Positions 1 to 64,000 are shown, numbered from the stretch's first letter. The stretch: DNA of 64,000 nucleotides from an uncultured Chloroflexia bacterium (GCA_963797095.1 CAWCNY010000004.1:416001-480000); one strand, 5' to 3'. Translations and numbers: made by a program. Notes: generated from the letters alone by a model not told the origin.

Positions 1-287
1 TCCGGCGGCTGCACATCGTAGTGGTTATAGAGGAGGAGAGTGCGCGCACCGCTGCCAAGTTCGCCCAATATCACCGGCGCACCATCGTCAACAGGTACAA
101 TCTCAGAATTCGCTCCAAGCTGATCCAGCTTGCGCTTTACCATTGCTACGCTTTCGGCGATCCCGATCTTCTGACCGGCAAGCGCGGGCTGGGCGCAAAA
201 CTCGCGCAACTCAGCGATGAACTCTTCAAAATGTGCATCTATATAGCGGTCATAAGCCCGGAATTCCCTGAGTTCTGCTTTTTGCAT
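1..287 (-). CDS. M20/M25/M40 family metallopeptidase, N-terminal part (runs off the window edge)
   Basis: Manual translation of the minus strand from ATG at 287: MQKAELREF...ELGSGARTLLLYNHYDVQP; YNHYDVQP is the M20 metal-binding motif; AGGA upstream. Not in the supplied ORF track. Confidence 0.85.
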   Translation of the reverse strand, partial: MQKAELREFRAYDRYIDAHFEEFIAELREFCAQPALAGQKIGIAESVAMVKRKLDQLGANSEIVPVDDGAPVILGELGSGARTLLLYNHYDVQPP

Positions 288-320
288 TGAGGTTCCTTGT
301 ACATCAGATGACGCCATGCC

Positions 321-932
321 TCAATTACGCACCCAGATCAGTTTCATAGGGAGAAAGATACCTCCACGCTTCACCACCAGTTCGACGTGCAAGCCTGAAT
401 CCCTTACCACGCGCTCGGTATCCTGGTTGAGCCTGCATCCACCCGCCAGCTTGAACCACAAGGGGGCCAGCCTGTCCTGCATCCACGCCTGCCACGGGCG
501 ATCCGCACGCACATGCTCCAGGAAACGCATCGGGGCGCCGGGCTTAAGCACGCGCTTCGCTTCAGCCAGTGCCCGCGCCGGGTCTGGGATTGTACAGAGG
601 GCAAGCTGGCACACCAGGCCATCGAACAGACAATCGCCAAAAGGTAGGTCGTGGGCCGAAGCCGCGATTGGCACTACTGTAGCAACCGATTTGCGCGCCT
701 TCTCTGCCAACCGGCCAACACTGGCAAGGTCAGGCTCGGTCGCGATCACAGTTACACCCGGCGAGTAATGGCTAAGGCTGAAACCCGTGCCAGCTCCAAT
801 CTCCAGGATCAAGCCCTTGAGCGGAGCGATCAGCCTGCGCCTGCTGGGGGCAAGAAAGAACATCTCAGGACCTCCCTGTAGAACCACATCATACGCCAGA
901 GCTATGAACCTGCTGCGAAGGCTCTTATGCAT
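321..932 (-). CDS. Class I SAM-dependent methyltransferase
   Basis: ILEIGAGTG motif I, LPFGDCLFD, RVLKPG, LEHVRA; start may be 932 or 938. Confidence 0.85.
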   Translation of the reverse strand: MHKSLRSRFIALAYDVVLQGGPEMFFLAPSRRRLIAPLKGLILEIGAGTGFSLSHYSPGVTVIATEPDLASVGRLAEKARKSVATVVPIAASAHDLPFGDCLFDGLVCQLALCTIPDPARALAEAKRVLKPGAPMRFLEHVRADRPWQAWMQDRLAPLWFKLAGGCRLNQDTERVVRDSGLHVELVVKRGGIFLPMKLIWVRN

Positions 933-941
933 CGCCATAGT

Positions 942-1895
942 CTACAGCACGAAAGTAGTGCCAACGCTCGTGGCGATGAAGGCGTCCGGCAATTCGGCAG
1001 CTATTCTGCTCACAGCCCGCCAGCCGGTGCAGTGGCCCGGCACCAAGCAGTCCGGTGCAATCGCCTTGAGGGCGGCAACAGTAGGCTCGATAATTGGCTC
1101 GAAGCCTGGCCCCGTCAGATGGAACCCGCCGATTACGGCATATACTTTGTCGATACCCGTGATCCTTTGGGCGTTGCGGATCACATTGATGATCCCCGAA
1201 TGACCGCAACCTGTGACAATTACCAGTCCCTTACCTTTGACATGTATGATCGCACATTGGTCATCATGAATCAGAGGGTCAGGCTCCCAGTGATCGCCGT
1301 GCCATGCCTCGTGCCCGCGCAGACCTTTCTCAAACTCTGTCGTACGTGCCACCTCCCCCGACAACAGCACCATCCCATCCACCAACATCGAAGGTCCGAC
1401 CTCTTCGACTATCTCTACACCCATCCTGCTGAGGTCGGCACGGTTTGGCGGCGGCAGTTGCAGTTCCATTCCGTTCGGCAATACAAGCCTGCGCGCCAAG
1501 AAGGCGTCCGGGTGCAATATGACAGGCATTCCCAATCTGCCCAGGCGGTCCAGCAGACCTGGCAGGCCCATAGCGTGGTCAGCGTGGCCGTGGCTCAGAA
1601 TGATCGCCTGGATGTCGTGCGCGTCCACCTCCATCAAGTCCATGTTGTACAGGATGCCCTGCTTGCTCACTCCCGTATCGAACATGATCTTGCCACGCTT
1701 GTCGCCGCTCTGCACCTCGATCAGCGCCGAAAAGCCGTGCTCGGCTATCGGAAAAGGCTTCTCGAAGAGATCGCTCGTCAGCTTGAACCGGCGGGCCACC
1801 GCAGACCCGGTCATAAGGACATCTACCGAGTTGTCACATAGAATCGATACTTGAACCGCGTCTGCCTTGGTCAATGCAATAGCTTGCGCGTCCAT
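942..1895 (-). CDS. MBL-fold metallo-hydrolase (COG1237-like)
   Basis: AEHGFS, FDTG, SHGHADH, TGCGHSG, GGFHL and PGHCTG motifs. Confidence 0.85.
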   Translation of the reverse strand: MDAQAIALTKADAVQVSILCDNSVDVLMTGSAVARRFKLTSDLFEKPFPIAEHGFSALIEVQSGDKRGKIMFDTGVSKQGILYNMDLMEVDAHDIQAIILSHGHADHAMGLPGLLDRLGRLGMPVILHPDAFLARRLVLPNGMELQLPPPNRADLSRMGVEIVEEVGPSMLVDGMVLLSGEVARTTEFEKGLRGHEAWHGDHWEPDPLIHDDQCAIIHVKGKGLVIVTGCGHSGIINVIRNAQRITGIDKVYAVIGGFHLTGPGFEPIIEPTVAALKAIAPDCLVPGHCTGWRAVSRIAAELPDAFIATSVGTTFVL

Positions 1896-1910
1896 GTCTC
1901 CTCCAATTAC

Positions 1911-2876
1911 TTATGAAATAGACCGTATCCTCTCGATCAGCTCAGGCGAGTCGGGCATTCTTCCTATGCTGGCTAGCCTGGGCACAAGTTCTCGCCAGGC
2001 GGGGTCCGCTACGAAGGCGCTGCGAAACAGTGGCGTGGCCTCATCCCATTGCCCGGCGGCGGCAAGCTGGCACGCATGCCAGAAATGCAATTCCGCATTG
2101 CCAGTCATAGCTTTGCTGTGTGCCATTGCTTCATCGAACTCACGGCGTGCCAGTTCAAACCTGCCGGGTCCCAGAGAGGTATCCCGTACGATCTGTTCTG
2201 CTTGTCCTGCATGCTTGTAGGCGCGAGCCACGTCGAGCAAGCGGCGCAACTCCGGCAGAGGTTCAGGGTGGTCGTCTACGCGAAGGTCAAACAGGCGCGT
2301 TTTCCAGGGAGCGCCCGACAACTCTCCGCCTACCACCAGCAACGCCGCCGACTGCTTGCCTCGTATGTCGCCTCCTTCGGCCTCTGCCGCTTCCAGTGCT
2401 ACCATCATACGCTCAGCAAGATCGCCTTTGGCAGCTTCAAAGGCTTCCGCCATAGCGTTCCAAACGGTATTCTTCAGCATGAGATTGGCTTGCACACTGT
2501 AATGTTTTCCCGCGAGATGTCCCGCTTCCGGGATGCAAAGGCTGCCCGTGTGCACTGCCACATTTCCTAGCGAGTCAACCATCGCCACCTGCCGCACAGC
2601 GGCGTTGGGGTCTGCCGCCAACAACCCGTCAAGGGCCTGCCCGGCAGTCTTACCCGAACGCATCATCTCCAGGCCGAGTGGCCCGTACGACGCTTCGGCC
2701 ATCGATTGCGTGGCCACCGCTCCCACGCCAGCCTCGGCCCACGGCACGATCTTTCCAACGCAAAAGTAGTGCGACTGGACTGCCACGCCCCACTGAGACG
2801 TTTCAGAATCGTAAGCACCTATCGAATACGTGTGGGCCGGGATCAGCGGCTGAAGGCCGGATTCACCCTGGTTCAT
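1911..2876 (-). CDS. DUF1028 (Ntn-hydrolase-like) protein with TPR-like C-terminus
   Basis: HTYSI, GVGAVATQS, SVQANLM, GGDIRGKQSAALLV, DLRVDDHPEP motifs; start set at MNQGES after AAGGGGG. Confidence 0.85.
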   Translation of the reverse strand: MNQGESGLQPLIPAHTYSIGAYDSETSQWGVAVQSHYFCVGKIVPWAEAGVGAVATQSMAEASYGPLGLEMMRSGKTAGQALDGLLAADPNAAVRQVAMVDSLGNVAVHTGSLCIPEAGHLAGKHYSVQANLMLKNTVWNAMAEAFEAAKGDLAERMMVALEAAEAEGGDIRGKQSAALLVVGGELSGAPWKTRLFDLRVDDHPEPLPELRRLLDVARAYKHAGQAEQIVRDTSLGPGRFELARREFDEAMAHSKAMTGNAELHFWHACQLAAAGQWDEATPLFRSAFVADPAWRELVPRLASIGRMPDSPELIERIRSIS

Positions 2877-3216
2877 TACTACCCCCTTGTAGATACAAAT
2901 AGCGACAGTGCGGACGACATCAGCATATCTTACGCCCATTTTATCACTGCACGGCAAGGGCTATTCAGCCATGGAACATGCAGAGTCCCACCTAGCGCCT
3001 TGTGTCCTCCTCATTCTGCGCTGGACAAGTGCTCAATTAATATGCCGAAAGTTGTTCATTTTGTGTCTATCTGCGAGAATGGGGTGCCCAGAAGCGTCTG
3101 TGATATAATTGCCCTTGCCACATTGTGGTCTTTTGGGGTCCGCGCTTCCCCCATCCCGCGTCCTCGATCTGCATCGCTGCCGCGGTTGCTACTCATATTT
3201 GAAAGGTGTGCTAGCC

Positions 3217-5116
3217 ATGAAACTTGTTCGTTCCATCGCTATGGCGCTTGCTGGAGTGATAGTCGGGCGGGCCATCGTCTCGGCTATGAAGGCGAGACGT
3301 CCTGAAAAGAGAGAGGAGAAGTCGGGATCGTCAAGCCTGCTGGTGCGTTTGTTCACGGCAGTAAATCAATACGTTGAATGGCATGAGCTTCCTCCCATGC
3401 TCGGCCTGCTCAATATGGTTGCCTTCCGCATAGTCCTCAGAGAGAAGAATCTTTACGATACTTCATCGAGCGCCGAGGGGCGCAGCATCGCCACCCAGGC
3501 CGCCCCACGCGATCCCCATGACCTATACTGGCGGACAGTTGACGGCACTTACAACGACCTGGGTGACCCGAAAATGGGCATGCTCAATACCCGCTTCGGG
3601 CGCAACGTGCCTGTCGAGAAGACTTTTCCTGAGCCGGAGCCTGCCCTTCTCAGCCCTAGCCCGCGACTGGTCAGCCGTAAGCTGCTGACACGCGATGAAT
3701 TCAAGCCCGCGACCACCCTTAACCTCCTTGCGGCGGCCTGGATCCAGTTCATGACGCACGACTGGTTCAATCACGGCGACAACCAGCCGGATAACCACTT
3801 GCTCGTGCCGGTCGGAGATGACGACCCCTGGTTCGAGAAGCCGATGCGCATCCAGCGTACCCTTTCCGACACGACACGCACGCCGGACGAATCGGACAAA
3901 CCGCCAACCTACATGAACGCTGTATCGCACTGGTGGGACGCCTCCAGCATATATGGCTGCGACGAGGCCAGTTGCGCCAGAGTGCGCGCCAAATCGGGCG
4001 GGAAACTGATTGTAAAGAACGGACGCCTCCCGCTCGACCCCGACACGGGCCTTACTATTACCGGGTTCAACAGCAACTGGTGGTTGGGGCTGGGCCTGCT
4101 GCATACTGTCTTCACGCTCGAACACAACGCTATCTGCGACCGCCTCAAGCAGGAATACCCCGATTGGAGTGACGAGCATCTTTTCCAGACCGCCCGCCTC
4201 ATCATTGCCGCTCTGATGGCTAAGATACACACTGTCGAATGGACGCCTGGAATTTTGAGCCACCCGGCAATCCACATGGCAACCCAGACCAACTGGTGGG
4301 GCATGGCTTCCGAGAGAGTCAACAAGGTATTCGGGCGCATCAGCGGCAGCGAGTTGATAAGCGGCATCCCCGGCTCAGAAACGGACCACTACGGTGTGCC
4401 CTTCGCGCTGACCGAGGAATTCGTAGCGGTGTACCGTCTCCACCCACTCATCCCTGATGATATAGACATATACTCGATGACCACAGGCGAAATACTTAAG
4501 AAGCTGACCTTCCCCGATATAGCCAACAGGAATGCCGCCACCGTTATCGATGATAAAGTGTCGGTAATCGATACACTATACTCCTTCGGCATATCCCACC
4601 CCGGTGCTATCGAGCTGCACAACTTTCCACGTTTTCTACAGGATATAGTTACACAGACCGGCGTGCGCGTTGACCTGGCAGCCGTCGATATCACTCGCGA
4701 CCGCGAGCGAGGTATACCACGCTACAACGAATTCAGGAGGCTCTTACACCTCAAGCCGTTCGAACTCTTTTGACGAGATTACCCCGAACAAGCAATGGGT
4801 GAAGGAGTTGAAGGAGGTCTATAACGACGATATCGAACGTGTTGACCTGATGGTGGGTATGTACGCGGAAAAGCCGCCCAAAGGGTTCGGCTTCAGCGAT
4901 ACCGCCTTCCGTGTCTTCATCCTTATGGCCTCAAGGAGGCTGAACAGCGACCGCTTCTTTACCACAGACTACAATCCCAGGGTATATACGCAGGCCGGCA
5001 TAGACTGGATCAACCGCAATGACATGGGCAGCGTATTGCTGCGGCACTATCCGGAACTTGCCGCCCCACTCCGAGGTGTCAAAAACGCCTTCGCACCCTG
5101 GGTGAAGGTAGTCTGA
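3217..5116 (+). pseudogene. Heme peroxidase-cyclooxygenase superfamily protein (fatty-acid alpha-dioxygenase-like), split by a frameshift near 4762
   Basis: RTVDGTYNDL, AAAWIQFMTHDW, KIHTVEWT, EEFVAVYRLH, RDRERGIPRYNEFRR in frame 1; SFDEIT...VDLMVG...GFSDTAFRVFILMASRRL continues in another frame. Real lesion or sequencing error cannot be decided. Confidence 0.8.
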
Positions 5117-5119
5117 CAT

Positions 5120-6160
5120 CTAGGCCTCTTTTCGCAATCTGGCGCTTGCATAATAGACCAATTTGCGAGCGCGATTCGTGCTTCTCAGAGGCCGGATGTC
5201 TGTTGAGCTGGTGTTCCAGGGATTGAAAGTGTAACCCTCGATCTCTTGCTCATCAGCCGGGTTCAATTCCTGCCCAGGGATGACTAGCTGCGCGATTGTG
5301 GTCGAAGGCGCGACTTCCTCCTTCCATTCAACAGTTCCGTCCTCGATAGGCGTTTTGTCGTCGTCCACGTATCTTTGCACCTTAAAGTCAAATCGCACTT
5401 CACCTTGCTTTAGACGCGATATCAACTCGGCACGCAAATCATCTGCTCTGCCTTCGCTTGACCTCTCCTCCGGAACGAGCTTGAACATCAACGCGACGTT
5501 CCCGAAGGCATAAGGGGCGCGGCTCCAAAAGGTCTCAGTGGCGAGGCTCGCCACGGGGCGCGAGGTCTGTTCTCTCAAAGTGCGGAACACGCGCAGCGTC
5601 TCCTTCAAGCCAAGACGCCGTGCGATCCTGACGAGCGCTGCCAGCGTTCTCCAGCCTCTCGATTTCCACAAGACGGCGGGATACACAGGCGGGCGAACGA
5701 GCAGGCTATGGCCGCGAATTGCCTTGCATCGCGCGCGTGGGACGTGGGAATAGGGCGCGTTGGTCATCAGCAGATCGTGGTCGTTTCCTGTCCCCGCTTT
5801 CACTCGAATAGCCAGGCCGCGAAGGTCGCGTGACAAGTCCGGCTGAACGATGCTGCTCGCGTTCGAGAAACGCACGTGAGCCTGGTACTCCTTGCCGGGC
5901 TGAAGGATGCCTACCCTAAGGTCCTCCGGGATATCGGGCAGCACCCGGAACTCGGCGTTCTTTGTGCTTGCACGCAAGCGGGCGTGCTGTGCGCGCTCGA
6001 TGTGCTGGTTGCTCTCGATGCGCCGGATATCTCTTTGTATGCGGTTGATCTCAGGAGCAAATCGCCGCCTGATTAGCTCATCCTCGGCCTCCTTGCTTCC
6101 ATCCAGGAAGATTTCTTGCCAACTAGTGCCTGCTCGGTTCGTGGCGGTGCCGTTCGACAT
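5120..6160 (-). CDS. Catalase-related heme protein (allene oxide synthase/hydroperoxide lyase-like small catalase domain), probably degenerate
   Basis: RAQHAR (distal His), VRFSNAS, DLRGLAIRV, FNPWN, NRARKLVY (proximal Tyr); scrambled middle segment from a 7-bp duplication at 5736-5749. Confidence 0.7.
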   Translation of the reverse strand: MSNGTATNRAGTSWQEIFLDGSKEAEDELIRRRFAPEINRIQRDIRRIESNQHIERAQHARLRASTKNAEFRVLPDIPEDLRVGILQPGKEYQAHVRFSNASSIVQPDLSRDLRGLAIRVKAGTGNDHDLLMTNAPYSHVPRARCKAIRGHSLLVRPPVYPAVLWKSRGWRTLAALVRIARRLGLKETLRVFRTLREQTSRPVASLATETFWSRAPYAFGNVALMFKLVPEERSSEGRADDLRAELISRLKQGEVRFDFKVQRYVDDDKTPIEDGTVEWKEEVAPSTTIAQLVIPGQELNPADEQEIEGYTFNPWNTSSTDIRPLRSTNRARKLVYYASARLRKEA

Positions 6161-6688
6161 TCAAATGCCCTCCAGCCAATATGCTGAAGAAGTCCCAGCC
6201 TGTGGGTCAAAGGACAAGGTCAGGCAGCGTACAGGCTAGCGTACAAGCTTTTGACGATCCTCAGCTCAACTCTGTACATTACCAACTCAATAACAGACAG
6301 AGTAGGCCAACCTGTCCATGTGTGAGCGTGGGACTAAACAGACATCAGGGTCCGTGGGGGATGTCTGAAAAGTGAAATTGCCCCACAACTGACGCCTGAC
6401 CTGCGCCAGTACGTCCGAGAAAGTAGCCTCCCGCTTGTGTAGGGTAAGAGGCCGGGTCTTGTCGAGATGTATAATCCAGCAAGAACACCAACCCCTCCCC
6501 CCGAACCTGGACGTGCACCTTTCAGCGCATCCGGCTCTCCAGACCTGCTATTTTCGTATGAGAGCCTCTCGGTTCATCCGAACCAGCCCTCCACTATCCA
6601 GAACAGTCCTGCAGCCCTTCCCCCTGTCTCCCCTATTACAAGGAGCAGAGGTTGGCGGCCGGGTAGCTGGATCTCCCCTCATATACGA

Positions 6689-6746
6689 AATGACATTGGT
6701 GGTACAAAACAGGACACGTTTTGGGGTGTACTTAAGTACGGTTTTG
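6689..6746 (+). repeat. Dispersed repeat, copy A (58-bp core)
   Basis: Gapless match to 28889-28946 (48/58) and to the reverse complement of 63563-63620 (44/58), counted by hand. Confidence 0.85.
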
Positions 6747-6997
6747 TTGGGCGCGAACCCGGAGATGCGGGTCTGGAGATGAAACTATTGTGCATCACGT
6801 GTCGAAGTGATATACTCATGCCTACGACGCCCTGTAGGGTGCGTCATTAGTGAATGTGAAGGTCGCTTTGTTCGAGCGCCTGTTATCTCTTGATTAGAGC
6901 TAACGAGGCGACTTACAGGCCACGCGCCCTGATAGAGCCTGCTGGCAGGCCGTAAGCAGGGCAGTATTGATACCGGCCCAGTGAAAGGAACTCCTTC

Positions 6998-9357
6998 ATG
7001 GTTCGTCTGTCTTCCCCTATCGAGAACATCAAGCCCAGCTACACTGTTGTGATAATCGGCTCAGGATATGGAGGGAGCATCGCGGCTTCCAGGCTGGCCC
7101 GCGCGGGCCAGCAGGTGTGCTTGTTGGAGCGGGGCAAAGAGTTTCAGCCTGGGGAGTATCCTGATAGCCTCACGCAGGCAACGGGCGAGATGCAGACCGA
7201 CCTACCGGCAGGACACGTCGGACCGCGCACGGGCCTCTATGACCTGCGCGTCAACGAAGATATCAACGTCTTTCTGGGCTGCGGCCTGGGCGGCACGTCG
7301 CTGTTGAACGCCAACGTGTCGCTTCGTGCCGAGCCACGCGTCTTTGACGATCCGCGCTGGCCCCAGGCGATACGCGATGACCTACCCACTCTCATAGAAG
7401 AAGGCTACAGCCGAGCCGAGGAGATGCTCAGGCCAAGGCCCTACCCTGAGCACTTTCCGGTCCTGAAGAAGCTGCAAGCCCTGGAAAAGTCGGCAGCGCT
7501 CCTGGGCGAGAAGTTCTACAGGACACCGATTAACGTCAATTTTGAGGACGGTGTGAACCACGTGGGGGTATACCAGCGCGCGTGCCCCCTTTGCGGCGAT
7601 TGCTGCTCTGGGTGCAATTACGGCTCCAAGAACACCCTGATCATGAACTACCTGCCGGATGCGAAGAACCACGGGGCTGAGATCTATACGGAAGTGGCGG
7701 TCAAGTATGTCGAGCGGCAGGAAAGCAGGTGGCTGGTGCACTTCGATGTGCTCGGAATCGGGCGAGAGAAATTCCATGCCCCCAACCTGTTTGTGAGCGC
7801 CGACCTCGTGATCGTGGCGGCGGGCGCGTTAGGCTCAACCGAAGTACTGCTCCGCTCGAAGGAGCAGGGCCTCGCGGTCTCCGATAAACTGGGGCACGGG
7901 TTCACTGGCAACGGCGACGTGCTTGGCTTCGGTTACAACAACGACGAGCCGATCAACGGCGTTGGCATCGGACGCGAAGCCGACGGGACATCCGACCCGG
8001 TTGGGCCGTGCATCACAGGCATAATAGATGTTCGCAACCGCGAAAATCTCAATGAGGGCATGGTTATTGAAGAAGGGGTAGTGCCGAGTCCGCTCGCCTC
8101 TTTGCTGCCTGCCGCGTTTGCCACAGCATCGCATATCGTGGGCAAAGGCACCGATACGGGAGCCGCTGACGCTGTGCGTGAAGCGGGACGTGAGTTAGGA
8201 AGCGTCGCACTAGGTCCATACCACGGTGCAGTGCGCAACACGCAGACCTATCTGGTCATGACCCACGACAACTCGGCAGGCCACATGTACTTGAAAGACA
8301 ATCGCCTGCGTATTGACTGGCCCGGCGTAGGCTCTCAACCGATCTTCGGGAAAGTGAACGCAAACCTTGAAGAAGCCACGCGTGCCCTGGGCGGCACCTA
8401 CATGCGCAACCCGATCTGGACGCAGCTTTTCAAGAAAGACCTTGTCACGGTCCACCCCCTGGGCGGTTGTCCAATGGGAGAAGACGCCGAGCGCGGAGCA
8501 GTCGATCACAAAGGGCGAGTTTTTTCCGGCAGCGGGGGACAGGAAGTCCATGAGGGCCTGTACGTCTGCGACGGGGCCATCATACCCCGCTCGGTGGGTG
8601 TGAACCCTCTGCTGACGATCTCTGCCATTTCGGAGCGCAATGTTGCTCTCCTGGCAAAAGAGCGGGGTTGGGAGATAGATTATGCCCTTACCCCGGTGGC
8701 TGCGAAGGAAGACGAAGCTCCACGACTTGGCATCCAGTTCACCGAGACGATGAAGGGCTTCTTTTCAAACGTCGCCTTTGAGACCTACGAGCAAAGCTGG
8801 ATCAAGGGCAAGAAGGACAAGTCGCACTTTGAGTTCACGCTGACGGTCGTCTCGGATGACCTGGAGCGCATGCTCGAAGACCAGGAGCACAAAGCGAAGA
8901 TCATGGGTACAGTGCTGGCCCCATCCTCTCGGCCCAACCGCTGACGGTCACCAACGGCGAGTTCAACCTGTTCGTGCTGAATCCTGACGAACCGCATAGC
9001 AGGAAGATGCTCTACCGGATGACCATGCTCTCCGAGGAAGGCAAGAGCTATCTTCTGGATGGTTTCAAGCTGGTGCGCGACGACCCCGGCCTCGATATGT
9101 GGTCTGACACCACCACGGTCTTCCTGACCGTAAGCGAGGGCGAAGGAAGCGATATGAAAGTGGTGGGCAGGGGTATACTTAAGATCAAGCCTATGGACTT
9201 CGTACGGCAGATGACCACCATGCGGATCAACAACGCCAGAAATTTAGAGCAGGTGCTTGAGGCCAATGCGCGCTTTGGGCGCTTTTTCGCGGGCGCGCTT
9301 TTCGACGCCTACGCACGACTGGCCAGGCGCAAGAAGAAAGTAGAGGAGCAGTCCTGA
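6998..9357 (+). pseudogene. GMC-family FAD oxidoreductase (cholesterol oxidase-like) with C-terminal extension; frameshift near 8925
   Basis: IIGSGYGG FAD motif, GLGGTSLLNANV, CxxCGDCCSGC, TVHPLGGC, GVNPLLTISA; adding one C to the CC run at ~8925 restores APSLSAQPLTVTNGEFNLF and joins ORF 8974-9357. Confidence 0.8.
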
Positions 9358-9358
9358 A

Positions 9359-10399
9359 ATGGCCGATTCCAGGAGGAAACACAAAGAAACTGTGGTCCCA
9401 TTCACGACCCAGGATGGGATCGAATGCAACATGATCAGGGTGCAGGGCGATGAGGCTCCGCCCAAAGGGCCTGTGCTCCTCTCACCAGGGGCTGGCGTGC
9501 GGGCCGAAGTGTTCCGCGCGCCTGTTGAGACCACAATCGTCGATGCTCTCATTGAGGCAGGCTACGAACCCTGGCTCGAAAACTGGCGAGCCAGCATCGA
9601 TGTTAAGCCCAATAACTGGAACCTGGACAAAGCAGCGCTCTACGACCACCCGGAAGCGGTCAGAACGATCGTGAAAGAGACAGGCTGGCCTGAGATCAAA
9701 GCGATCATCCACTGCCAGGGGTCCACCAGCTTCATGATGTCGGCGGTGGCGGGGCTTGTGCCCCAGGTGAAGACCATAGTCAGCAACGCCGTTTCGCTGC
9801 ACCCCGTTGTGCCCACCTTCTCTCGCGTCAAATTGAAGGCTATCTTGCCTATGCTGTCTCTCTTCACCAGCTATCTCAGCCCGGAGTGGGGTGTAAAGGC
9901 ACCCACGCCGACCGCCAAAGCCATAGCCCTAATGGTCAGGGTGTTTCACCACGAGTGCGATAATACTGTGTGCAAGCTGGTTAGCTTTATCTACGGCACA
10001 GGCTTTCCCGCCCTCTGGCGGCACGAGAACCTCAATCCTGAGACGCATGAGTGGCTGAAGCGCGAGTTCGCGTTCGTGCCTGTGACCTTTTACAAACAGA
10101 TGGCGCGCTGCGTGAGCAAGGGGAACCTCGTTTCGATGAAGGGGGGCACGGCCCTGCCACGAGACTTCGCAGCCCAGCCGCCCAGGACAGATGCGCGCTT
10201 TTCCTTCTTCGCCGGTCGCGAGAACCTTTGTTTTCTCCCCCAAAGCCAGGTGGAGACGTACAAGTACTTCAATGCACAGCGACAGGATTTCCATTCCCTG
10301 CATATTATTGAGAAGTACAGCCACCTGGATATGTTCATGGGACAGCATGCTTCGCGAGATGTATTCCCCCTTATGATCGCCGAGCTAGATAAGTCATGA
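9359..10399 (+). CDS. Alpha/beta-hydrolase fold protein of the type accompanying cholesterol oxidases
   Basis: WLENWRAS, HCQGS nucleophile elbow (Gln at the nucleophile position), YSHLDMFMG; starts 1 bp after the GMC gene. Confidence 0.75.
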   Translation: MADSRRKHKETVVPFTTQDGIECNMIRVQGDEAPPKGPVLLSPGAGVRAEVFRAPVETTIVDALIEAGYEPWLENWRASIDVKPNNWNLDKAALYDHPEAVRTIVKETGWPEIKAIIHCQGSTSFMMSAVAGLVPQVKTIVSNAVSLHPVVPTFSRVKLKAILPMLSLFTSYLSPEWGVKAPTPTAKAIALMVRVFHHECDNTVCKLVSFIYGTGFPALWRHENLNPETHEWLKREFAFVPVTFYKQMARCVSKGNLVSMKGGTALPRDFAAQPPRTDARFSFFAGRENLCFLPQSQVETYKYFNAQRQDFHSLHIIEKYSHLDMFMGQHASRDVFPLMIAELDKS

Positions 10400-10492
10400 C
10401 GACCATGCACGCGAAGTAATGTCCCTATTTAGCAGTCCAAATCAACACTAACAGCGCACTGCCAACCACCGAACCTAGAAAGGTTTTGACTA

Positions 10493-13069
10493 ATGGCTAC
10501 CACACATCAGATCCAGGCAAAATGGCAACAACTATTCGATACAGGCATCGACCTGGGAGAAGCGGTCGGTCTTGAGCAGGACGCGGGCTTCGATAGCCGT
10601 TACCAGCAATACGAGGGGGGCCGGATCTACCACCACAACGAGATCGGCACCTTCGCAGTGAGAAGCCCCATTCTTGACAAGTACATCGAGATGGGCGCGT
10701 CACGCGCCGATCCGCAAACGGGAGTGCGTGAGCTAGGTTTTCCAACTTCCGACGAAACCCGCACCGAAGATGGACTTTACCCGGCGCAGTATTTCGAGGG
10801 TGGGGCCATCATCTGGATGAGGGGTGTGGGTGGCATATGCATCTACGGCGATATTTACCAGGAATGGAGGAGGGCCGGCGGCGAGATCGGTGAGTGGGGC
10901 TATCCGGTTTCGGACCCAATCGCGGTCGAGGGCGGGCAGGTGGTGTACTTCGAGCGGGGGTGCATGTGGCAGGAAACGGCCACTCGCGAAATCGTCCATT
11001 GCAGGCTCTATCCGCCTCTGCTCGGCAGACCGCAACTCATCGACCCTGAGGAGGAAGTACACTTCGACAACATACTGATCTGGGAGGTGCCTGGCGACTC
11101 GCTTAGCAGGTTGGAGAGCGAGCACCGCGATTTGTTTGAGCAGGTTTGGACGAACAACCTGTTGCTCAGGCCGGTGGTGGCTACGGGGGATCAGATCGCG
11201 GCGGTGCCCCTCACTCCGCGGAGAAGCGCCAACTCAAGAGAGGGGTTCTTGCACCTCGACCTGGTGGCCGACCCGGATAGCACAAAGGATCGCACACTTT
11301 ACAACATCTCCCTACACCTGCCTCGCCACCAACCTTATGACCTTGCCCCACACTCTGTATATGCCAAAGCTTTGTGGGACAACTTCGGGATCATCCACGC
11401 AACGGACCTCCACCTGAGCCGCCGCGTTGAAGACTTCCGTCGAAAGCTGAGGGAGCTAGGGTTGGAGAATGCCGTCGAGCAGTACAACTGCTTCAACGAC
11501 AACTTCCGCGACATGGTGCATTATGCCAACTACCTGTACGACTCCGGCAAACTTGACCTCATTTTGATCACCGGCGATGTGACCGACTATATCTTCGAGA
11601 AGGACGACAACCAGCAAGGGGGCGGCAACTTCTACTTCTTTGAGCAGTTGGTGCGCGGCTTGTGGGTCTCGCCTACCGACGAGCCTGGCGAGGAATTGCG
11701 GGTGCCTGTGTTCACCATACTCGGCAACCACGACTACAGGCCCAACGGCTATGACCTGCTGTGCGACCTCGACCTGGGCGACGAAGGGCGTTGGGACTGG
11801 TGGCCCGACTGGCTCTACACGCCCGCCAAGAGCAAGAACATCAACGGCTATGCGGCGCACAACCTGACACTTGAAGAGTCCCTGGCATTGCAAGGTGGGC
11901 ACAAAGAGCAACTAGACTCGGAGGCCGCGTATGATATGGTGAGGGTCGATCCTAAGGCTCTCAGGTATTACCACGAGCGCATCAACGACAAGCTCTCATA
12001 TACATTTCAGCTTGGTAGGCATCGCGTGGTCATGATCGACAGCAGGTGGGAGTTAGGGATCGTGGAGGGCACCTTCCGCGACTATTTGAGACTGGCGCTC
12101 AACAGCTTCGATGAAGACGCGCGCAACTGGCTGGCCCAACATCCGAATTGCATGGGCTTCGAAGACAACGAGTTGCAAATGGTAAAGGACACCCTGGAGG
12201 CAATAGACAGGGACGCACTGGTGATAGTGGGCGTGCACGCGCCCCCGATCAACCCAAGCGGCGACGAATGGCCCCACTACTTCCGCGAAACCCTGCACTC
12301 GGCTGCCAACGAATATGAAACGCTCGGATATCTGCTGAGGCGCGACCGCAAGGCGTTCGCCCACAGGCGATGGAGAGGCCCGACTGTCGATCCTTCGCAG
12401 GTGTACCCCGACTGGATCCGCACCGGCACGCCCTACTTCAAGCAGGGCGGTATCGGTGACTTGCTCGATTACGGGATCGCCAGGGGCAGCACAGAGGACT
12501 TTCTGGAGATGTGTGTCGGGCAGGGTGTGCCCAGGAAGGTTGACCTGGTGCTGTGCGGGCATATACATACGAATGTAGAATACAGGCTTGAATGGGACGC
12601 CGAAAAGCGATTCCTCTTCTTCACCGACTTTTATACCGAGAACCCCAATACATACTATCCAACACTGAGCAGTCTCGATCCGATTACGGGCGAATATAGA
12701 TCTGGCGGGATCCCAGCGGCGAAAGTGCAAATCGAGGTGAAAGAAGACGCGCCGCCGGACGCTGCACCTGAGATAATAGGTGAAGGACACGCCAGGCTGG
12801 TGGTGCCTCCGTATGAGGAACCGCTTATCTCGACCGGCAACCCGCGCGGTTGGTGGGACCAGCACCGGCCTTTGATCATACAGACCGCTTCACTTGGGTC
12901 AATGGACCGCGACCAGCGCGAGGAGTTCCCAAGCCCGTCGTTCCAGGGGTTCAGGGTGATATCCGTCGAGAACGACGTTATCACGAATGTTCACTATGTA
13001 ACCCTCACCGCGCTGAGGCGGCGCGACACACCAATACCCACTACGCTGCTGCCCGATCCACCCACATAA
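10493..13069 (+). CDS. LGFP-repeat plus calcineurin-like metallophosphoesterase protein
   Basis: N-terminal LGFPTSDE...QYFEGGAI and WGYPVSD...YFERG repeats; TDLH, TGD, GNHD, H and GHIH metallophosphoesterase motifs. Confidence 0.75.
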   Translation: MATTHQIQAKWQQLFDTGIDLGEAVGLEQDAGFDSRYQQYEGGRIYHHNEIGTFAVRSPILDKYIEMGASRADPQTGVRELGFPTSDETRTEDGLYPAQYFEGGAIIWMRGVGGICIYGDIYQEWRRAGGEIGEWGYPVSDPIAVEGGQVVYFERGCMWQETATREIVHCRLYPPLLGRPQLIDPEEEVHFDNILIWEVPGDSLSRLESEHRDLFEQVWTNNLLLRPVVATGDQIAAVPLTPRRSANSREGFLHLDLVADPDSTKDRTLYNISLHLPRHQPYDLAPHSVYAKALWDNFGIIHATDLHLSRRVEDFRRKLRELGLENAVEQYNCFNDNFRDMVHYANYLYDSGKLDLILITGDVTDYIFEKDDNQQGGGNFYFFEQLVRGLWVSPTDEPGEELRVPVFTILGNHDYRPNGYDLLCDLDLGDEGRWDWWPDWLYTPAKSKNINGYAAHNLTLEESLALQGGHKEQLDSEAAYDMVRVDPKALRYYHERINDKLSYTFQLGRHRVVMIDSRWELGIVEGTFRDYLRLALNSFDEDARNWLAQHPNCMGFEDNELQMVKDTLEAIDRDALVIVGVHAPPINPSGDEWPHYFRETLHSAANEYETLGYLLRRDRKAFAHRRWRGPTVDPSQVYPDWIRTGTPYFKQGGIGDLLDYGIARGSTEDFLEMCVGQGVPRKVDLVLCGHIHTNVEYRLEWDAEKRFLFFTDFYTENPNTYYPTLSSLDPITGEYRSGGIPAAKVQIEVKEDAPPDAAPEIIGEGHARLVVPPYEEPLISTGNPRGWWDQHRPLIIQTASLGSMDRDQREEFPSPSFQGFRVISVENDVITNVHYVTLTALRRRDTPIPTTLLPDPPT

Positions 13070-13078
13070 TAAAGGAAA

Positions 13079-14035
13079 CTAGAGGCCGAGCAGCCGGGTC
13101 AATATGCCGGTTTCATCAACAGGCTCGGCTTTTTCCCCATCTTCCGGAGCAGCCTCGGCAACAGGTTCAACGGCGTTCACACCGTCGTCGGGGGCAGCAT
13201 TGATTCGCTGGTAGTCGAGGGTGAGACGCCCGGCGACGAAATCTGCCACCTCGCGATTATCCCAATAGCCGTCGTGGGCCTTGCGCGGGTTGGCCCCCGT
13301 CTGGACCACGATATCCTCGAGAGTGAACCTGCCCTTGAACAGCACCTGGAGTGGGTAGGCTATGAGGTCTTGCGCGTCGAGGAAATTATACCAGACGCCA
13401 TCATCCGCTACCAGGGGGATGTGAGGGGCTTCAGGATCGGCATCCTTGCGGTGGCCAGTAAGCTGCCGGTCGAGGTCGAGAGTAAAGAGGGCTATGGGCG
13501 AGCCCATTGTGAAGAGGTTGGTAGGCTTGAACCCTGCTTCCTTCCATTTGTCGTTGCGATGGGCGTTTTCGTGAAGGGTGTCGAAGGCCACCACCGAGCC
13601 GAGGCTGTGGGCGATGATCGAGACGGAGTCGCCACTGCTGATATACGGCTCAATTTTGTCTACGACAAGCTTGTGTATCTCGGCGCTCCAATAGGCCGAT
13701 TTGTACACCATCACGTCGCTGACGGAGGTGATGATCTGGCGGCGTATCTTGTCGAGGCCGGCCGCGCGGTTTATGCGGCTTGAGAGGCCGTAGAGCTTTT
13801 CGGACTCTTGCTCGTAGGCGTTGAGCAGGTGGTTTTGGGCATCGTCGCCGATTTTGGAGTAGTTGACACGCTCGTAGGTGATGATCTCGGAGATTTCTTC
13901 GGCGGTCGCTCCTTCGGGTAGCACGTGGTAGTCCACCAGTTTCCTGGTTATGAGGCTGGAGAGCCTTGCGGAGAAGTCCCAGTTGATGACGGTGGGCGCG
14001 ATGCCGTGGATGAATATGACACGGAGCTTGTTCAT
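13079..14035 (-). CDS. Alpha/beta-hydrolase-like (lipase/DDHD-type) hypothetical protein
   Basis: FIHGI, AHSLG, FTMGSP, WYNFLDAQDLIAYPL and C-terminal AHDGYW. Confidence 0.65.
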   Translation of the reverse strand: MNKLRVIFIHGIAPTVINWDFSARLSSLITRKLVDYHVLPEGATAEEISEIITYERVNYSKIGDDAQNHLLNAYEQESEKLYGLSSRINRAAGLDKIRRQIITSVSDVMVYKSAYWSAEIHKLVVDKIEPYISSGDSVSIIAHSLGSVVAFDTLHENAHRNDKWKEAGFKPTNLFTMGSPIALFTLDLDRQLTGHRKDADPEAPHIPLVADDGVWYNFLDAQDLIAYPLQVLFKGRFTLEDIVVQTGANPRKAHDGYWDNREVADFVAGRLTLDYQRINAAPDDGVNAVEPVAEAAPEDGEKAEPVDETGILTRLLGL

Positions 14036-14321
14036 GACGACGCCTCTCTTCGTATGAGGTAGAGGGAATGTCCATTTTGCCGATGTATCAAACTATACAC
14101 TAATGTTGGCCGATTGAAAAGGTGGGGGGCCGTCTCAATGTGAACTCATGCATAAACATCTTGCCATCAACTCCATCGTCCAGCACCCCGATCTCGACCT
14201 TGGGAAAGTCTGGATTAGGGAACTTGATGGTGTATAGTTGATATTGTATGCTGGAATCCACATCAGGACCACTTCCTTCAGAATTGTCGGCATATTACAA
14301 TTCAACGAGAGGTACATATCT

Positions 14322-16249
14322 GTGTCTATCGCCGCCCGCGTATTTGCTTATCTGTTCCTCTTGGCCTTGTCCGCCACCTCTCTCTTTATTTCTCAGACAG
14401 ATCCTGCACCTAAGTCAGACTTGATTTCCTCTACATGTGATTCCGAATGGCAAATGGCCCCAGGACCTACTGGCGTGTCTGGTTGCCACTTTGGGACGTC
14501 GATGGTATATCGAGCAGCAATGTGTGGGCGGTAGGATATCAGTTTGGCGGTGGTGGAAGCAGTCAGCCGATATTCGTACATTGGGATGGCAGCCAATGGA
14601 CCTTGGTACCAGGTGCGGTTGTCAACTGGTACAATCAGCTTCATGGAATATCGGTCATAGCAAGCGATGACGCGTGGGCCATAGGCTACAGCGGTTGTGA
14701 GGAGGGTTGTCAGAGCCACACACTGATAGAGCACTGGAACGGACACCAATGGTATGCTGGTGGTACACCCAACTTCGGCACTGGTTTCGATGCCATAGAG
14801 GGCATAGCAAGCAACGATGTGTGGGCTGTCGGTCCGCAAATAATAAATTGGGATGGGAGTGAGTGGAGTGTCGTACCCGACCCTGGTCTCGGCTCGCCTT
14901 ATCTGACAGCAATAGATGCGGTGTCTGCCAATGATGTATGGGCAGTAGGTTATTACTATGGTGGCCCAAATAGTTATCCTTCGGTAGTTTCACATTGGGA
15001 CGGCACCAGTTGGAGCCTATCGTCAGCGCCCGACGTCGGTAAGCTAGCAGGTGTGAAAGCACTTTCGACCAATGATGTCTGGGCGGTGGGCAGCGGGGAC
15101 TTCCTTCACTGGGATGGCACAGCCTGGACAGAGGTGGATAATCCTACAGGCGGTGGTTTCGAAGCTGTAGATGGCATTTCGACGGATGATGTCTGGGCTG
15201 TGGGTTATTCCTTAGTAGCTCATTGGGATGGGAGTAGGTGGAGTGAAGTACCAGGACCGGATGGTAATCATAAGACCTTGCTCGGCGTGTACGCAGCTTA
15301 GGCTGACGATGCCTGGGCAGTAGGTTGGAGCAACGATGGCGCATGGGGTTTGGAACATTATTATCCTGCGCCCTGCCCACCACCTTGTCCCTCTGAGCGA
15401 TTCACCGATGTTTGCCCAACCGACTACTTCTACCAGCACGTGCTGGACCTGAATGACCTCGGCGTGCTAGCGGGCTACAACTCCGCACCTCCTTGCGATG
15501 AGCCTGCTCACATCCCATGCTTCAAACCATACAACTTGACCACCAGAGGCCAGGTGTCGAAGATAATCGCTTTGGCCGCGGGCTTCAATGAGCCTGTTAG
15601 CGGCCAGGAGTTCGAAGATGTGCTACCCGATCATACCTTCTACCAATATGTCGAACGGATGGCATCGAGGGGCATCATCGTCGGCTATCCATGCGGTGGA
15701 CCGGGTGAGGCATGCGGCCCTGATAACTTACCCTACTTCCGTGTTGGTGCAACGGTCAATCGAGCGCAGTTAGCCAAGATGACCGCCCTCTCCTTTGGCT
15801 TCCAGGACCCTGTAAGCGGCCAAACATTCGAAGATGTGGTGCCTGTCAATCACTTCTACCCCTTCATCGAGAATCTTGCCCGCCGAGGCATTATCAATGG
15901 TTATGCGTGTGGAGGACCAGGTGAGCCGTGCATACCTCCTGGGAATAGGCCCCTCTACCGGTACGGCGATCCAATAACCCGAGGCCAGGTAGCCAAGATT
16001 CTTAATCTCGCCAGAGTGCTGTCGATACCCACTCCCACTCCCACTCCCACTGTCCCAACTGCCACGCCAACGGCTGTGGTAACGCTGACCAATACGCCTA
16101 CACCTCTGCCACCTAGCCCTACATCCCAAATCGCGACACCGACATCTGGCACACCAATTACCAATCCCACCTCAACCCCTATCACTACCACTGAACCCAA
16201 GTCGCAAACACTCGCAGTCACACCTGGAGTTGGAAGACGAGGGGCATAG
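14322..16249 (+). pseudogene. Secreted beta-propeller-like (VWAVG/HWDG repeat) protein with C-terminal SLH domains; frameshift at ~14480 and in-frame TAG at 15299-15301
   Basis: Signal-peptide-like VSIAARVFAYLFLLAL after GAGAGG; repeated NDVWAVG...HWDG units; ADDAWAVG continues in frame after the TAG; SLH repeats FxDV...TRGQ; Thr/Pro-rich tail. Confidence 0.75.
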
Positions 16250-16275
16250 TGGGATTTGCATCTCAAAATCCATGC

Positions 16276-17265
16276 TCAATCGGTGAACTCCTGCACGAAC
16301 ATCTTCCCGTAAACCCCACCATCGAGCACCCCGATCCCGATCTTGCGGAAGCCGGGGTTCAGGATATTCGCCCTGTGGCCGGGCGAGTTCATCAGGCCGT
16401 CGTGCGCAATCTCCAGTGTGGGGGCCAGCGCCAGGTTCTCCCCGGCCAGCCTGTAGGTGATCCCCGCAGCGTCCATCCGCTGGAAGGGGTCCACCCCCTC
16501 AGGCGTCTCATGCGCGAAATACCCTCTCTGGAACATATCACGCCCGTGGTAGCGCGCCAACTCCTGCAACTGGTCGTCCATCGTCAGCGCCACAAGGCCC
16601 CTGCTCGTGCGCTCCTGGTTCACCAGGTCGAGCATCCCCTGCTCATCGTTGGGCGATACCTCCGGGTTAGCTACCGTGAACTGTAGCTGGACGCTCTCCT
16701 CACTCCCCGCGTTCTCGCCTTCCTGGGTGGGCGGCTTTATCGTGAGGAAGCCGAGCGCCTCCTGAGCCGCAGGCCCGAACACCCCCTCAAACGGCCTCTC
16801 CAGTGCCAGCGTAGCCGACACCAACCGCCCGCCTATAGGCGACTTGAGCACGTCGGTGCGAACGTTGCTCTGCGTGGGCAGCAAAGCCAGTAGCGTCAGC
16901 AGCACAGCCGCCGAGATAGCCCCCTGCAACGCCCCAGGCAGAATTGCCAGCGCCCGGTTGCTCGCGCTTTGTTGCAGCCGCCACCCGAACCCCTTTAATA
17001 TGCTGTGCTCGATAAGGGTGAACACCCCCTCCGCCACCAGCCACAACCCGACAAAGGCTATGGGCTTGCTCCACACAAGCGACCAGTCGAACTGCGTAGC
17101 CAACCATTCTGATACAGGTGGGAAGAAGGCGAATCCGATAATGAGCGACAGCGCGAATCCAAGCAACGACATCAACACGGCCACGAACCCGCGCCTCATC
17201 GCCCCATAGGCCGTGAGCCCGATTATTACCAGCGCCACCAGGTCGGGCCAGGAAAAATCAGTCAC
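16276..17265 (-). CDS. CvpA-family membrane domain fused to a CAP (SCP) domain
   Basis: N-terminal DL...GAMRRGF TM helices; LVNQER, YFAH, AGENLA, LMNSPGHRANIL CAP motifs. Confidence 0.85.
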   Translation of the reverse strand: MTDFSWPDLVALVIIGLTAYGAMRRGFVAVLMSLLGFALSLIIGFAFFPPVSEWLATQFDWSLVWSKPIAFVGLWLVAEGVFTLIEHSILKGFGWRLQQSASNRALAILPGALQGAISAAVLLTLLALLPTQSNVRTDVLKSPIGGRLVSATLALERPFEGVFGPAAQEALGFLTIKPPTQEGENAGSEESVQLQFTVANPEVSPNDEQGMLDLVNQERTSRGLVALTMDDQLQELARYHGRDMFQRGYFAHETPEGVDPFQRMDAAGITYRLAGENLALAPTLEIAHDGLMNSPGHRANILNPGFRKIGIGVLDGGVYGKMFVQEFTD

Positions 17266-17557
17266 TCTGTACCTCGAAGTCGGTCACAACCTGCACCGCG
17301 CATGCCTCGCGGAATGGCCCAGCGAACGCCACATGCGCGGGGTGTTCCGCATACTCGTTCACCCCGTCGATGTTGTCAAAATACATCACGAAACAGTGCG
17401 AAAAACTCTGGTTGCGCCCTCCGACCACCGGGCCGTACACCACCCTCGAAAGCGAGGGCACTCGTCCCGGCAAGCCTACAAGTTCGGCCTCGATACGCGC
17501 GCGCTCCTCAGGCGGCGCGTCTTCTCGGTATGTCCACAGCATAATGTGCTGAATCAT
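17258..17557 (-). CDS. Dabb (stress-responsive A/B barrel) protein
   Basis: MIQHIMLW...YAEHPAH...DFE pattern; GGAGG RBS. Confidence 0.8.
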   Translation of the reverse strand: MIQHIMLWTYREDAPPEERARIEAELVGLPGRVPSLSRVVYGPVVGGRNQSFSHCFVMYFDNIDGVNEYAEHPAHVAFAGPFREACAVQVVTDFEVQSD

Positions 17558-17868
17558 TTCCCCTCCACCGGCGCACTTCTCACCACGATCGACCTCATTA
17601 TATGGTCTGCCCGGCACGCGCACAATGTCCCAACCTCCTGATTGCGTATCGTGATGCGTGCCCCCACAACATCGTGCCGTAACCCTGTTCGTACACTATG
17701 CAGGAAGTAAAACAGCCTGCCAAGAAGATACGCAAATGATGCCGAAAGTGTAACAGTAATCCGTATTGGCCAGTAGGGCGCCCCTGAGGCTCGCATCGGC
17801 CTGCATTATGGCAAGAGCGATAAGGCGCACGAAGTAAACGACAAGGCCTCCCAGTAAGAGGGTAGGAG

Positions 17869-18099
17869 ATGGTTGCAAGATTAGACTGGCTGAACAATGG
17901 GATAGACCGTATGCTGGCCGGAAAGAGACCCCAAACACCGGCAGAGTGGGGAGCGCCTGGTAGTATTCCCCGTAAAGATATCGAAATGCTCAGGTGGGCC
18001 GCCGAGTTCAACAGCCTCAGGCAGAACGCCGCGCGCCCGAACCCGGCTTTCATTGCCGCATTAAAGGCACAGGTGCTTGCCATGGTAGAAGAGGCGTAA
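17869..18099 (+). CDS. Small hypothetical protein
   Basis: Purine-rich RBS GAGGGTAGGAG; RPNPAFIAALKAQV resembles N-terminal helices of anti-sigma-like proteins. Confidence 0.5.
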   Translation: MVARLDWLNNGIDRMLAGKRPQTPAEWGAPGSIPRKDIEMLRWAAEFNSLRQNAARPNPAFIAALKAQVLAMVEEA

Positions 18100-18135
18100 T
18101 AGATCGCAAGTCATTTGAGGAGGATAATAGGAGAG

Positions 18136-18714
18136 GTGCACAACTTTAACAGGATCATCCGGCAAATTGGCCTGCCCGCTATGCTGGTCGGGCTGCTTGG
18201 CGTGGGACTGGCGGCCTGTGGCGCCGCGCCCACCGCTACACCTGCCCCACAACCGACCGGCACAGCTGGCCCAGCAATCAGCGATCCTACCGCCACGCCG
18301 GTACATTCCCCAACCACGGCACTACAGCCCACACCTACCAACACGACCACAATGGCAGCTGATCCCGCCGCCACCACTGTTGCCATGACCGAGGACCCCG
18401 CCCCTACCGAGGCAGGCATGGAAGGCGAGGTGCAGGAAGTTCAGCTCACGATCCAGGAGTGGAAGATCACCCCTGCCACGGTCGAGATCAAGCCGGGTCC
18501 TGTCAAGTTCATCGTCACCAACATTGGCGAGTTCTCGCACAACATCACGATTGTGGGCGGCTCTGGCGTGGTCGGAGCGACACCCACCTTCGCGGCCAAC
18601 GAAAGCCCGCAAGAAATATACATAGAAGAGATGCAAGCAGGTAACTACGATATGATGTGCAGCCTCCCAGGCCACGCCTCTCTGGGGCAAAGAGGCACCA
18701 TCATCGTCAAGTAG
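18136..18714 (+). CDS. Cupredoxin-domain lipoprotein (auracyanin/sulfocyanin-like)
   Basis: Lipobox LAAC, Thr/Pro linker, N-x-G-x-x-x-H-N and C-x-x-PGH-x-x-x-G-Q copper-site motifs. Confidence 0.8.
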   Translation: MHNFNRIIRQIGLPAMLVGLLGVGLAACGAAPTATPAPQPTGTAGPAISDPTATPVHSPTTALQPTPTNTTTMAADPAATTVAMTEDPAPTEAGMEGEVQEVQLTIQEWKITPATVEIKPGPVKFIVTNIGEFSHNITIVGGSGVVGATPTFAANESPQEIYIEEMQAGNYDMMCSLPGHASLGQRGTIIVK

Positions 18715-18808
18715 AGCCTACGCCTTTCACGCGCAAGGACATACCTCCCATTAGCGATTGACATAACCCACCTGTTGCGGTAAGATTGCTGAAATCCCTG
18801 AACGGCAG

Positions 18809-20845
18809 GTGGATATGACCTGGGAAGATCTGGCTAACTTTGGCATCACGTTGATCCTCTGGATAGCCATCACACTCCTCGTTTACTTATTGCTGTTCCG
18901 TTGGCTGCGCGTGCTGGTTGGACGTACCAGTTTCGACGCCGACAATATCGTCCTGAGCACGATCCGCGTGCCGGCGATCGTGGCTGTCGCCGCCTACGGT
19001 CTCGTGCAGGCCCTCGATCAGTGGCAGTTTGCCGCCTCCGTCACCCACTTTATCCGCGATGCCTACATTGTCATCCTGATCGCGGCCATTTCCTACCTCG
19101 GCTGGCGCATCGTCAAGGAAGTGGTCTTGCGATGGCTGTCCCGTCGCGCCAACGAAACAGACAGCAGGATAGATGACCTCGTGGTGCCGCTCATCGGCAC
19201 TGTTGGACCCCTCATCTTTTTCCTGGTAGCCCTCACCTCTATTCTCCAGTACCTCGGCATTGACGTGGGCCTGCTGGCCGCCAGCCTCGGCATCGTCGGC
19301 CTGGTGATCGGGCTGGCGTTCCAGGATTCGCTCACCAACCTCTTCAGCGGCATATACCTGATGATCGACCCATCGTTCGTGGAGAACGACCTCGTCGAGG
19401 TTGGCGGCAATGTCTACACTGTTGAGAAGGTGGGCCTGCGCATGACGCGCATGTACGACATGGAGACCCACACCCTCATCTTCGTTCCCAACAAGCAGCT
19501 CACAGGCGAGCAGATCGCCAACATCACCAGGCCCACCATCGATCTAAAGATCAAGATGTCGGTCAGTATGCCGAGTTCGACCGATCCGGTGCGTGCGATA
19601 ACCATTTTGCACGATGTGATATCCAGCCACCGCAATGTGCTGGGCATACCGGAAGTGAAGCTGGAGGCGCTTCGCAAGCGCATTGATGATCTGATCCAGC
19701 GAGACCCCGCCATCGTGCAGGGCGAACGAGCGCCCACTCTGACGGCTGCTTTCAGTGCCCTGGAAAGCTGGCTGGCGGGCGATGCAGGCACAGAAGAGGA
19801 CCATGCTCGCCTGGTCGATGTTCGTAGAGAAATGAACGATCGCCTGACCGATGCACAGACGGCGTTGCGCAAGTTGCCGCGCGGTAGGCTGGCAGGCGAT
19901 GATCTGGAGCGCCTGCACCAGGCGCTTGGGGGACACTCAAATTCTGTCGAAGAGATCAGCGAAAACCGCATAGAGCGGCTGAATAAGGCATTTGACGCGG
20001 TCAAACAGCGCTATGCTGGCCCTGAGCTGGCACCTCTGGCTGCCGCAATCACACGCCTCAATGAGTTGGACGCCGTTGAGGACGAATTGGAAGCCACCGT
20101 CAACGGCCTGGAAAAGGCCCGCGAAGCCGAATTGGACCGCCTTATGGCTGCATTGGTGTGGGCCGGCGATTGGCTTGCCGAGGAAATGATCGCACATGGG
20201 CACCGCGACGAGGCGGCCCGTATCTCTTTGTGGGTGCGAACTATGGCCGGCCTCTACTCAGAGATCGAAGCAATCGAGTCGGTAGATGGGCTGGATCGCG
20301 AGTTGGCTAAACTGGCTGATTGGCTGCGCGAGATGGAGCAGGGCGGCCTTACCAACGCCGAGCGCGCACGAATACGCACGCTGTTTGGTTCGTGGGGCGG
20401 CCTCAAGCAAATGGAGGTAAGGCGCATAAACGAATTGAGGCGCAGGGTCACACGCTGGATGGATTGGAAAGAGAAGGACACCCTCTCGCGGATCGAATAT
20501 GAAAACCTCCTTCTTCAGTGGGAGCGCAAGTTGCGCCTCCTCAGCAAAAAGATTCCCGACACAGGCATAAGAGACGAGGACGCCCTGGATACCGAGTTGG
20601 TCGCCACCCGCAAGTGGGCCCAATCGGTCCAATTCATGGAGCGCCTTCCTGAGTGGAAGCTCCCGTCCATCACCGTGCGCTCTTTCGATAGCTCCTCGAT
20701 GGAATACACGCTGATTTTCAACGTGGACGACATCAAGCAGCAGCATTTCGAGCGGGCGGCCTACGTCAAGAGCGGTATCCTCCTCGACCTCTTTGAAGCC
20801 TGCAAGCGCGAAGGAATAGAGGGTCCAAGCGCGAAAGTGGCGTAG
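18809..20845 (+). CDS. MscS-family mechanosensitive channel with large cytoplasmic insertion
   Basis: IGLAFQDSLTNLFSG, VEKVGLRMT, IFVPNK; C-terminal FDSSSMEYTL...LFEACKREGIE. Confidence 0.85.
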   Translation: MDMTWEDLANFGITLILWIAITLLVYLLLFRWLRVLVGRTSFDADNIVLSTIRVPAIVAVAAYGLVQALDQWQFAASVTHFIRDAYIVILIAAISYLGWRIVKEVVLRWLSRRANETDSRIDDLVVPLIGTVGPLIFFLVALTSILQYLGIDVGLLAASLGIVGLVIGLAFQDSLTNLFSGIYLMIDPSFVENDLVEVGGNVYTVEKVGLRMTRMYDMETHTLIFVPNKQLTGEQIANITRPTIDLKIKMSVSMPSSTDPVRAITILHDVISSHRNVLGIPEVKLEALRKRIDDLIQRDPAIVQGERAPTLTAAFSALESWLAGDAGTEEDHARLVDVRREMNDRLTDAQTALRKLPRGRLAGDDLERLHQALGGHSNSVEEISENRIERLNKAFDAVKQRYAGPELAPLAAAITRLNELDAVEDELEATVNGLEKAREAELDRLMAALVWAGDWLAEEMIAHGHRDEAARISLWVRTMAGLYSEIEAIESVDGLDRELAKLADWLREMEQGGLTNAERARIRTLFGSWGGLKQMEVRRINELRRRVTRWMDWKEKDTLSRIEYENLLLQWERKLRLLSKKIPDTGIRDEDALDTELVATRKWAQSVQFMERLPEWKLPSITVRSFDSSSMEYTLIFNVDDIKQQHFERAAYVKSGILLDLFEACKREGIEGPSAKVA

Positions 20846-20960
20846 TCGGTAGTCGGTAGTCGGAAGTTCCTGGTTCCTGGTTCAATCGCTATCAGCCGGT
20901 AGTCGCCGCTCTGCTAGGGGCTACCGGCTACCGGCTACCGGCTACCGACTACCGACTACC
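20842..20960. repeat. Heptamer tandem repeats (GTAGTCG)x3 and inverted (CTACCGR)x5
   Basis: Read directly; the two arrays are mutually complementary. Confidence 0.85.
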
Positions 20961-20986
20961 CCCTCGCCCGTCTGCTATAATAAGCT

Positions 20987-23944
20987 ATGGATGCCGTTGG
21001 CCTGAGTCTGGCGCGCCCACTAGCCCTGTTATTCCTCCTCGCGCTGGTACCTCTGGCCGTGTACCTCTCTCGCACAAGTATGGCTCTGATGAGGCCACGC
21101 AGGCGGCGCTGGAGCCTGGCCCTACGTATCGCCCTCATTACCCTGCTCGTCCTGGCTCTCTCCGGCTTGAGCGTCGTTCGTGCCGCAGACCGCCTTTCAG
21201 TGGTCTTCCTCGTTGACCGCTCGGATAGCATCTCCGCGGAAGCGCGTGCCCTCCAGGCCCAGTACATCAACTCAGCCATAGAGGGCATGAAGGAAGGCGA
21301 CGCAGCCGGGGTGGTCGTCTTTGGGGCCGATGCCCTCGTAGATCGCCCCGTGACGACCGATCACTCGCCGCCAGACCTCGTAAGCAAGCCCATTCCCACC
21401 TACAGCAACGTGGAAGATACCATCCGCCTCGGCCTATCCATCCTCCCCTCCGATACTGCGAGACGGCTAGTCCTTCTCTCTGACGGCAAGGAGAACCTGG
21501 GTAGCGCCGAATGGGCCGCAAGGCTTGCCGCGGCCAACGGCGTGCCCCTCGATGTGGTGCCCCTCTCGTCGGAGAGCGGCCCGGAGGTATGGCTTGATAA
21601 CCTGTCTGCCCCCTCTCCGGTGCGCGAAGGTGAGAGTGTATCGCTCGAAGTGAGCGTCGACAGCAGCACCGATACCACTACCACGCTCACGCTCTACGAA
21701 GACGGTCTACCCATCACCTCACAGGCTGTGACGCTCGTCAGCGGCACCAACAAGTTCGTCCAACAGCTTCCCCCTGCCACCAGGGGCTTCCATACATATT
21801 CCGCGACAGTCGATTCCCCGCAAGGGGCAGACACTCGCCGTGAAAACAACCGCTACAGCGCTTTCTCTCTCGTGCTGGGCAAGCCACACATCCTGATCGT
21901 CGAAGGTCACGACGGGGAATCGTCTGCCCTACAGGCGGCGCTCTCGCCCAGCGTGTCCGCCGATGTGGTCGCGCCGGAAGCCATGCCGCAGGACATTCCG
22001 GCCCTGGCAGGCTACGATGCCGTGATACTGGTGAACGTGCCCGCCTCCAGCCTCACCCAGGTTGGCATGGAAAACCTCCAAACCGTCGTGCGGGAGCTGG
22101 GGAAAGGGCTGATAGTGATCGGGGGCGATGAAAGTTACGCCGCCGGAGGCTACTTCCGCACACCCATAGAGGAGATGCTTCCTGTTGATCTCCATCTCCC
22201 TTCCAAACTCGATATTCCAACGGTGGCGATGGTGATGGTGATCGACAGGTCGGGCAGCATGATGGAGGCCCACGGTAGCGGAATTGGCATTGCTAAGATC
22301 GAGCTTGCCAAGGAGGCTGCCGCCCAGGCTGTAGCCCAGCTAAGCGAGCGCGACTATGCAGGAGTTATCACCTTTGACAGCGCGGCGGATTGGGTGGTCA
22401 ACCTGCAACCCCTCGGCGACCCGGCCATGTTCAAGAGCAAGATCGGGAGTATCTCAGCCGGGGGTGGCACCAATATCTATTCGGGGCTGGCACCCGCCGT
22501 CGACGCCCTGATTGCAAGCAAGGCCAAGAGCCGCCATATAGTCCTTCTGACCGACGGCGTATCCGAGCCTGGCGATTATGACGGGCTTCTCGCCAAGATG
22601 GCGGACAACAACATCACGCTTTCGACAGTTGCCGTCGGGCTCGATGCCGACACCAACCTGATGACGTACCTTGCCCAAAAGGGCAACGGCAACTACTACT
22701 ACACCGAAGACGGCAACGCTCTCCCCCAGATATTCGCCCACGAGAGCCACATAGCCTCCCGTTCCTACCTGATTGAGCATCCGTTTGTGCCTGAGCGCAC
22801 CTCGCCCTCTCCCATCCTTGACGGGCTTGGCGGCCTCCCTTCATTGCAGGGCTACGTGGGCACCTCACCCAGGCCAGGTGGGCAAATATCCCTTGTGTCC
22901 GATGCCGGGGACCCTGTGCTCGCTCAATGGCAGTACGGCCTGGGCCGGGTAGTTGCCTGGACCTCCGACGCTAAAGGCCAATGGGCCAAGGATTGGGTGG
23001 GGTGGGACGATTTCGCTCGCTTCTGGGCGCAGACCCTGAGATGGACCACGGGCACCCAGTCAGGAGGTGAATTGCAGCCTCGCATAGCGCTCGAAGGCAG
23101 TACGGCCCGCATCACAGTCGATGCGTCCTCTCCCGATGGGCAATATCTGAACGACCTGGACGTAAGCGCCGTGGCGGTCAGCCCCGGCAGCATTACCTCT
23201 ACAGTTACCCTCCGCCAGGTGGCCGCCGGGCGCTACGAAGGGACGTTCCAGGCCACCGAGGAAGGTGCCTACCTGGTGCGGGTAGGCGCGACAGGCGGCC
23301 AGGCAGGGGCCAACCTGAGCCAGACGCTTGGCGTGGTCGTGCCCTACTCACCCGAATACAAGGGCAATGCCACCGATGATGGGCTGCTGGCACGTCTCGC
23401 CACACTTACAGTCGGGCGGCAGCTTCTACTCGCTGACACCAAAGCGCCGTTTGAGCACAACATCCAGGACGTGCGTACGAGTACCGACCTTTGGCCTCTG
23501 CTTCTGCTGCTGGCTATCCTCCTTCTCCCGTTCGATATTGGAGCGCGCCGCATAAGAGTCACGCGAGCCGACCTATCGGAGTGGGTTGCCGAGGTGCGCC
23601 GCAGGTTGGGTCTTGCCCCACGCCACCCTGTACCCGTGGGTGCCGGGCAGGCCACCACACCCGAGTTGGCTGCTATGATGGGTGCGAAATCGAGGGCGCG
23701 TGACCGCAGCGCAAGCGCAAATCCACGCGCTGCCACCCGTGAACAAAAGCTGGTAGAAGAGCCGCAAACCCCCACATGGATCGCAGACCTGAACGCAAGC
23801 AATACCGGCCGTTCCCGAAGCAATGAGGTGCCGGAGTCTCCACAGCCCGTAAGGATTGAGCCATCGCCGGCACCAACGTCCGAAGCGCCAGGAGAAGACG
23901 AATCCCTGGCCGCCAGGCTACGCCGGGCGAGAGAAAGACGCTGA
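20987..23944 (+). CDS. Membrane-anchored double-VWA protein with glutamine-amidotransferase-like domains
   Basis: BatA-like N-terminus, DRSDS and DRSGS MIDAS motifs, LLSDG/LLTDG, WQYGLGRVVAWTSD, C-terminal TM helix. Confidence 0.85.
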   Translation: MDAVGLSLARPLALLFLLALVPLAVYLSRTSMALMRPRRRRWSLALRIALITLLVLALSGLSVVRAADRLSVVFLVDRSDSISAEARALQAQYINSAIEGMKEGDAAGVVVFGADALVDRPVTTDHSPPDLVSKPIPTYSNVEDTIRLGLSILPSDTARRLVLLSDGKENLGSAEWAARLAAANGVPLDVVPLSSESGPEVWLDNLSAPSPVREGESVSLEVSVDSSTDTTTTLTLYEDGLPITSQAVTLVSGTNKFVQQLPPATRGFHTYSATVDSPQGADTRRENNRYSAFSLVLGKPHILIVEGHDGESSALQAALSPSVSADVVAPEAMPQDIPALAGYDAVILVNVPASSLTQVGMENLQTVVRELGKGLIVIGGDESYAAGGYFRTPIEEMLPVDLHLPSKLDIPTVAMVMVIDRSGSMMEAHGSGIGIAKIELAKEAAAQAVAQLSERDYAGVITFDSAADWVVNLQPLGDPAMFKSKIGSISAGGGTNIYSGLAPAVDALIASKAKSRHIVLLTDGVSEPGDYDGLLAKMADNNITLSTVAVGLDADTNLMTYLAQKGNGNYYYTEDGNALPQIFAHESHIASRSYLIEHPFVPERTSPSPILDGLGGLPSLQGYVGTSPRPGGQISLVSDAGDPVLAQWQYGLGRVVAWTSDAKGQWAKDWVGWDDFARFWAQTLRWTTGTQSGGELQPRIALEGSTARITVDASSPDGQYLNDLDVSAVAVSPGSITSTVTLRQVAAGRYEGTFQATEEGAYLVRVGATGGQAGANLSQTLGVVVPYSPEYKGNATDDGLLARLATLTVGRQLLLADTKAPFEHNIQDVRTSTDLWPLLLLLAILLLPFDIGARRIRVTRADLSEWVAEVRRRLGLAPRHPVPVGAGQATTPELAAMMGAKSRARDRSASANPRAATREQKLVEEPQTPTWIADLNASNTGRSRSNEVPESPQPVRIEPSPAPTSEAPGEDESLAARLRRARERR

Positions 23945-24014
23945 TCTGCTACCTCGCCACGCGCCACCGAGTATGCTATAAAAGTACGACTTTCACACCC
24001 AGGAGGGGCATCAT

Positions 24015-24374
24015 ATGAGCGACAACGCCGTTGACACCTGCATCTTCTGCAAGCTAGCCAAGGGGCAGGTGCGCGCCGAGATCATTTTGCAAGACGACAA
24101 GCTAATCGCCTTTAGAGACATCCACCCCCAGTCCCCCGCCCACGCGCTGGTGGTCCCGCGCAAACACATCACAGCCCTGTGGGACACCGACCAGGACGAC
24201 CAAATGCTGCTGGGGCATATCCTCCTGGCATGCAATGAGGTCGCCCAGGAGTTGGGGGTAGCCGAAAGCGGCTACAGAGTTGTGATCAATTCCGGTCCAG
24301 ACGCCGGTCAGAGCGTGGATCACCTGCACTTCCATGTCCTCGGAGGGCGCACACTGCAATGGCCTCCGGGCTAG
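24015..24374 (+). CDS. Histidine triad nucleotide-binding (HIT) protein
   Basis: CIFC, AFRDIHPQ, GQSVDHLHFHVLGGR, WPPG. Confidence 0.95.
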   Translation: MSDNAVDTCIFCKLAKGQVRAEIILQDDKLIAFRDIHPQSPAHALVVPRKHITALWDTDQDDQMLLGHILLACNEVAQELGVAESGYRVVINSGPDAGQSVDHLHFHVLGGRTLQWPPG

Positions 24375-24384
24375 GATGCTCCCC

Positions 24385-26994
24385 CTACCTCGTCACGCAG
24401 TCGGGGAAGAACACCAGCACCACCATCTTGGCTGCTTGCGCCCTGGTCACATTGCTCGATGGATGGAATGTGCCATCCGGATAGCCGTTGATTGCACCCG
24501 CGTTGTACATCGTCTCAACATAGTCGTAGAAGGTCGAGCCTTCGGCAACATCGGAGAAGTGTGGGCCTCCGCCCGTGTTGACCGGTAGGACAGCCGCCAT
24601 CACGACTATCTTCGCCATCTGGCCCCTGGTAGCCTGCCCGCCCGGCCTGAAATACGGCATGCTGGCTGCCCCGCAAGGCTCACCCGGCCCCCCGCACGCG
24701 TAACCTGAAATCACACCGTGCATGTATAACTGCCCGATCCACGGGTAGAAAGTGCTTGCAGGGCTTACATCCTCAAACGACTGCTCACTCACCACATCAT
24801 CAAACCCTGCCGCCATAGCTACGATCTTCGCTATCTGGCCTCGCGTGATCTCGTTGTTGGGCCTGAACGTGCCATCGCTATACCCTCCGATGATACCGTG
24901 ACAGTAGAGACAATGCACAAAAGCATAGTACCAATCGGTTTCCGTCACATCGCTAAAGCTCATCGTGCAGCTGGTAGCTGTAGCCGTAGCAGTTGTAACG
25001 GCCGTATCGGTCGGTAACTCTATCGCGGTGCCTGTAGGCTCAATGACTGGCGTTTCGGTCGCTTCGACTGCCGTCGCTGTGCCGGTGGGGGCAGCGACCG
25101 TATTGGTGGGCGTGCTGGTCGGAGTGTCCGTGGCAACTTCTGTTGGTGTACTTGTCGGCACTGGCGTAGACGTGGGCGTGCTCGTTGATGTATGCGTCGG
25201 AGTGTTCGCAATCGCTGTATTGGTGCCGGTGGGTAGCATTGTATAGGTGGGTGCTACCGTGGGAGTGGTGAGAGGGCAGCTGGCCGTAACGGTCACATTG
25301 ATATCAACGGCGTTTGCCATATTGTCCGCCATATCGAACGCTCTGGCCTTGATCGTGACAGGGCCGCTGGACATTATGTTCCACTCGTACGACCAGTTAT
25401 CGGTCCCTCCTGCCGTGTGCCAGGTGCTGCCATTGTCCACGCTGACTTCCACGCGCTGGAGGCCGCTCCAGTAGTCATGCGCTGTACCTGTAATAGTGAT
25501 CGCGCACCCGTCGATCTCCTGCCCGTTCGCCGGGCTGGTGATCACAGGCACATCCGGATTGTAAGGGTCAAGGCTTGGGTCAGGCTGGAAGGTGTCAGTG
25601 TTCACGGCATTTACAACCAGGCCGAACTTCATGTCGCCCGCGTAGAGGCAGGTACGTTGCAGGCCGCGCAGGTTGCACGGCAGCCAATCCACACCCCACA
25701 CATCGTCCCATGAGCCGCTTGTGTCCGAGTTGAGTTGCTGCCGGAATACCTGGGTGATCGTGGGCGGGTTTTCGATGGTATTTATCAGGTTGCCCCTGAT
25801 GCCCGCTCTGTACCAGGCGTCAAGCAGCAGGTCGAGGCCCGGACCCAGAGGCTTGATAACCATATTATGGGCGCGGTTGGAAGCAGCCACACTGTCACCG
25901 CCTACGATATCGGCCACAAATTGCGGGCTGCTGATATTGGAGATGTCGTACATCTTCACTTTGCCCAGGCTGGGGTTGTTGATGAATTCATCCTGGACGA
26001 ACACGTAGCGGTCGTCGGTTGTCGGCACGGCATGGTGTATCAAGAAACTGCTGGGTCGTATCGAGTCGAGCGGGTTGAGGGGCGTGGGTGTTGCTCCACT
26101 CACAAAAGCGTTCTCATCGAATATCTGAAGGCCGCCGTCCCAGTCGGCCACGTAAACCCTGCCACGCACCACATTTGAGTCGTGCGCGAAACCCGCCGAT
26201 GGGCGCTGGTAGCGGTTGACCTCGAAGATGTTCGCCAGATTATGGATATCCAGGGCTACAATCTTGGTTCCCGACCCCGACTCGCCCGACATGGTAAGCC
26301 AGGCATAGTCTGCGTTGCCGTTTTCGTCAAGCGATACGAAATGCTCATGCACCGTACACCAGTCAGCGCCCGATTTGCGCGTGACGAACTGCGGGTTATA
26401 CGGGTCGTTCACGTTGTACACGAAGAAACCGCAACCTGTGCCGGAGCCACGCATCGTTACCGACAAATACTGGTTGCCGTTCTGCTTCCAGTCGAAAATG
26501 GAAAGCGAAGCGGTGCCGCTCGAAGGGAAGCCCTCGTCGTGGAGGAGCACCGGATTGTAGGGGTCATCAACGTTGTAGATGAAGAACATCCTGTACTCGA
26601 AGCCGGAAAGCCCTACATAGTCATGTCCCTGATATTGCCAGGTGGCGACATCCCCCATCATCCAGTAGGGGGCGCAATTCGTATACGGATAAGCAATGGC
26701 GATGGGTGAGAGGCCTGCGAATGGTGGCTCAGGGATAAGCCCGCTACAGGGGTGCGACAATCCATCTGTATCGGTGGTGATGACCCCCGGCACGCTGGCG
26801 GAAGGTGGGCCCTGGTGAAGTTTATAGGCATCGGGAAATGGTGGGGGATTGAGCAGGTGGCCCGATGAGTCCGTGTCGAAGTTCGCCTGAGATCCTGTCA
26901 TCATGCCACCCAGGCCCGACGAGGCGACCCCCGACATGAGCAAAACGATGAGCACAGCGATGCCCGCCAACACATAGAGACGCCTGAACTTCAC
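24385..26994 (-). CDS. Secreted LVIVD-repeat (choice-of-anchor B-like) protein with Ig-like domain, Thr-rich linker and three SLH domains
   Basis: Signal peptide, YNVxDPYNP repeats, HD...YVADWDGGLQIFD, VEVSVDNGSTW Ig motif, SLH FSDV...GYxDGTF. Confidence 0.8.
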   Translation of the reverse strand: MKFRRLYVLAGIAVLIVLLMSGVASSGLGGMMTGSQANFDTDSSGHLLNPPPFPDAYKLHQGPPSASVPGVITTDTDGLSHPCSGLIPEPPFAGLSPIAIAYPYTNCAPYWMMGDVATWQYQGHDYVGLSGFEYRMFFIYNVDDPYNPVLLHDEGFPSSGTASLSIFDWKQNGNQYLSVTMRGSGTGCGFFVYNVNDPYNPQFVTRKSGADWCTVHEHFVSLDENGNADYAWLTMSGESGSGTKIVALDIHNLANIFEVNRYQRPSAGFAHDSNVVRGRVYVADWDGGLQIFDENAFVSGATPTPLNPLDSIRPSSFLIHHAVPTTDDRYVFVQDEFINNPSLGKVKMYDISNISSPQFVADIVGGDSVAASNRAHNMVIKPLGPGLDLLLDAWYRAGIRGNLINTIENPPTITQVFRQQLNSDTSGSWDDVWGVDWLPCNLRGLQRTCLYAGDMKFGLVVNAVNTDTFQPDPSLDPYNPDVPVITSPANGQEIDGCAITITGTAHDYWSGLQRVEVSVDNGSTWHTAGGTDNWSYEWNIMSSGPVTIKARAFDMADNMANAVDINVTVTASCPLTTPTVAPTYTMLPTGTNTAIANTPTHTSTSTPTSTPVPTSTPTEVATDTPTSTPTNTVAAPTGTATAVEATETPVIEPTGTAIELPTDTAVTTATATATSCTMSFSDVTETDWYYAFVHCLYCHGIIGGYSDGTFRPNNEITRGQIAKIVAMAAGFDDVVSEQSFEDVSPASTFYPWIGQLYMHGVISGYACGGPGEPCGAASMPYFRPGGQATRGQMAKIVVMAAVLPVNTGGGPHFSDVAEGSTFYDYVETMYNAGAINGYPDGTFHPSSNVTRAQAAKMVVLVFFPDCVTR

Positions 26995-27229
26995 GGTTGC
27001 GCTCCTTCTTCTCCTCCCTGCTGAGGATCAACGGAATGAAAAACACTCGGGAAAGACCCATCAAATGGGCGGGCAAGAACGGCTGTGAGGACTGGGTACA
27101 ATTATGCGGGAAACCCTACCTGTAGTCAATAGCGATTTCGACCTTCATCTAACAAGCCTCAAGGTGCCCGATGTACTTGATACCACACCCGATTTTGCAC
27201 ATCCCACAAGTCGGTCGTATAATTCCGGC

Positions 27230-27553
27230 ATGGCGATGATCTCGCGCAACTGGGTACGCATACTTAGCTGGGGGCTTGTGCTTGGCCTCCTGGCCAGCCT
27301 GATCGCCGATTGGGGAGAGTGGGATCGCTTCCTGCTCAACCTGCTCTGGCGCATACTCATAACCATCGCGGGCGGCGTGATCGGGATGATCCTCAACATC
27401 TTCGCCTCAGGCTATGTCAACATGGGTACCAACGTGATCGAGAGCATGGGCATCACCCGCTTCAGCAACGACACCGCCCAGAAAATCGAGAACTCGTTTG
27501 TGTTCGTACTCGCTCTTACCGCCGCTATTCTCTCGATGATCTTCATCACCTGA
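27230..27553 (+). CDS. Small membrane protein (3 TM), hypothetical
   Basis: Hydrophobic helices, coding-like codon use; TTGCAC-17-TATAAT immediately upstream. Confidence 0.65.
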   Translation: MAMISRNWVRILSWGLVLGLLASLIADWGEWDRFLLNLLWRILITIAGGVIGMILNIFASGYVNMGTNVIESMGITRFSNDTAQKIENSFVFVLALTAAILSMIFIT

Positions 27554-27576
27554 GTTTCCGGCATCTGAAAAGCGCT

Positions 27577-27629
27577 TACTGCGTATTGCTTATTGCGTAC
27601 TGCGTATTGCGTATTGCTTATTGCTTATT
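27577..27629. repeat. Heptamer tandem repeat (TAYTGCK)n
   Basis: tactgcg tattgct tattgcg tactgcg tattgcg tattgct tattgct read directly. Confidence 0.85.
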
Positions 27630-27745
27630 CCCCTATCCCAGATCCGCCGATTACCAACTACAAATTGTAGACCCTTGGCTAGCCGCCAACCAGTTTTTTG
27701 GGATTATGTGGGTCAGACGTTGGATTCGCCCTCACTTACTTAAAT

Positions 27746-28887
27746 ACTCACCTTACGCAGCCGAAGTGTTGAATGGTAGACTAAAGGGATGACGAACAAA
27801 GAACTGCTTGATCTGTACACTGACTACCTGATAAGCTCTTTCGGTCTGACCACCGGCACGGGCTTGAGCGCATTGCTGAGTGGAAGCGTGAGCCATGACC
27901 CCATTCAACGCTTCCTCTCCAAGGGAGAGTTCACCTCTGCTGACCTGTGGCATTTTGTCAAGCCTCATGTGCGAGCCGTTGAGCAAGAAGATGGGTGCAT
28001 CATCGTGGACAACTCCATCTCGGAGAAGCCGTACACAGATGAGAACGACATCATCGCCTGGCACTATGACCACTCCAAAGGCACAACGGTCAAGGGGATA
28101 AACTTCCTCTCGGCCTTGTACCATGTGCCTGAGTTGGAGGTGTCGCTGCCCGTGGGTTTTCGGTTGGTAAGAAAGACTGAGCAGTATGTGGACCCTAAAG
28201 ACGGCAAGACCAAGCGGCGTGATCCGGTCAGCAAGAACGAGCACTATCAGGCGTTGTTGCGGCAAGCCAAGCACAACCAAGTGTTGTTCCGCTTCGTGCT
28301 CAACTTCGTGCTCAATGACGTGTGGTATGCCTCGGCGGACAATATGCGCTTCGTCAAAGTCGAATTGGAGGGGGATTTCATCATGCCTCTCAAGACCAAC
28401 CGCAAGGTGGCCTTTACCGAGGGAGACAAACGACAGGGTCGGTACATGCGTGTGGACAGTGTGCCGCTGGAGACGGGTGAGGTGCGGACGGTCTATCTTG
28501 AAGGGATAGACTTCCCCTTGATATTGGTCAAGCAACTCTTCGCAAACGAAGATGGTGGTCAAATCACCCAGTATCTGGTGTGCTCGGATGTGACATGCAC
28601 CTTCGACCAAATCACCACAATCTACCAGAGACGGTGGAACGTGGAAGAGTATCACAAGTCGCTGAAGCAGAATGCTTCTTTGGAACGCTCGCCAACTCAC
28701 ACAGTGTGCACCCAGACCAACCATTTGTTTGCCTCTTTGTGTGGGTACGTCAAGCTCGAATTGTTGAAGCTGTCCAATCATCTCAACCACTTTGCTCTAA
28801 AGAGCACTATCTACTTGCGTGCCATGCAGGTCGCCTTTGATACCTTCCGCCAACTTCAACCTGTTCGCCTGGCTGCGTAAGGTGAGT
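27746..28887 (+). mobile_element. IS701-family-like insertion sequence (~1142 bp)
   Basis: Perfect 17-bp terminal inverted repeats ACTCACCTTACGCAGCC (27746-27762) and GGCTGCGTAAGGTGAGT (28871-28887) enclosing one DDE transposase. Confidence 0.9.
27789..28880 (+). CDS. IS701-family DDE transposase, possibly inactivated
   Basis: LDLYTDYLISSF, SHD, EKPYTDEN, DVWY, YQRRWNVEEYHKSLKQ; 12-bp in-frame duplication at 28292-28315. Confidence 0.88.
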   Translation: MTNKELLDLYTDYLISSFGLTTGTGLSALLSGSVSHDPIQRFLSKGEFTSADLWHFVKPHVRAVEQEDGCIIVDNSISEKPYTDENDIIAWHYDHSKGTTVKGINFLSALYHVPELEVSLPVGFRLVRKTEQYVDPKDGKTKRRDPVSKNEHYQALLRQAKHNQVLFRFVLNFVLNDVWYASADNMRFVKVELEGDFIMPLKTNRKVAFTEGDKRQGRYMRVDSVPLETGEVRTVYLEGIDFPLILVKQLFANEDGGQITQYLVCSDVTCTFDQITTIYQRRWNVEEYHKSLKQNASLERSPTHTVCTQTNHLFASLCGYVKLELLKLSNHLNHFALKSTIYLRAMQVAFDTFRQLQPVRLAA

Positions 28888-28888
28888 T

Positions 28889-28946
28889 AATGACATTGGC
28901 AGGGCAAAACTGGACAGGTTTAGGGTCGTACTTAAGTACAGTTTTG
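28889..28946 (+). repeat. Dispersed repeat, copy B (3-prime part; the 5-prime part lies at ~27708-27745 across the IS)
   Basis: 48/58 identity to 6689-6746. Confidence 0.85.
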
Positions 28947-28951
28947 GGGAA

Positions 28952-29491
28952 TTGCTCTTGACCGTGGACAAGCTTCGCATCTACACCATTGGCCACAGCA
29001 ACGCCTCCGCAGGCGCCTTCATTGCCTTGTTGCTAAACAACGGCGTGGAGGCGCTTGTGGACGTGCGTAGCTCACCGTATAGCCACTACACGCCCCATTT
29101 CAATCGCGAGACCCTGGCGGGTATTATTGCGGAAGCCGGAGTAGGCTACCATTATGTGGGCGACTATCTGGGTGGGAGGCCCAAAGACCCCACGTGCTAT
29201 AAGCATGGCAAGGTGCCGACCGGCAAGGTGGACTACTTGAAAGTTGTCGATTACGCCGAAGTCGCCAAGCGTCCCTGGTTCCGGAAAGGCATAGAAAGGC
29301 TGCTGGCGATAGCAGGCGAGCGACATACCGCCATCATGTGCAGCGAGGAAGACCCCCATAGCTGTCATCGCTACCACCTTGTAACCCCGGTGCTTGAACT
29401 AGATGGTATAGAAGTTGTGCATATACGGCACAAGTCGCAGCAAGCCGATATCGATCCCACCCAACCCCAACAGGCAAGCATGTTCGAATGA
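28952..29491 (+). CDS. DUF488 family protein
   Basis: IYTIGHSN, LVDVRSSPYS, LGGRP, MCSEEDPHSCHR; start could be GTG at 28964. Confidence 0.88.
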   Translation: MLLTVDKLRIYTIGHSNASAGAFIALLLNNGVEALVDVRSSPYSHYTPHFNRETLAGIIAEAGVGYHYVGDYLGGRPKDPTCYKHGKVPTGKVDYLKVVDYAEVAKRPWFRKGIERLLAIAGERHTAIMCSEEDPHSCHRYHLVTPVLELDGIEVVHIRHKSQQADIDPTQPQQASMFE

Positions 29492-29928
29492 AACTTTATA
29501 CTATCGGTTTTACCAAGAAGTCTGCCGAACGCTTCTTTTCGTTATTGCGAGACAACGGCGTCCAACTCCTGGCCGATATACGTCTGCATCCAGGCGGCCA
29601 CCTGGCGAGCTTTGCCAAGCAGGACGACCTGCGCTATTTCCTGCGCGCCCTCGCAAACTGCGATTACATCCACCTTCCTCAGCTTGCACCCAGCGACGAA
29701 ATCCTCACCACATACCGCAAAGATAAGAAGTGGCCCCTCTACGTGCAAAGTTTTGAGGCGTTGATGGACGAGCGCGACATGCCGGGGAGCCTGGAAATGA
29801 GCCTCTTTCAGGAGGGCCATACCTGTCTCCTTTGCAGCGAACATACCCCCGACAAATGTCACCGCCGACTGGTAGCCGAGCGTATCGCATCGTACTGGCC
29901 CAACGTAGAAATAGTCCACCTGGTGTAG
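29488..29928 (+). CDS. DUF488 family protein (second subtype)
   Basis: LYTIGFTKKSAERFF, DIRL, LAPS, LCSEHTPDKCHRRLVAE; ATGA overlap with the upstream gene. Confidence 0.88.
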   Translation: MKLYTIGFTKKSAERFFSLLRDNGVQLLADIRLHPGGHLASFAKQDDLRYFLRALANCDYIHLPQLAPSDEILTTYRKDKKWPLYVQSFEALMDERDMPGSLEMSLFQEGHTCLLCSEHTPDKCHRRLVAERIASYWPNVEIVHLV

Positions 29929-29991
29929 CCGCACAACTATCCGCTAACGTCCATCGCAACAAGTGGCACGCAACCAAAATCACCGATTTGC

Positions 29992-30771
29992 ATGTACGCC
30001 CCTGTCACCATCACCGACCTGACCCGTATGCAAGCCGACCACATCTGCGTCGCGGGCTACCTGCGGGATGGCACATGCACCCGCCCTCTGTTCCCCTGGC
30101 ATAAACCCCTCACAGAAAGCTGGGTCTGGCTCAAAGGCCAGGTCGTGATCCGGCCCTTCGCCGAGGTAGAGTTGGACTTACAGGAGCACACGCCACACCC
30201 ACCTCACTCGGAAGATTACCTGGTCAGCCCGACCTACTATCACCTACTGCGCCACCCTGGCACGGATCGAAGGTTGGATCTTCTCCGCAAAATAGAGGAT
30301 CCAAGCGTCGCAAGCATCTTCGGCGCGAAGATCCATGTTGACAATGGCTGGTTCTTGCTTGCGAACACGGGCAGCCGCTCTCTCGGAACGGTCAAACCCG
30401 TCGAGGTCGAAAAGGTTAGCTATGCGCTCCGCAAGAACAGCAGGTGGGACTATCGGATCGCCTTCACGGACGCGTCAGGCGCGCTTTACAGGCTTGCCGT
30501 CACCGATCTGGCCTTCCGGTACTATTTCGATCACGCCCGACTGCATGAAAAGCAGGCGCCCACAAATATCGCCGACCGTATGACCGGTACTCTTCGCGAA
30601 AGTGAGGTGTACCTGCGTATCGGCCTCGCCAGAGGTTGGGATCGCTACCCCGACAGGTGCCATCTGCAAATCACCGGCGTGTACACATTCTCCGATTACC
30701 TGGACGGCAAATGCTTTGCCGATTTCGCCCTCATTAAGATACAATCGGCCAAAGAAGACATACCATTCTAA
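29992..30771 (+). CDS. Dual OB-fold domain-containing protein
   Basis: TRM...HICVAG...RP, HSED, SLG, LAVTDL, YLRIGLAR...CHLQITGV pattern recognised from memory; ends in EDIPF. Confidence 0.7.
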   Translation: MYAPVTITDLTRMQADHICVAGYLRDGTCTRPLFPWHKPLTESWVWLKGQVVIRPFAEVELDLQEHTPHPPHSEDYLVSPTYYHLLRHPGTDRRLDLLRKIEDPSVASIFGAKIHVDNGWFLLANTGSRSLGTVKPVEVEKVSYALRKNSRWDYRIAFTDASGALYRLAVTDLAFRYYFDHARLHEKQAPTNIADRMTGTLRESEVYLRIGLARGWDRYPDRCHLQITGVYTFSDYLDGKCFADFALIKIQSAKEDIPF

Positions 30772-31304
30772 CCGGCCATAGCCAGGGGAAGCACTTCCCT
30801 CAAATCCTGTATATCGTGACCGAAGCACCGGAACCCCGCACCCATCCGCTCGCACTGGCCCCGGTAAATATTGTACGGGTCATCGTCCACGAGTAGCGCG
30901 TCTCCGGCGTCAATGTGGTATCCGTCTCTCCGTGCCATAGTGAGCATCCGCTTCAGCATGTAGTCTTTGTCCGAATGCCACTCACCGACCAGGTAATCCA
31001 TAAGCGGCATAGCCCCAAACGCTTCCAGGATTCGCCGCACATTCCCTTCGTGATTATAGCTGATAACACCCGTCAGCACGCCGCGATCCTTCAGCGTCCG
31101 CAACACATCGGGAACTTCGGGGCGCAAAGTGAAAAGCGCCCCATCGTCTCGGCGGACGAGGAGCGCATCTTCATTATTCGCTACAGGTTCATAGGTGAAA
31201 TCGGGCCAACCCGCCGCATCGGTCGGCGTGCGGTCGGAGAGATTGAGGCCGCTGGTGAGCATCCAGAGCGTCTCATCGCCATCAAACGCAACCAATCTAT
31301 ACAT
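30768..31304 (-). CDS. HAD-superfamily phosphatase (MDP-1-like, subfamily IIIC)
   Basis: FDGDETLW motif I, ISYN motif II, K, LVDD motif IV. Confidence 0.8.
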   Translation of the reverse strand: MYRLVAFDGDETLWMLTSGLNLSDRTPTDAAGWPDFTYEPVANNEDALLVRRDDGALFTLRPEVPDVLRTLKDRGVLTGVISYNHEGNVRRILEAFGAMPLMDYLVGEWHSDKDYMLKRMLTMARRDGYHIDAGDALLVDDDPYNIYRGQCERMGAGFRCFGHDIQDLREVLPLAMAG

Positions 31305-31369
31305 AAATGTCAGGCAAGAGCATTTACGCTTTAGTATCTTTATTGCAGCCCATCACGGCCCGGTATAGC

Positions 31370-31669
31370 TTACCGGTAGCGGAACGTAATACGACCCTTG
31401 CTCAAATCGTAAGGGGAAAGCTCAACGAGCACGCGGTCGCCCGGCACGATCCTGATATAGTTCGTGCGCATTTTGCCCGAAATATGCCCCAGCACCTTGA
31501 TCCCGTTCTCAAGCTCTATATTGAAAAGGGCATTGGGCAGTGCATCAAGTACGGTGCCGTCCATTGTAATAACATCGTCGCGTGTGCGTCGCGGCCCTAC
31601 AGGGGCAGTCGCGTTCGCCGGGTTTCTGTTAGTCTGTTGTTTCTTAGGATAATATGTCTTCTTCTTCAT
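31370..31669 (-). CDS. infA: Translation initiation factor IF-1 with basic N-terminal extension
   Basis: [18 protein letters not shown]...[39 protein letters not shown]. Confidence 0.95.
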
Positions 31670-31705
31670 GCGGTACGCATTTACCTCCAAAATAGGTGCA
31701 TCAAC

Positions 31706-31740
31706 AAAAAAGCCGAGTAGCAGTCTTGCGCTAACCCGGC
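31706..31740 (-). terminator. Intrinsic terminator inside the infA 5-prime leader
   Basis: Minus strand GCCGGGTTAGC-GCAAGACT-GCTACTCGGC followed by T6. Confidence 0.7.
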
Positions 31741-31884
31741 CCTGTGTTCTGTACCCATGCAAAACGCCCCCTAATTGGGCGGTTGCTTCGATACTCTCTT
31801 GAGATAGCAGGCGGAACGCATTGGCATCCTTTCCTCTAGCTCTTGACGCACAGGGCGGATTCGTATTGCTACACGTAAATTATA
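31706..31884 (-). promoter_or_regulatory. Structured attenuator/riboswitch-like leader of infA
   Basis: TATAAT at 31884-31879; GCCCTGTG/CACAGGGC outer stem (31856-31849 with 31746-31739) abutting the terminator. Confidence 0.55.
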
Positions 31885-32040
31885 CACCCTACACGCACGA
31901 ATTACAATACGACTTGCGTCGTATATCTGAGCCGCACGCACACAACGAACGCCTTATAAGGGCAGCCACGCGGCGTAGCCCTACTACAACTACCCATCTG
32001 GTGTATATTATCCAGAGTAATCACCAGGGAGGTATCAATT

Positions 32041-32766
32041 TTGTCCGATAAGAACATCGCCTCAGGGCTAGAGGCGTTTGCCGATGTACAACGTGCCGTA
32101 GTAGTATGCGCGCATGCTGATGATATGGAAACCATCATGGGCGGCCTGGCATGGCTTCTGGCACAACGGGGCGTGGTACTTCACGAGCTAATATGCACAC
32201 TCGGCGATCTGGGCACACACGACCCGCAATACACCCGCGAAACACTCGCCCAGGCCCGCCGTGAAGAGGCTCAGCGTGCCGGCGCTCTCCTCGGCTTCAG
32301 CGAAGTGGTCACCCTTGACAACCACGATGGCGACCTTGAGCCTTCACTGGGGCTTCGTGCCACTATCGCCCACTATTACCGCCTATGGCAATCGGACACC
32401 CTCTTCACATTCGACCCGTCGTGGGGAGGCCAGATACACGCCGACCATCGCTCCGCAGGCAGGGCCGCCGTCGATGCCCTCATGCCCTCGCGCATGGAGC
32501 TATACCACCCGGAAGACCTCCAGAACGGCCTGCAAGTAGGAAAAGTAAGCAGGGTATTCCTCTTCAGCCCACCGGTCGCCGATATCTATGTAGACATTAC
32601 CGGCATATACGACAAGAAGATCGAGGCTGCCAGGGCACATGTGAGCCAGTTCCCCGGTGGCGAGGAAAACCTCCAGTGGATGCGTAACCTCGATGGCGAA
32701 GCCGCCCGGCAAGCCGGGGCCGAAGGCAGACTTTATGAGCGATTTGCTCAATTGAGACTCTGGTAG
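32041..32766 (+). CDS. PIG-L family deacetylase
   Basis: AHADD, RREE, HADH, KKIEAARAHVSQ. Confidence 0.9.
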   Translation: MSDKNIASGLEAFADVQRAVVVCAHADDMETIMGGLAWLLAQRGVVLHELICTLGDLGTHDPQYTRETLAQARREEAQRAGALLGFSEVVTLDNHDGDLEPSLGLRATIAHYYRLWQSDTLFTFDPSWGGQIHADHRSAGRAAVDALMPSRMELYHPEDLQNGLQVGKVSRVFLFSPPVADIYVDITGIYDKKIEAARAHVSQFPGGEENLQWMRNLDGEAARQAGAEGRLYERFAQLRLW

Positions 32767-32772
32767 CGGCTC

Positions 32773-33669
32773 GTGTCCGACGAACGTCGCGGCCTGCTCT
32801 ATGTGGGGCTGGCGGTTGTTGCCTTCTCAACCAGCCCTGTCTTCATCGTGTGGGCAGACCCAATGCCTGCCCTCCTAAAGACCTGGGGCAGACTCTTCGT
32901 CGCCGCACTTGTTGTCATAGCCGCTTCCTGGATAATGTCGCGATGGGGCGCAAGCCAGGTGCCGCCACCCGATGCACAGAAGCAATCAGGCAGGTGGAAA
33001 AGCACTGCACGCTTTGCCTTCTATGGCCTGGTGGCCGCTCTCCACTTCTATTGCTATGTTGCGGCGCTCGACTACACGACGGCAGCACATGCGCTTGCCC
33101 TGGTGTACACCGCGCCTATCTTTGTGACCATCTTCTCCTCGCTCTTTCTGCATGAGCCTATCAAGGCCAGCCGCTGGTTTGGAGTGATCATAGCGGTGGT
33201 GGGTGTCGCTATTCTTGCCGGCCTCGAACCCCGGATGTCTCCCACAATGGCTCTCGGCGATCTCCTGGCGGTTGGCTCTGCCCTCACGTTCAGTATCTAC
33301 ACTATCGCCGGGCGCTTTGAGCGCGAGCGCTACCCGTTATTGGCCTACACCTCCCGCGTCTATGCTTCCGCCGCGCTCTGGCTGCTACCTCTCGCAATAC
33401 TGGCGGTGCCGGCTGCCCCACCCGGTTCCTGGGGCCTGGCTCAGATCGCTTCGGTTATCGCCCTCGGCGTCATCCCCCTCTCGTTAGGGCATACCTTTTA
33501 CACTGCAGCCCTGCGCCGCCTGCACGCGACGTTGGTAAATATCATTGCTTCACAGGAGGTCACAGGGGGCATACTACTGTCACTGCTATTCCTGAACCAG
33601 ATACCATCCTTAAATTCTCTGGTGGGTGCGCTCGTGACGCTGGTGGGCATAGGCCTTGTGCTCAGATGA
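32773..33669 (+). CDS. DMT/EamA family transporter
   Basis: About ten TM helices in two repeats, YTAPIFV, GDLLA. Confidence 0.9.
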   Translation: MSDERRGLLYVGLAVVAFSTSPVFIVWADPMPALLKTWGRLFVAALVVIAASWIMSRWGASQVPPPDAQKQSGRWKSTARFAFYGLVAALHFYCYVAALDYTTAAHALALVYTAPIFVTIFSSLFLHEPIKASRWFGVIIAVVGVAILAGLEPRMSPTMALGDLLAVGSALTFSIYTIAGRFERERYPLLAYTSRVYASAALWLLPLAILAVPAAPPGSWGLAQIASVIALGVIPLSLGHTFYTAALRRLHATLVNIIASQEVTGGILLSLLFLNQIPSLNSLVGALVTLVGIGLVLR

Positions 33670-33807
33670 CTTGCGGCATTTGACAGTCGAAAAGTGTGCG
33701 CGCTGGCACGCTTCCTGCTATAATGGGAGCATCTTGGCAAACGTTGGGCGCATATTTATGCACGCATAGGGCTATCCTTTCGTGTATGTTTGTGATGTAC
33801 AATCTTT

Positions 33808-34665
33808 ATGAGCAAAATCCTTATCGTAGATGATGAGCCTGCCTTGATAGATGTGCTCGAAGAGCACCTACAGAGTGAAGGCTATGATACCGTCCACGCC
33901 TACTCGGGCGAGGAGGCTTTATCCATGCTCTCCAAATTGGTCCCCGATCTTGTGATCCTGGACCTTATGCTCCCCGGCATGGACGGCTACGAAGTGTGCA
34001 GACTGATGCAGGCTGATGTCCGGCTCAATCACATCCCGGTGATCATGCTCACGGCCCGCGATGCCATTCCATATAAGGTGCTTGGCTACGAGCGTGGGGC
34101 CGACGATTACATCGTTAAGCCTTTCCAGCCCGACGAGTTGAGCGTACGCGTACGCGCTCAGTTGCACCACCTCTATCACGATTCCATCTCCGAGCTGACA
34201 GGGTTGCCGGGTCCTGAGGCAGTCGAGAACAGGATCAGCGCAACCCTCGCAGATAGCAGTGGCGAATGGACCATAATCTACGTTGATATCGCCAATTTTA
34301 CCGCATACAACGAAAGCTATTCCTATGTGGAAGGCGATGAGATGATCGATGTGGCCGCACGCTCGCTTGGGCGCGCTATTCAGGAGGCGAGCGACCCTTC
34401 CCGCAACGGGGCAGAAGAATCAAGCATGCAAACCGATTTTGTGGGGCATACCGGCGGCGACAAGTTCACGCTCATTGTTCGCTCCAATCACGTCGAAAAG
34501 ATCATGGAGATCGCGCAACGCCTCTTCGCTGAAACCACAGCCGACTTCTACACTCCATCCGACCGCCAGCAAGGTTACTTGATAGTCATAAACCGGCAGG
34601 GTATTGTCACCCAGGCCAAGCTTTGCACGCTCCGCTTCGACATAGTGGGCGGCGACGACCAGTAG
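33808..34665 (+). CDS. Response regulator with degenerate GGDEF-like domain
   Basis: ILIVDD, DLMLP, KPF receiver motifs; LTGLP...YNESY...GD...GHTGGDKF. Confidence 0.85.
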   Translation: MSKILIVDDEPALIDVLEEHLQSEGYDTVHAYSGEEALSMLSKLVPDLVILDLMLPGMDGYEVCRLMQADVRLNHIPVIMLTARDAIPYKVLGYERGADDYIVKPFQPDELSVRVRAQLHHLYHDSISELTGLPGPEAVENRISATLADSSGEWTIIYVDIANFTAYNESYSYVEGDEMIDVAARSLGRAIQEASDPSRNGAEESSMQTDFVGHTGGDKFTLIVRSNHVEKIMEIAQRLFAETTADFYTPSDRQQGYLIVINRQGIVTQAKLCTLRFDIVGGDDQ

Positions 34666-34768
34666 GCAGCGGATTCACGTTTCCAGGCAAATGCGATAGC
34701 TGTGCAAAAGCCCCTCTAGCCAGAACGCTCGTGCTATAATGAGCTAACCAAAAGCTCGGAGGGACGAA

Positions 34769-35350
34769 ATGAACACAGCCGACGGATCGCTCCCGCAAGA
34801 ACTGATTGATGCATTTGTGGGAGTATGTCATGGCGACTTTGAGCGTGTCAAAGCGATGCTTGCTGAGTACCCCCGCCTGGTCAACAGTGTGGCTACCTGG
34901 GGCGAGACTCCCATAGAGGCCGCTGCACAGACCTCCAACCGCGAGATCTGCGATCTCCTTCTAAGCAACGGCGCACCCCTCGAAATCTGTACCGCGGCGG
35001 CGCTCGGTATGAACGATAAAGTGCGGGAAATGCTCGATGCGGACCCCGCTCTCAAGAACGCACAGGGCGCGCACGGCATCCCGGTCATGTATTACCCGGC
35101 GATCACAGGCAATACCGAACTGGCAGAACTCCTCTTCAGCCGGGGCGCGAACCTGGACGCCGGAGCTGGTGGGAATACGGCCCTGCACGGCGCGGCCATG
35201 ACCGATCAAACACAAATGGCCGAATGGCTACTGGCTCACGGCGCGGACCCCATGCTCACCGACTACGAGGGAAAAACCGCTCTACAACGCGCCCAGGAAT
35301 ACGCCAGCCAGGGGGTCGTCAACGCCCTCGAAACTTATGCCGCTAAGTGA
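34769..35350 (+). CDS. Ankyrin-repeat protein
   Basis: GETPIEAAA, LLSNGA, TALHGAA, LLAHGAD, GKTAL. Confidence 0.9.
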   Translation: MNTADGSLPQELIDAFVGVCHGDFERVKAMLAEYPRLVNSVATWGETPIEAAAQTSNREICDLLLSNGAPLEICTAAALGMNDKVREMLDADPALKNAQGAHGIPVMYYPAITGNTELAELLFSRGANLDAGAGGNTALHGAAMTDQTQMAEWLLAHGADPMLTDYEGKTALQRAQEYASQGVVNALETYAAK

Positions 35351-35419
35351 CACAACAAACTACCTCGATGTTCCTGGTTCGCTTTGGCGGCGGATGTGGA
35401 AAACCCGGCAATTCGCGCC

Positions 35420-35448
35420 TTGACACACCTCGGCGCTACCAGTATACT
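35420..35448 (+). promoter_or_regulatory. Near-consensus sigma70 promoter with no downstream same-strand gene
   Basis: TTGACA (35420-35425), 17 bp, TATACT (35443-35448). Confidence 0.75.
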
Positions 35449-35453
35449 GCGGT

Positions 35454-35545
35454 TGTTCGGTGAGCAGACATTCGCAAGAGTAGAAGCTTTCGAACATTAG
35501 CAGAAACCCGGATGGTCGTTCGCGATTGTCTGGGTTTTCTGCTTA
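35454..35545 (+). ncRNA. Candidate small RNA (two hairpins)
   Basis: Follows the promoter; TGTTCG/CGAACA stem, then a ~20-bp stem with UUCG loop whose four G-U pairs form only on the + strand. Confidence 0.45.
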
Positions 35546-35553
35546 AGTGCTTC

Positions 35554-36258
35554 CTATTTCACCACCGGGGTCTCTATCGTCACCTCTTTGTTGTAGTCCT
35601 TGATACTGATTGTGCGCGCGATATCGGCAGGCTCATCTGACAGCACGGGCCCCTGCAATTGAACCTTGCGCAGCAGGAAATCGCTCGCGCCTATCCAGAC
35701 GGTAGTAGAAAGATCGCCGGTGGCCGTAACCTCGGCGCTCAACGATTTCAGCGCCTGCGTGGGCACGCTCCCCTTCAGGCGGTAAGTGTCAGTGCCGTCA
35801 ATCTTCTCGGTGCCATCGCTTGCCAACCCCTTGATGTTCCCCAGGATATCGGCCATCCCCTTCGATGGGTCGAAGAACTCGGCCATATTAAGCTCGCTCG
35901 GCATAGGTCCCCATCTGCCCGACGCCGGGTCGGTCCAGTACTGGCTCTGGCCGTCAACCAGCACGTTGATCTTCACAGGGATGCCGCTGTAGGTGGCGCT
36001 CACACTTCCCGAAAGCTTATCGGGCTTCAAGACATCACCATCCACCCCTGTAATGAATATGCCGGGCGGGGCCTTCTGTATCTTGCTCGTTTCCAGGGTG
36101 AAATGGAACGAATTGGCCGCGTTGATGGCGGGCACAGCCTTCCCGATAATCTGGTCCGGCGGCAGGTTGTCAGGTCCCCCGCAGGCCGCCAGTGCTGTAA
36201 CCACGCCAAGCGCCACCACCACGACCCCAACCCTTGCCTTCCACCTGTGCAGGCTCAT
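35554..36258 (-). CDS. LppX/LprAFG-family lipoprotein
   Basis: Lipobox LAAC, SFHF, FDPSKG, EKIDG, VWIG, DYNKEVTIETP. Confidence 0.8.
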   Translation of the reverse strand: MSLHRWKARVGVVVVALGVVTALAACGGPDNLPPDQIIGKAVPAINAANSFHFTLETSKIQKAPPGIFITGVDGDVLKPDKLSGSVSATYSGIPVKINVLVDGQSQYWTDPASGRWGPMPSELNMAEFFDPSKGMADILGNIKGLASDGTEKIDGTDTYRLKGSVPTQALKSLSAEVTATGDLSTTVWIGASDFLLRKVQLQGPVLSDEPADIARTISIKDYNKEVTIETPVVK

Positions 36259-36476
36259 ATTCCCTCCCTTGATCTGATCTCTCACTTCGACAACTTAATC
36301 ATATCACACGCTTTGTGGAAACACACCCTGCCGCTATTGCACCATGCTATATTTGATACCCCGGCAACGCCGGATACAACCAAACACAAAAATGACTGCT
36401 GAACAATGAGTAAGCAGCAAGAAGTGCTCCCTGCGTAGCAGCACGCAGCAAAGGCGCAAAACGAAGGTGGTACACA

Positions 36477-37562
36477 ATGTCTGAACCTATCGCTACACTG
36501 GAAGAGGCCCCCTCCACAGGCGAGTACCTCGATGAATATGAAATGCCCACGAACCGGCTTGGAAGCGGTACGCTCACCAAAACCAGGCCAAAACCAGCCT
36601 TCGGTATCGAGGACTGGGATATGGTTCCTGATGCCGATTGGCTCCTGCGCCTGACCGGGAGCCTTCGCACCGCCGAACTGGACGATGACGACCCCCAGAC
36701 ATCGCTGGACCACCGCTCCCGGTTTACCTCCGCATCCCCACGGGCAAGATCGGGCATGTTCTCTCATACGTCCGCTGTCAGGATCGTACCGACCAGGGGC
36801 GCGCGCTTCACAACGGGCCTCAGACGCACTTTCCTGATGGTACTGCTGGCGGTTCTCGGCACCGGCCTGCTGGCTGGAGCAGGCTATTTGCTTGCCGAAA
36901 CCTCCTGGCTCTCCAATCTCTTCTCGCCCGCACCCACTGTAGTGACCCCGCCAGCTCAGACGCCTGGCGATTCGCAGCCGCAGCAGGAAGTTGTGCAGCC
37001 TCAAGCACCCTTACCTGAGATCAGGGACTCGCGCCCGCCGATCACACAGCCCGCCGGGAGCGCCCAAACACAGGAAACCGGCCCCGCCGTTCCAGCCGAC
37101 ATTGAAGAGTCCGCGCTGGCGGGTACGGATGCGCTGGTGCTTCGAGAGCGAGGCATGGAGGCTTACAAGGCCGGAGACTACGAAGGGGCTGTCACACTGC
37201 TTGAACAATCGGTCGTCCTCAACAAGGACGATCCAATGGCGCAATACCAACTCGGCATGGCCTACATGTCAATCACAGGGCGCGATCACGCCATGGATGA
37301 CGCGGAACTGGCTTTCCGCACGGCTACCTCCCTCCAGCCCGACTGGGCAGCGGCTTACCAGATGCTGGCCGAGACCTTCTTGAGGCGCGGCTTCTACAAT
37401 GAAGCTATCTCGCCGGCCGAGCAGGCTACCAATCTCGACCCAACTATGGCCGAAGCGTGGCTCACCCTCGGCAGGGCCTACACCGGGGCAGGAATGGAAA
37501 GCGAAGCTACCCAGGCTTACGCCGAAGCTGCTCGCTATGCCCCAGACCCAACCCAACCCTGA
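36477..37562 (+). CDS. Membrane-anchored TPR protein
   Basis: Single TM helix, Pro/Gln linker, TPR motifs such as AEAWLTLGRAY. Confidence 0.85.
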   Translation: MSEPIATLEEAPSTGEYLDEYEMPTNRLGSGTLTKTRPKPAFGIEDWDMVPDADWLLRLTGSLRTAELDDDDPQTSLDHRSRFTSASPRARSGMFSHTSAVRIVPTRGARFTTGLRRTFLMVLLAVLGTGLLAGAGYLLAETSWLSNLFSPAPTVVTPPAQTPGDSQPQQEVVQPQAPLPEIRDSRPPITQPAGSAQTQETGPAVPADIEESALAGTDALVLRERGMEAYKAGDYEGAVTLLEQSVVLNKDDPMAQYQLGMAYMSITGRDHAMDDAELAFRTATSLQPDWAAAYQMLAETFLRRGFYNEAISPAEQATNLDPTMAEAWLTLGRAYTGAGMESEATQAYAEAARYAPDPTQP

Positions 37563-37658
37563 GCCGGTCAGATATCTATTCCCAACTTATGGTATAATAT
37601 CGGGCTTTTGATCTGGCCATATAGTGGCCTTCACATCTTCTTAAGCCTGATACACCAT

Positions 37659-38039
37659 ATGATTGGTCCCGTCGTCAAGAATCTAAGGTTGGATCGCGGC
37701 CTCAGCCAGGAGGGGTTGGCAAACCTTGCCAACGTTAGCAGCGGCTACCTATCCAAGCTCGAACGCGGCCTCTATAAAGAGCCATCTTACGAAGTATTGA
37801 GCCGCATAGCAGGCGCGCTCCAGGTCCCTACTGCTCAACTCTACCAGGAGGCAGGCATGGAGCACCTCCTGGCCGAGGCCGACCCCAGTTTCGAGCCTGT
37901 GGTGCAGGAGTTCGCGCCGACGCTGGCCGGGCTACCCAAGCGCGACCGCGCAATTATCCTTACCGAGATCCGCCGAGTCTTCCTGGAAGAAGGAGAGGCG
38001 GGTAAAAAGAACGCCTCACCGGGGAACGCCACCAAATGA
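37659..38039 (+). CDS. XRE-family HTH transcriptional regulator
   Basis: LRLDRGLSQEGLA...YLSKLERG...PS; TG-N-TATAAT at 37590-37598. Confidence 0.9.
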   Translation: MIGPVVKNLRLDRGLSQEGLANLANVSSGYLSKLERGLYKEPSYEVLSRIAGALQVPTAQLYQEAGMEHLLAEADPSFEPVVQEFAPTLAGLPKRDRAIILTEIRRVFLEEGEAGKKNASPGNATK

Positions 38040-38509
38040 GCACCCTCAACGACGACCTGATGGATACCATCGAGTTCCTGGTCAACCGGCACAGGCTGCA
38101 CACCCGCCTGCCGGTGGAACTGGGCCCCCTGCTCGACCGCTTCGAGCTACGCAAGCACAACTTCACCCCCATGACAATGGGCTTCGCCCTGGTGCGCCCC
38201 AAGAGCATCCACATCGGCATAAATAAGAACCTGAGGGTCGATGAGCAGCGCATGGCAATAGCCCATGAAGTTGGGCACATTGTCGCCAACCAACCGGGCC
38301 AACTTTTCGTATGCCGTACCAGCGATTGGTCAAAAGAGAAGGACGAGCGCGAGGCCCACTTGATAGCTGCCTGTCTCCTGGTCCCCTTGCGGGTGGTCGC
38401 CGAAAACTATTACCCGGGCTCCATCGACCAGCTTGCGCGCGCTCTCAAAGTGCCCGCCAACCTGGTGGAGCTACGATGGTCCTTCGCCCGCGTCCACGGC
38501 GATATCTGA
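38036..38509 (+). CDS. ImmA/IrrE-family metallo-endopeptidase
   Basis: RMAIAHEVGH (HExxH) and EREAHLIAACLLVP; ATGA overlap with the XRE gene. Confidence 0.88.
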   Translation: MSTLNDDLMDTIEFLVNRHRLHTRLPVELGPLLDRFELRKHNFTPMTMGFALVRPKSIHIGINKNLRVDEQRMAIAHEVGHIVANQPGQLFVCRTSDWSKEKDEREAHLIAACLLVPLRVVAENYYPGSIDQLARALKVPANLVELRWSFARVHGDI

Positions 38510-38529
38510 GATCAACAGGCTTTATCGCG

Positions 38530-38964
38530 GTGAGATACACAAAAGTCCTAGCCTATATCACACGCCCCGGTAGAAACGGCAGACCTGAGCTTCTGGTGTT
38601 CGACCATCGCTACTACCCTGATGCAGGCACCCAGGTCCCGGCTGGCACGGTGGAAGAAGGCGAGCGCATAGAGGATGCGCTGCACCGCGAGATCATGGAA
38701 GAAACAGGTTTAGGTAGTTGCGCTGTCCTGGCGAAACTTGCCGTCCACGATTGGGAGAACCCCGACACTCATAATATTCACGAGCGGCACATCTACCACC
38801 TGGCAGCCCCCGAAGGCACTCACGATAATTGGACGTGGATTGAGACCGACGGCGGCAAGGTGTTGGAACATGAGGGATATGTCTTCCTGTTTCGCTGGCT
38901 TCCCCTCGATGGTGAGATCGACCTGGCAGGCAACCAGGGCGACTGCCTCCACCTCATCCGCTAA
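38530..38964 (+). CDS. NUDIX hydrolase
   Basis: GTVEEGERIEDALHREIMEETG Nudix box. Confidence 0.88.
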   Translation: MRYTKVLAYITRPGRNGRPELLVFDHRYYPDAGTQVPAGTVEEGERIEDALHREIMEETGLGSCAVLAKLAVHDWENPDTHNIHERHIYHLAAPEGTHDNWTWIETDGGKVLEHEGYVFLFRWLPLDGEIDLAGNQGDCLHLIR

Positions 38965-39650
38965 GAATCGACATTCGGACTATCCCCTATAGCCCTCACC
39001 ACGGTGGCGGCAAATACATGCTCGGTCCCCTTCGCCATCAGCGCGAAGGCACATTCGGATAGCGCTGCACCCGTAGTGCAAACGTCATCAACCAGGAGCA
39101 CGCTCAATGGTGCGGCCTCACCCGCCCATTGAAAGGCATCGCGCACATTCTCCGCCCGCCCCTCCGCATCCAATCCTACCTGGGAGCGCATCGCCTTCAC
39201 GCGTACAAGCTCCTCGCGCAACTGCCAACAGGTAATCCGGCAAAGCTCTCGCGCTAATAACTCGGCCTGGTTGTACCCTCGCAAGCGCTTCTTCGACGGG
39301 TGCAAAGGCACAGGAACCACTACGGGAGGCGCATCGTCGTCGGCCACCCATCGCTCGTCCAATGCCAGCGCCTCGGCCATCATGGCGGCGAGCGGCCTGG
39401 CGAGGGGGCTATCGCTTTCGTACTTCAACCGGTGGATCGCCTGGCGCAATGGCCCGCCAAATACCCCGCCGCAAATCAACGCCTCGATCCGCTCGACCTC
39501 AGCCCAACCTGCGGGCACTGGCACAGTGGCAGCGGCGCAATCGGCGCACAGCAGCATACCCCGCCTGTTACATCCTGCACAGCGCGGTGGGTAGATTATG
39601 TCAAGCAGGAAGCCCCAGGCTCGCGGAAGCAGCGCCTCCTTCAACCTCAT
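38961..39650 (-). CDS. comF: ComF-family phosphoribosyltransferase-like protein
   Basis: CAGC...CADC zinc ribbon, [21 protein letters not shown]. Confidence 0.85.
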
Positions 39651-40660
39651 CCCCCGATATGAGACATCTCCACTTTGGGCTTGTGTGCGGTCTCGACGGT
39701 CCTGATCTCCGAATAGCGGTCCTGCCGCTTGCGCCAGATTGTCGCTACCTTCTCAGATATCTCCTCGTCGCTCTGGCCACCCCGCAACATCCCCCGAAGG
39801 TCGTGCCCAAACGCCCCAAACAAGCATGAATAAAGCAAACCCTCGGACGAAAGTCGCGCCCGCGTGCAATCGCCGCAGAACGGCTGCGTCACCGACGAGA
39901 TAATCCCGATCTCACCTTCGCCGTCCTTGTACCTGTATCGCTTCGCCACTTCGCCCCGGTAATTGGCGTCGATAGGCTCAATGGGCAACTCGGTATTGAC
40001 CATCCGCACGATCTCGGCGGCCCCAACCACATCATCGAGCCGCCAGCCGTTGGTGGCTCCCACATCCATGTACTCAATGAACCGCAGAATAATGCCCATA
40101 TCCTTGAAATGCCGCGCCATCGGCAAGACCGAGTCCTCGTTCACTCCGCGCTTCACCACCATATTGACCTTGATCGGCCACAATCCAACCGCCCGCGCCT
40201 CTTCGATGCCCTCAAGCACCCTCTCGACGGGGAAATCAACGTCGTTCATACCCATGAATACATCGTTATCGAGCGAATCGAGGCTGACTGTCACCCGCTG
40301 CAAACCTGCATCCTTAAGGGCACGCGCCTTGCGCGCCAGCAAGGCGCCATTTGTGGTGAGGGTGAGGTCCTTCAAGCCGGGCAGCGGTGCGAGCATAGCT
40401 ATCAGCCGCTCGATATCCCGGCGTACCAGCGGCTCGCCCCCGGTGATCCTCAGTTTCTCCACTCCCAACCCCATAAATATGCCCGCCAGCCGCGTGATCT
40501 CCTCGAAACTGAGCAGCGCCGAAGCCGGGAGGAACTTGAAATCCCGCCCAAATACCTCCTTAGGCATACAGTAGGTGCAGCGAAAATTGCACCTGTCTGT
40601 CACAGAGATTCGGAGGTCATGTAAGCGCCGGTTGAGCAGGTCGGTAGGTCCATCATGCAT
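39647..40660 (-). CDS. moaA: GTP 3',8-cyclase MoaA
   Basis: [33 protein letters not shown]...CLF, C-terminal MSHIGG. Confidence 0.95.
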
Positions 40661-40836
40661 AACACAATTATACCATCTGAACACCAACTCAGTCCCAATT
40701 TTCGCGGGCCGCCATTGCAATCCCCAGCATATTTGTTCTCTGCTATAATGAAGACCACTTGACGTGGTACGCTTGTTGCTAAATAAAACGTCACTCGAAT
40801 CCCCTCCGACTACCGACTACCAACAACAAATAACCA

Positions 40837-41364
40837 ATGAAAGACATCCTCCAGGGCAAGTGGCTCAAACACCCTCTGCACCCCATAATGGCGCACATCC
40901 CCACTGCGCTTTGGCCCGCCGCGCTTCTGTTCGACATCCTCGCAGCGTTCGGTGTCGGCGGCAACGCGATGGTGCAGACCGCTTTTTACTGCATCGCCTT
41001 TGGCCTAATCGCCGCCTTCGGTGCTATCCCCGCCGGGCTTGCCGATTGGTGGGACATCAAGCCGGGCAAGCCCGCACGCACCATCGGTATCTACCACCTG
41101 TCGATCAACGTGACGATAACGGTCCTCCAGATTATCAGTCTCCTCCTGAGGGTTGGCGACCTCACCACCGCTACCACTGTTCCAACCCTGTCGCTTGTGC
41201 TCTCCGTCATTGTCACCCTCGCACTTTTTGTGTCGGGCTACCTGGGTGGGCGTATGGTATATGACCAGGGGATCAGCATAGCGCGGCTGTCCAAGGGCGA
41301 GTGGCGCGAGCGTGCCGAGCGCGCAGGCTCAGCCGTCCCCAAGAAGGAGGGAGCCGAGGGATGA
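40837..41364 (+). CDS. DUF2231 membrane protein
   Basis: HPLHPIMAHIP, GLADW, H, SGYLGGRMVY. Confidence 0.85.
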   Translation: MKDILQGKWLKHPLHPIMAHIPTALWPAALLFDILAAFGVGGNAMVQTAFYCIAFGLIAAFGAIPAGLADWWDIKPGKPARTIGIYHLSINVTITVLQIISLLLRVGDLTTATTVPTLSLVLSVIVTLALFVSGYLGGRMVYDQGISIARLSKGEWRERAERAGSAVPKKEGAEG

Positions 41365-42206
41365 TCCTGAAGGATTTTCTGCAAGGCAAGCCCCTGGGAC
41401 ATCCCCTCCACCCGCTGCTGGTGCACTTCCCCGTGGGCCTACTGGTGATCAGCCTCCTGTTCGACCTCTCCATATTCCTCGGCCCAGGCAACACCGCCAT
41501 ACGCGGGGCCTTCTACACCATGCTCGCGGGTTTCGTGATGGGCGTCCTCGCTGCCATCCCAGGCCTCTTTGATTGGGCCGACATCCGACCCGATCACGTC
41601 GCCAAAAAGCCCGCCACTACCCACATGTGGCTGAACCTCGCCCTGCTCGCCATTGTTGCGATCAACATCGCCACCCGCATCCCCGCCCTCGAAGACAGCA
41701 CAACACCCGTAGCCTCTTTGATCCTGTCACTGGCAGGAGCTGGCATTATAAGCATCTCAGGCTACCTGGGAGGCAAGATCGTCTACGATGATGGCATAGC
41801 TGTAGGCAGGCACAGGCGTCATGCATCCAGCCCACCCGCCACGCTAAAGCTGACCGAGAAGAACGGTGCAAAGCCAGGCCAGTACGTAGAAATATTCACC
41901 GAGGATAAACTGGGAGAAGGCGAAACAATCCGACTGGAGCTTCTAGGCAACATCATGACCCTGGCAAGGGTCAACGGTGAGTTTTGCGCCTTCCAGGAGT
42001 TCTGCTCCCACCGCTTCGGCCCGCTTTCAGAGGGGAGTTTCGAGGGCAATCAGGTGCGCTGCCCCTGGCACAACTCCTGTTTCGACGTGCATACAGGCAA
42101 AGTAACCAAAGGCCCGGCCAAGCTAGACATCAAGACCTATGAAGTCCGAGTAAACGAAGGCAAAATCGAGGTCCGAGTTCCCAACACCCCCGCCGAAGGA
42201 GACTAG
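41361..42206 (+). CDS. DUF2231 membrane domain fused to a Rieske [2Fe-2S] domain
   Basis: HPLHPLLVHFP, SGYLGGKIVY; CSHR...CPWH Rieske ligands. Confidence 0.88.
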   Translation: MILKDFLQGKPLGHPLHPLLVHFPVGLLVISLLFDLSIFLGPGNTAIRGAFYTMLAGFVMGVLAAIPGLFDWADIRPDHVAKKPATTHMWLNLALLAIVAINIATRIPALEDSTTPVASLILSLAGAGIISISGYLGGKIVYDDGIAVGRHRRHASSPPATLKLTEKNGAKPGQYVEIFTEDKLGEGETIRLELLGNIMTLARVNGEFCAFQEFCSHRFGPLSEGSFEGNQVRCPWHNSCFDVHTGKVTKGPAKLDIKTYEVRVNEGKIEVRVPNTPAEGD

Positions 42207-42216
42207 CAAGTTCATG

Positions 42217-42295
42217 GTAGCCGGTAGCCGGTAGCCGGATCTTCAGGCTAAATACTCGCTACTCGTCACTCGCTACTCGTCACTCGCTACTCGTC
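42217..42295. repeat. Heptamer tandem repeats (GGTAGCC)x3 and (YACTCGY)x6
   Basis: Read directly between convergent genes. Confidence 0.85.
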
Positions 42296-44855
42296 AAATC
42301 AGCTTATGATCCACCGCGAACCGCACAGCCGCCGTGCGCGAATTAACCCCTAGCTTGCTGTAGATCGACCTCAGGTGCACGTTCACCGTCAGCGGGCTTA
42401 TTATCAACCTCTCGGCCACCTGGTTGCTGGTCAGCCCGAACGACACGCACCTGAGCACCTCGACCTCGCGCTCAGTGAGACCCGCCGGATAAGGTGTATG
42501 CGATGCTGCTGTGCCCTGCACAACTGATGGGGGTGCGGGTGCTGAGGGCGCTGTCGTGCTCTCGGGTATATACAACGGCTCGGCGTCCGACGCGTTGAGC
42601 GCCTGTTCCGGCGACATTGCCCTACCTTCCACCCACACGCCTTCGAAGATGCGCTCGCCCAGGGCGGCGTGCAGGCGCGCAATCTCCCGGTTGTAACCCT
42701 CGATATCGGCGGGTGTGCGCGGTGTGCCCGTAGCTTCGCGCAGTGTATCTACGGCCCCCAGCAATCTACCTGCGCGACGCGGCTGTTCTTCCGACAGCGC
42801 CACCCCCGCCAGACCCTCGAGTGTATCGACCATCCCGCTCTCGTCGCCAAGCGCCAATCGCAACGCGATGCTGCTCTCAAGAAGCGATTTGGCGCGGGCC
42901 ACGTTCCCCCGGGCCAGCACCGCACGCCCCAGGTTGTTCAGCGAAATGGCGATCCCGGCCTTGTCACCAAGCTCCTGCCGCATTTTGAGCAACTCTTCGT
43001 GTAGCTCCACCGCGCGTTCGAGGTTGCCCCTGTACACCTCCAGGCCGCCCATATTGGTCAGCGAGATAGCCACCCCCCATTTGTCGCCCAGTTCGCGGCG
43101 TATCTCCAGCGCCTGCTCCTGGTAGGTCATCGCCTTGTCATATTCGCGCGTATTGATATAGAGGCTGCCCAGGTTGCTGAGCGACGATGCCATCCCCCAC
43201 TTGTCGTCCAGTTCCCGCCTGATTTCAAGGGCTTCCTGGTGCAATGCCGCTGCGTGCTCATAGTCGGCCTGCGATACGGCCACCGCACCCAGGTTGTTGA
43301 GGGAAGCGGCCACCGCCATAGGGTCGCCCATCTCGCGCCGCAAAGCCATGCTCTTCTCAAAGAAGTCGCGTGCTACCTCAAGCTCGCCCTGCGAGTAAGC
43401 AAGCACTCCCGCGCCATTGAGGGCCATCGCTCGCGCCGCGATAGGCAGCGCTGGATCATCCGCAGGTACTCGCGACAACCACCTGCGCCCCTCGCTCAAA
43501 TACCCGCGCATGAGCCAGAACCGCCACAGCCCTCCGGCCAGCCGCAAAGCGCCCTCGGCGTCGCGCACCCTCGAAATGTCTGCCCCTTCCCCAACCAACA
43601 TCCACGCCAGGGCTGCCCTGATATTATCGTGCTCGGCCTCCAGGCGTTGGAGCCATTCTGCCTGCTCTCCGCCTGTCAGTTTCACATCGGCGGTCTCGGC
43701 CAGTTTCAGGAAATAGCCAGCATGCTTTCGATGCGCCTCTTCGCTCTCCCCTTCCGCCTCCAATTTCCCTGCTGCATATTCGCGCACCGTTTCCAGCATT
43801 AGATAGCGCGGTTCCGCCCCATCTCCCCCCGCTCTCCGCAAGAGGCTGGCGTCGAGCAAGCTCTCAATCTGCGCGAACGGTTCCTCGCCTGATGGGCACA
43901 CCTGCCCCGCTGCCTCCAGCGTGCAGCCACCTATGAACACCGCTAAATGCCTGAACACTTCCTTTTCTACGTCGCCAAGCAGGCCATAGCTCCACTCCAT
44001 AGTAGAGCGAAGTGTCCGCTGGCGTGCAGGGAGGTCGCGTGGTCCGCCCACCAGGATAGGCAACCTCTTGTCCAGGCGAGCAAGCAGCGCCTGGGGGGTG
44101 AGGCTCTTTATGTGGGCCGCTGCAAGCTCAATCGCCAGGGGAAGCCCATCCAGCCTGGCGCAAACCTCGGAGATCGCGGGGGCGTTTTCTTGCGTTAGTG
44201 CAAAATCGTGCTGCACCGCACGCGCCCTCTTGACGAACAGCGCCACCGAAGGCACGGTCTCAAGCACAAGGAACAGAGCGCCCACCGAATCGGCGGCTCG
44301 AAACTCGTGGCTCGGTACTTCCAGCGGCTGCACATCGTACTCGTGCTCTCCGCTCACCTTGAGGGTGGCCCGGCTGGTGACCAACAACTTAAGACCGGGG
44401 CATTCGCGTAGCATCTCCACCAGGGTTGGCCCCGCATCTACCACCTGCTCGAAGTTATCCAGCACAAGCAGCGTATACCCAACTGAAAGCCGCTCGGCCA
44501 ATTCTGTTAGCAGGGGAAGATCGCCGCCCTCGCGCAGCTTCACCGTCTCGGCGATGGCCTGCAACACCAGGTTCGGGTCGCTAACCGGCGCAAGGTTCAC
44601 GAAGAAGACCCCGCCCTCGAAGTCCCACAGTACGTCCGCCGCCACCTGCAAGGCAAGCCGCGTCTTGCCAACACCGCCTGGCCCTGTCAGGGTTACGAGG
44701 CGCACATCAGTGCGCTGAAGCAGGGCACGCACCCCCTGCACATCCCGCTCGCGCCCCAGCAGCGTGGTGATCTGCGCTGGCAGGTTATTGGGAGGCGGCT
44801 CTTGCCGCTCGACTTCCAGGTCTGTGATTACTTCAGCCGGATCGCCCTCTGTCAT
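42294..44855 (-). CDS. STAND/NB-ARC ATPase-TPR-LuxR transcriptional regulator
   Basis: GPGGVGKT Walker A, LVLDNFE, LDGLPLAIELAA, TPR repeats, LTEREVEVL...TVNVHLRSIYSKLG. Confidence 0.92.
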   Translation of the reverse strand: MTEGDPAEVITDLEVERQEPPPNNLPAQITTLLGRERDVQGVRALLQRTDVRLVTLTGPGGVGKTRLALQVAADVLWDFEGGVFFVNLAPVSDPNLVLQAIAETVKLREGGDLPLLTELAERLSVGYTLLVLDNFEQVVDAGPTLVEMLRECPGLKLLVTSRATLKVSGEHEYDVQPLEVPSHEFRAADSVGALFLVLETVPSVALFVKRARAVQHDFALTQENAPAISEVCARLDGLPLAIELAAAHIKSLTPQALLARLDKRLPILVGGPRDLPARQRTLRSTMEWSYGLLGDVEKEVFRHLAVFIGGCTLEAAGQVCPSGEEPFAQIESLLDASLLRRAGGDGAEPRYLMLETVREYAAGKLEAEGESEEAHRKHAGYFLKLAETADVKLTGGEQAEWLQRLEAEHDNIRAALAWMLVGEGADISRVRDAEGALRLAGGLWRFWLMRGYLSEGRRWLSRVPADDPALPIAARAMALNGAGVLAYSQGELEVARDFFEKSMALRREMGDPMAVAASLNNLGAVAVSQADYEHAAALHQEALEIRRELDDKWGMASSLSNLGSLYINTREYDKAMTYQEQALEIRRELGDKWGVAISLTNMGGLEVYRGNLERAVELHEELLKMRQELGDKAGIAISLNNLGRAVLARGNVARAKSLLESSIALRLALGDESGMVDTLEGLAGVALSEEQPRRAGRLLGAVDTLREATGTPRTPADIEGYNREIARLHAALGERIFEGVWVEGRAMSPEQALNASDAEPLYIPESTTAPSAPAPPSVVQGTAASHTPYPAGLTEREVEVLRCVSFGLTSNQVAERLIISPLTVNVHLRSIYSKLGVNSRTAAVRFAVDHKLI

Positions 44856-45040
44856 CCTCGCCCTCGACCAGGATCGACCCGCATCCTGCTGTGAGTAAGT
44901 CGAGCATTACTCCGGTGAGCGCACCGCACAAAGGCGTCCACATGTGCGCTCCACCGGAGCAAACTCGATTGGAGAGAGTCTAACCCATCAATACATACGA
45001 ACAGTATGCCAAAGGCGATTTATTATACCACCGTCCGCCC

Positions 45041-46237
45041 TCAAGAATGTGTGAACACCTTTTCTCCGTTCACATAGACACTCTCAGGACGTTGGTAAAT
45101 ATCCAGCGGGTCGCCCGACCAGATCACCACGTCGCCATCCTTACCGGGCGCGAGGCTACCGATCCTGTCGGCTGCCCCCATAATCTCGGCTGGGTTGAGC
45201 GTAACCAGCCGCAGAGCCGTCTCTCGCGGCAACCCCTCTTTCACGGCCATAATAAGTGACAGGGGCAAATACTGTATGCCCACCACCCAGTGATCTGTGG
45301 TAAGCGCGACCTTCACGCCCGCCTTCACCAGAATGCCGGGTGTAGCCAGCGTCCTGCCCCGCAATTCGACCTTATACTTGGTCGAAAGGTTCGGACCGAC
45401 CACCGCCGGGATGTCGCGCTTAACAAGCTCATCGGCAAGCAGGTGCGCCTCCGTTGCGTGGTCAAGCACCATATTAAAGCCGAACTCGTCCCTGATTCGG
45501 AACGCGGTCAGGATGTCGTCCGAACGATGTGCGTGCCATCTGATAGGGATCTCCTTGCGCAGCACCATAGCGATATTTTCCATCTTCAAATCGCGCTCGA
45601 AGGGCTTCGATGGGTCGTTCTGGACCCGTGAGGCTTCCTCTTTCGCTATGTAGTTCTGTGCACGCACAAGGTTCTCGCGCATGAGACCGGCCACCCCCAT
45701 CCTGGTGGAAGGCATCTTCCTCTGGTCGCCGTAGCTCCGTTTCGGGTTCTCGCCCATGGCCGCCTTTAAACCCGTAGGATGCCTCACAACCATTTCATCG
45801 ATCCGCGTGCCGTGTGTCTTAAGCAGCACCGCCAGCCCGCCGATCACGTTGCCGCTCCCCGGCATCACATTTACCGCCGTAATTCCTCCCGACAGGGCAT
45901 CGGCGAAGGCAAGATCGCCCGGATAAGTGGCGTCAATAGCGCGCACCTGCGGTGTTACCGGGTCTGTGCCTTCGTTAGTATCGGCCCCTTCGCGTCCCAC
46001 GCCAAGCTCGCCTATGCCCACGTGGGTGTGCGCGTCTATGAAGCCCGGCGTCACTACTTTGCCCTCGGCTGACACCACCAGCGCGTCCGGTGGCACCTCT
46101 ATCGAGTCCTCGGACCCCACCGCAGTAATCTTACCATCGTCTCCGATCAACACCGTCCCGCGCTCCCACACTACGTCGTCCCCGCCTTCTCCAGGCTCCA
46201 TTGTTAGCACGCGTCCGCCCTTGATCGCAATTGTCAT
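45041..46237 (-). CDS. Amidohydrolase family protein
   Basis: PGFIDAHTH, KAAMGENPKR, HAHR, TDH, GSLAPGKDGD. Confidence 0.9.
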   Translation of the reverse strand: MTIAIKGGRVLTMEPGEGGDDVVWERGTVLIGDDGKITAVGSEDSIEVPPDALVVSAEGKVVTPGFIDAHTHVGIGELGVGREGADTNEGTDPVTPQVRAIDATYPGDLAFADALSGGITAVNVMPGSGNVIGGLAVLLKTHGTRIDEMVVRHPTGLKAAMGENPKRSYGDQRKMPSTRMGVAGLMRENLVRAQNYIAKEEASRVQNDPSKPFERDLKMENIAMVLRKEIPIRWHAHRSDDILTAFRIRDEFGFNMVLDHATEAHLLADELVKRDIPAVVGPNLSTKYKVELRGRTLATPGILVKAGVKVALTTDHWVVGIQYLPLSLIMAVKEGLPRETALRLVTLNPAEIMGAADRIGSLAPGKDGDVVIWSGDPLDIYQRPESVYVNGEKVFTHS

Positions 46238-46546
46238 TGGGAAATCTCCTTTCGCATATATTATCCAGCTAACCTGTTGTAACACTCCATTAGACATATG
46301 TCAAAGGGATAAGCGGATGGGTCCTATCCACCAAATACGCATTCTACGCTACCACAAGATACGATTTATTACGTACCTCAACTGTTGACTTATGTCTACC
46401 CGATCCGCTATCCTCACTACGCGGTTTGAGGCTTCTGTTATGCTTATGGCCGTTTCGGGGATATGTTCACCCACCTCTACGGGTGGCAATTATTCACTGT
46501 ACCCCCTTCTATGGGTGTACATAACAATCTAGTTTGGAGGCGCAAT

Positions 46547-47644
46547 TTGGGATTGATCGCACGGGTAAGGAGGACCATAGGAGCAGCAGCTTTACTTCTT
46601 CTACTTCTTGTAGGCTTCATGGCAGCCACACCCCTGCACACCTACGCGGCCACACCGGTCGTAGTGGGGGGGACGGCTAAAGTGACCAACACCGACGGCG
46701 ACAATATTCGCGTAAGGGCAGGCGCGAGCACTCAGTATAATAAGATCGGCGTAGTCCAGGAAGGCGATATCGTCTCGGTGCTGGATGGGCCGGTTATAGA
46801 TAGCGTAAACATCAAATGGTTCAAAATTAACGAAAACGATCTCACTGGCTGGATGATGGCCGAGTTCCTGGTGGGCAAAGATATTCCCGCTGGGGCGCAA
46901 CCGCCCGCTCAGACCCAGTCCCAGGAACCGGCAGGTCCCACGCTTGAGGGCTTCGCCCGCGTAGCCAACTCCGACGGCGACCCGGTGCGCATTCGCACCG
47001 ATCCAAGCCGCGACGGCAGCATCATCTCCAAGTTCGCGGAAGGCACGACGGTAGCGGTCAAGGATGGCCCGGTAGTGGACGCCGAAGATATCACCTGGTA
47101 CAACATTTCCGCGGATGGAATCACCGGCTGGATGATGGCTCAGTATCTGGTCCAGGCCGATGCACCCCCTTCAGACCCTGCCCAGGCTGAATCTGCCAAC
47201 GAGACTATGGCCCCGCCTGAACCGGCAAGCCCACCTGCCGCCGCTGAGCCGGCTTCGGCCCCTTCAAGCCTCGGCCAACAGGCGGTCAATATAGCCATGA
47301 AGTACCTGGGCTACCGCTACGTTTACGGTGGCACATCCCCCAGCGGCTTTGATTGCAGCGGGTTCGTCTATTACATCTATCACAGGACGCTTGGCGTTCC
47401 GGTTTCCCGCGATATGTACACCCAGTACAACAGTGGCATACATGTCAGCCGCAGCAATCTGCAACCAGGCGACATGATCTTCTTCCAGAACACATACAAG
47501 CGCGGCCTGTCGCACGCCGCCATCTACATTGGCAACGGCAAGTTCATCCACGCCGAGAACGAATCAACCGGCGTCACAATCAGTTCGCTCTCCACATCGT
47601 ACTGGAGCAGCCGCTGGTACGGAGCCACCAGGCCAGGCAGATAG
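46547..47644 (+). CDS. Secreted NlpC/P60 (C40) cell-wall peptidase with two SH3b domains
   Basis: GGAGG then TTG start; two N-x-DGD-x-x-R-x-R...GWMMA repeats; YVYGG, GFDCSG, SHAAIYIG, FIHA. Confidence 0.92.
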   Translation: MGLIARVRRTIGAAALLLLLLVGFMAATPLHTYAATPVVVGGTAKVTNTDGDNIRVRAGASTQYNKIGVVQEGDIVSVLDGPVIDSVNIKWFKINENDLTGWMMAEFLVGKDIPAGAQPPAQTQSQEPAGPTLEGFARVANSDGDPVRIRTDPSRDGSIISKFAEGTTVAVKDGPVVDAEDITWYNISADGITGWMMAQYLVQADAPPSDPAQAESANETMAPPEPASPPAAAEPASAPSSLGQQAVNIAMKYLGYRYVYGGTSPSGFDCSGFVYYIYHRTLGVPVSRDMYTQYNSGIHVSRSNLQPGDMIFFQNTYKRGLSHAAIYIGNGKFIHAENESTGVTISSLSTSYWSSRWYGATRPGR

Positions 47645-47667
47645 CATACAACCCACCCCCGAATCGA

Positions 47668-47699
47668 GAAAAGGCATCCTGCATTGAGGATGCCTTTTC
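47668..47699. terminator. Likely bidirectional intrinsic terminator
   Basis: GAAAAGGCATCCT-6nt-AGGATGCCTTTTC perfect 13-bp stem between convergent genes. Confidence 0.8.
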
Positions 47700-47789
47700 C
47701 CGTCAATTCAACCTGTTGCTTACTTCGTACCGCTCATGTTCATGCCATCAGGCAATACGCAATACGCAATACGCAAAACACACTATCCA

Positions 47790-48533
47790 CTACGCGTATT
47801 CGTCCGCGACGATATGCCCGTCCTGCACCCTTATGATCCTGCGCGCATTTGTGGCAAGCAGGCGGTCATGCGTCACGAACACCACTGACTTACCTTGAGT
47901 ACTCAGCTCCAAAAGAAGTCCCATGACGTGCTCGCCTGTGGCTGTGTCGAGGTTGCCAGTCGGCTCGTCTGCGATAATGATCGGTGGGTCGTTCGCCAGC
48001 GCCCTTGCGATAGCCACCCTTTGCTGTTCCCCACCCGAAAGCTCGCTCGGCAAATGGTCTGCCCGAGCCCGCAACCCCACACGCGCCAGTAGGGCAAGCG
48101 CTCGCTCACGCCGCTTGCTCCCGTAAGTATTCAGGAAATCCATCGGCAAGATCACATTCTCCAGGGCCGTCAGCGTCGGTAGTAGCTGAAAGAACTGAAA
48201 CACGATCCCGACGTTGGCCCCGCGCCATTGCGCCAATTCATTCTCGTTCATCAGGTGGAGCGGCCTTCCCGCCATCAGCACCTGCCCCTGTGTTGGGCGG
48301 TCGATCCCCGTTATCATGTTAAGAATGGTCGACTTACCGCTCCCCGACGGCCCCACAATCGCCGTGAACTCTCCCGCGTACAAAGTGAGGTTCACTCCCC
48401 GCAGGGCCACATACTCCCGGTTCCCCATCGGATAAGCCTTCACCACATTCAACAACCTTCCAACCGGCACCTTGCCCGGAACATCTCCCGGCATCGAAGG
48501 AACGGTCCCGTTCCTTTGCGCTAGTGTTGCCAT
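47790..48533 (-). CDS. ABC transporter ATP-binding protein (LolD/MacB-like)
   Basis: [37 protein letters not shown]. Confidence 0.92.
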
Positions 48534-48539
48534 TCGCTC

Positions 48540-50585
48540 CTACACTCTACTTGGCATGAACGAAAAGATGGCGCGCGTTCCCGTTCCATCCTCTCGAGGT
48601 TTGATCTCAAAGGTGCCGCGCAAGTCACTCACCACCAGCGTGTTAACAATATTCATTCCCAGTTGCCCGTCCTTGCGCGCATCGAAGCCATCCGGCAGCC
48701 CAACCCCGTCGTCCTCCACCTCAATAGTAATCACAGATGACGACCGCCTCGTGTCACTCGTTTCGGCGTTGGCTCTTCCCTCTTGCTTCACCCGTATATT
48801 GAGCGTTCCGCGGTCCTTGTTGGCAAACCCATGCATCAAGGCGTTCGAGATTAGCTCGTTCAACAACAAAGCCAGAATGGTGGCATCATGCGATCCAACC
48901 CTCACCTGCCCCGCATTACCGGGATCGATATTCAGATCGAGCTTGAACCCTGGCTTGAGCAACGTCGAGACCACTCCATCGGCCACCCTCCGCGCCAGGT
49001 CATGGATACTGATCGAATCGATCTCCGAGTCACCGTTCACCATCAGGTCATGCACCACCGCTATACTCTGCACACGCGAAATACTCTCGCGCACCGCCAC
49101 CGCCCCCTCGCTCTCGCCTCGCATTCTGCGCAATTGCATAGACAGCAGCCCGGCCACCGTTTGCAGGTTGTTTCGCACCCGGTGATTCATCTCTTGCAGC
49201 ATGGCCGACTTAACCTGAAGCCCCCTGAGGGCACCATCATATAGCCGTGAGTTCTCCAGCGCGATAGCCGCCTCACGCGCAAAGGCGGCCAGCAGCCGCA
49301 CTTGATCGTCCGTCAGGGTCTTCTCTGTGCGATTGTAGAGGCAAATACCGCCCATGATCCCCCTGGGCGCGACCAGCGGCACGCAATAGAGCCATGCATA
49401 ATCTTCCCCCACAAAGGGCAGCGCCTGCCCGGCATCGGCGTTGGGTGGGAGCAGGGTCGGTATGCCCTTGGTAATCGCTTCTGCTATCTCGCTCCCTTCG
49501 ATAGGCAAACTGGTATGCAGGTCGGCGCGCCACTGGTGGATACTGTGGTCAGGGTCGCGCAGGTCGTACTGCGCCACCAGTTCCAGCAAGCCCTCCTCCT
49601 TGTGCAGTTCGTAGATGGCGGTGGCATCTGCCTTCACAAGTTGCGCCGATTGGTGAGCGATCAGCGCCAGCACCTCGGTGAGGTTCAGCGTGGACGCTAT
49701 ATGCGCCGACACCCCCTGCAAAGTCGATAGCTCCGTTACCTTTTGCCGAAGCGCGCTGTCTGTCTGCTCGTACAGCCTGGCATTCTCGATAGCGATCGCG
49801 ATCTCTCCTGCCACCGTTTCGAGGAACTTGATTTCAGTCTCGCTGAAGTCGCGCGGCTCAACCGTGTGCAGATCGATCACACCCACCAGTTTCTCTTTAG
49901 TGAACAGCACAATCGGCACTGCCAGGATCGAAGCGGTATTCTCTTCCTCTGACAGCGGCACGTACTTAAAGTGCGGGTTAGTCCACGCATCACGCGCCGA
50001 CACCGGCTTGCCCATCAAGGCCGCCCACCCCGTCACCCCTTCGCCCGGCCTGAGCTGTATTTTGCCCACACCCCGGTGATTGAGGCCGTTGGTCGCGGTC
50101 AGCACAAGCTGGTCCCATTCCTGTTCGTAGAGAAAGATCGAGCAGATATCGGCGTGCGTAACCTCCACTACCGCCTGCACGATTTCGTTCAACATATCGG
50201 TCAGCTTTAGCGACGAGTTGGCCGCGCTGATGATCCTGTGAAGGGCTGTGAGGTCCGCCATCCGGTCCTGGGCCGCTTCAATCGCCCTGGCCGCTGCCAG
50301 TTCGCCACTCTTCACCTCCAGGTAGCCTCGCATCGCCGCGCCAAGCAATTTCGACTCCAAAGCCTGGGATAACGGCTGTTCGATTTCAAGTTCCCGCAGC
50401 AAGGCAAGGATCCTCTCCGCCAGCGCGTCCTCGTCCGCGCCTTCCTGCGCGACAGCACGGCCCTCAACTCGCGCCCAGTCCTCAAGGTGCGCCACGTTCC
50501 CCGTCGCCTGAAACTCATCAAAAGCCCTGGGCAATGAAGTCGCAACTAGCCCTACACTATTTTCAATTGAAGTATCTGCACTCAT
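48540..50585 (-). CDS. Cytoplasmic GAF-GAF sensor histidine kinase (HisKA_2/PdtaS-like)
   Basis: Two GAF domains ending AIAIENARLY/AIALENSRLY; EMNHRVRNNLQ, NELISNALMH, DDGVG, LGMNIV. Confidence 0.9.
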   Translation of the reverse strand: MSADTSIENSVGLVATSLPRAFDEFQATGNVAHLEDWARVEGRAVAQEGADEDALAERILALLRELEIEQPLSQALESKLLGAAMRGYLEVKSGELAAARAIEAAQDRMADLTALHRIISAANSSLKLTDMLNEIVQAVVEVTHADICSIFLYEQEWDQLVLTATNGLNHRGVGKIQLRPGEGVTGWAALMGKPVSARDAWTNPHFKYVPLSEEENTASILAVPIVLFTKEKLVGVIDLHTVEPRDFSETEIKFLETVAGEIAIAIENARLYEQTDSALRQKVTELSTLQGVSAHIASTLNLTEVLALIAHQSAQLVKADATAIYELHKEEGLLELVAQYDLRDPDHSIHQWRADLHTSLPIEGSEIAEAITKGIPTLLPPNADAGQALPFVGEDYAWLYCVPLVAPRGIMGGICLYNRTEKTLTDDQVRLLAAFAREAAIALENSRLYDGALRGLQVKSAMLQEMNHRVRNNLQTVAGLLSMQLRRMRGESEGAVAVRESISRVQSIAVVHDLMVNGDSEIDSISIHDLARRVADGVVSTLLKPGFKLDLNIDPGNAGQVRVGSHDATILALLLNELISNALMHGFANKDRGTLNIRVKQEGRANAETSDTRRSSSVITIEVEDDGVGLPDGFDARKDGQLGMNIVNTLVVSDLRGTFEIKPREDGTGTRAIFSFMPSRV

Positions 50586-51559
50586 AGTCTTTTCATGTAT
50601 TGTAGCCAGTGTCGCGTAACGCTGAACCCCGACCGTAATGCCAACCTGTGCGCCGCCACCTGGTCGCTCGCTGTGCTCAATTCCACAAGTCCAACATCCT
50701 CCGCCCTGAGGTATTGCAAGGCGGTAGTCAGCAAGGCGCGCCCCAGCCCCATACGCCGCAACGACGGCTCAAGCCGTATCTCGTGCAGGTAGCCCCTGCC
50801 TGTGCCGGCCCCGCTCGCCCTGATTACTCCCACAATTCTGTCACCGCGATCCACCAGGAATAAGACACCCATCGGGTCCCAACCCTCGCCCCCTGTCATG
50901 CTCTCCATTTCCTCAGGCGTTATCAGCGAGTAGTTAGCGTCATACGAACCGAGCCTGTTAGTGGTTTCGCGGTACAGATCGGCCCCATCACCCATTTCGG
51001 CCAGCGACCGGATAGTATACCCCGGCGGCAAGGAAAGTTCTGAGATACCCTCCAACCCGTAACGGCTCAGTCGCATCGATTGGCCCACAATCGTGAATCC
51101 ATGCCCCAACAGGAACGCGCTTGAGCCTTTATCCTCGCCCGCGATGGTCGTCTCAAGCACACGATGACCCCGCCCCGCCGCCGCCTGCTCTAAATGCGAA
51201 AGCAGTCGCGATCCCAACCCATGTCGTCTGTGATCCGGTACCACATACATATCAAAGTTGCCCGGTGGCCTGTCGGGGAAGAGCCAGCGCGGGTAAACCA
51301 CAGCCGACGCCACGGGTTCGTCGCCCAGGAAGATCAGCCAGCTATTCCCCTCCAATCCGAACCCGGTGCGATCATAGAACCGCTCCATCTCGCGGCCATC
51401 CCACTCCTGAAAGTCTTCCGGCAGCGACACAGCGCGCAACGTCTCGTTTCTGGTCTGCGCCAGCGAGTCCAGGTCGCTCGCCGTACCATCAAAGGGGCGC
51501 AACTGCAATTGGCGCGGGTCTTCCCCACGTTCCCAGGCTCGGCCTACCTTCAAAAGCAT
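50582..51559 (-). CDS. Tandem-GNAT N-acetyltransferase
   Basis: VVPDHRRHGLGSRLL and LRRMGLGRALL acetyl-CoA motifs. Confidence 0.85.
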   Translation of the reverse strand: MLLKVGRAWERGEDPRQLQLRPFDGTASDLDSLAQTRNETLRAVSLPEDFQEWDGREMERFYDRTGFGLEGNSWLIFLGDEPVASAVVYPRWLFPDRPPGNFDMYVVPDHRRHGLGSRLLSHLEQAAAGRGHRVLETTIAGEDKGSSAFLLGHGFTIVGQSMRLSRYGLEGISELSLPPGYTIRSLAEMGDGADLYRETTNRLGSYDANYSLITPEEMESMTGGEGWDPMGVLFLVDRGDRIVGVIRASGAGTGRGYLHEIRLEPSLRRMGLGRALLTTALQYLRAEDVGLVELSTASDQVAAHRLALRSGFSVTRHWLQYMKRL

Positions 51560-51780
51560 CTTCCTCTCTGAAGCTGATTGACTGACACCAATAACATATT
51601 ATACCATCGCACGTCCGGCAAACCCGTCGCGCCTGTGTGCCGCCAAGTCCGGGCTGGAACTGACACCTAAAGAGGTGACAGGTTATTAAGCTCCCTTTGC
51701 AATAAGATTGATCTTGTGGAAGATATGCCCAGGCGGATGGACCTATCAAGACCGCACGAGTCAACAGGAGGCAAAATGCG

Positions 51781-52131
51781 ATGGCAACTATGATGGAATA
51801 TCGAATCGTTATATTGTTCGGTGGTGGAGATGCCGGTGGAATCATCATCACACCCCACGGTATAAAGCGTATCCCTCCCTGGAATCCCCTGATAACTGCC
51901 ACTCTGAAGGGACTACAACACCTGATGCACGCTGACGTTAGCATTGACGATCGGGAGATCAGCAACGAGATCAGTGGCGTGGCCGCCAGGCTGAATGACA
52001 GAATAGTGGGCTGGGTAGACAACGAAGTTGGCAGCGCTACATCTATCGTTTTCCTTGACGGCGACGACGGCTTCGTCTGCGGTAGCACAGGTAAACCACC
52101 AATCCCCATCCCAAGACCTCACGCAATGTAA
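51781..52131 (+). CDS. Small hypothetical protein
   Basis: AGGAGG RBS upstream, hairpin after the stop codon; no recognisable family. Confidence 0.6.
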   Translation: MATMMEYRIVILFGGGDAGGIIITPHGIKRIPPWNPLITATLKGLQHLMHADVSIDDREISNEISGVAARLNDRIVGWVDNEVGSATSIVFLDGDDGFVCGSTGKPPIPIPRPHAM

Positions 52132-52141
52132 TTAGAGAGAT

Positions 52142-52370
52142 GCACGGAGGTGGACAGAGCGGGATTAGAGTCTCTGCGCTGTAACCACCTCCAGGGCGGA
52201 TGCAAAGTCAGGCACGAACCCGCAATTATGGTCGCTGGAACCCTTTCCGAGAAAGTAGCTCTTGCCATTGACGCCTAGCCGGACCTGGCAATATGCCGGT
52301 CACGGTTGCCCAACCAGCTAACTTCGCATTGACGCCTGACTTTGCACCCGCCCTGTTACCACCTCCGCGC
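52142..52370. repeat. ~230-bp element with long terminal inverted repeats (MITE-like or structured RNA)
   Basis: 52192-52213 is 21/22 complementary to 52334-52355; GGAGGTGG (52146-52153) is complementary to CCACCTCC at 52185-52192 and 52359-52366. Confidence 0.6.
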
Positions 52371-52373
52371 GTC

Positions 52374-52403
52374 TTGACACGCTACATTCGTATGCAATAC
52401 AAT
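52374..52403 (+). promoter_or_regulatory. Sigma70-type promoter of the tRNA gene
   Basis: TTGACA-18 bp-TACAAT, 13 bp upstream of the tRNA. Confidence 0.7.
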
Positions 52404-52416
52404 TAAGGTCGAGTCT

Positions 52417-52492
<76 letters not shown>

Positions 52493-52605
52493 GATAACGG
52501 AAGACTGGTCGCAAAGAGGCGCGCAACCTCCTGAAACGACCGGTCGTTTCACTATGTAATGAACAAATCGCACTAACCACTAGCAGCATTTGATATAATA
52601 CCTCC

Positions 52606-53614
52606 ATGCCAAAAGTAGCCATCATCATTGTCAATTACAATACACGCGATCTGCTCGCCACCTGCCTTCAATCGGTGTATGCAAATCGCACCGAGCATTC
52701 ATACCATGTGATCGTAGTTGACAACGTATCCAACGATGGCAGCGCGGAGTTGGTGGCTGCCCGCTACCCCCAGGCAACCCTTATCAGGAGCAACCGCAAC
52801 GGTGGTTTCGGCTACGCGAACAACCTCGGCTTGCGGTGGCTCGCGGCACAAAGGGATTTCCCGCGTGAGGGCACCGGCGGCACATCCATCCAGGCAAGTG
52901 GCCCGCCCGATGGCGCGCAACCCCGGCGCGAAGTGCCTCTATCCGGCTACTCCCCATACACATACCCATGCGACCTCGTTCTTTTCCTCAACCCCGACAC
53001 CATACTGCCCAAAGATGCCATTCAAATCACGGTTGACTTCTTCGATGAGCACCCTGAGGCTGGCATAGTCGGCCCCAAAGTGGTCAAGCTCGACGGCAGC
53101 CTCGATCTGGCGTGCCGTCGCTCCTTCCCAACTCCCGTCTCCAGTCTGTTCAAGCTCACCGGCCTCAGCAGGGCCTTCCCCAGGAGCAAGATGGCCGCCC
53201 GCTACAACCTCACCTACCTCAGCGAAGATCACACCGCCGAAGTAGAACTCGGTCATGGGGGCATACATGCTGGCGCGGGCGCAGGCGCTTGCCGAGGCCG
53301 GTCTTTACGATGAGTCCTTCTTTATGTACGGCGAAGACCTCGATCTCGCCTTTCGTATCAAGGAGCGCGGCTGGCACGTCTTTTACTACCCTGCCGTCGA
53401 AGTGCTCCACCACAAAGGCGCTAGCAGCCGCAAACAGAGCGAGCGCTCGATCCGAGAATTCTATCGCGCCATGCGCATCTTTTACCAGAAGCACTACGCC
53501 CAACAGTACAATGGCCTGATTAATGCGGTGGTCAACCTGGGAATTACTATACGAGGCGCTCTAGCCCAACTCCAAAACACCCTGCGCCCCAACGAGCGAA
53601 AGCGCGTCACGTGA
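52606..53614 (+). pseudogene. GT2 family glycosyltransferase (WbbL-like), frameshift at ~53246
   Basis: IIIVNYN, VVDN, GFGYANN, FLNPD; removing one A restores EVDSVMGAYML and joins the DESFFMYGEDLD half. Confidence 0.8.
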
Positions 53615-53684
53615 TACGTGAAATGAAGGATGATCAGTGACGAGTGAATAAGCGGTACCCAGCACGCAGTACGCAATAGTCACG

Positions 53685-53723
53685 TATCACCTATCACCTA
53701 TCACCTATCACCTATCACCTATC
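53685..53723. repeat. Heptamer tandem repeat (TATCACC)x5
   Basis: Read directly. Confidence 0.9.
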
Positions 53724-53737
53724 TCTACACATGGAGC

Positions 53738-55402
53738 ATGACAGTGGTTAAGCGTTCGGAATCAGCCGAACAAGTCGAACATGTACGTACGAACGATGCA
53801 CCTCCTCAGGATGGCCAACGTCCCGCCAACGGGTCCGCCAGGACCAGGGCGCGAGCGCAGAACGGGCAGCGCGCGACCCAGGCACCCGGCACCAACGGCA
53901 CCTCCACCCGGTCAACATCAGCGCAGACTACTGCCGTGGCACCGGAAGTGCCTCCCACGCCCCCCTTGCCGGAGCTTGGCCCTGCCCCCCACCCACCAAC
54001 CCGGTTCGGCCCGGTTGCGCTCGTGCTTGGCGAGATGCTCATTGATATAGTCGCCATCACAGCGGCGTTCGCGCTTGCTTACTGGCTCCGGTTCAGCACA
54101 GACATCACCCCCAAATTTACCGAGCCCGACAACGCAACCTACGCTACCATGCTCGGCGTGACCCTGGTGGTGATGGTTTTTACCTTCTATTTCAGCAGGC
54201 TATACAACCTCAAGCGGGGCGCATCCCGCGTTGACGAGTTCTACAAAACCGCCGCCGCCGTGTCGATGGGCACCGTGGTATCGCTGGCACTCAACTCGGT
54301 CATCCTGGGCGACGATTTCGTCTATTCGCGCCAGATTCTCCTTGTCGGTTGGCTCCTGGCAATCCTTTTCGTCACCGCAGGTCGCCTGGTTTACAGCGTA
54401 GCGGTGGGCGAGCTTCGCAAGCATGGCGTGGGACGCGCCCGCGTGCTCGTGATCGGCACAGGCCCCACAGCCTACACCGTGGCCGCCCGCCTTGAATGGC
54501 ATCCCACGCTCGGCTACAAAGTCGTCGGCATGATCGAGAACACCACGCAGGAAGTCCAGCCGGGGCGCAGCATTGGCAAAGTGCCTGTGGTTGGTAATCT
54601 CTCCGATCTTGTCCAAATCATCCGCCGCGAGCGTGTTGACGAGATGATTGTGGCTCTGCAAGGAGCATCCGACATCGACCTCCGCAACATCCTCAGCCTG
54701 GTCAAAGACGAAACAGTCTCAATAAAGATCTATCCCGACGCCTTCCAACTCCTGACCCAGAACGAGGTGAGCGTGGGCGAGCTTAGCGGTCTCCCACTCC
54801 TCAGTGTGAGAGATGTGGCCCTGCGCGGCTGGAACCGCCGTGTCAAACGTGCATTCGACATTCTGTTCAGTTCGGCTGTCCTCATCATCACATCCCCCAT
54901 CCTTCTGCTCATCGCCATCGCCGTAAAACTGAGCAGCCCCGGCCCTGTATTCTTCATCCAACCGCGCGTAGGCCTCGACAATCAACCTTTCCGCCTGGTC
55001 AAGTTTCGCTCGATGCGCATGGATGCCGACCCCTCAGGATGGACCACAGTCAACGACCCACGCAGGACAAAAATCGGCACCCTCATCCGGCGCTTCTCCC
55101 TGGATGAGTTGCCCCAGTTCTTCAACGTACTGATAGGCGAGATGAGCATCGTTGGCCCTCGTCCCGAACAACCTGAATATGTCAGAGAGTTCGCTGAGAA
55201 AATAGACGACTACCTGCGCCGCCACCGCGAGAAAGCAGGCATCACCGGCTGGGCGCAGGTCAACGGCTTCCGGGGCGATAGCTCAATCGAGTTGCGCACC
55301 GCCCTCGACCTCTATTACGTCGAGAATTGGTCGGTCCTGTTCGACCTGAAGATCATAGTCCGGACGATTATCACCATATTCCGGGGCAAGAACGCGTACT
55401 GA
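53738..55402 (+). CDS. Undecaprenyl-phosphate glucose phosphotransferase (WcaJ-like priming glycosyltransferase)
   Basis: [48 protein letters not shown]. Confidence 0.92.
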
Positions 55403-55959
55403 TGGCGAAAGACCAAAGACAAAAGACCAAAGACCGCAAGCAATCCAGGTCCAGCGGGCCTTCGTCCTCAATCCTCCGTCCTTCGTCGCCCGATGGCCTG
55501 ACCCATCTCGACGAGCACGGCAACGCCCGCATGGTGGATGTCGGCTCCAAGCCCGACACCGAGCGCATCGCCGTCGCCAGGGGCGATATCGCCCTCAGCC
55601 CCGATACCATTGCCCTGGTAAGAGAAGGGAAGGCCGCCAAAGGCGATGTGCTGGCCGTAGCCCGGGTGGCGGGTATTATGGCTGCCAAAAAGACCTCCGA
55701 CTTGATCCCCCTTTGCCACCCTCTCATGCTCTCGTCCGTAAAAGTAGATTTCACCTTCCGCGACGATGCAATCGAAGTAACCGCCACCGTCAAGACCACC
55801 GGGCCAACCGGCGTCGAGATGGAGGCCCTCACCGCCGTGTCGGTAGCCTCACTCACCATCTATGATATGCTAAAGGCGGTTGAGCGCGGGGCAACAATAG
55901 GCAATATCCGCCTGGAAAGAAAGGAAGGCGGCAAGAGCGGCCTTTGGGAGCGAGGATGA
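55402..55959 (+). CDS. moaC: Cyclic pyranopterin monophosphate synthase MoaC
   Basis: LTHLD...[48 protein letters not shown]. Confidence 0.95.
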
Positions 55960-56237
55960 GACACGAAACCAGAACACGCCTGAAACGAGACGAGATCTTC
56001 GAAGCCGCAAAACGCTTCTTCGGCGAGGGCGAAGGTGGCCTCGGCATGAAGAAGAGCGCCGAGCAGGGCAACCAGCTAGCCTTCTACGGCGACGGCCTCG
56101 TCTGGATCACCTCCTGGCCCGCCAGGCCGGGCGAAGAAACTCACGTAGACTTAGATGTCTCCGACCGCGAAAAAGAGGCCCGCGAGTTTATAGAGAAGGT
56201 CCTGAAAGCATCCCTCACAGTCCCACCAGAAAAGTAA
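55956..56237 (+). CDS. Small hypothetical protein
   Basis: ATGA overlap with the moaC stop; coding-like composition. Confidence 0.65.
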
Positions 56238-56359
56238 CCCCCACACTCGGTATCTTTTTCCTATCCCCTCCACGCGACTTCTCCCTTATTCTAACAACAT
56301 AGAGGTAGAGTTCGCCTGTGCCCGGCGTATCTATCCGGGTGCAGTAGGAGGGAGTGGTC

Positions 56360-57082
56360 ATGAAACTGAGTGCGCCTGTTTTGCGCCTCGCTTTCGCGCT
56401 GCTGGTGGTTCCTATGGTGCTGGCAGGCTGCGCCGGTGCAACTGCTTCGAAGTCGAATAGCGCGATCACCGACAAACCCCCTGCCGAGCCGAAACCGGTC
56501 GCCAGGGACTGGACGCTATATACCTTCGACAATGAAGGCTTCGCGATTTCCCTGCCACCCGGCTGGAAGGAGTTCAACCTCAGCAAAGAGAATCTCCAGG
56601 CGGTGGTAAACGACCTGGCAGCAGCCAATCCCGTCTTTGGCAGCGCCATGTCAGGCCAGATCAGTGAAATGATGTCGAAAGGCATAAAATTCTACGCCTT
56701 CGACCTCTGGTCCGCTTCTCTGCAAATGGGCTTCGCCAACAATATCAACGTGTTGAAGACCGATAGGCCGTCCAACGGCGATCTCAACGAAGCCGTCAAG
56801 CAATCCATTTCCGAGTTGAAGCAGCAGCTAGGCAACAGCCTGGACGGGCCCATCCTACCCGCCCGCCTCACCACTATCGGAGGCCAGGATCTCGCACGCA
56901 TCAACTATGATGCGGTTCTCAACATGCCAAACGGCACCCCTGTCTCGATCTCCTTGGTGCAGTACATGGGCCTCACTGATAACAATCTCTATATCCTCAC
57001 CTGCACAACCACCACCTCCCAGATCGATGACTACGCCCACACCTTCGAAAACATAGCGCAAGGCTTGTACTTCTTGCATTAG
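56360..57082 (+). CDS. Lipoprotein, PsbP/DcrB-like fold suspected
   Basis: AGGAGG RBS, lipobox LAGC, GFAISLPPGW, YILTCTT, FENIAQGL. Confidence 0.7.
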   Translation: MKLSAPVLRLAFALLVVPMVLAGCAGATASKSNSAITDKPPAEPKPVARDWTLYTFDNEGFAISLPPGWKEFNLSKENLQAVVNDLAAANPVFGSAMSGQISEMMSKGIKFYAFDLWSASLQMGFANNINVLKTDRPSNGDLNEAVKQSISELKQQLGNSLDGPILPARLTTIGGQDLARINYDAVLNMPNGTPVSISLVQYMGLTDNNLYILTCTTTTSQIDDYAHTFENIAQGLYFLH

Positions 57083-57231
57083 AGTAGCTTTATGTCCACT
57101 ATCTTCCCAAAATCGGAGACCGATGTGAAGAACGTTTGGCGGGGTGCTCTTTTCATCTGAGGGCGTGGGCGTAATCGTCGATCTGGTATCGTCCCGAATG
57201 TCAGGTTCGGGTTCACAAGCTCACAATCCGG

Positions 57232-57284
57232 TTCTAAAACAAACAAAATTGGCGGCTTTGCCGCCAATTTTGTTTGTTTTAGAA
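57232..57284. repeat. Perfect palindrome (25-bp arms, 3-nt loop); possible bidirectional terminator
   Basis: TTCTAAAACAAACAAAATTGGCGGC-TTT-GCCGCCAATTTTGTTTGTTTTAGAA between convergent genes. Confidence 0.85.
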
Positions 57285-57341
57285 GGCCCCTCCCAAGTTT
57301 TAGGGGGGTTGGGGTGGGGTCCTGGGGCACCACGATCCGAT

Positions 57342-59609
57342 CTACCTGATGAACAGCGGTGCGAGCACCAGCGTGATAGTCGACAGCAGCTTGATCAGCA
57401 CGTGCAGCGACGGGCCGGCCGTGTCCTTGAACGGGTCGCCCACCGTATCGCCGACCACCGCCGCCTTGTGAGCGTCTGTGCCCTTGCCCAACACGGTGTC
57501 GCCTTCCTTCAGGCCGCCCGACTCGATGAACTTCTTGGCGTTGTCCCACGCGCCTCCGCTGTTGTTCAGTACGTTCGCCATCAACACACCGGTGATCGTG
57601 CCAACCATCAACAGGCCACCAATGGCCTCCCAGCCCAGGATCAGACCAACCAGCACGGGAGTGGCTATCGCCAGCACACCGGGCGCGATCATCTCTCGCA
57701 GTGCTGCCCGCGCCGAGATATCAACCGCACGCGCATAGTTTGGCCTGCTTGTGCCTGCCATGATGCCGGGATCTTTGCGGAACTGGTCGCGCACCTCCTC
57801 GATCATCTGGCCTGCCGCCCGGCCTACCGCACGGATCGCCAGCGATGAGAAGAGGAACACCAGCATTGCCCCGATGAACGCACCGATAAACACCTCAATC
57901 TGCGACAGATTGATTGGGACCTGCCCATTTACGAGGTCTGTGTTCGGCTTTACCTGACGTACCTTGTCAAGATAGGCCGAGAAGAGGAGGAAGGCCGCCA
58001 GAGCAGCCGAGCCTACTGCATAGCCCTTTGTGAGAGCCTTGGTAGTGTTGCCCACAGCGTCCAGGCCGTCGGTGATATTGCGCACATTCTCAGCCTGGTG
58101 CGACATCTCGGTGATCCCACCTGCATTGTCGGTAATTGGGCCGAAGGTGTCCATCGCCAGGATGTAGGCGCACGACATGAGCATACCCATTGTCGCCACG
58201 GCCGTCCCGAAGATGCCCGACGCGATGGCTGTATTCACCGTGAAAGCCCCCGACACGCCCGGAATCGTGATATCGAACGTATCGGTGCCGACCGGGTTGC
58301 CCAATGTCCCCAGCCAGTAGGAAGCGCCCAGCGCGATTGCAATCGAAATAGTTGGCAACGCGGTCGTCTCAAAGCCCACCGCGACGCCCGAGATGATCGT
58401 GGTAGCCGGTCCTGTCTTGGCCGCGTTCGCAATCTCTTGCACTGGCCGCCACGCGCCTGCCGTGTAGTACTGCGTGATAAACACAAACGTGATTGAAGTC
58501 GCTATACCGACCAGCCCCGACAACCCGAACCACAGGCCCGACGGACCGCCCTGCCGTGACGCCTCGGGCAGCATGATAAGGCTGACAACCATCATCAGTA
58601 CCGCCGCCACACCCGCCATAATGTAATATCCTGTGTTGAGTGCCGCCAGCGCCGCCTTGTCCGTTACGTCCTCGCCGCCCTTGCCGCTGACGCGTGCCGA
58701 CAGGATACCGACCAGCGAAGCGATCAGCCCGAAAGCACGCACCACCAGCGGGAACAGTATCCACGCCAGGTTGGTCTTGCCTGTGATCTCGTACAACAGC
58801 ACGCCCAGGATCATAGCTCCGATGTTCTCGGCGGCGGTCAACTCGAACAGGTCGGCACCGCGGCCCGCGCAGTCGCCCACGTTATCGCCCACAAGGTCCG
58901 CAATAACGGCGGGGTTGCGTGGGTCGTCCTCAGGAATACCCGCCTCAATCTTGCCCACGAGGTCCGCGCCCACGTCGGCGGCCTTCGTGTAGATACCGCC
59001 GCCCAACTGGGCGAACAGCGCCACGAACGATGCTCCAAACCCGAAACCTACGATCAGGAACGGGGCCTGCGAATTGCCGTCAGCGCCAGCGAGGGCCGAG
59101 TAGACGAAGTAGATAAGGAACACGCCCAACAGCGACAGTGACACCACCAGGAAGCCCGACACCGCGCCTCCTCTGAGCGCCACCGTCAGCGCCTCGCCAA
59201 GCGAGCGGCGGGCAGCCGAGGCCGTGCGCAGGTTCGAGCGCACTGCCACGTACATGCCTATGTAGCCCGACACACCCGATGCCGTTGCTCCAAGCAAAAA
59301 GGCCACACCGGTCAAAATGCCTAACGTGAGGTTATCAACTGTGGTACCCTGCGTGCTGGCCGGAATAAGCGCCAGCAAAACGCCTACCAGCACTGCACTT
59401 ACTCCTGCCAGTATGGCAATCGTCGTGTACTGACGCCTCAGAAAGGCGTTAGCTCCCTCAACGATGCGGCTTGCCACATCCTGCATCTCTTGCGTGCCTG
59501 TATCGCGTCCGAGCACGTCACGCATCAGGTATACGGCGAAGCCGACCCCGATCAGCCCGGCGATGGGCACGAACCACGTGAGAAGCGAAACAATCGTATT
59601 GTGATCCAT
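57342..59609 (-). CDS. hppA: Membrane-bound proton-translocating pyrophosphatase, K+-independent type
   Basis: GGGIYTKAADVGADLVGK, EDDPRN, GDNVGD, DNAGG, GNTTKA (Lys signature of K+-independent enzymes), GDTVGDPFKDT. Confidence 0.95.
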   Translation of the reverse strand: MDHNTIVSLLTWFVPIAGLIGVGFAVYLMRDVLGRDTGTQEMQDVASRIVEGANAFLRRQYTTIAILAGVSAVLVGVLLALIPASTQGTTVDNLTLGILTGVAFLLGATASGVSGYIGMYVAVRSNLRTASAARRSLGEALTVALRGGAVSGFLVVSLSLLGVFLIYFVYSALAGADGNSQAPFLIVGFGFGASFVALFAQLGGGIYTKAADVGADLVGKIEAGIPEDDPRNPAVIADLVGDNVGDCAGRGADLFELTAAENIGAMILGVLLYEITGKTNLAWILFPLVVRAFGLIASLVGILSARVSGKGGEDVTDKAALAALNTGYYIMAGVAAVLMMVVSLIMLPEASRQGGPSGLWFGLSGLVGIATSITFVFITQYYTAGAWRPVQEIANAAKTGPATTIISGVAVGFETTALPTISIAIALGASYWLGTLGNPVGTDTFDITIPGVSGAFTVNTAIASGIFGTAVATMGMLMSCAYILAMDTFGPITDNAGGITEMSHQAENVRNITDGLDAVGNTTKALTKGYAVGSAALAAFLLFSAYLDKVRQVKPNTDLVNGQVPINLSQIEVFIGAFIGAMLVFLFSSLAIRAVGRAAGQMIEEVRDQFRKDPGIMAGTSRPNYARAVDISARAALREMIAPGVLAIATPVLVGLILGWEAIGGLLMVGTITGVLMANVLNNSGGAWDNAKKFIESGGLKEGDTVLGKGTDAHKAAVVGDTVGDPFKDTAGPSLHVLIKLLSTITLVLAPLFIR

Positions 59610-59816
59610 GAACTCTCCTTCTCCTCCAGTTTGACTTGGGGCGATGACTTAGATTGCACACTGCTACCGCTTATGCGTATCGCCCGTAACTGGGGGCGCA
59701 GCCCCGTCGCCACGCCCCAATATACCCTCTATTAGCAACGCCCTGCCACCATTAGTTACCGAGGCAGGGCGTGTGAATTGTATCACATTCTGTAGACCAT
59801 TACAACATAATCCACG

Positions 59817-61073
59817 CTAGCGAGTAACAGGCCTCGCGGTCGCGGGCGCTTCGGCGGCTCTTCCACCGAGGAAGCGTCCCCATTCGTGGTTCTCCCAGAT
59901 CACCAGCAACATCGAAGCGTTGAAGATCGAGGAATATGTCCCGGAAATGATACCCAGTAGCAGCGCCAGCACAAAGTTATGGATGCTGGCCCCGCCGAAC
60001 AGGTAGAGCGCGAACAACGTCAGGATTACCGTGATCGACGTATTAATCGAACGCGCCAGTGTCTGCACCAGCGAATAGTTTACAACATCCTGGAACCGCT
60101 CGAACCGTCGCCTGGTCAGGTTCTCGCGCACCCGGTCGAACACCACGATAGTATCGTGCACCGAGAAACCGATTACTGTCATCATCGCGGTAATAAACAG
60201 CGCGTCGATTTCGACTCCGAATATGAGTCCAAGGATAGCAAATATCCCCAGCACCACCAGCACGTCATGTATTAGCGCGATGATGGCGCACACCCCGTAT
60301 CTGAAGGCGTTGCGCACCTTTCGGAACACGATGGTCAGGTAAATCAGGATCGCCACCGAAGCTAACAGCACTGCCAGGAAGGCGCGTCCAATCAGTTCTT
60401 GTCCCACCGTCGGTCCAACGGTAATATCGTCCACCACCGCCGCTTCCTCAATCTGCCAGCGCGTCACCTGTTCCGTGGTGGCCGGCACCGCCGTTGGCGT
60501 GCCGGTAGGCTCTTCAAGTGTAGCCGTGGATGTAGTGCTACCTGTACCCGTTATCGCCCCTGTATCTGTCAGCGTCCCCGTGCCCGTCGCCGCCTCTGTA
60601 GCTGTCGGTGCAACAGTAGGTTCAACCGTAACCGTACCTGTCACAACTGCCGAAGGCGTGCCTGTAATCGGGGTTGTAGGAGCGATCTCTATCGTCCGGC
60701 TGATCGGTCCCCCCGGAACCAGGTCTGCCTGTACAAGCGTCTCCGCGATATTCGACAGCGCGATATCGCGCTGAGCGTCCGGCAGGTCCGCCACGCGAGG
60801 TATATCCATCGTAATAGTATTCGTAATATTGGAGCCTTCGCCAACAGTGCCCTGCTTTACCACTGCGTCCTCATACCCGATCGTACCCAGGGCGTCCCTG
60901 AACTTGACTGCGTCGTAAGCCTCTGCCGTTAGAGGAATAACTGTCAGGCGCTTCCCGCCCGTAAAGTCGATGCCTGGCTTCAGGCCGCCCGCCAGCACTG
61001 CCACCACCCCAGGTGTGATCACGACGAGCGAGATAAGTACGAATAGTATCCGTTTGCCGACTAAATCGATCAT
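59817..61073 (-). CDS. secF: Protein translocase subunit SecF
   Basis: GIDFTGG, VGPTVG, IHDV, GFSVHDTIVVFDRVRE, RSINTS, GTYSSIF. Confidence 0.95.
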   Translation of the reverse strand: MIDLVGKRILFVLISLVVITPGVVAVLAGGLKPGIDFTGGKRLTVIPLTAEAYDAVKFRDALGTIGYEDAVVKQGTVGEGSNITNTITMDIPRVADLPDAQRDIALSNIAETLVQADLVPGGPISRTIEIAPTTPITGTPSAVVTGTVTVEPTVAPTATEAATGTGTLTDTGAITGTGSTTSTATLEEPTGTPTAVPATTEQVTRWQIEEAAVVDDITVGPTVGQELIGRAFLAVLLASVAILIYLTIVFRKVRNAFRYGVCAIIALIHDVLVVLGIFAILGLIFGVEIDALFITAMMTVIGFSVHDTIVVFDRVRENLTRRRFERFQDVVNYSLVQTLARSINTSITVILTLFALYLFGGASIHNFVLALLLGIISGTYSSIFNASMLLVIWENHEWGRFLGGRAAEAPATARPVTR

Positions 61074-61144
61074 TGTCTCCCCTTAGGGGAATTGCAAATC
61101 ATGCATTACTCATTACCCGGTAACTCGCGATTTGCAATTCGTAA

Positions 61145-62647
61145 TTATGCCTCAGTAGTGCTCTCGGTGGGCTTGGCCGTCTCCAGGTCGAACGCCCATT
61201 TGTTGTTCGCGAACCCGGTATTCACAGTGGCGCGCAAGAACGTCCGCGTCACCGTAATAGCGGTAAACATCGACACCGCCACACCTATCGCCAGGGTAAG
61301 CGCGAACCCTTTGATGATGCTGGCTCCCCCGAAAGTCGAGCCGAACCAGAACAGGATCGCACATGTAATAAGCGTGGATACGTTTGAGTCTCTGATGGAC
61401 GGCCAGGCATGATCGAAGCCCGCCTCCACCGCAGCGCCCAGTGTTTTGCCTGAGCGTAACTCTTCTTTCAATCGAGAGAATATCAGCACATTGGCGTCAA
61501 CCGCCATACCGATAGACAAAATGAAGCCTGCGATACCCGCCAGCGTGAGGGTAACTGGCACTATCTTGAAGATAGAATAAGTAACCCCCGCGTAAATAAG
61601 CAGAGCCATGCTCGCGAGCACGCCAGGCAGCCGGTAGTAAACGATCATGAACAGGATTACCAGGCCCAGGCCGATTACGCCTGCCAGGATGCTCCTGTTG
61701 ATGGCATCCTCCCCCAGGGTAGCCGAGATCTTACGCTCCGATTGCAGCGTCAGGCTCACAGGCAGCGCGCCGTACTTGAGCTGGATCGCCAGCTTCTGCG
61801 CGTCCGCCAGCGAGATATTATTGATCACGCCCGAACCGCCGGTAATCGCGCCCTGGATCACCGGCGAGGTGATAACCTTCTTGTCCAGCACGATCGGCAT
61901 ATACTGCCCGATGTGTGAGGAAGTGAAATCGCTGAAGATCTCGGGACCGTTGCCCTGCAGCGTGAATTGCACCTCCGGCAGACCGGCCGAGTCGAAGATC
62001 ACGCTTACGCCCCGGCCATTGATCTGGTTGCCCTGAATAATGGTCGTATAAGTGGTCGTGCAAGGGAATTCGTTGATGCTCGTAGGCGAGGGCGTGGCCG
62101 CCTCAGACGTAGGCGCAGCCGTACCGGTCGTCACTTCGGTAGCAGTTATGGTGGGCGCAGCCTCCACCGTGGGCGTGGGCACAGGGGTTGGAGTTTGACC
62201 GGCGTTCACATCCTCCGGGCGCGGCTTGCCAAGCGTGGTACACACATAAGTGCCATCGGCTGGTGGGTTAGAATCCCCATCCAATATTTCGAGGAATGCT
62301 GTCTCCTGGATGACCTGGCGAGCCTCGTCCAGGTTCTTGATGCCCGGCAATTCGACCAGAATACGGTTGCCCTCGGCCGTCTGCACCACAGGCTCGGAGG
62401 CCCCTGTGCTGTTGGCTCGGTCCTCGATGATGTTGCGGGCCGCTTCTAGGTCTGAGGCTGTAATCGGTTGGTCGCCGGTCGGCTCAGCCTGTAATACCAG
62501 TTGCAGGCCCCCCTGCAAGTCGAGGCCAAGCCTGGGAGTGATATCTTTGTTGATTATGGGGATAAAGTTCACATACGAAAGATACCCCGCCAGTATAGCC
62601 AGGACGACGATACCAATCAGCCAGGCAAACAGGTTAGTCTGTCGCAA
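61145..62647 (-). CDS. secD: Protein translocase subunit SecD
   Basis: LGLDLQGG, RILVELPG, YGALP, GMAVDANVLIF, DSNVST, GFALTL; TTG start after AGGAG. Confidence 0.95.
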   Translation of the reverse strand: MRQTNLFAWLIGIVVLAILAGYLSYVNFIPIINKDITPRLGLDLQGGLQLVLQAEPTGDQPITASDLEAARNIIEDRANSTGASEPVVQTAEGNRILVELPGIKNLDEARQVIQETAFLEILDGDSNPPADGTYVCTTLGKPRPEDVNAGQTPTPVPTPTVEAAPTITATEVTTGTAAPTSEAATPSPTSINEFPCTTTYTTIIQGNQINGRGVSVIFDSAGLPEVQFTLQGNGPEIFSDFTSSHIGQYMPIVLDKKVITSPVIQGAITGGSGVINNISLADAQKLAIQLKYGALPVSLTLQSERKISATLGEDAINRSILAGVIGLGLVILFMIVYYRLPGVLASMALLIYAGVTYSIFKIVPVTLTLAGIAGFILSIGMAVDANVLIFSRLKEELRSGKTLGAAVEAGFDHAWPSIRDSNVSTLITCAILFWFGSTFGGASIIKGFALTLAIGVAVSMFTAITVTRTFLRATVNTGFANNKWAFDLETAKPTESTTEA

Positions 62648-62804
62648 TTATCTGCTCCTCTAGAGTCATCGGGACGTACATATTGCGGTGAAATTAATGC
62701 AAACAGGCAACGCGCGACTTTTCGCCTGCCCACATTCGCAGTCAAAAACTAATTATATAGGAGGCCGAAAAATGTGTCAACTTTGACGACGTGTGCTCAC
62801 AGCC

Positions 62805-63521
62805 CTACCTGGGCCTCACTACTTCCTCCGAGACAAGCCTCAAATAGACCGGAAGAGCGCCCGATTTCCCGTACGCAAGAATGCGCCTGACATCAGCTTC
62901 CCCCAACCCGGCGATCCCCACTTTGCCACCCCTGATCGCCTCGATAATACGAACCGAAGAGAGCACGCGCTTGTCCGCAAGTAAAGCCATATTCCGGCCT
63001 ACATTCGCACTCGTGAAATCTGACAACCTGGCCTTCCCCTCGTCTGTCAGGTCCATCTGAATGTCCAATGAGCTAACCGTATCCACCATAACGGTCACAC
63101 CATCCCGCCGCAGGTCGTCACCGCTTAGCACCACGGGATATGGAGGCCCTGCATCAGCGGAAAGAAGCTCAGCATGGTAGGGTCCACGAAGCTCCGTTCT
63201 CACATACTCTCCCGCCTGAGGAGGCGTCTCACCTGCATCAACAAACTCTATGAAACCTCTAGCCGCAAGCAGGTCCCTTACTTCATCCCCACCCGCAGCA
63301 CCCGGTATCTCAACCCTGATTTCTGAGCTACCCGACACCTCCGCCGAAGCATAGGGCATCTCCATCACTTCAAGCCTCTTCTTCAGGATGGCACACGCCA
63401 GCGCCATCTCCTCCGGCGTAACACTTCCCATGCCCTCCACCGGCTCGGCCTCAAGCACCAGGCGCAACCCGCCGTCCCAATCCATCCGAGGCATGCTTTC
63501 AGGTCCTGTGGGCCCCGGCAT
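62805..63521 (-). CDS. SecD P1 (periplasmic) domain-only paralog lacking TM helices
   Basis: MDWDGGLRLVLEAEP, ILKKRL, IRVEIPG, FTSANVG, GALPV align with the SecD P1 region; GGAGG RBS; no hydrophobic helix. Confidence 0.7.
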   Translation of the reverse strand: MPGPTGPESMPRMDWDGGLRLVLEAEPVEGMGSVTPEEMALACAILKKRLEVMEMPYASAEVSGSSEIRVEIPGAAGGDEVRDLLAARGFIEFVDAGETPPQAGEYVRTELRGPYHAELLSADAGPPYPVVLSGDDLRRDGVTVMVDTVSSLDIQMDLTDEGKARLSDFTSANVGRNMALLADKRVLSSVRIIEAIRGGKVGIAGLGEADVRRILAYGKSGALPVYLRLVSEEVVRPR

Positions 63522-63562
63522 AGACTAACCTCCAATAACAACAATGATCTCTATGAGCACAC

Positions 63563-63620
63563 AAGAACTGTCCTTAAGTACACCCCAAAATCTGTCCAGA
63601 TTTGTCCTACATTTGCCATT
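63563..63620 (-). repeat. Dispersed repeat, copy C
   Basis: Reverse complement matches copies A and B at 44/58 each. Confidence 0.8.
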
Positions 63621-63709
63621 TAGTATATAAGACGGGTCCAACCACCAACCCACCAAAAAACGGACAACTGACCATACCAAAGTACGCACTTAAGATCTCA
63701 CGACGAACT

Positions 63710-63930
63710 GGAGTAGGGGCGCCTCTTGTGGGCAAATGTTGTCGCATAAACCCACGAACATGGCCCAAGCGCGGGCATTGCTAACGGGTGCCCTGTTTGT
63801 ACACCATCCCAACATAGTCCCGAAGGGACGTAAGAGCGTAGCCCAGAGCGTAAGCCCTGTGGTAAGCCCAACATAGTGCCATAGCCCCGTAGGGGCGTAA
63901 GAATAAGCCCTCCGGCCCTGTATGATGCAA
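63710..63930. repeat. Cluster of REP-like short palindromes
   Basis: GTAGGGGCG, GTCCCGAAGGGAC, GCCCCGTAGGGGC, repeated CGTAAG / TAAGCCC. Confidence 0.5.
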
Positions 63931-64000
63931 TGACGCAACCCTCTTACGTCCCTATGGCACTACTTGCTTTGGATGGCGTATCATCCACGGGCTTACTCTC

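Follow-up and report, generated by a model that had tools for sequence, protein, structure and literature searches.

A three-gene module that encodes two DUF488 proteins and a dual-OB (DuOB) protein probably acts at replication forks or DNA gaps, to judge by its sequences. The locus in the window, by which we mean the whole stretch of 64,000 nucleotides analysed, from an uncultured Chloroflexia bacterium, is an intact member of this conserved accessory module; we document how its genes are linked and fused, how its motifs are conserved, how its proteins are modelled to fold and where it occurs. Two conserved short motifs, together with natural fusions, would tie the module to the sliding clamp, to the SSB interactome and to RecQ. 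What do DUF488 proteins do? To our knowledge this large family has no experimentally assigned function, and the present analysis reduces the problem to a short list of direct experiments. If our reading is true, the clamp and SSB hubs acquire a new client, the SSB tip proves open to borrowing by another protein, and DUF488 gains a first biochemical foothold.

Results

An intact trio downstream of an insertion element

The ORF listing and Pfam place the trio at 28952-30771 in the order DUF488, DUF488-N3a, DuOB, all on the plus strand (Table 1). A preliminary description of this DNA had reported three co-oriented genes, the first two joined by an ATGA overlap, and both features were recovered to the nucleotide. 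The motif C-x-E-x5-C-H-R was likewise located in both DUF488 proteins, and EDIPF forms the very end of the OB-like protein, as claimed. The QASMF attributed to the tail of gene 1 is present; it stops one residue (E) short of the end and is thus penultimate. Genes 2 and 3 are spaced by 63 nt. Gene 1 may begin at any of three codons that lie within 12 nt (TTG at 28952, TTG at 28958 or GTG at 28964), and its database copy has 177 aa.

An IS701-family element lies 65-77 nt upstream of gene 1. In a relative, gene 1 is directly preceded by a small membrane-protein gene; in the window the element sits between the two, and the collinear locus L004 is devoid of it. The upstream ORF of the window (27104-27553) has no Pfam or PADLOC match.

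Table 1. Features of the trio and its immediate surroundings, numbered from the first letter of the window.
Feature	Position	Strand	Description and evidence
IS701-family element (context, outside the module)	27746..28887	+	17-nt perfect inverted repeats at 27746-27762 and 28871-28887; transposase NF049921, 9.9e-95
Gene 1, DUF488 protein	28952..29491	+	179 aa, TTG start; ORF call, Pfam, PADLOC PDC-M45B
CSEEDPHSCHR, putative active-site loop of gene 1 (residues 130-140)	29339..29371	+	invariant residues; modelled secondary structure
QASMF, candidate sliding-clamp-binding motif of gene 1 (residues 174-178)	29471..29485	+	homologue conservation
ATGA overlap, gene 1 stop / gene 2 start (translational coupling)	29488..29491	+	sequence
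Gene 2, DUF488 of the N3a ('active') subclade	29488..29928	+	146 aa, without tail; Pfam, PADLOC PDC-M45C
CSEHTPDKCHR, putative active-site loop of gene 2 (residues 116-126)	29833..29865	+	C, E and C-H-R invariant across paralogues
Gene 3, DuOB (dual OB) protein	29992..30771	+	259 aa; Pfam, structure model
EDIPF, SSB-like acidic tip of gene 3 (last five residues)	30754..30768	+	host SSB tips, homologue ends

The gene set is catalogued but uncharacterised

Is the trio new? Both DUF488 proteins match Pfam DUF488 (PF04343; gathering cut-off 22.2) well above threshold, gene 1 at 3.4e-23 (83 bits) and gene 2 at 2.2e-22 (80.4 bits), and gene 2 additionally matches DUF488-N3a (PF22751) at 1.4e-11 (45.1 bits against a cut-off of 27). 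Gene 3 is a DuOB protein (PF22557; 1e-10, 42.4 bits against a cut-off of 27), with profile positions 12-210 of 210 covered. In PADLOC, gene 1 corresponds to PDC-M45B (9.3e-46) and gene 2 to PDC-M45C (2.3e-52). The third model of the set, PDC-M45A, has no match to the DuOB of the window at E <= 0.1, and matches the DuOB orthologue of locus L026 at 8.7e-6. The trio is therefore already catalogued, through its Pfam families and as PADLOC-DB v2 candidate PDC-M45, and is uncharacterised. The earlier interpretation of this locus holds up in its sequence-testable part (tails, linkage, folds); it missed that the gene set had been catalogued. PDC-M45 (A, B, C) appears to be the same gene set, as seen from B and C here and from A on the L026 orthologue, but it is listed only as a candidate defence system, whereas the neighbourhoods that we surveyed lie mostly outside defence islands.

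Assignment of gene 1 to a DUF488-N3 subclade failed. As DUF488-N3a it scores 15 bits, below the cut-off of 27. The 'inactive' DUF488-N3i (PF22752, cut-off 27 bits) gives no match at E <= 10, and C130, C138, H139 and R140 are all kept. Gene 1 is a generic DUF488 that retains its cysteines, neither N3a nor N3i. Gene 3 was also considered as a member of the SSB family (PF00436), but a profile search of the whole genome returned two SSB genes only (on contigs C5 and C4). A PHROGs search gave a single match, a weak one of gene 2 to one family of unknown function.

The Pfam entries DUF488-N3a and DuOB were presumably built from the 2023 work of Burroughs and Aravind, who reportedly placed DUF488-N3 / DuOB systems within a RapZ-C-DUF488-DUF4326 clade. 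Their abstract reportedly predicts DNA-end processing in conflict systems and speaks of nucleic-acid-modifying systems. The present trio resembles the systems so described in the N3a match of gene 2 and the DuOB match of gene 3, and differs from them in gene 1, a generic DUF488 with cysteines. We know of DuOB and PDC-M45 as computational entries only. Searches of a literature library found no paper naming PDC-M45 and none treating 'dual OB' together with DUF488. Titles and abstracts on DUF488 revealed no apparent biochemical study. For DUF488 together with the clamp, the listed one of two matches was a ParB paper mentioning a DUF488-HTH fusion, in which the clamp, by the subject of the paper, is that of ParB.

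Two DUF488 proteins with a conserved cysteine loop

All 33 gene 1 sequences compared share C130, E132, E133, P135, C138, H139 and R140. In a joint alignment, C, E and C-H-R of the loop are invariant across genes 1 and 2, so that the two cysteines of the loop, spaced by eight residues, never vary in either DUF488 protein. In this alignment gene 1 sequences fell under the C-terminal half of fused proteins, and it was used for paralogue comparison only. Homologues of gene 2 end in ...V/IHL(V).

The structure model of gene 1 (pLDDT 87) is Rossmannoid; C130 ends a strand and C138-H-R140 open the next helix. VIA with this model gave Z scores of 9.5 for CbiF, 9.0 for diphthine synthase, 8.4 for the DSP domain of laforin, 7.4 for the baculovirus RNA 5'-phosphatase and 6.2 for PIR1; Foldseek returned nothing at E <= 0.001, and a sequence search for solved relatives of gene 1 found none. 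The likeness to PTP/DSP phosphatases (baculovirus BVP, PIR1) and to the N-domains of tetrapyrrole/diphthine methylases consists in matches of Z 7.4-9.5 (6.2 for PIR1), with DSP and PTP structures at Z 7-8.4 and the methylase N-domains at up to 9.5. As in Cys phosphatases, a modelled strand ending in Cys leads through a loop into a helix starting with Arg, but the loop of gene 1 contains a second invariant Cys, and the DUF488 spacing is C-x9-R, compared with C-x5-R in the classical enzymes. The rhodanese/phosphatase-like fold proposed earlier for DUF488 fits the modelled core, which looks PTP/DSP-like, while the C-x9-R loop departs from it and the fold matches are middling. The matches to Cys phosphatases of nucleic-acid ends agree with the DNA-end processing reportedly predicted for DUF488-N3 / DuOB systems.

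A candidate clamp-binding motif at the end of gene 1

Bacterial clamp clients are marked by a QL[SD]LF pentapeptide, with QLSLF as its consensus, and archaeal and eukaryotic ones by a PIP box. Sliding-clamp clients with the pentapeptide were reportedly described by Dalrymple et al. in 2001; we know of no DUF488 protein among clamp clients. Conservation of the tails in homologues had been named beforehand as a test, and for gene 1 the tail is conserved: Q174 is found in all 33 orthologues examined, although the linker before it varies in length, and Q-x-x-[LMF]-[FL] occurs within the last 14 residues in 95 of 120 homologues, at most one residue from the end in 80. QLSLF is the commonest form (26 times), QMSLF occurs 15 times, and two archaeal copies end in QKSLFDFV and QATLLGY, which are PIP-like. 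As controls, the remaining 20,533 residues of the same proteins hold nine matches to the pattern and the 120 DuOB tails none. Among gene 1 copies from genomes, 31 of the 32 that are unfused carry the motif. The 6.02-Mb genome contains 20,494 stop-to-stop frames with 100 or more codons, of which two have Q[LMA][SDTG][LM]F at most one residue from the end, gene 1 and one other. The gene 1 model has a folded core up to about residue 158, followed by a tail of low confidence in which residues 162-164 and 177-179 have pLDDT below 50.

Does gene 1 bind the clamp? When a complex of gene 1 with two copies of the clamp was predicted, the ipSAE was 0.56 (runs 0.40, 0.56 and 0.56), a weak value, with 0.00 for the best of three controls, contact agreement between runs of at least 56% and partner pLDDT of at least 79. 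Of 80 solved complexes 58 attained the mark applied, as did two of 110 mismatched pairs; scores reaching it at 0.60 or below came from just seven of the 80 solved complexes and from both passing mismatches. The alignments were built by ourselves and the job is unlike the calibration set, and the pass may mirror likeness to known structures, as clamp-peptide complexes have already been solved. The prediction thus lends weak support to binding. Like known clamp clients, gene 1 carries a C-terminal Q-x-x-[LM]-F, in homologues most often QLSLF, after a disordered linker, with PIP-like archaeal copies; its case differs from theirs in relying on conservation and one weak prediction.

A tandem OB-fold protein with an SSB-like tip

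The DuOB model (pLDDT 90, pTM 0.88) consists of two beta-barrels, the N-terminal one spanning residues ~1-102 and the C-terminal one ~100-235, each of which matches OB domains of RPA, BRCA2, TEBP and Teb1. Foldseek placed POT1 on top (E 2.1e-4), with HIN-200, RPA, CST and LEF-3 also among the matches, and VIA gave Z up to 7.1. The model therefore favours the dual-OB architecture that had been suggested, with two predicted OB folds and matches to tandem-OB proteins. POT1, RPA70, CST, TEBP and HIN-200 are the best structural matches and span both OB folds, but at 7-15% identity and modest scores (E ~2e-4, Z <= 7.1), and DuOB differs from these tandem-OB binders by invariant polar and Cys/His residues of its own. 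A PDB sequence search with DuOB found no relative, only insignificant uS4 matches.

The C-terminal tip of bacterial SSB (...DDDIPF) is a hub for RecQ, ExoI, PriA and other proteins, and E. coli SSB is reported to dock on the winged-helix domain of RecQ. The two SSBs of the host genome end in DVDDIPF and DIDDIPF, and [DE][DE][IVL]PF ends were found in three of the 20,494 frames, these two SSBs and gene 3 only. In four of five genomes checked, the residue at position -3 of DuOB is the same as in at least one host SSB. How general is the tip? DuOB ends in [DE][VIL]PF in 49-50 of 120 homologues, about four in ten; all 49 with the tip share P and F, and 45 of them have D or E at position -4. The remaining tails include 25 with an amphipathic helix (GFLAKLSRFF-like), 26 that are almost tail-less and six of an acidic ELL type. 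On the test also set beforehand for DuOB, its tail is conserved after variable linkers in this share of homologues; as the tip is missing in about six of ten, it is not essential to the module.

DuOB resembles bacterial SSB in its OB fold, variable linker and acidic [IVL]PF tip, near-identical to the host SSB tips, but it lies outside the SSB family, has two different OB folds per chain and a short linker, and in most homologues does without the tip. We also considered whether the helix-type tail replaces the clamp motif lost in fused forms; it looks more like a membrane helix, presumably of the amphipathic MinD type, and the idea was dropped.

Linkage, fusions and distribution

Both DUF488 genes adjoin DuOB in 34 of 37 evaluable loci and are co-oriented with it in 32 of these 34. 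Co-occurrence elsewhere, a further test fixed in advance, is thus observed, and six loci have the DUF488 genes fused. Fusion into one chain is seen in L009, L010, L011, L019, L022 and L044, and in L079. Six of the seven fused forms have a linker without the Q of the clamp motif (...LEVGLFDV..., or ...IEAAPFSV... in L022); L079 keeps an internal QQLHLF.

DuOB, for its part, is fused to RecQ or RQC-HRDC in four proteins: L029 (DuOB, TPR, DEAD/Helicase_C/RecQ_Zn_bind), L037, which is similar to L029 by sequence, L038 (DuOB, RQC, HRDC, HEAT) and P0121 (DuOB, RQC, HRDC). These fusions fit an SSB-like tip that recruits RecQ-type partners. A protein search for longer, fused forms had low sensitivity and found one only.

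Across 41 neighbourhoods with 150 flanking ORFs, the neighbours are mostly unrelated housekeeping or metabolic genes, uninformative on function, and no fixed fourth gene was found; the trio forms a stable module, in line with the stand-alone module that had been suggested. Repair-type neighbours are PolB and UvrD (L038), HerA/NurA/SMC-like proteins (L041), UvrD (L032), a DNA alkylation repair enzyme (L035) and a DEDDh exonuclease with WYL (L006). Several loci have a small ORF of ~105-110 aa ahead of gene 1; Pfam and PADLOC recognise none of these apart from the one in L006 (WYL domain). In the window and five related loci the trio occupies one shared chromosomal place, with a HAD hydrolase and, in four of the five related loci, an IF-1 gene downstream; this argues for inheritance with repeated loss, not mobility.

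Of 40 genomes of the order 14 have a match, as do 8 of 25 further genomes of the genus; where genome completeness is 90% or more the count is 6 of 11. Broken copies or pseudogenes occur in L006, L035, L036, L045 and G033. Patchy presence and broken copies are as compatible with a dispensable gene, accessory or conflict-related, as with repair. No match to the trio was found in 72,556 plasmids and 50,697 phage records, and a viral contig collection yielded one locus only, on a putative viral contig. Part of the stretch was present in two of three runs of soil-metagenome DNA from one study, and no RNA run was listed as containing it.

Discussion

What would such a module do? The two DUF488 proteins may be paralogous enzymes with a Cys-phosphatase fold that work as a pair, as suggested by the several lineages that fuse both into one chain. 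The C-terminal clamp motif of gene 1 (consensus QLSLF, PIP-like in archaea) would tether this pair to clamps at primer-template junctions. DuOB would be a tandem-OB binder of single-stranded DNA or of single-/double-strand junctions; in the clade of the window its ...EDIPF tip may copy the SSB tip and so dock where SSB does on its partners, RecQ-type helicases foremost, and other lineages would hard-wire the RecQ link as DuOB-RecQ or DuOB-RQC-HRDC fusions. Together the trio would process a phosphate-bearing nucleic-acid end or a sugar-phosphate adduct at forks or gaps. Our best explanation is an accessory module that is anchored at the replisome or at DNA gaps and processes nucleic-acid ends or adducts there, and we hold the chances for and against it to be evenly balanced; binding, pairing, substrate and chemistry are what we infer. 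A bolder version is possible though doubtful: two hub signals, a clamp motif and an SSB-tip mimic on a POT1/RPA-like DuOB that engages RecQ-type helicases, might deliver a Cys-phosphatase-fold pair to primer-template junctions, and the trio would then constitute an unrecognised bacterial and archaeal pathway for ends or adducts such as a 5'-triphosphate, 3'-phosphate or ribose-phosphate.

Could the trio instead defend its host against phages or mobile elements, using its clamp and SSB-partner docking to occupy replicating foreign DNA or to sense it, with the DUF488 pair then damaging or marking that DNA or aborting infection? The mechanism overlaps with that of our best explanation, and it is the biological role that differs. 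PADLOC lists the set as a phage-defence candidate, with strong PDC-M45B and PDC-M45C matches here and the PDC-M45A match of L026, and the patchiness in genus and order, the pseudogenes and the copy on a putative viral contig are in keeping with such a role, as are some neighbours: PIN/MazE and a NERD-UvrD-like helicase (L032), PIN (L033), DNA methylases (L010, L039), Schlafen/AlbA_2 (L038), and WYL with the DEDDh exonuclease (L006). Most of the 41 neighbourhoods, however, are metabolic or housekeeping in character rather than defence islands; the shared chromosomal place points to inheritance with repeated loss, the plasmid and phage records hold no match beside the one viral-contig locus, a nuclease, toxin or other effector is absent, and the literature search found no paper naming PDC-M45. 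We consider a defence role rather unlikely.

The two remaining alternatives concern the tails and the chemistry. QxSLF and DIPF might be internal glue that binds partner subunits (DuOB or DUF488-N3a), their likeness to hub motifs being convergent. The type of DuOB tail does shift together with DUF488 gene architecture: among the six loci from genomes in which these genes are fused, five (L009, L010, L011, L019 and L044, not L022) have the helix-type tail and none has the PF tip, and six of the seven fused forms lack the Q of the clamp motif. Yet the commonest tail of gene 1 is exactly QLSLF, the bacterial clamp consensus, and archaeal copies are PIP-like; the DuOB tip follows that of the host SSB and, besides the SSBs, is unique in the genome; the domains added to fused DuOB belong to the RecQ family (RecQ helicase core or RQC-HRDC); and the clamp prediction beat its controls, if weakly. 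We regard the glue as improbable. Alternatively, the module might modify nucleic acids or transfer sulfur behind the fork, through a rhodanese-like persulfide relay or group transfer, with the clamp giving access to new DNA. The two invariant cysteines, eight residues apart in both DUF488 proteins, would suit such chemistry; one locus, L030, has gene 1 starting in overlap with a class-V aminotransferase gene (cysteine-desulfurase-like, matching DndA/SspA models at ~1e-139), and the nucleic-acid-modifying systems of which Burroughs and Aravind are said to speak lean the same way. The desulfurase link, however, is confined to one of 41 neighbourhoods, and housekeeping IscS-type enzymes match the same models; no methyltransferase, glycosyltransferase or other donor is consistently linked across these neighbourhoods. 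The best fold matches after the tetrapyrrole-methylase-like domains are phosphatases, not rhodaneses. We judge this reading very improbable.

Gene organization and genomic context

The ORF calls at 28952-30771 agree with the preliminary description of this locus: three co-oriented genes, the first two joined by an ATGA (29488-29491) in which gene 1 stops and gene 2 starts. Gene 3 follows gene 2 after 63 nt, and the start position of gene 1 is ambiguous within 12 nt. Both quoted cysteine loops, QASMF near the end of gene 1 (followed by one more residue, E) and the C-terminal EDIPF of gene 3 are present. NCBIfam returned no match for any of the three.

Coordinates of the three genes and of the adjacent insertion element
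Feature	Position	Strand	Description
Gene 1, DUF488	28952..29491	+	ORF, 179 aa; Pfam DUF488 above curated cut-off
Gene 2, DUF488 + N3a ('active') subclade	29488..29928	+	ORF, 146 aa; Pfam above curated cut-offs
Gene 3, DuOB (dual-OB domain)	29992..30771	+	ORF, 259 aa; Pfam above curated cut-off
IS701-family element, upstream of gene 1	27746-28887		perfect 17-nt inverted repeats + transposase

A relative's collinear locus (L004) lacks the IS701-family element; there a small ORF, the counterpart of window 27104-27553, immediately precedes gene 1. The insertion may have separated gene 1 from its native promoter and affected expression of the trio; a simple promoter scan found nothing useful. Downstream, on the opposite strand, lie a HAD-type phosphatase-like gene and a putative IF-1 gene, the latter identified by eye. 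A HAD-type gene is also found downstream in L004, L007 and L018, then an IF-1 gene in L007, L016, L018 and L036 (L-numbers denote DuOB loci of other genomes), and window 29991-31911 is collinear with L004. An 869-aa ORF occupies 24385-26994 on the minus strand; L004 is partly collinear with this region, and its corresponding large flanking ORF carries SLH and bacterial Ig domains.

Linkage of DuOB to paired DUF488 genes

Is this a new gene set? Two models of PDC-M45, a candidate phage-defence system in PADLOC-DB v2, match gene 1 (PDC-M45B, 9.3e-46) and gene 2 (PDC-M45C, 2.3e-52). PDC-M45A shows no match to the window's DuOB at E <= 0.1, but the orthologue from Leptolinea tardivitalis (L026) reaches 8.7e-6 against this model. 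From these matches PDC-M45 appears to be DuOB plus the two DUF488 proteins, and the trio an already known gene set. The Pfam families DuOB and DUF488-N3a/N3i presumably originate from Burroughs and Aravind 2023, whose abstract reportedly assigns DUF488 to the rhodanese-phosphatase superfamily and predicts a part in conflict systems, the processing of DNA ends. In the literature searched, 'PDC-M45' is not mentioned, and DUF488 is linked neither to the sliding clamp nor to 'dual OB'.

A scan with the DuOB alignment, using one genome per species, yielded 43 loci, mostly from Chloroflexota, the rest from Methanotrichaceae, Altiarchaeales, Bathyarchaeia, Fermentithermobacillaceae and Poribacteria. 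Evaluable loci, with at least 1.1 kb upstream, numbered 37 of the 42 with a DuOB ORF match. Both DUF488 genes are present in 34 of these 37, so that the trio co-occurs in other genomes, contrary to one of the refuting outcomes named at the outset; gene 1 stands alone in L005 and L017, and L014 has neither. In 32 of the 34 the DUF488 genes share the strand of DuOB (divergent in L021 and L027), and in L009, L010, L011, L019, L022 and L044 they are fused into a single ORF of 331-390 codons, which argues for the two enzymes working as a pair. No further gene is constant among 150 flanking ORFs from 41 loci, mostly unrelated housekeeping genes, in keeping with the suggestion of a stand-alone module. 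One locus, L012, from a genome flagged unpublished, contributes a single row to the locus counts and to alignments A2 and A4; none of the claims rests on it.

Some flanks deserve mention. In L030 a class-V, cysteine-desulfurase-like aminotransferase (2040-3293; DndA/SspA models at ~1e-139) overlaps the start of gene 1 with its stop, an arrangement seen in this locus only. The archaeal copy L038 is flanked by family B DNA polymerase, UvrD and Schlafen/AlbA_2 genes, the archaeal copy L041 by HerA-, NurA- and SMC/Rad50-like genes.

DuOB itself occurs in fusions. In L029 (5890-9576) it is joined to TPR and a RecQ-type helicase (DEAD, Helicase_C, RecQ_Zn_bind), and the fusion at L037:5371-9576 resembles it by sequence; L038:6001-7803 combines DuOB with RQC, HRDC and HEAT, and database protein P0121 with RQC and HRDC. 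The tip of E. coli SSB docks on the RecQ winged-helix domain, so that, by analogy, a free DuOB with an SSB-like tip and a RecQ-fused DuOB would be alternative routes to the same link. The DuOB proteins of L028 (1374-2978), L039 (2929-3942) and L041 (57-719) share the C-terminal extension YPRAY..W..ED..L....G....LA..F.R...AI..RL..LGL, which gives only weak Myb/HTH-like Pfam matches below cut-offs.

The gene 1 tail and the sliding clamp

The consensus pentapeptide for binding the beta clamp is QL[SD]LF. When 33 gene 1 orthologues are aligned, the core extends to about residue 158 and is followed by a linker variable in length and sequence, then by a motif whose glutamine, Q174, is invariant (33/33). 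The clamp-like tail noted at the outset proves conserved: 95 of the 120 best database homologues carry Q-x-x-[LMF]-[FL] within their last 14 residues, 80 of them at most one residue from the end and most often as QLSLF (n=26) or QMSLF (n=15), and the 25 non-matches include the near variants QLSLI, QLALPG and QASLPL. As controls, the same pattern occurs nine times in the remaining 20,533 residues of these homologues and in none of 120 DuOB tails. The two archaeal copies of gene 1 end in QKSLFDFV and QATLLGY, which we take to be PIP-box-like. Elsewhere in the genome a clamp-like C-terminal pentapeptide ends one other frame only, of 117 codons (contig C5, minus strand, ending at 310345; ...QASLFG).

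The gene 1 model shows the tail at low confidence, as expected of a disordered segment. Predicted with two copies of the genome's clamp, gene 1 reached ipSAE 0.56 (runs 0.40, 0.56, 0.56); the best of three controls scored 0.00. The runs share at least 56% of contacts, and partner pLDDT is at least 79. Of 80 solved complexes 58 reached the mark, as did 2 of 110 mismatches; at ipSAE <= 0.60, just 7 of the 80 and both passing mismatches did so. Custom alignments were used, the job differs from the calibration set, and because clamp-peptide complexes are already solved the pass may stem from resemblance to known structures. The predicted complex lends weak support.

The DuOB tail

The genome's two SSBs end in DVDDIPF and DIDDIPF, DuOB in KEDIPF; of the genome's 20,494 frames with 100 codons or more, these three alone end in [DE][DE][IVL]PF. 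A PF-type tip, [DE or other][VILM..]PF, ends 49 of the best 120 DuOB homologues (50 with protein P0114). Within this group of 49 the final P and F do not vary; 45 members have D or E at position -4, and at position -3 there are 26 with V, 11 with I and 8 with L. The remaining tails are an amphipathic GFLAKLSRFF-like helix (25), acidic ELL-type (6), nearly absent (26) or of other kinds (13). Conservation of the DIPF tail, a check suggested in the preliminary description, therefore holds for part of the family: the SSB-like tip is a genuine feature of some DuOB proteins, not of all. In four of five genomes checked, a small sample, the -3 residue of the DuOB tip is shared with one or more of the host SSBs (I in the window's genome and G042, V in G043 and G044; mismatch in G040).

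The helical tail, DG[FL][LI]AKL[AS]RF[FL].., is found in the 25 database homologues and in L009, L010, L011, L019 and L044, among genome loci exclusively those with fused DUF488 genes. It is reminiscent of the membrane-targeting amphipathic helix of MinD.

Predicted folds

The DuOB model (pLDDT 90, pTM 0.88) contains two beta-barrels, and Foldseek ranks DNA binders with tandem OB folds highest (POT1, 2.1e-4, followed by HIN-200, CST, RPA and LEF-3), which upholds the early reading of the third protein as OB-like. VIA aligned it to single OB folds of BRCA2, TEBP and RPA70 with Z up to 7.1; these scores are modest. Unlike POT1/RPA-type tandem OBs, the DuOB family shows a large set of invariant polar residues of its own. 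In alignment A1 (numbered as in the window protein) C19, H72 and C241 are invariant and C223 nearly so; these residues are distributed across the two OB folds and might make up a metal site.

In the gene 1 model (pLDDT 87) strand 126-130 ends at C130 and, after a loop, helix 139-150 starts at C138-H-R140. Foldseek gave no match at E <= 0.001; VIA listed the N-domains of tetrapyrrole and diphthine methylases (Z 9.0-9.5), along with the Cys phosphatases laforin (8.4), KAP (7.8) and baculovirus RNA 5'-phosphatase (7.4). The gene 1 loop is C-x9-R, in contrast to C-x5-R of classical Cys phosphatases. Any chemistry we infer for DUF488 derives solely from fold.

DNA maintenance or defence?

Gene linkage, the fusions and both hub motifs support a single picture. 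The DUF488 pair would be held on the sliding clamp, with the dual-OB subunit on neighbouring single-stranded DNA and contacting RecQ-type partners, and at forks or gaps the assembly would process a nucleic-acid end or adduct of some kind. We give this mechanism an about even chance, and regard the predicted clamp binding, taken alone, as more probable.

Could the module be used against invaders rather than for the cell's own DNA? Its listing in PADLOC speaks for a role in conflict, as does its patchy distribution: at E <= 1e-10, 14 of 40 genomes of the order carry DuOB, as do 8 of 25 other genomes of the genus and 6 of 11 genomes at least 90% complete. Housekeeping neighbourhoods, a stable chromosomal position and the absence of an effector favour maintenance. 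We consider a dedicated defence role rather unlikely. Broken copies are also found, with gene 2 split in L006, DuOB split in L035, L036 and L045, and a TGA within DuOB in genome G033 (C5:204437-205211); by sequence these look like decaying copies. The plasmid and phage records searched gave no match, and the viral contig collection a single locus, L079. Patchy presence, broken copies and this near-absence from mobile records identify the module as accessory, frequently lost and without visible mobility. On the viral contig (IMG/VR, 86 kb; L079:3847-5777) the DUF488 genes are fused (377 aa) and keep an internal QQLHLF in the linker; the DuOB gene that follows encodes no PF tip and adjoins a 1267-aa ORF.
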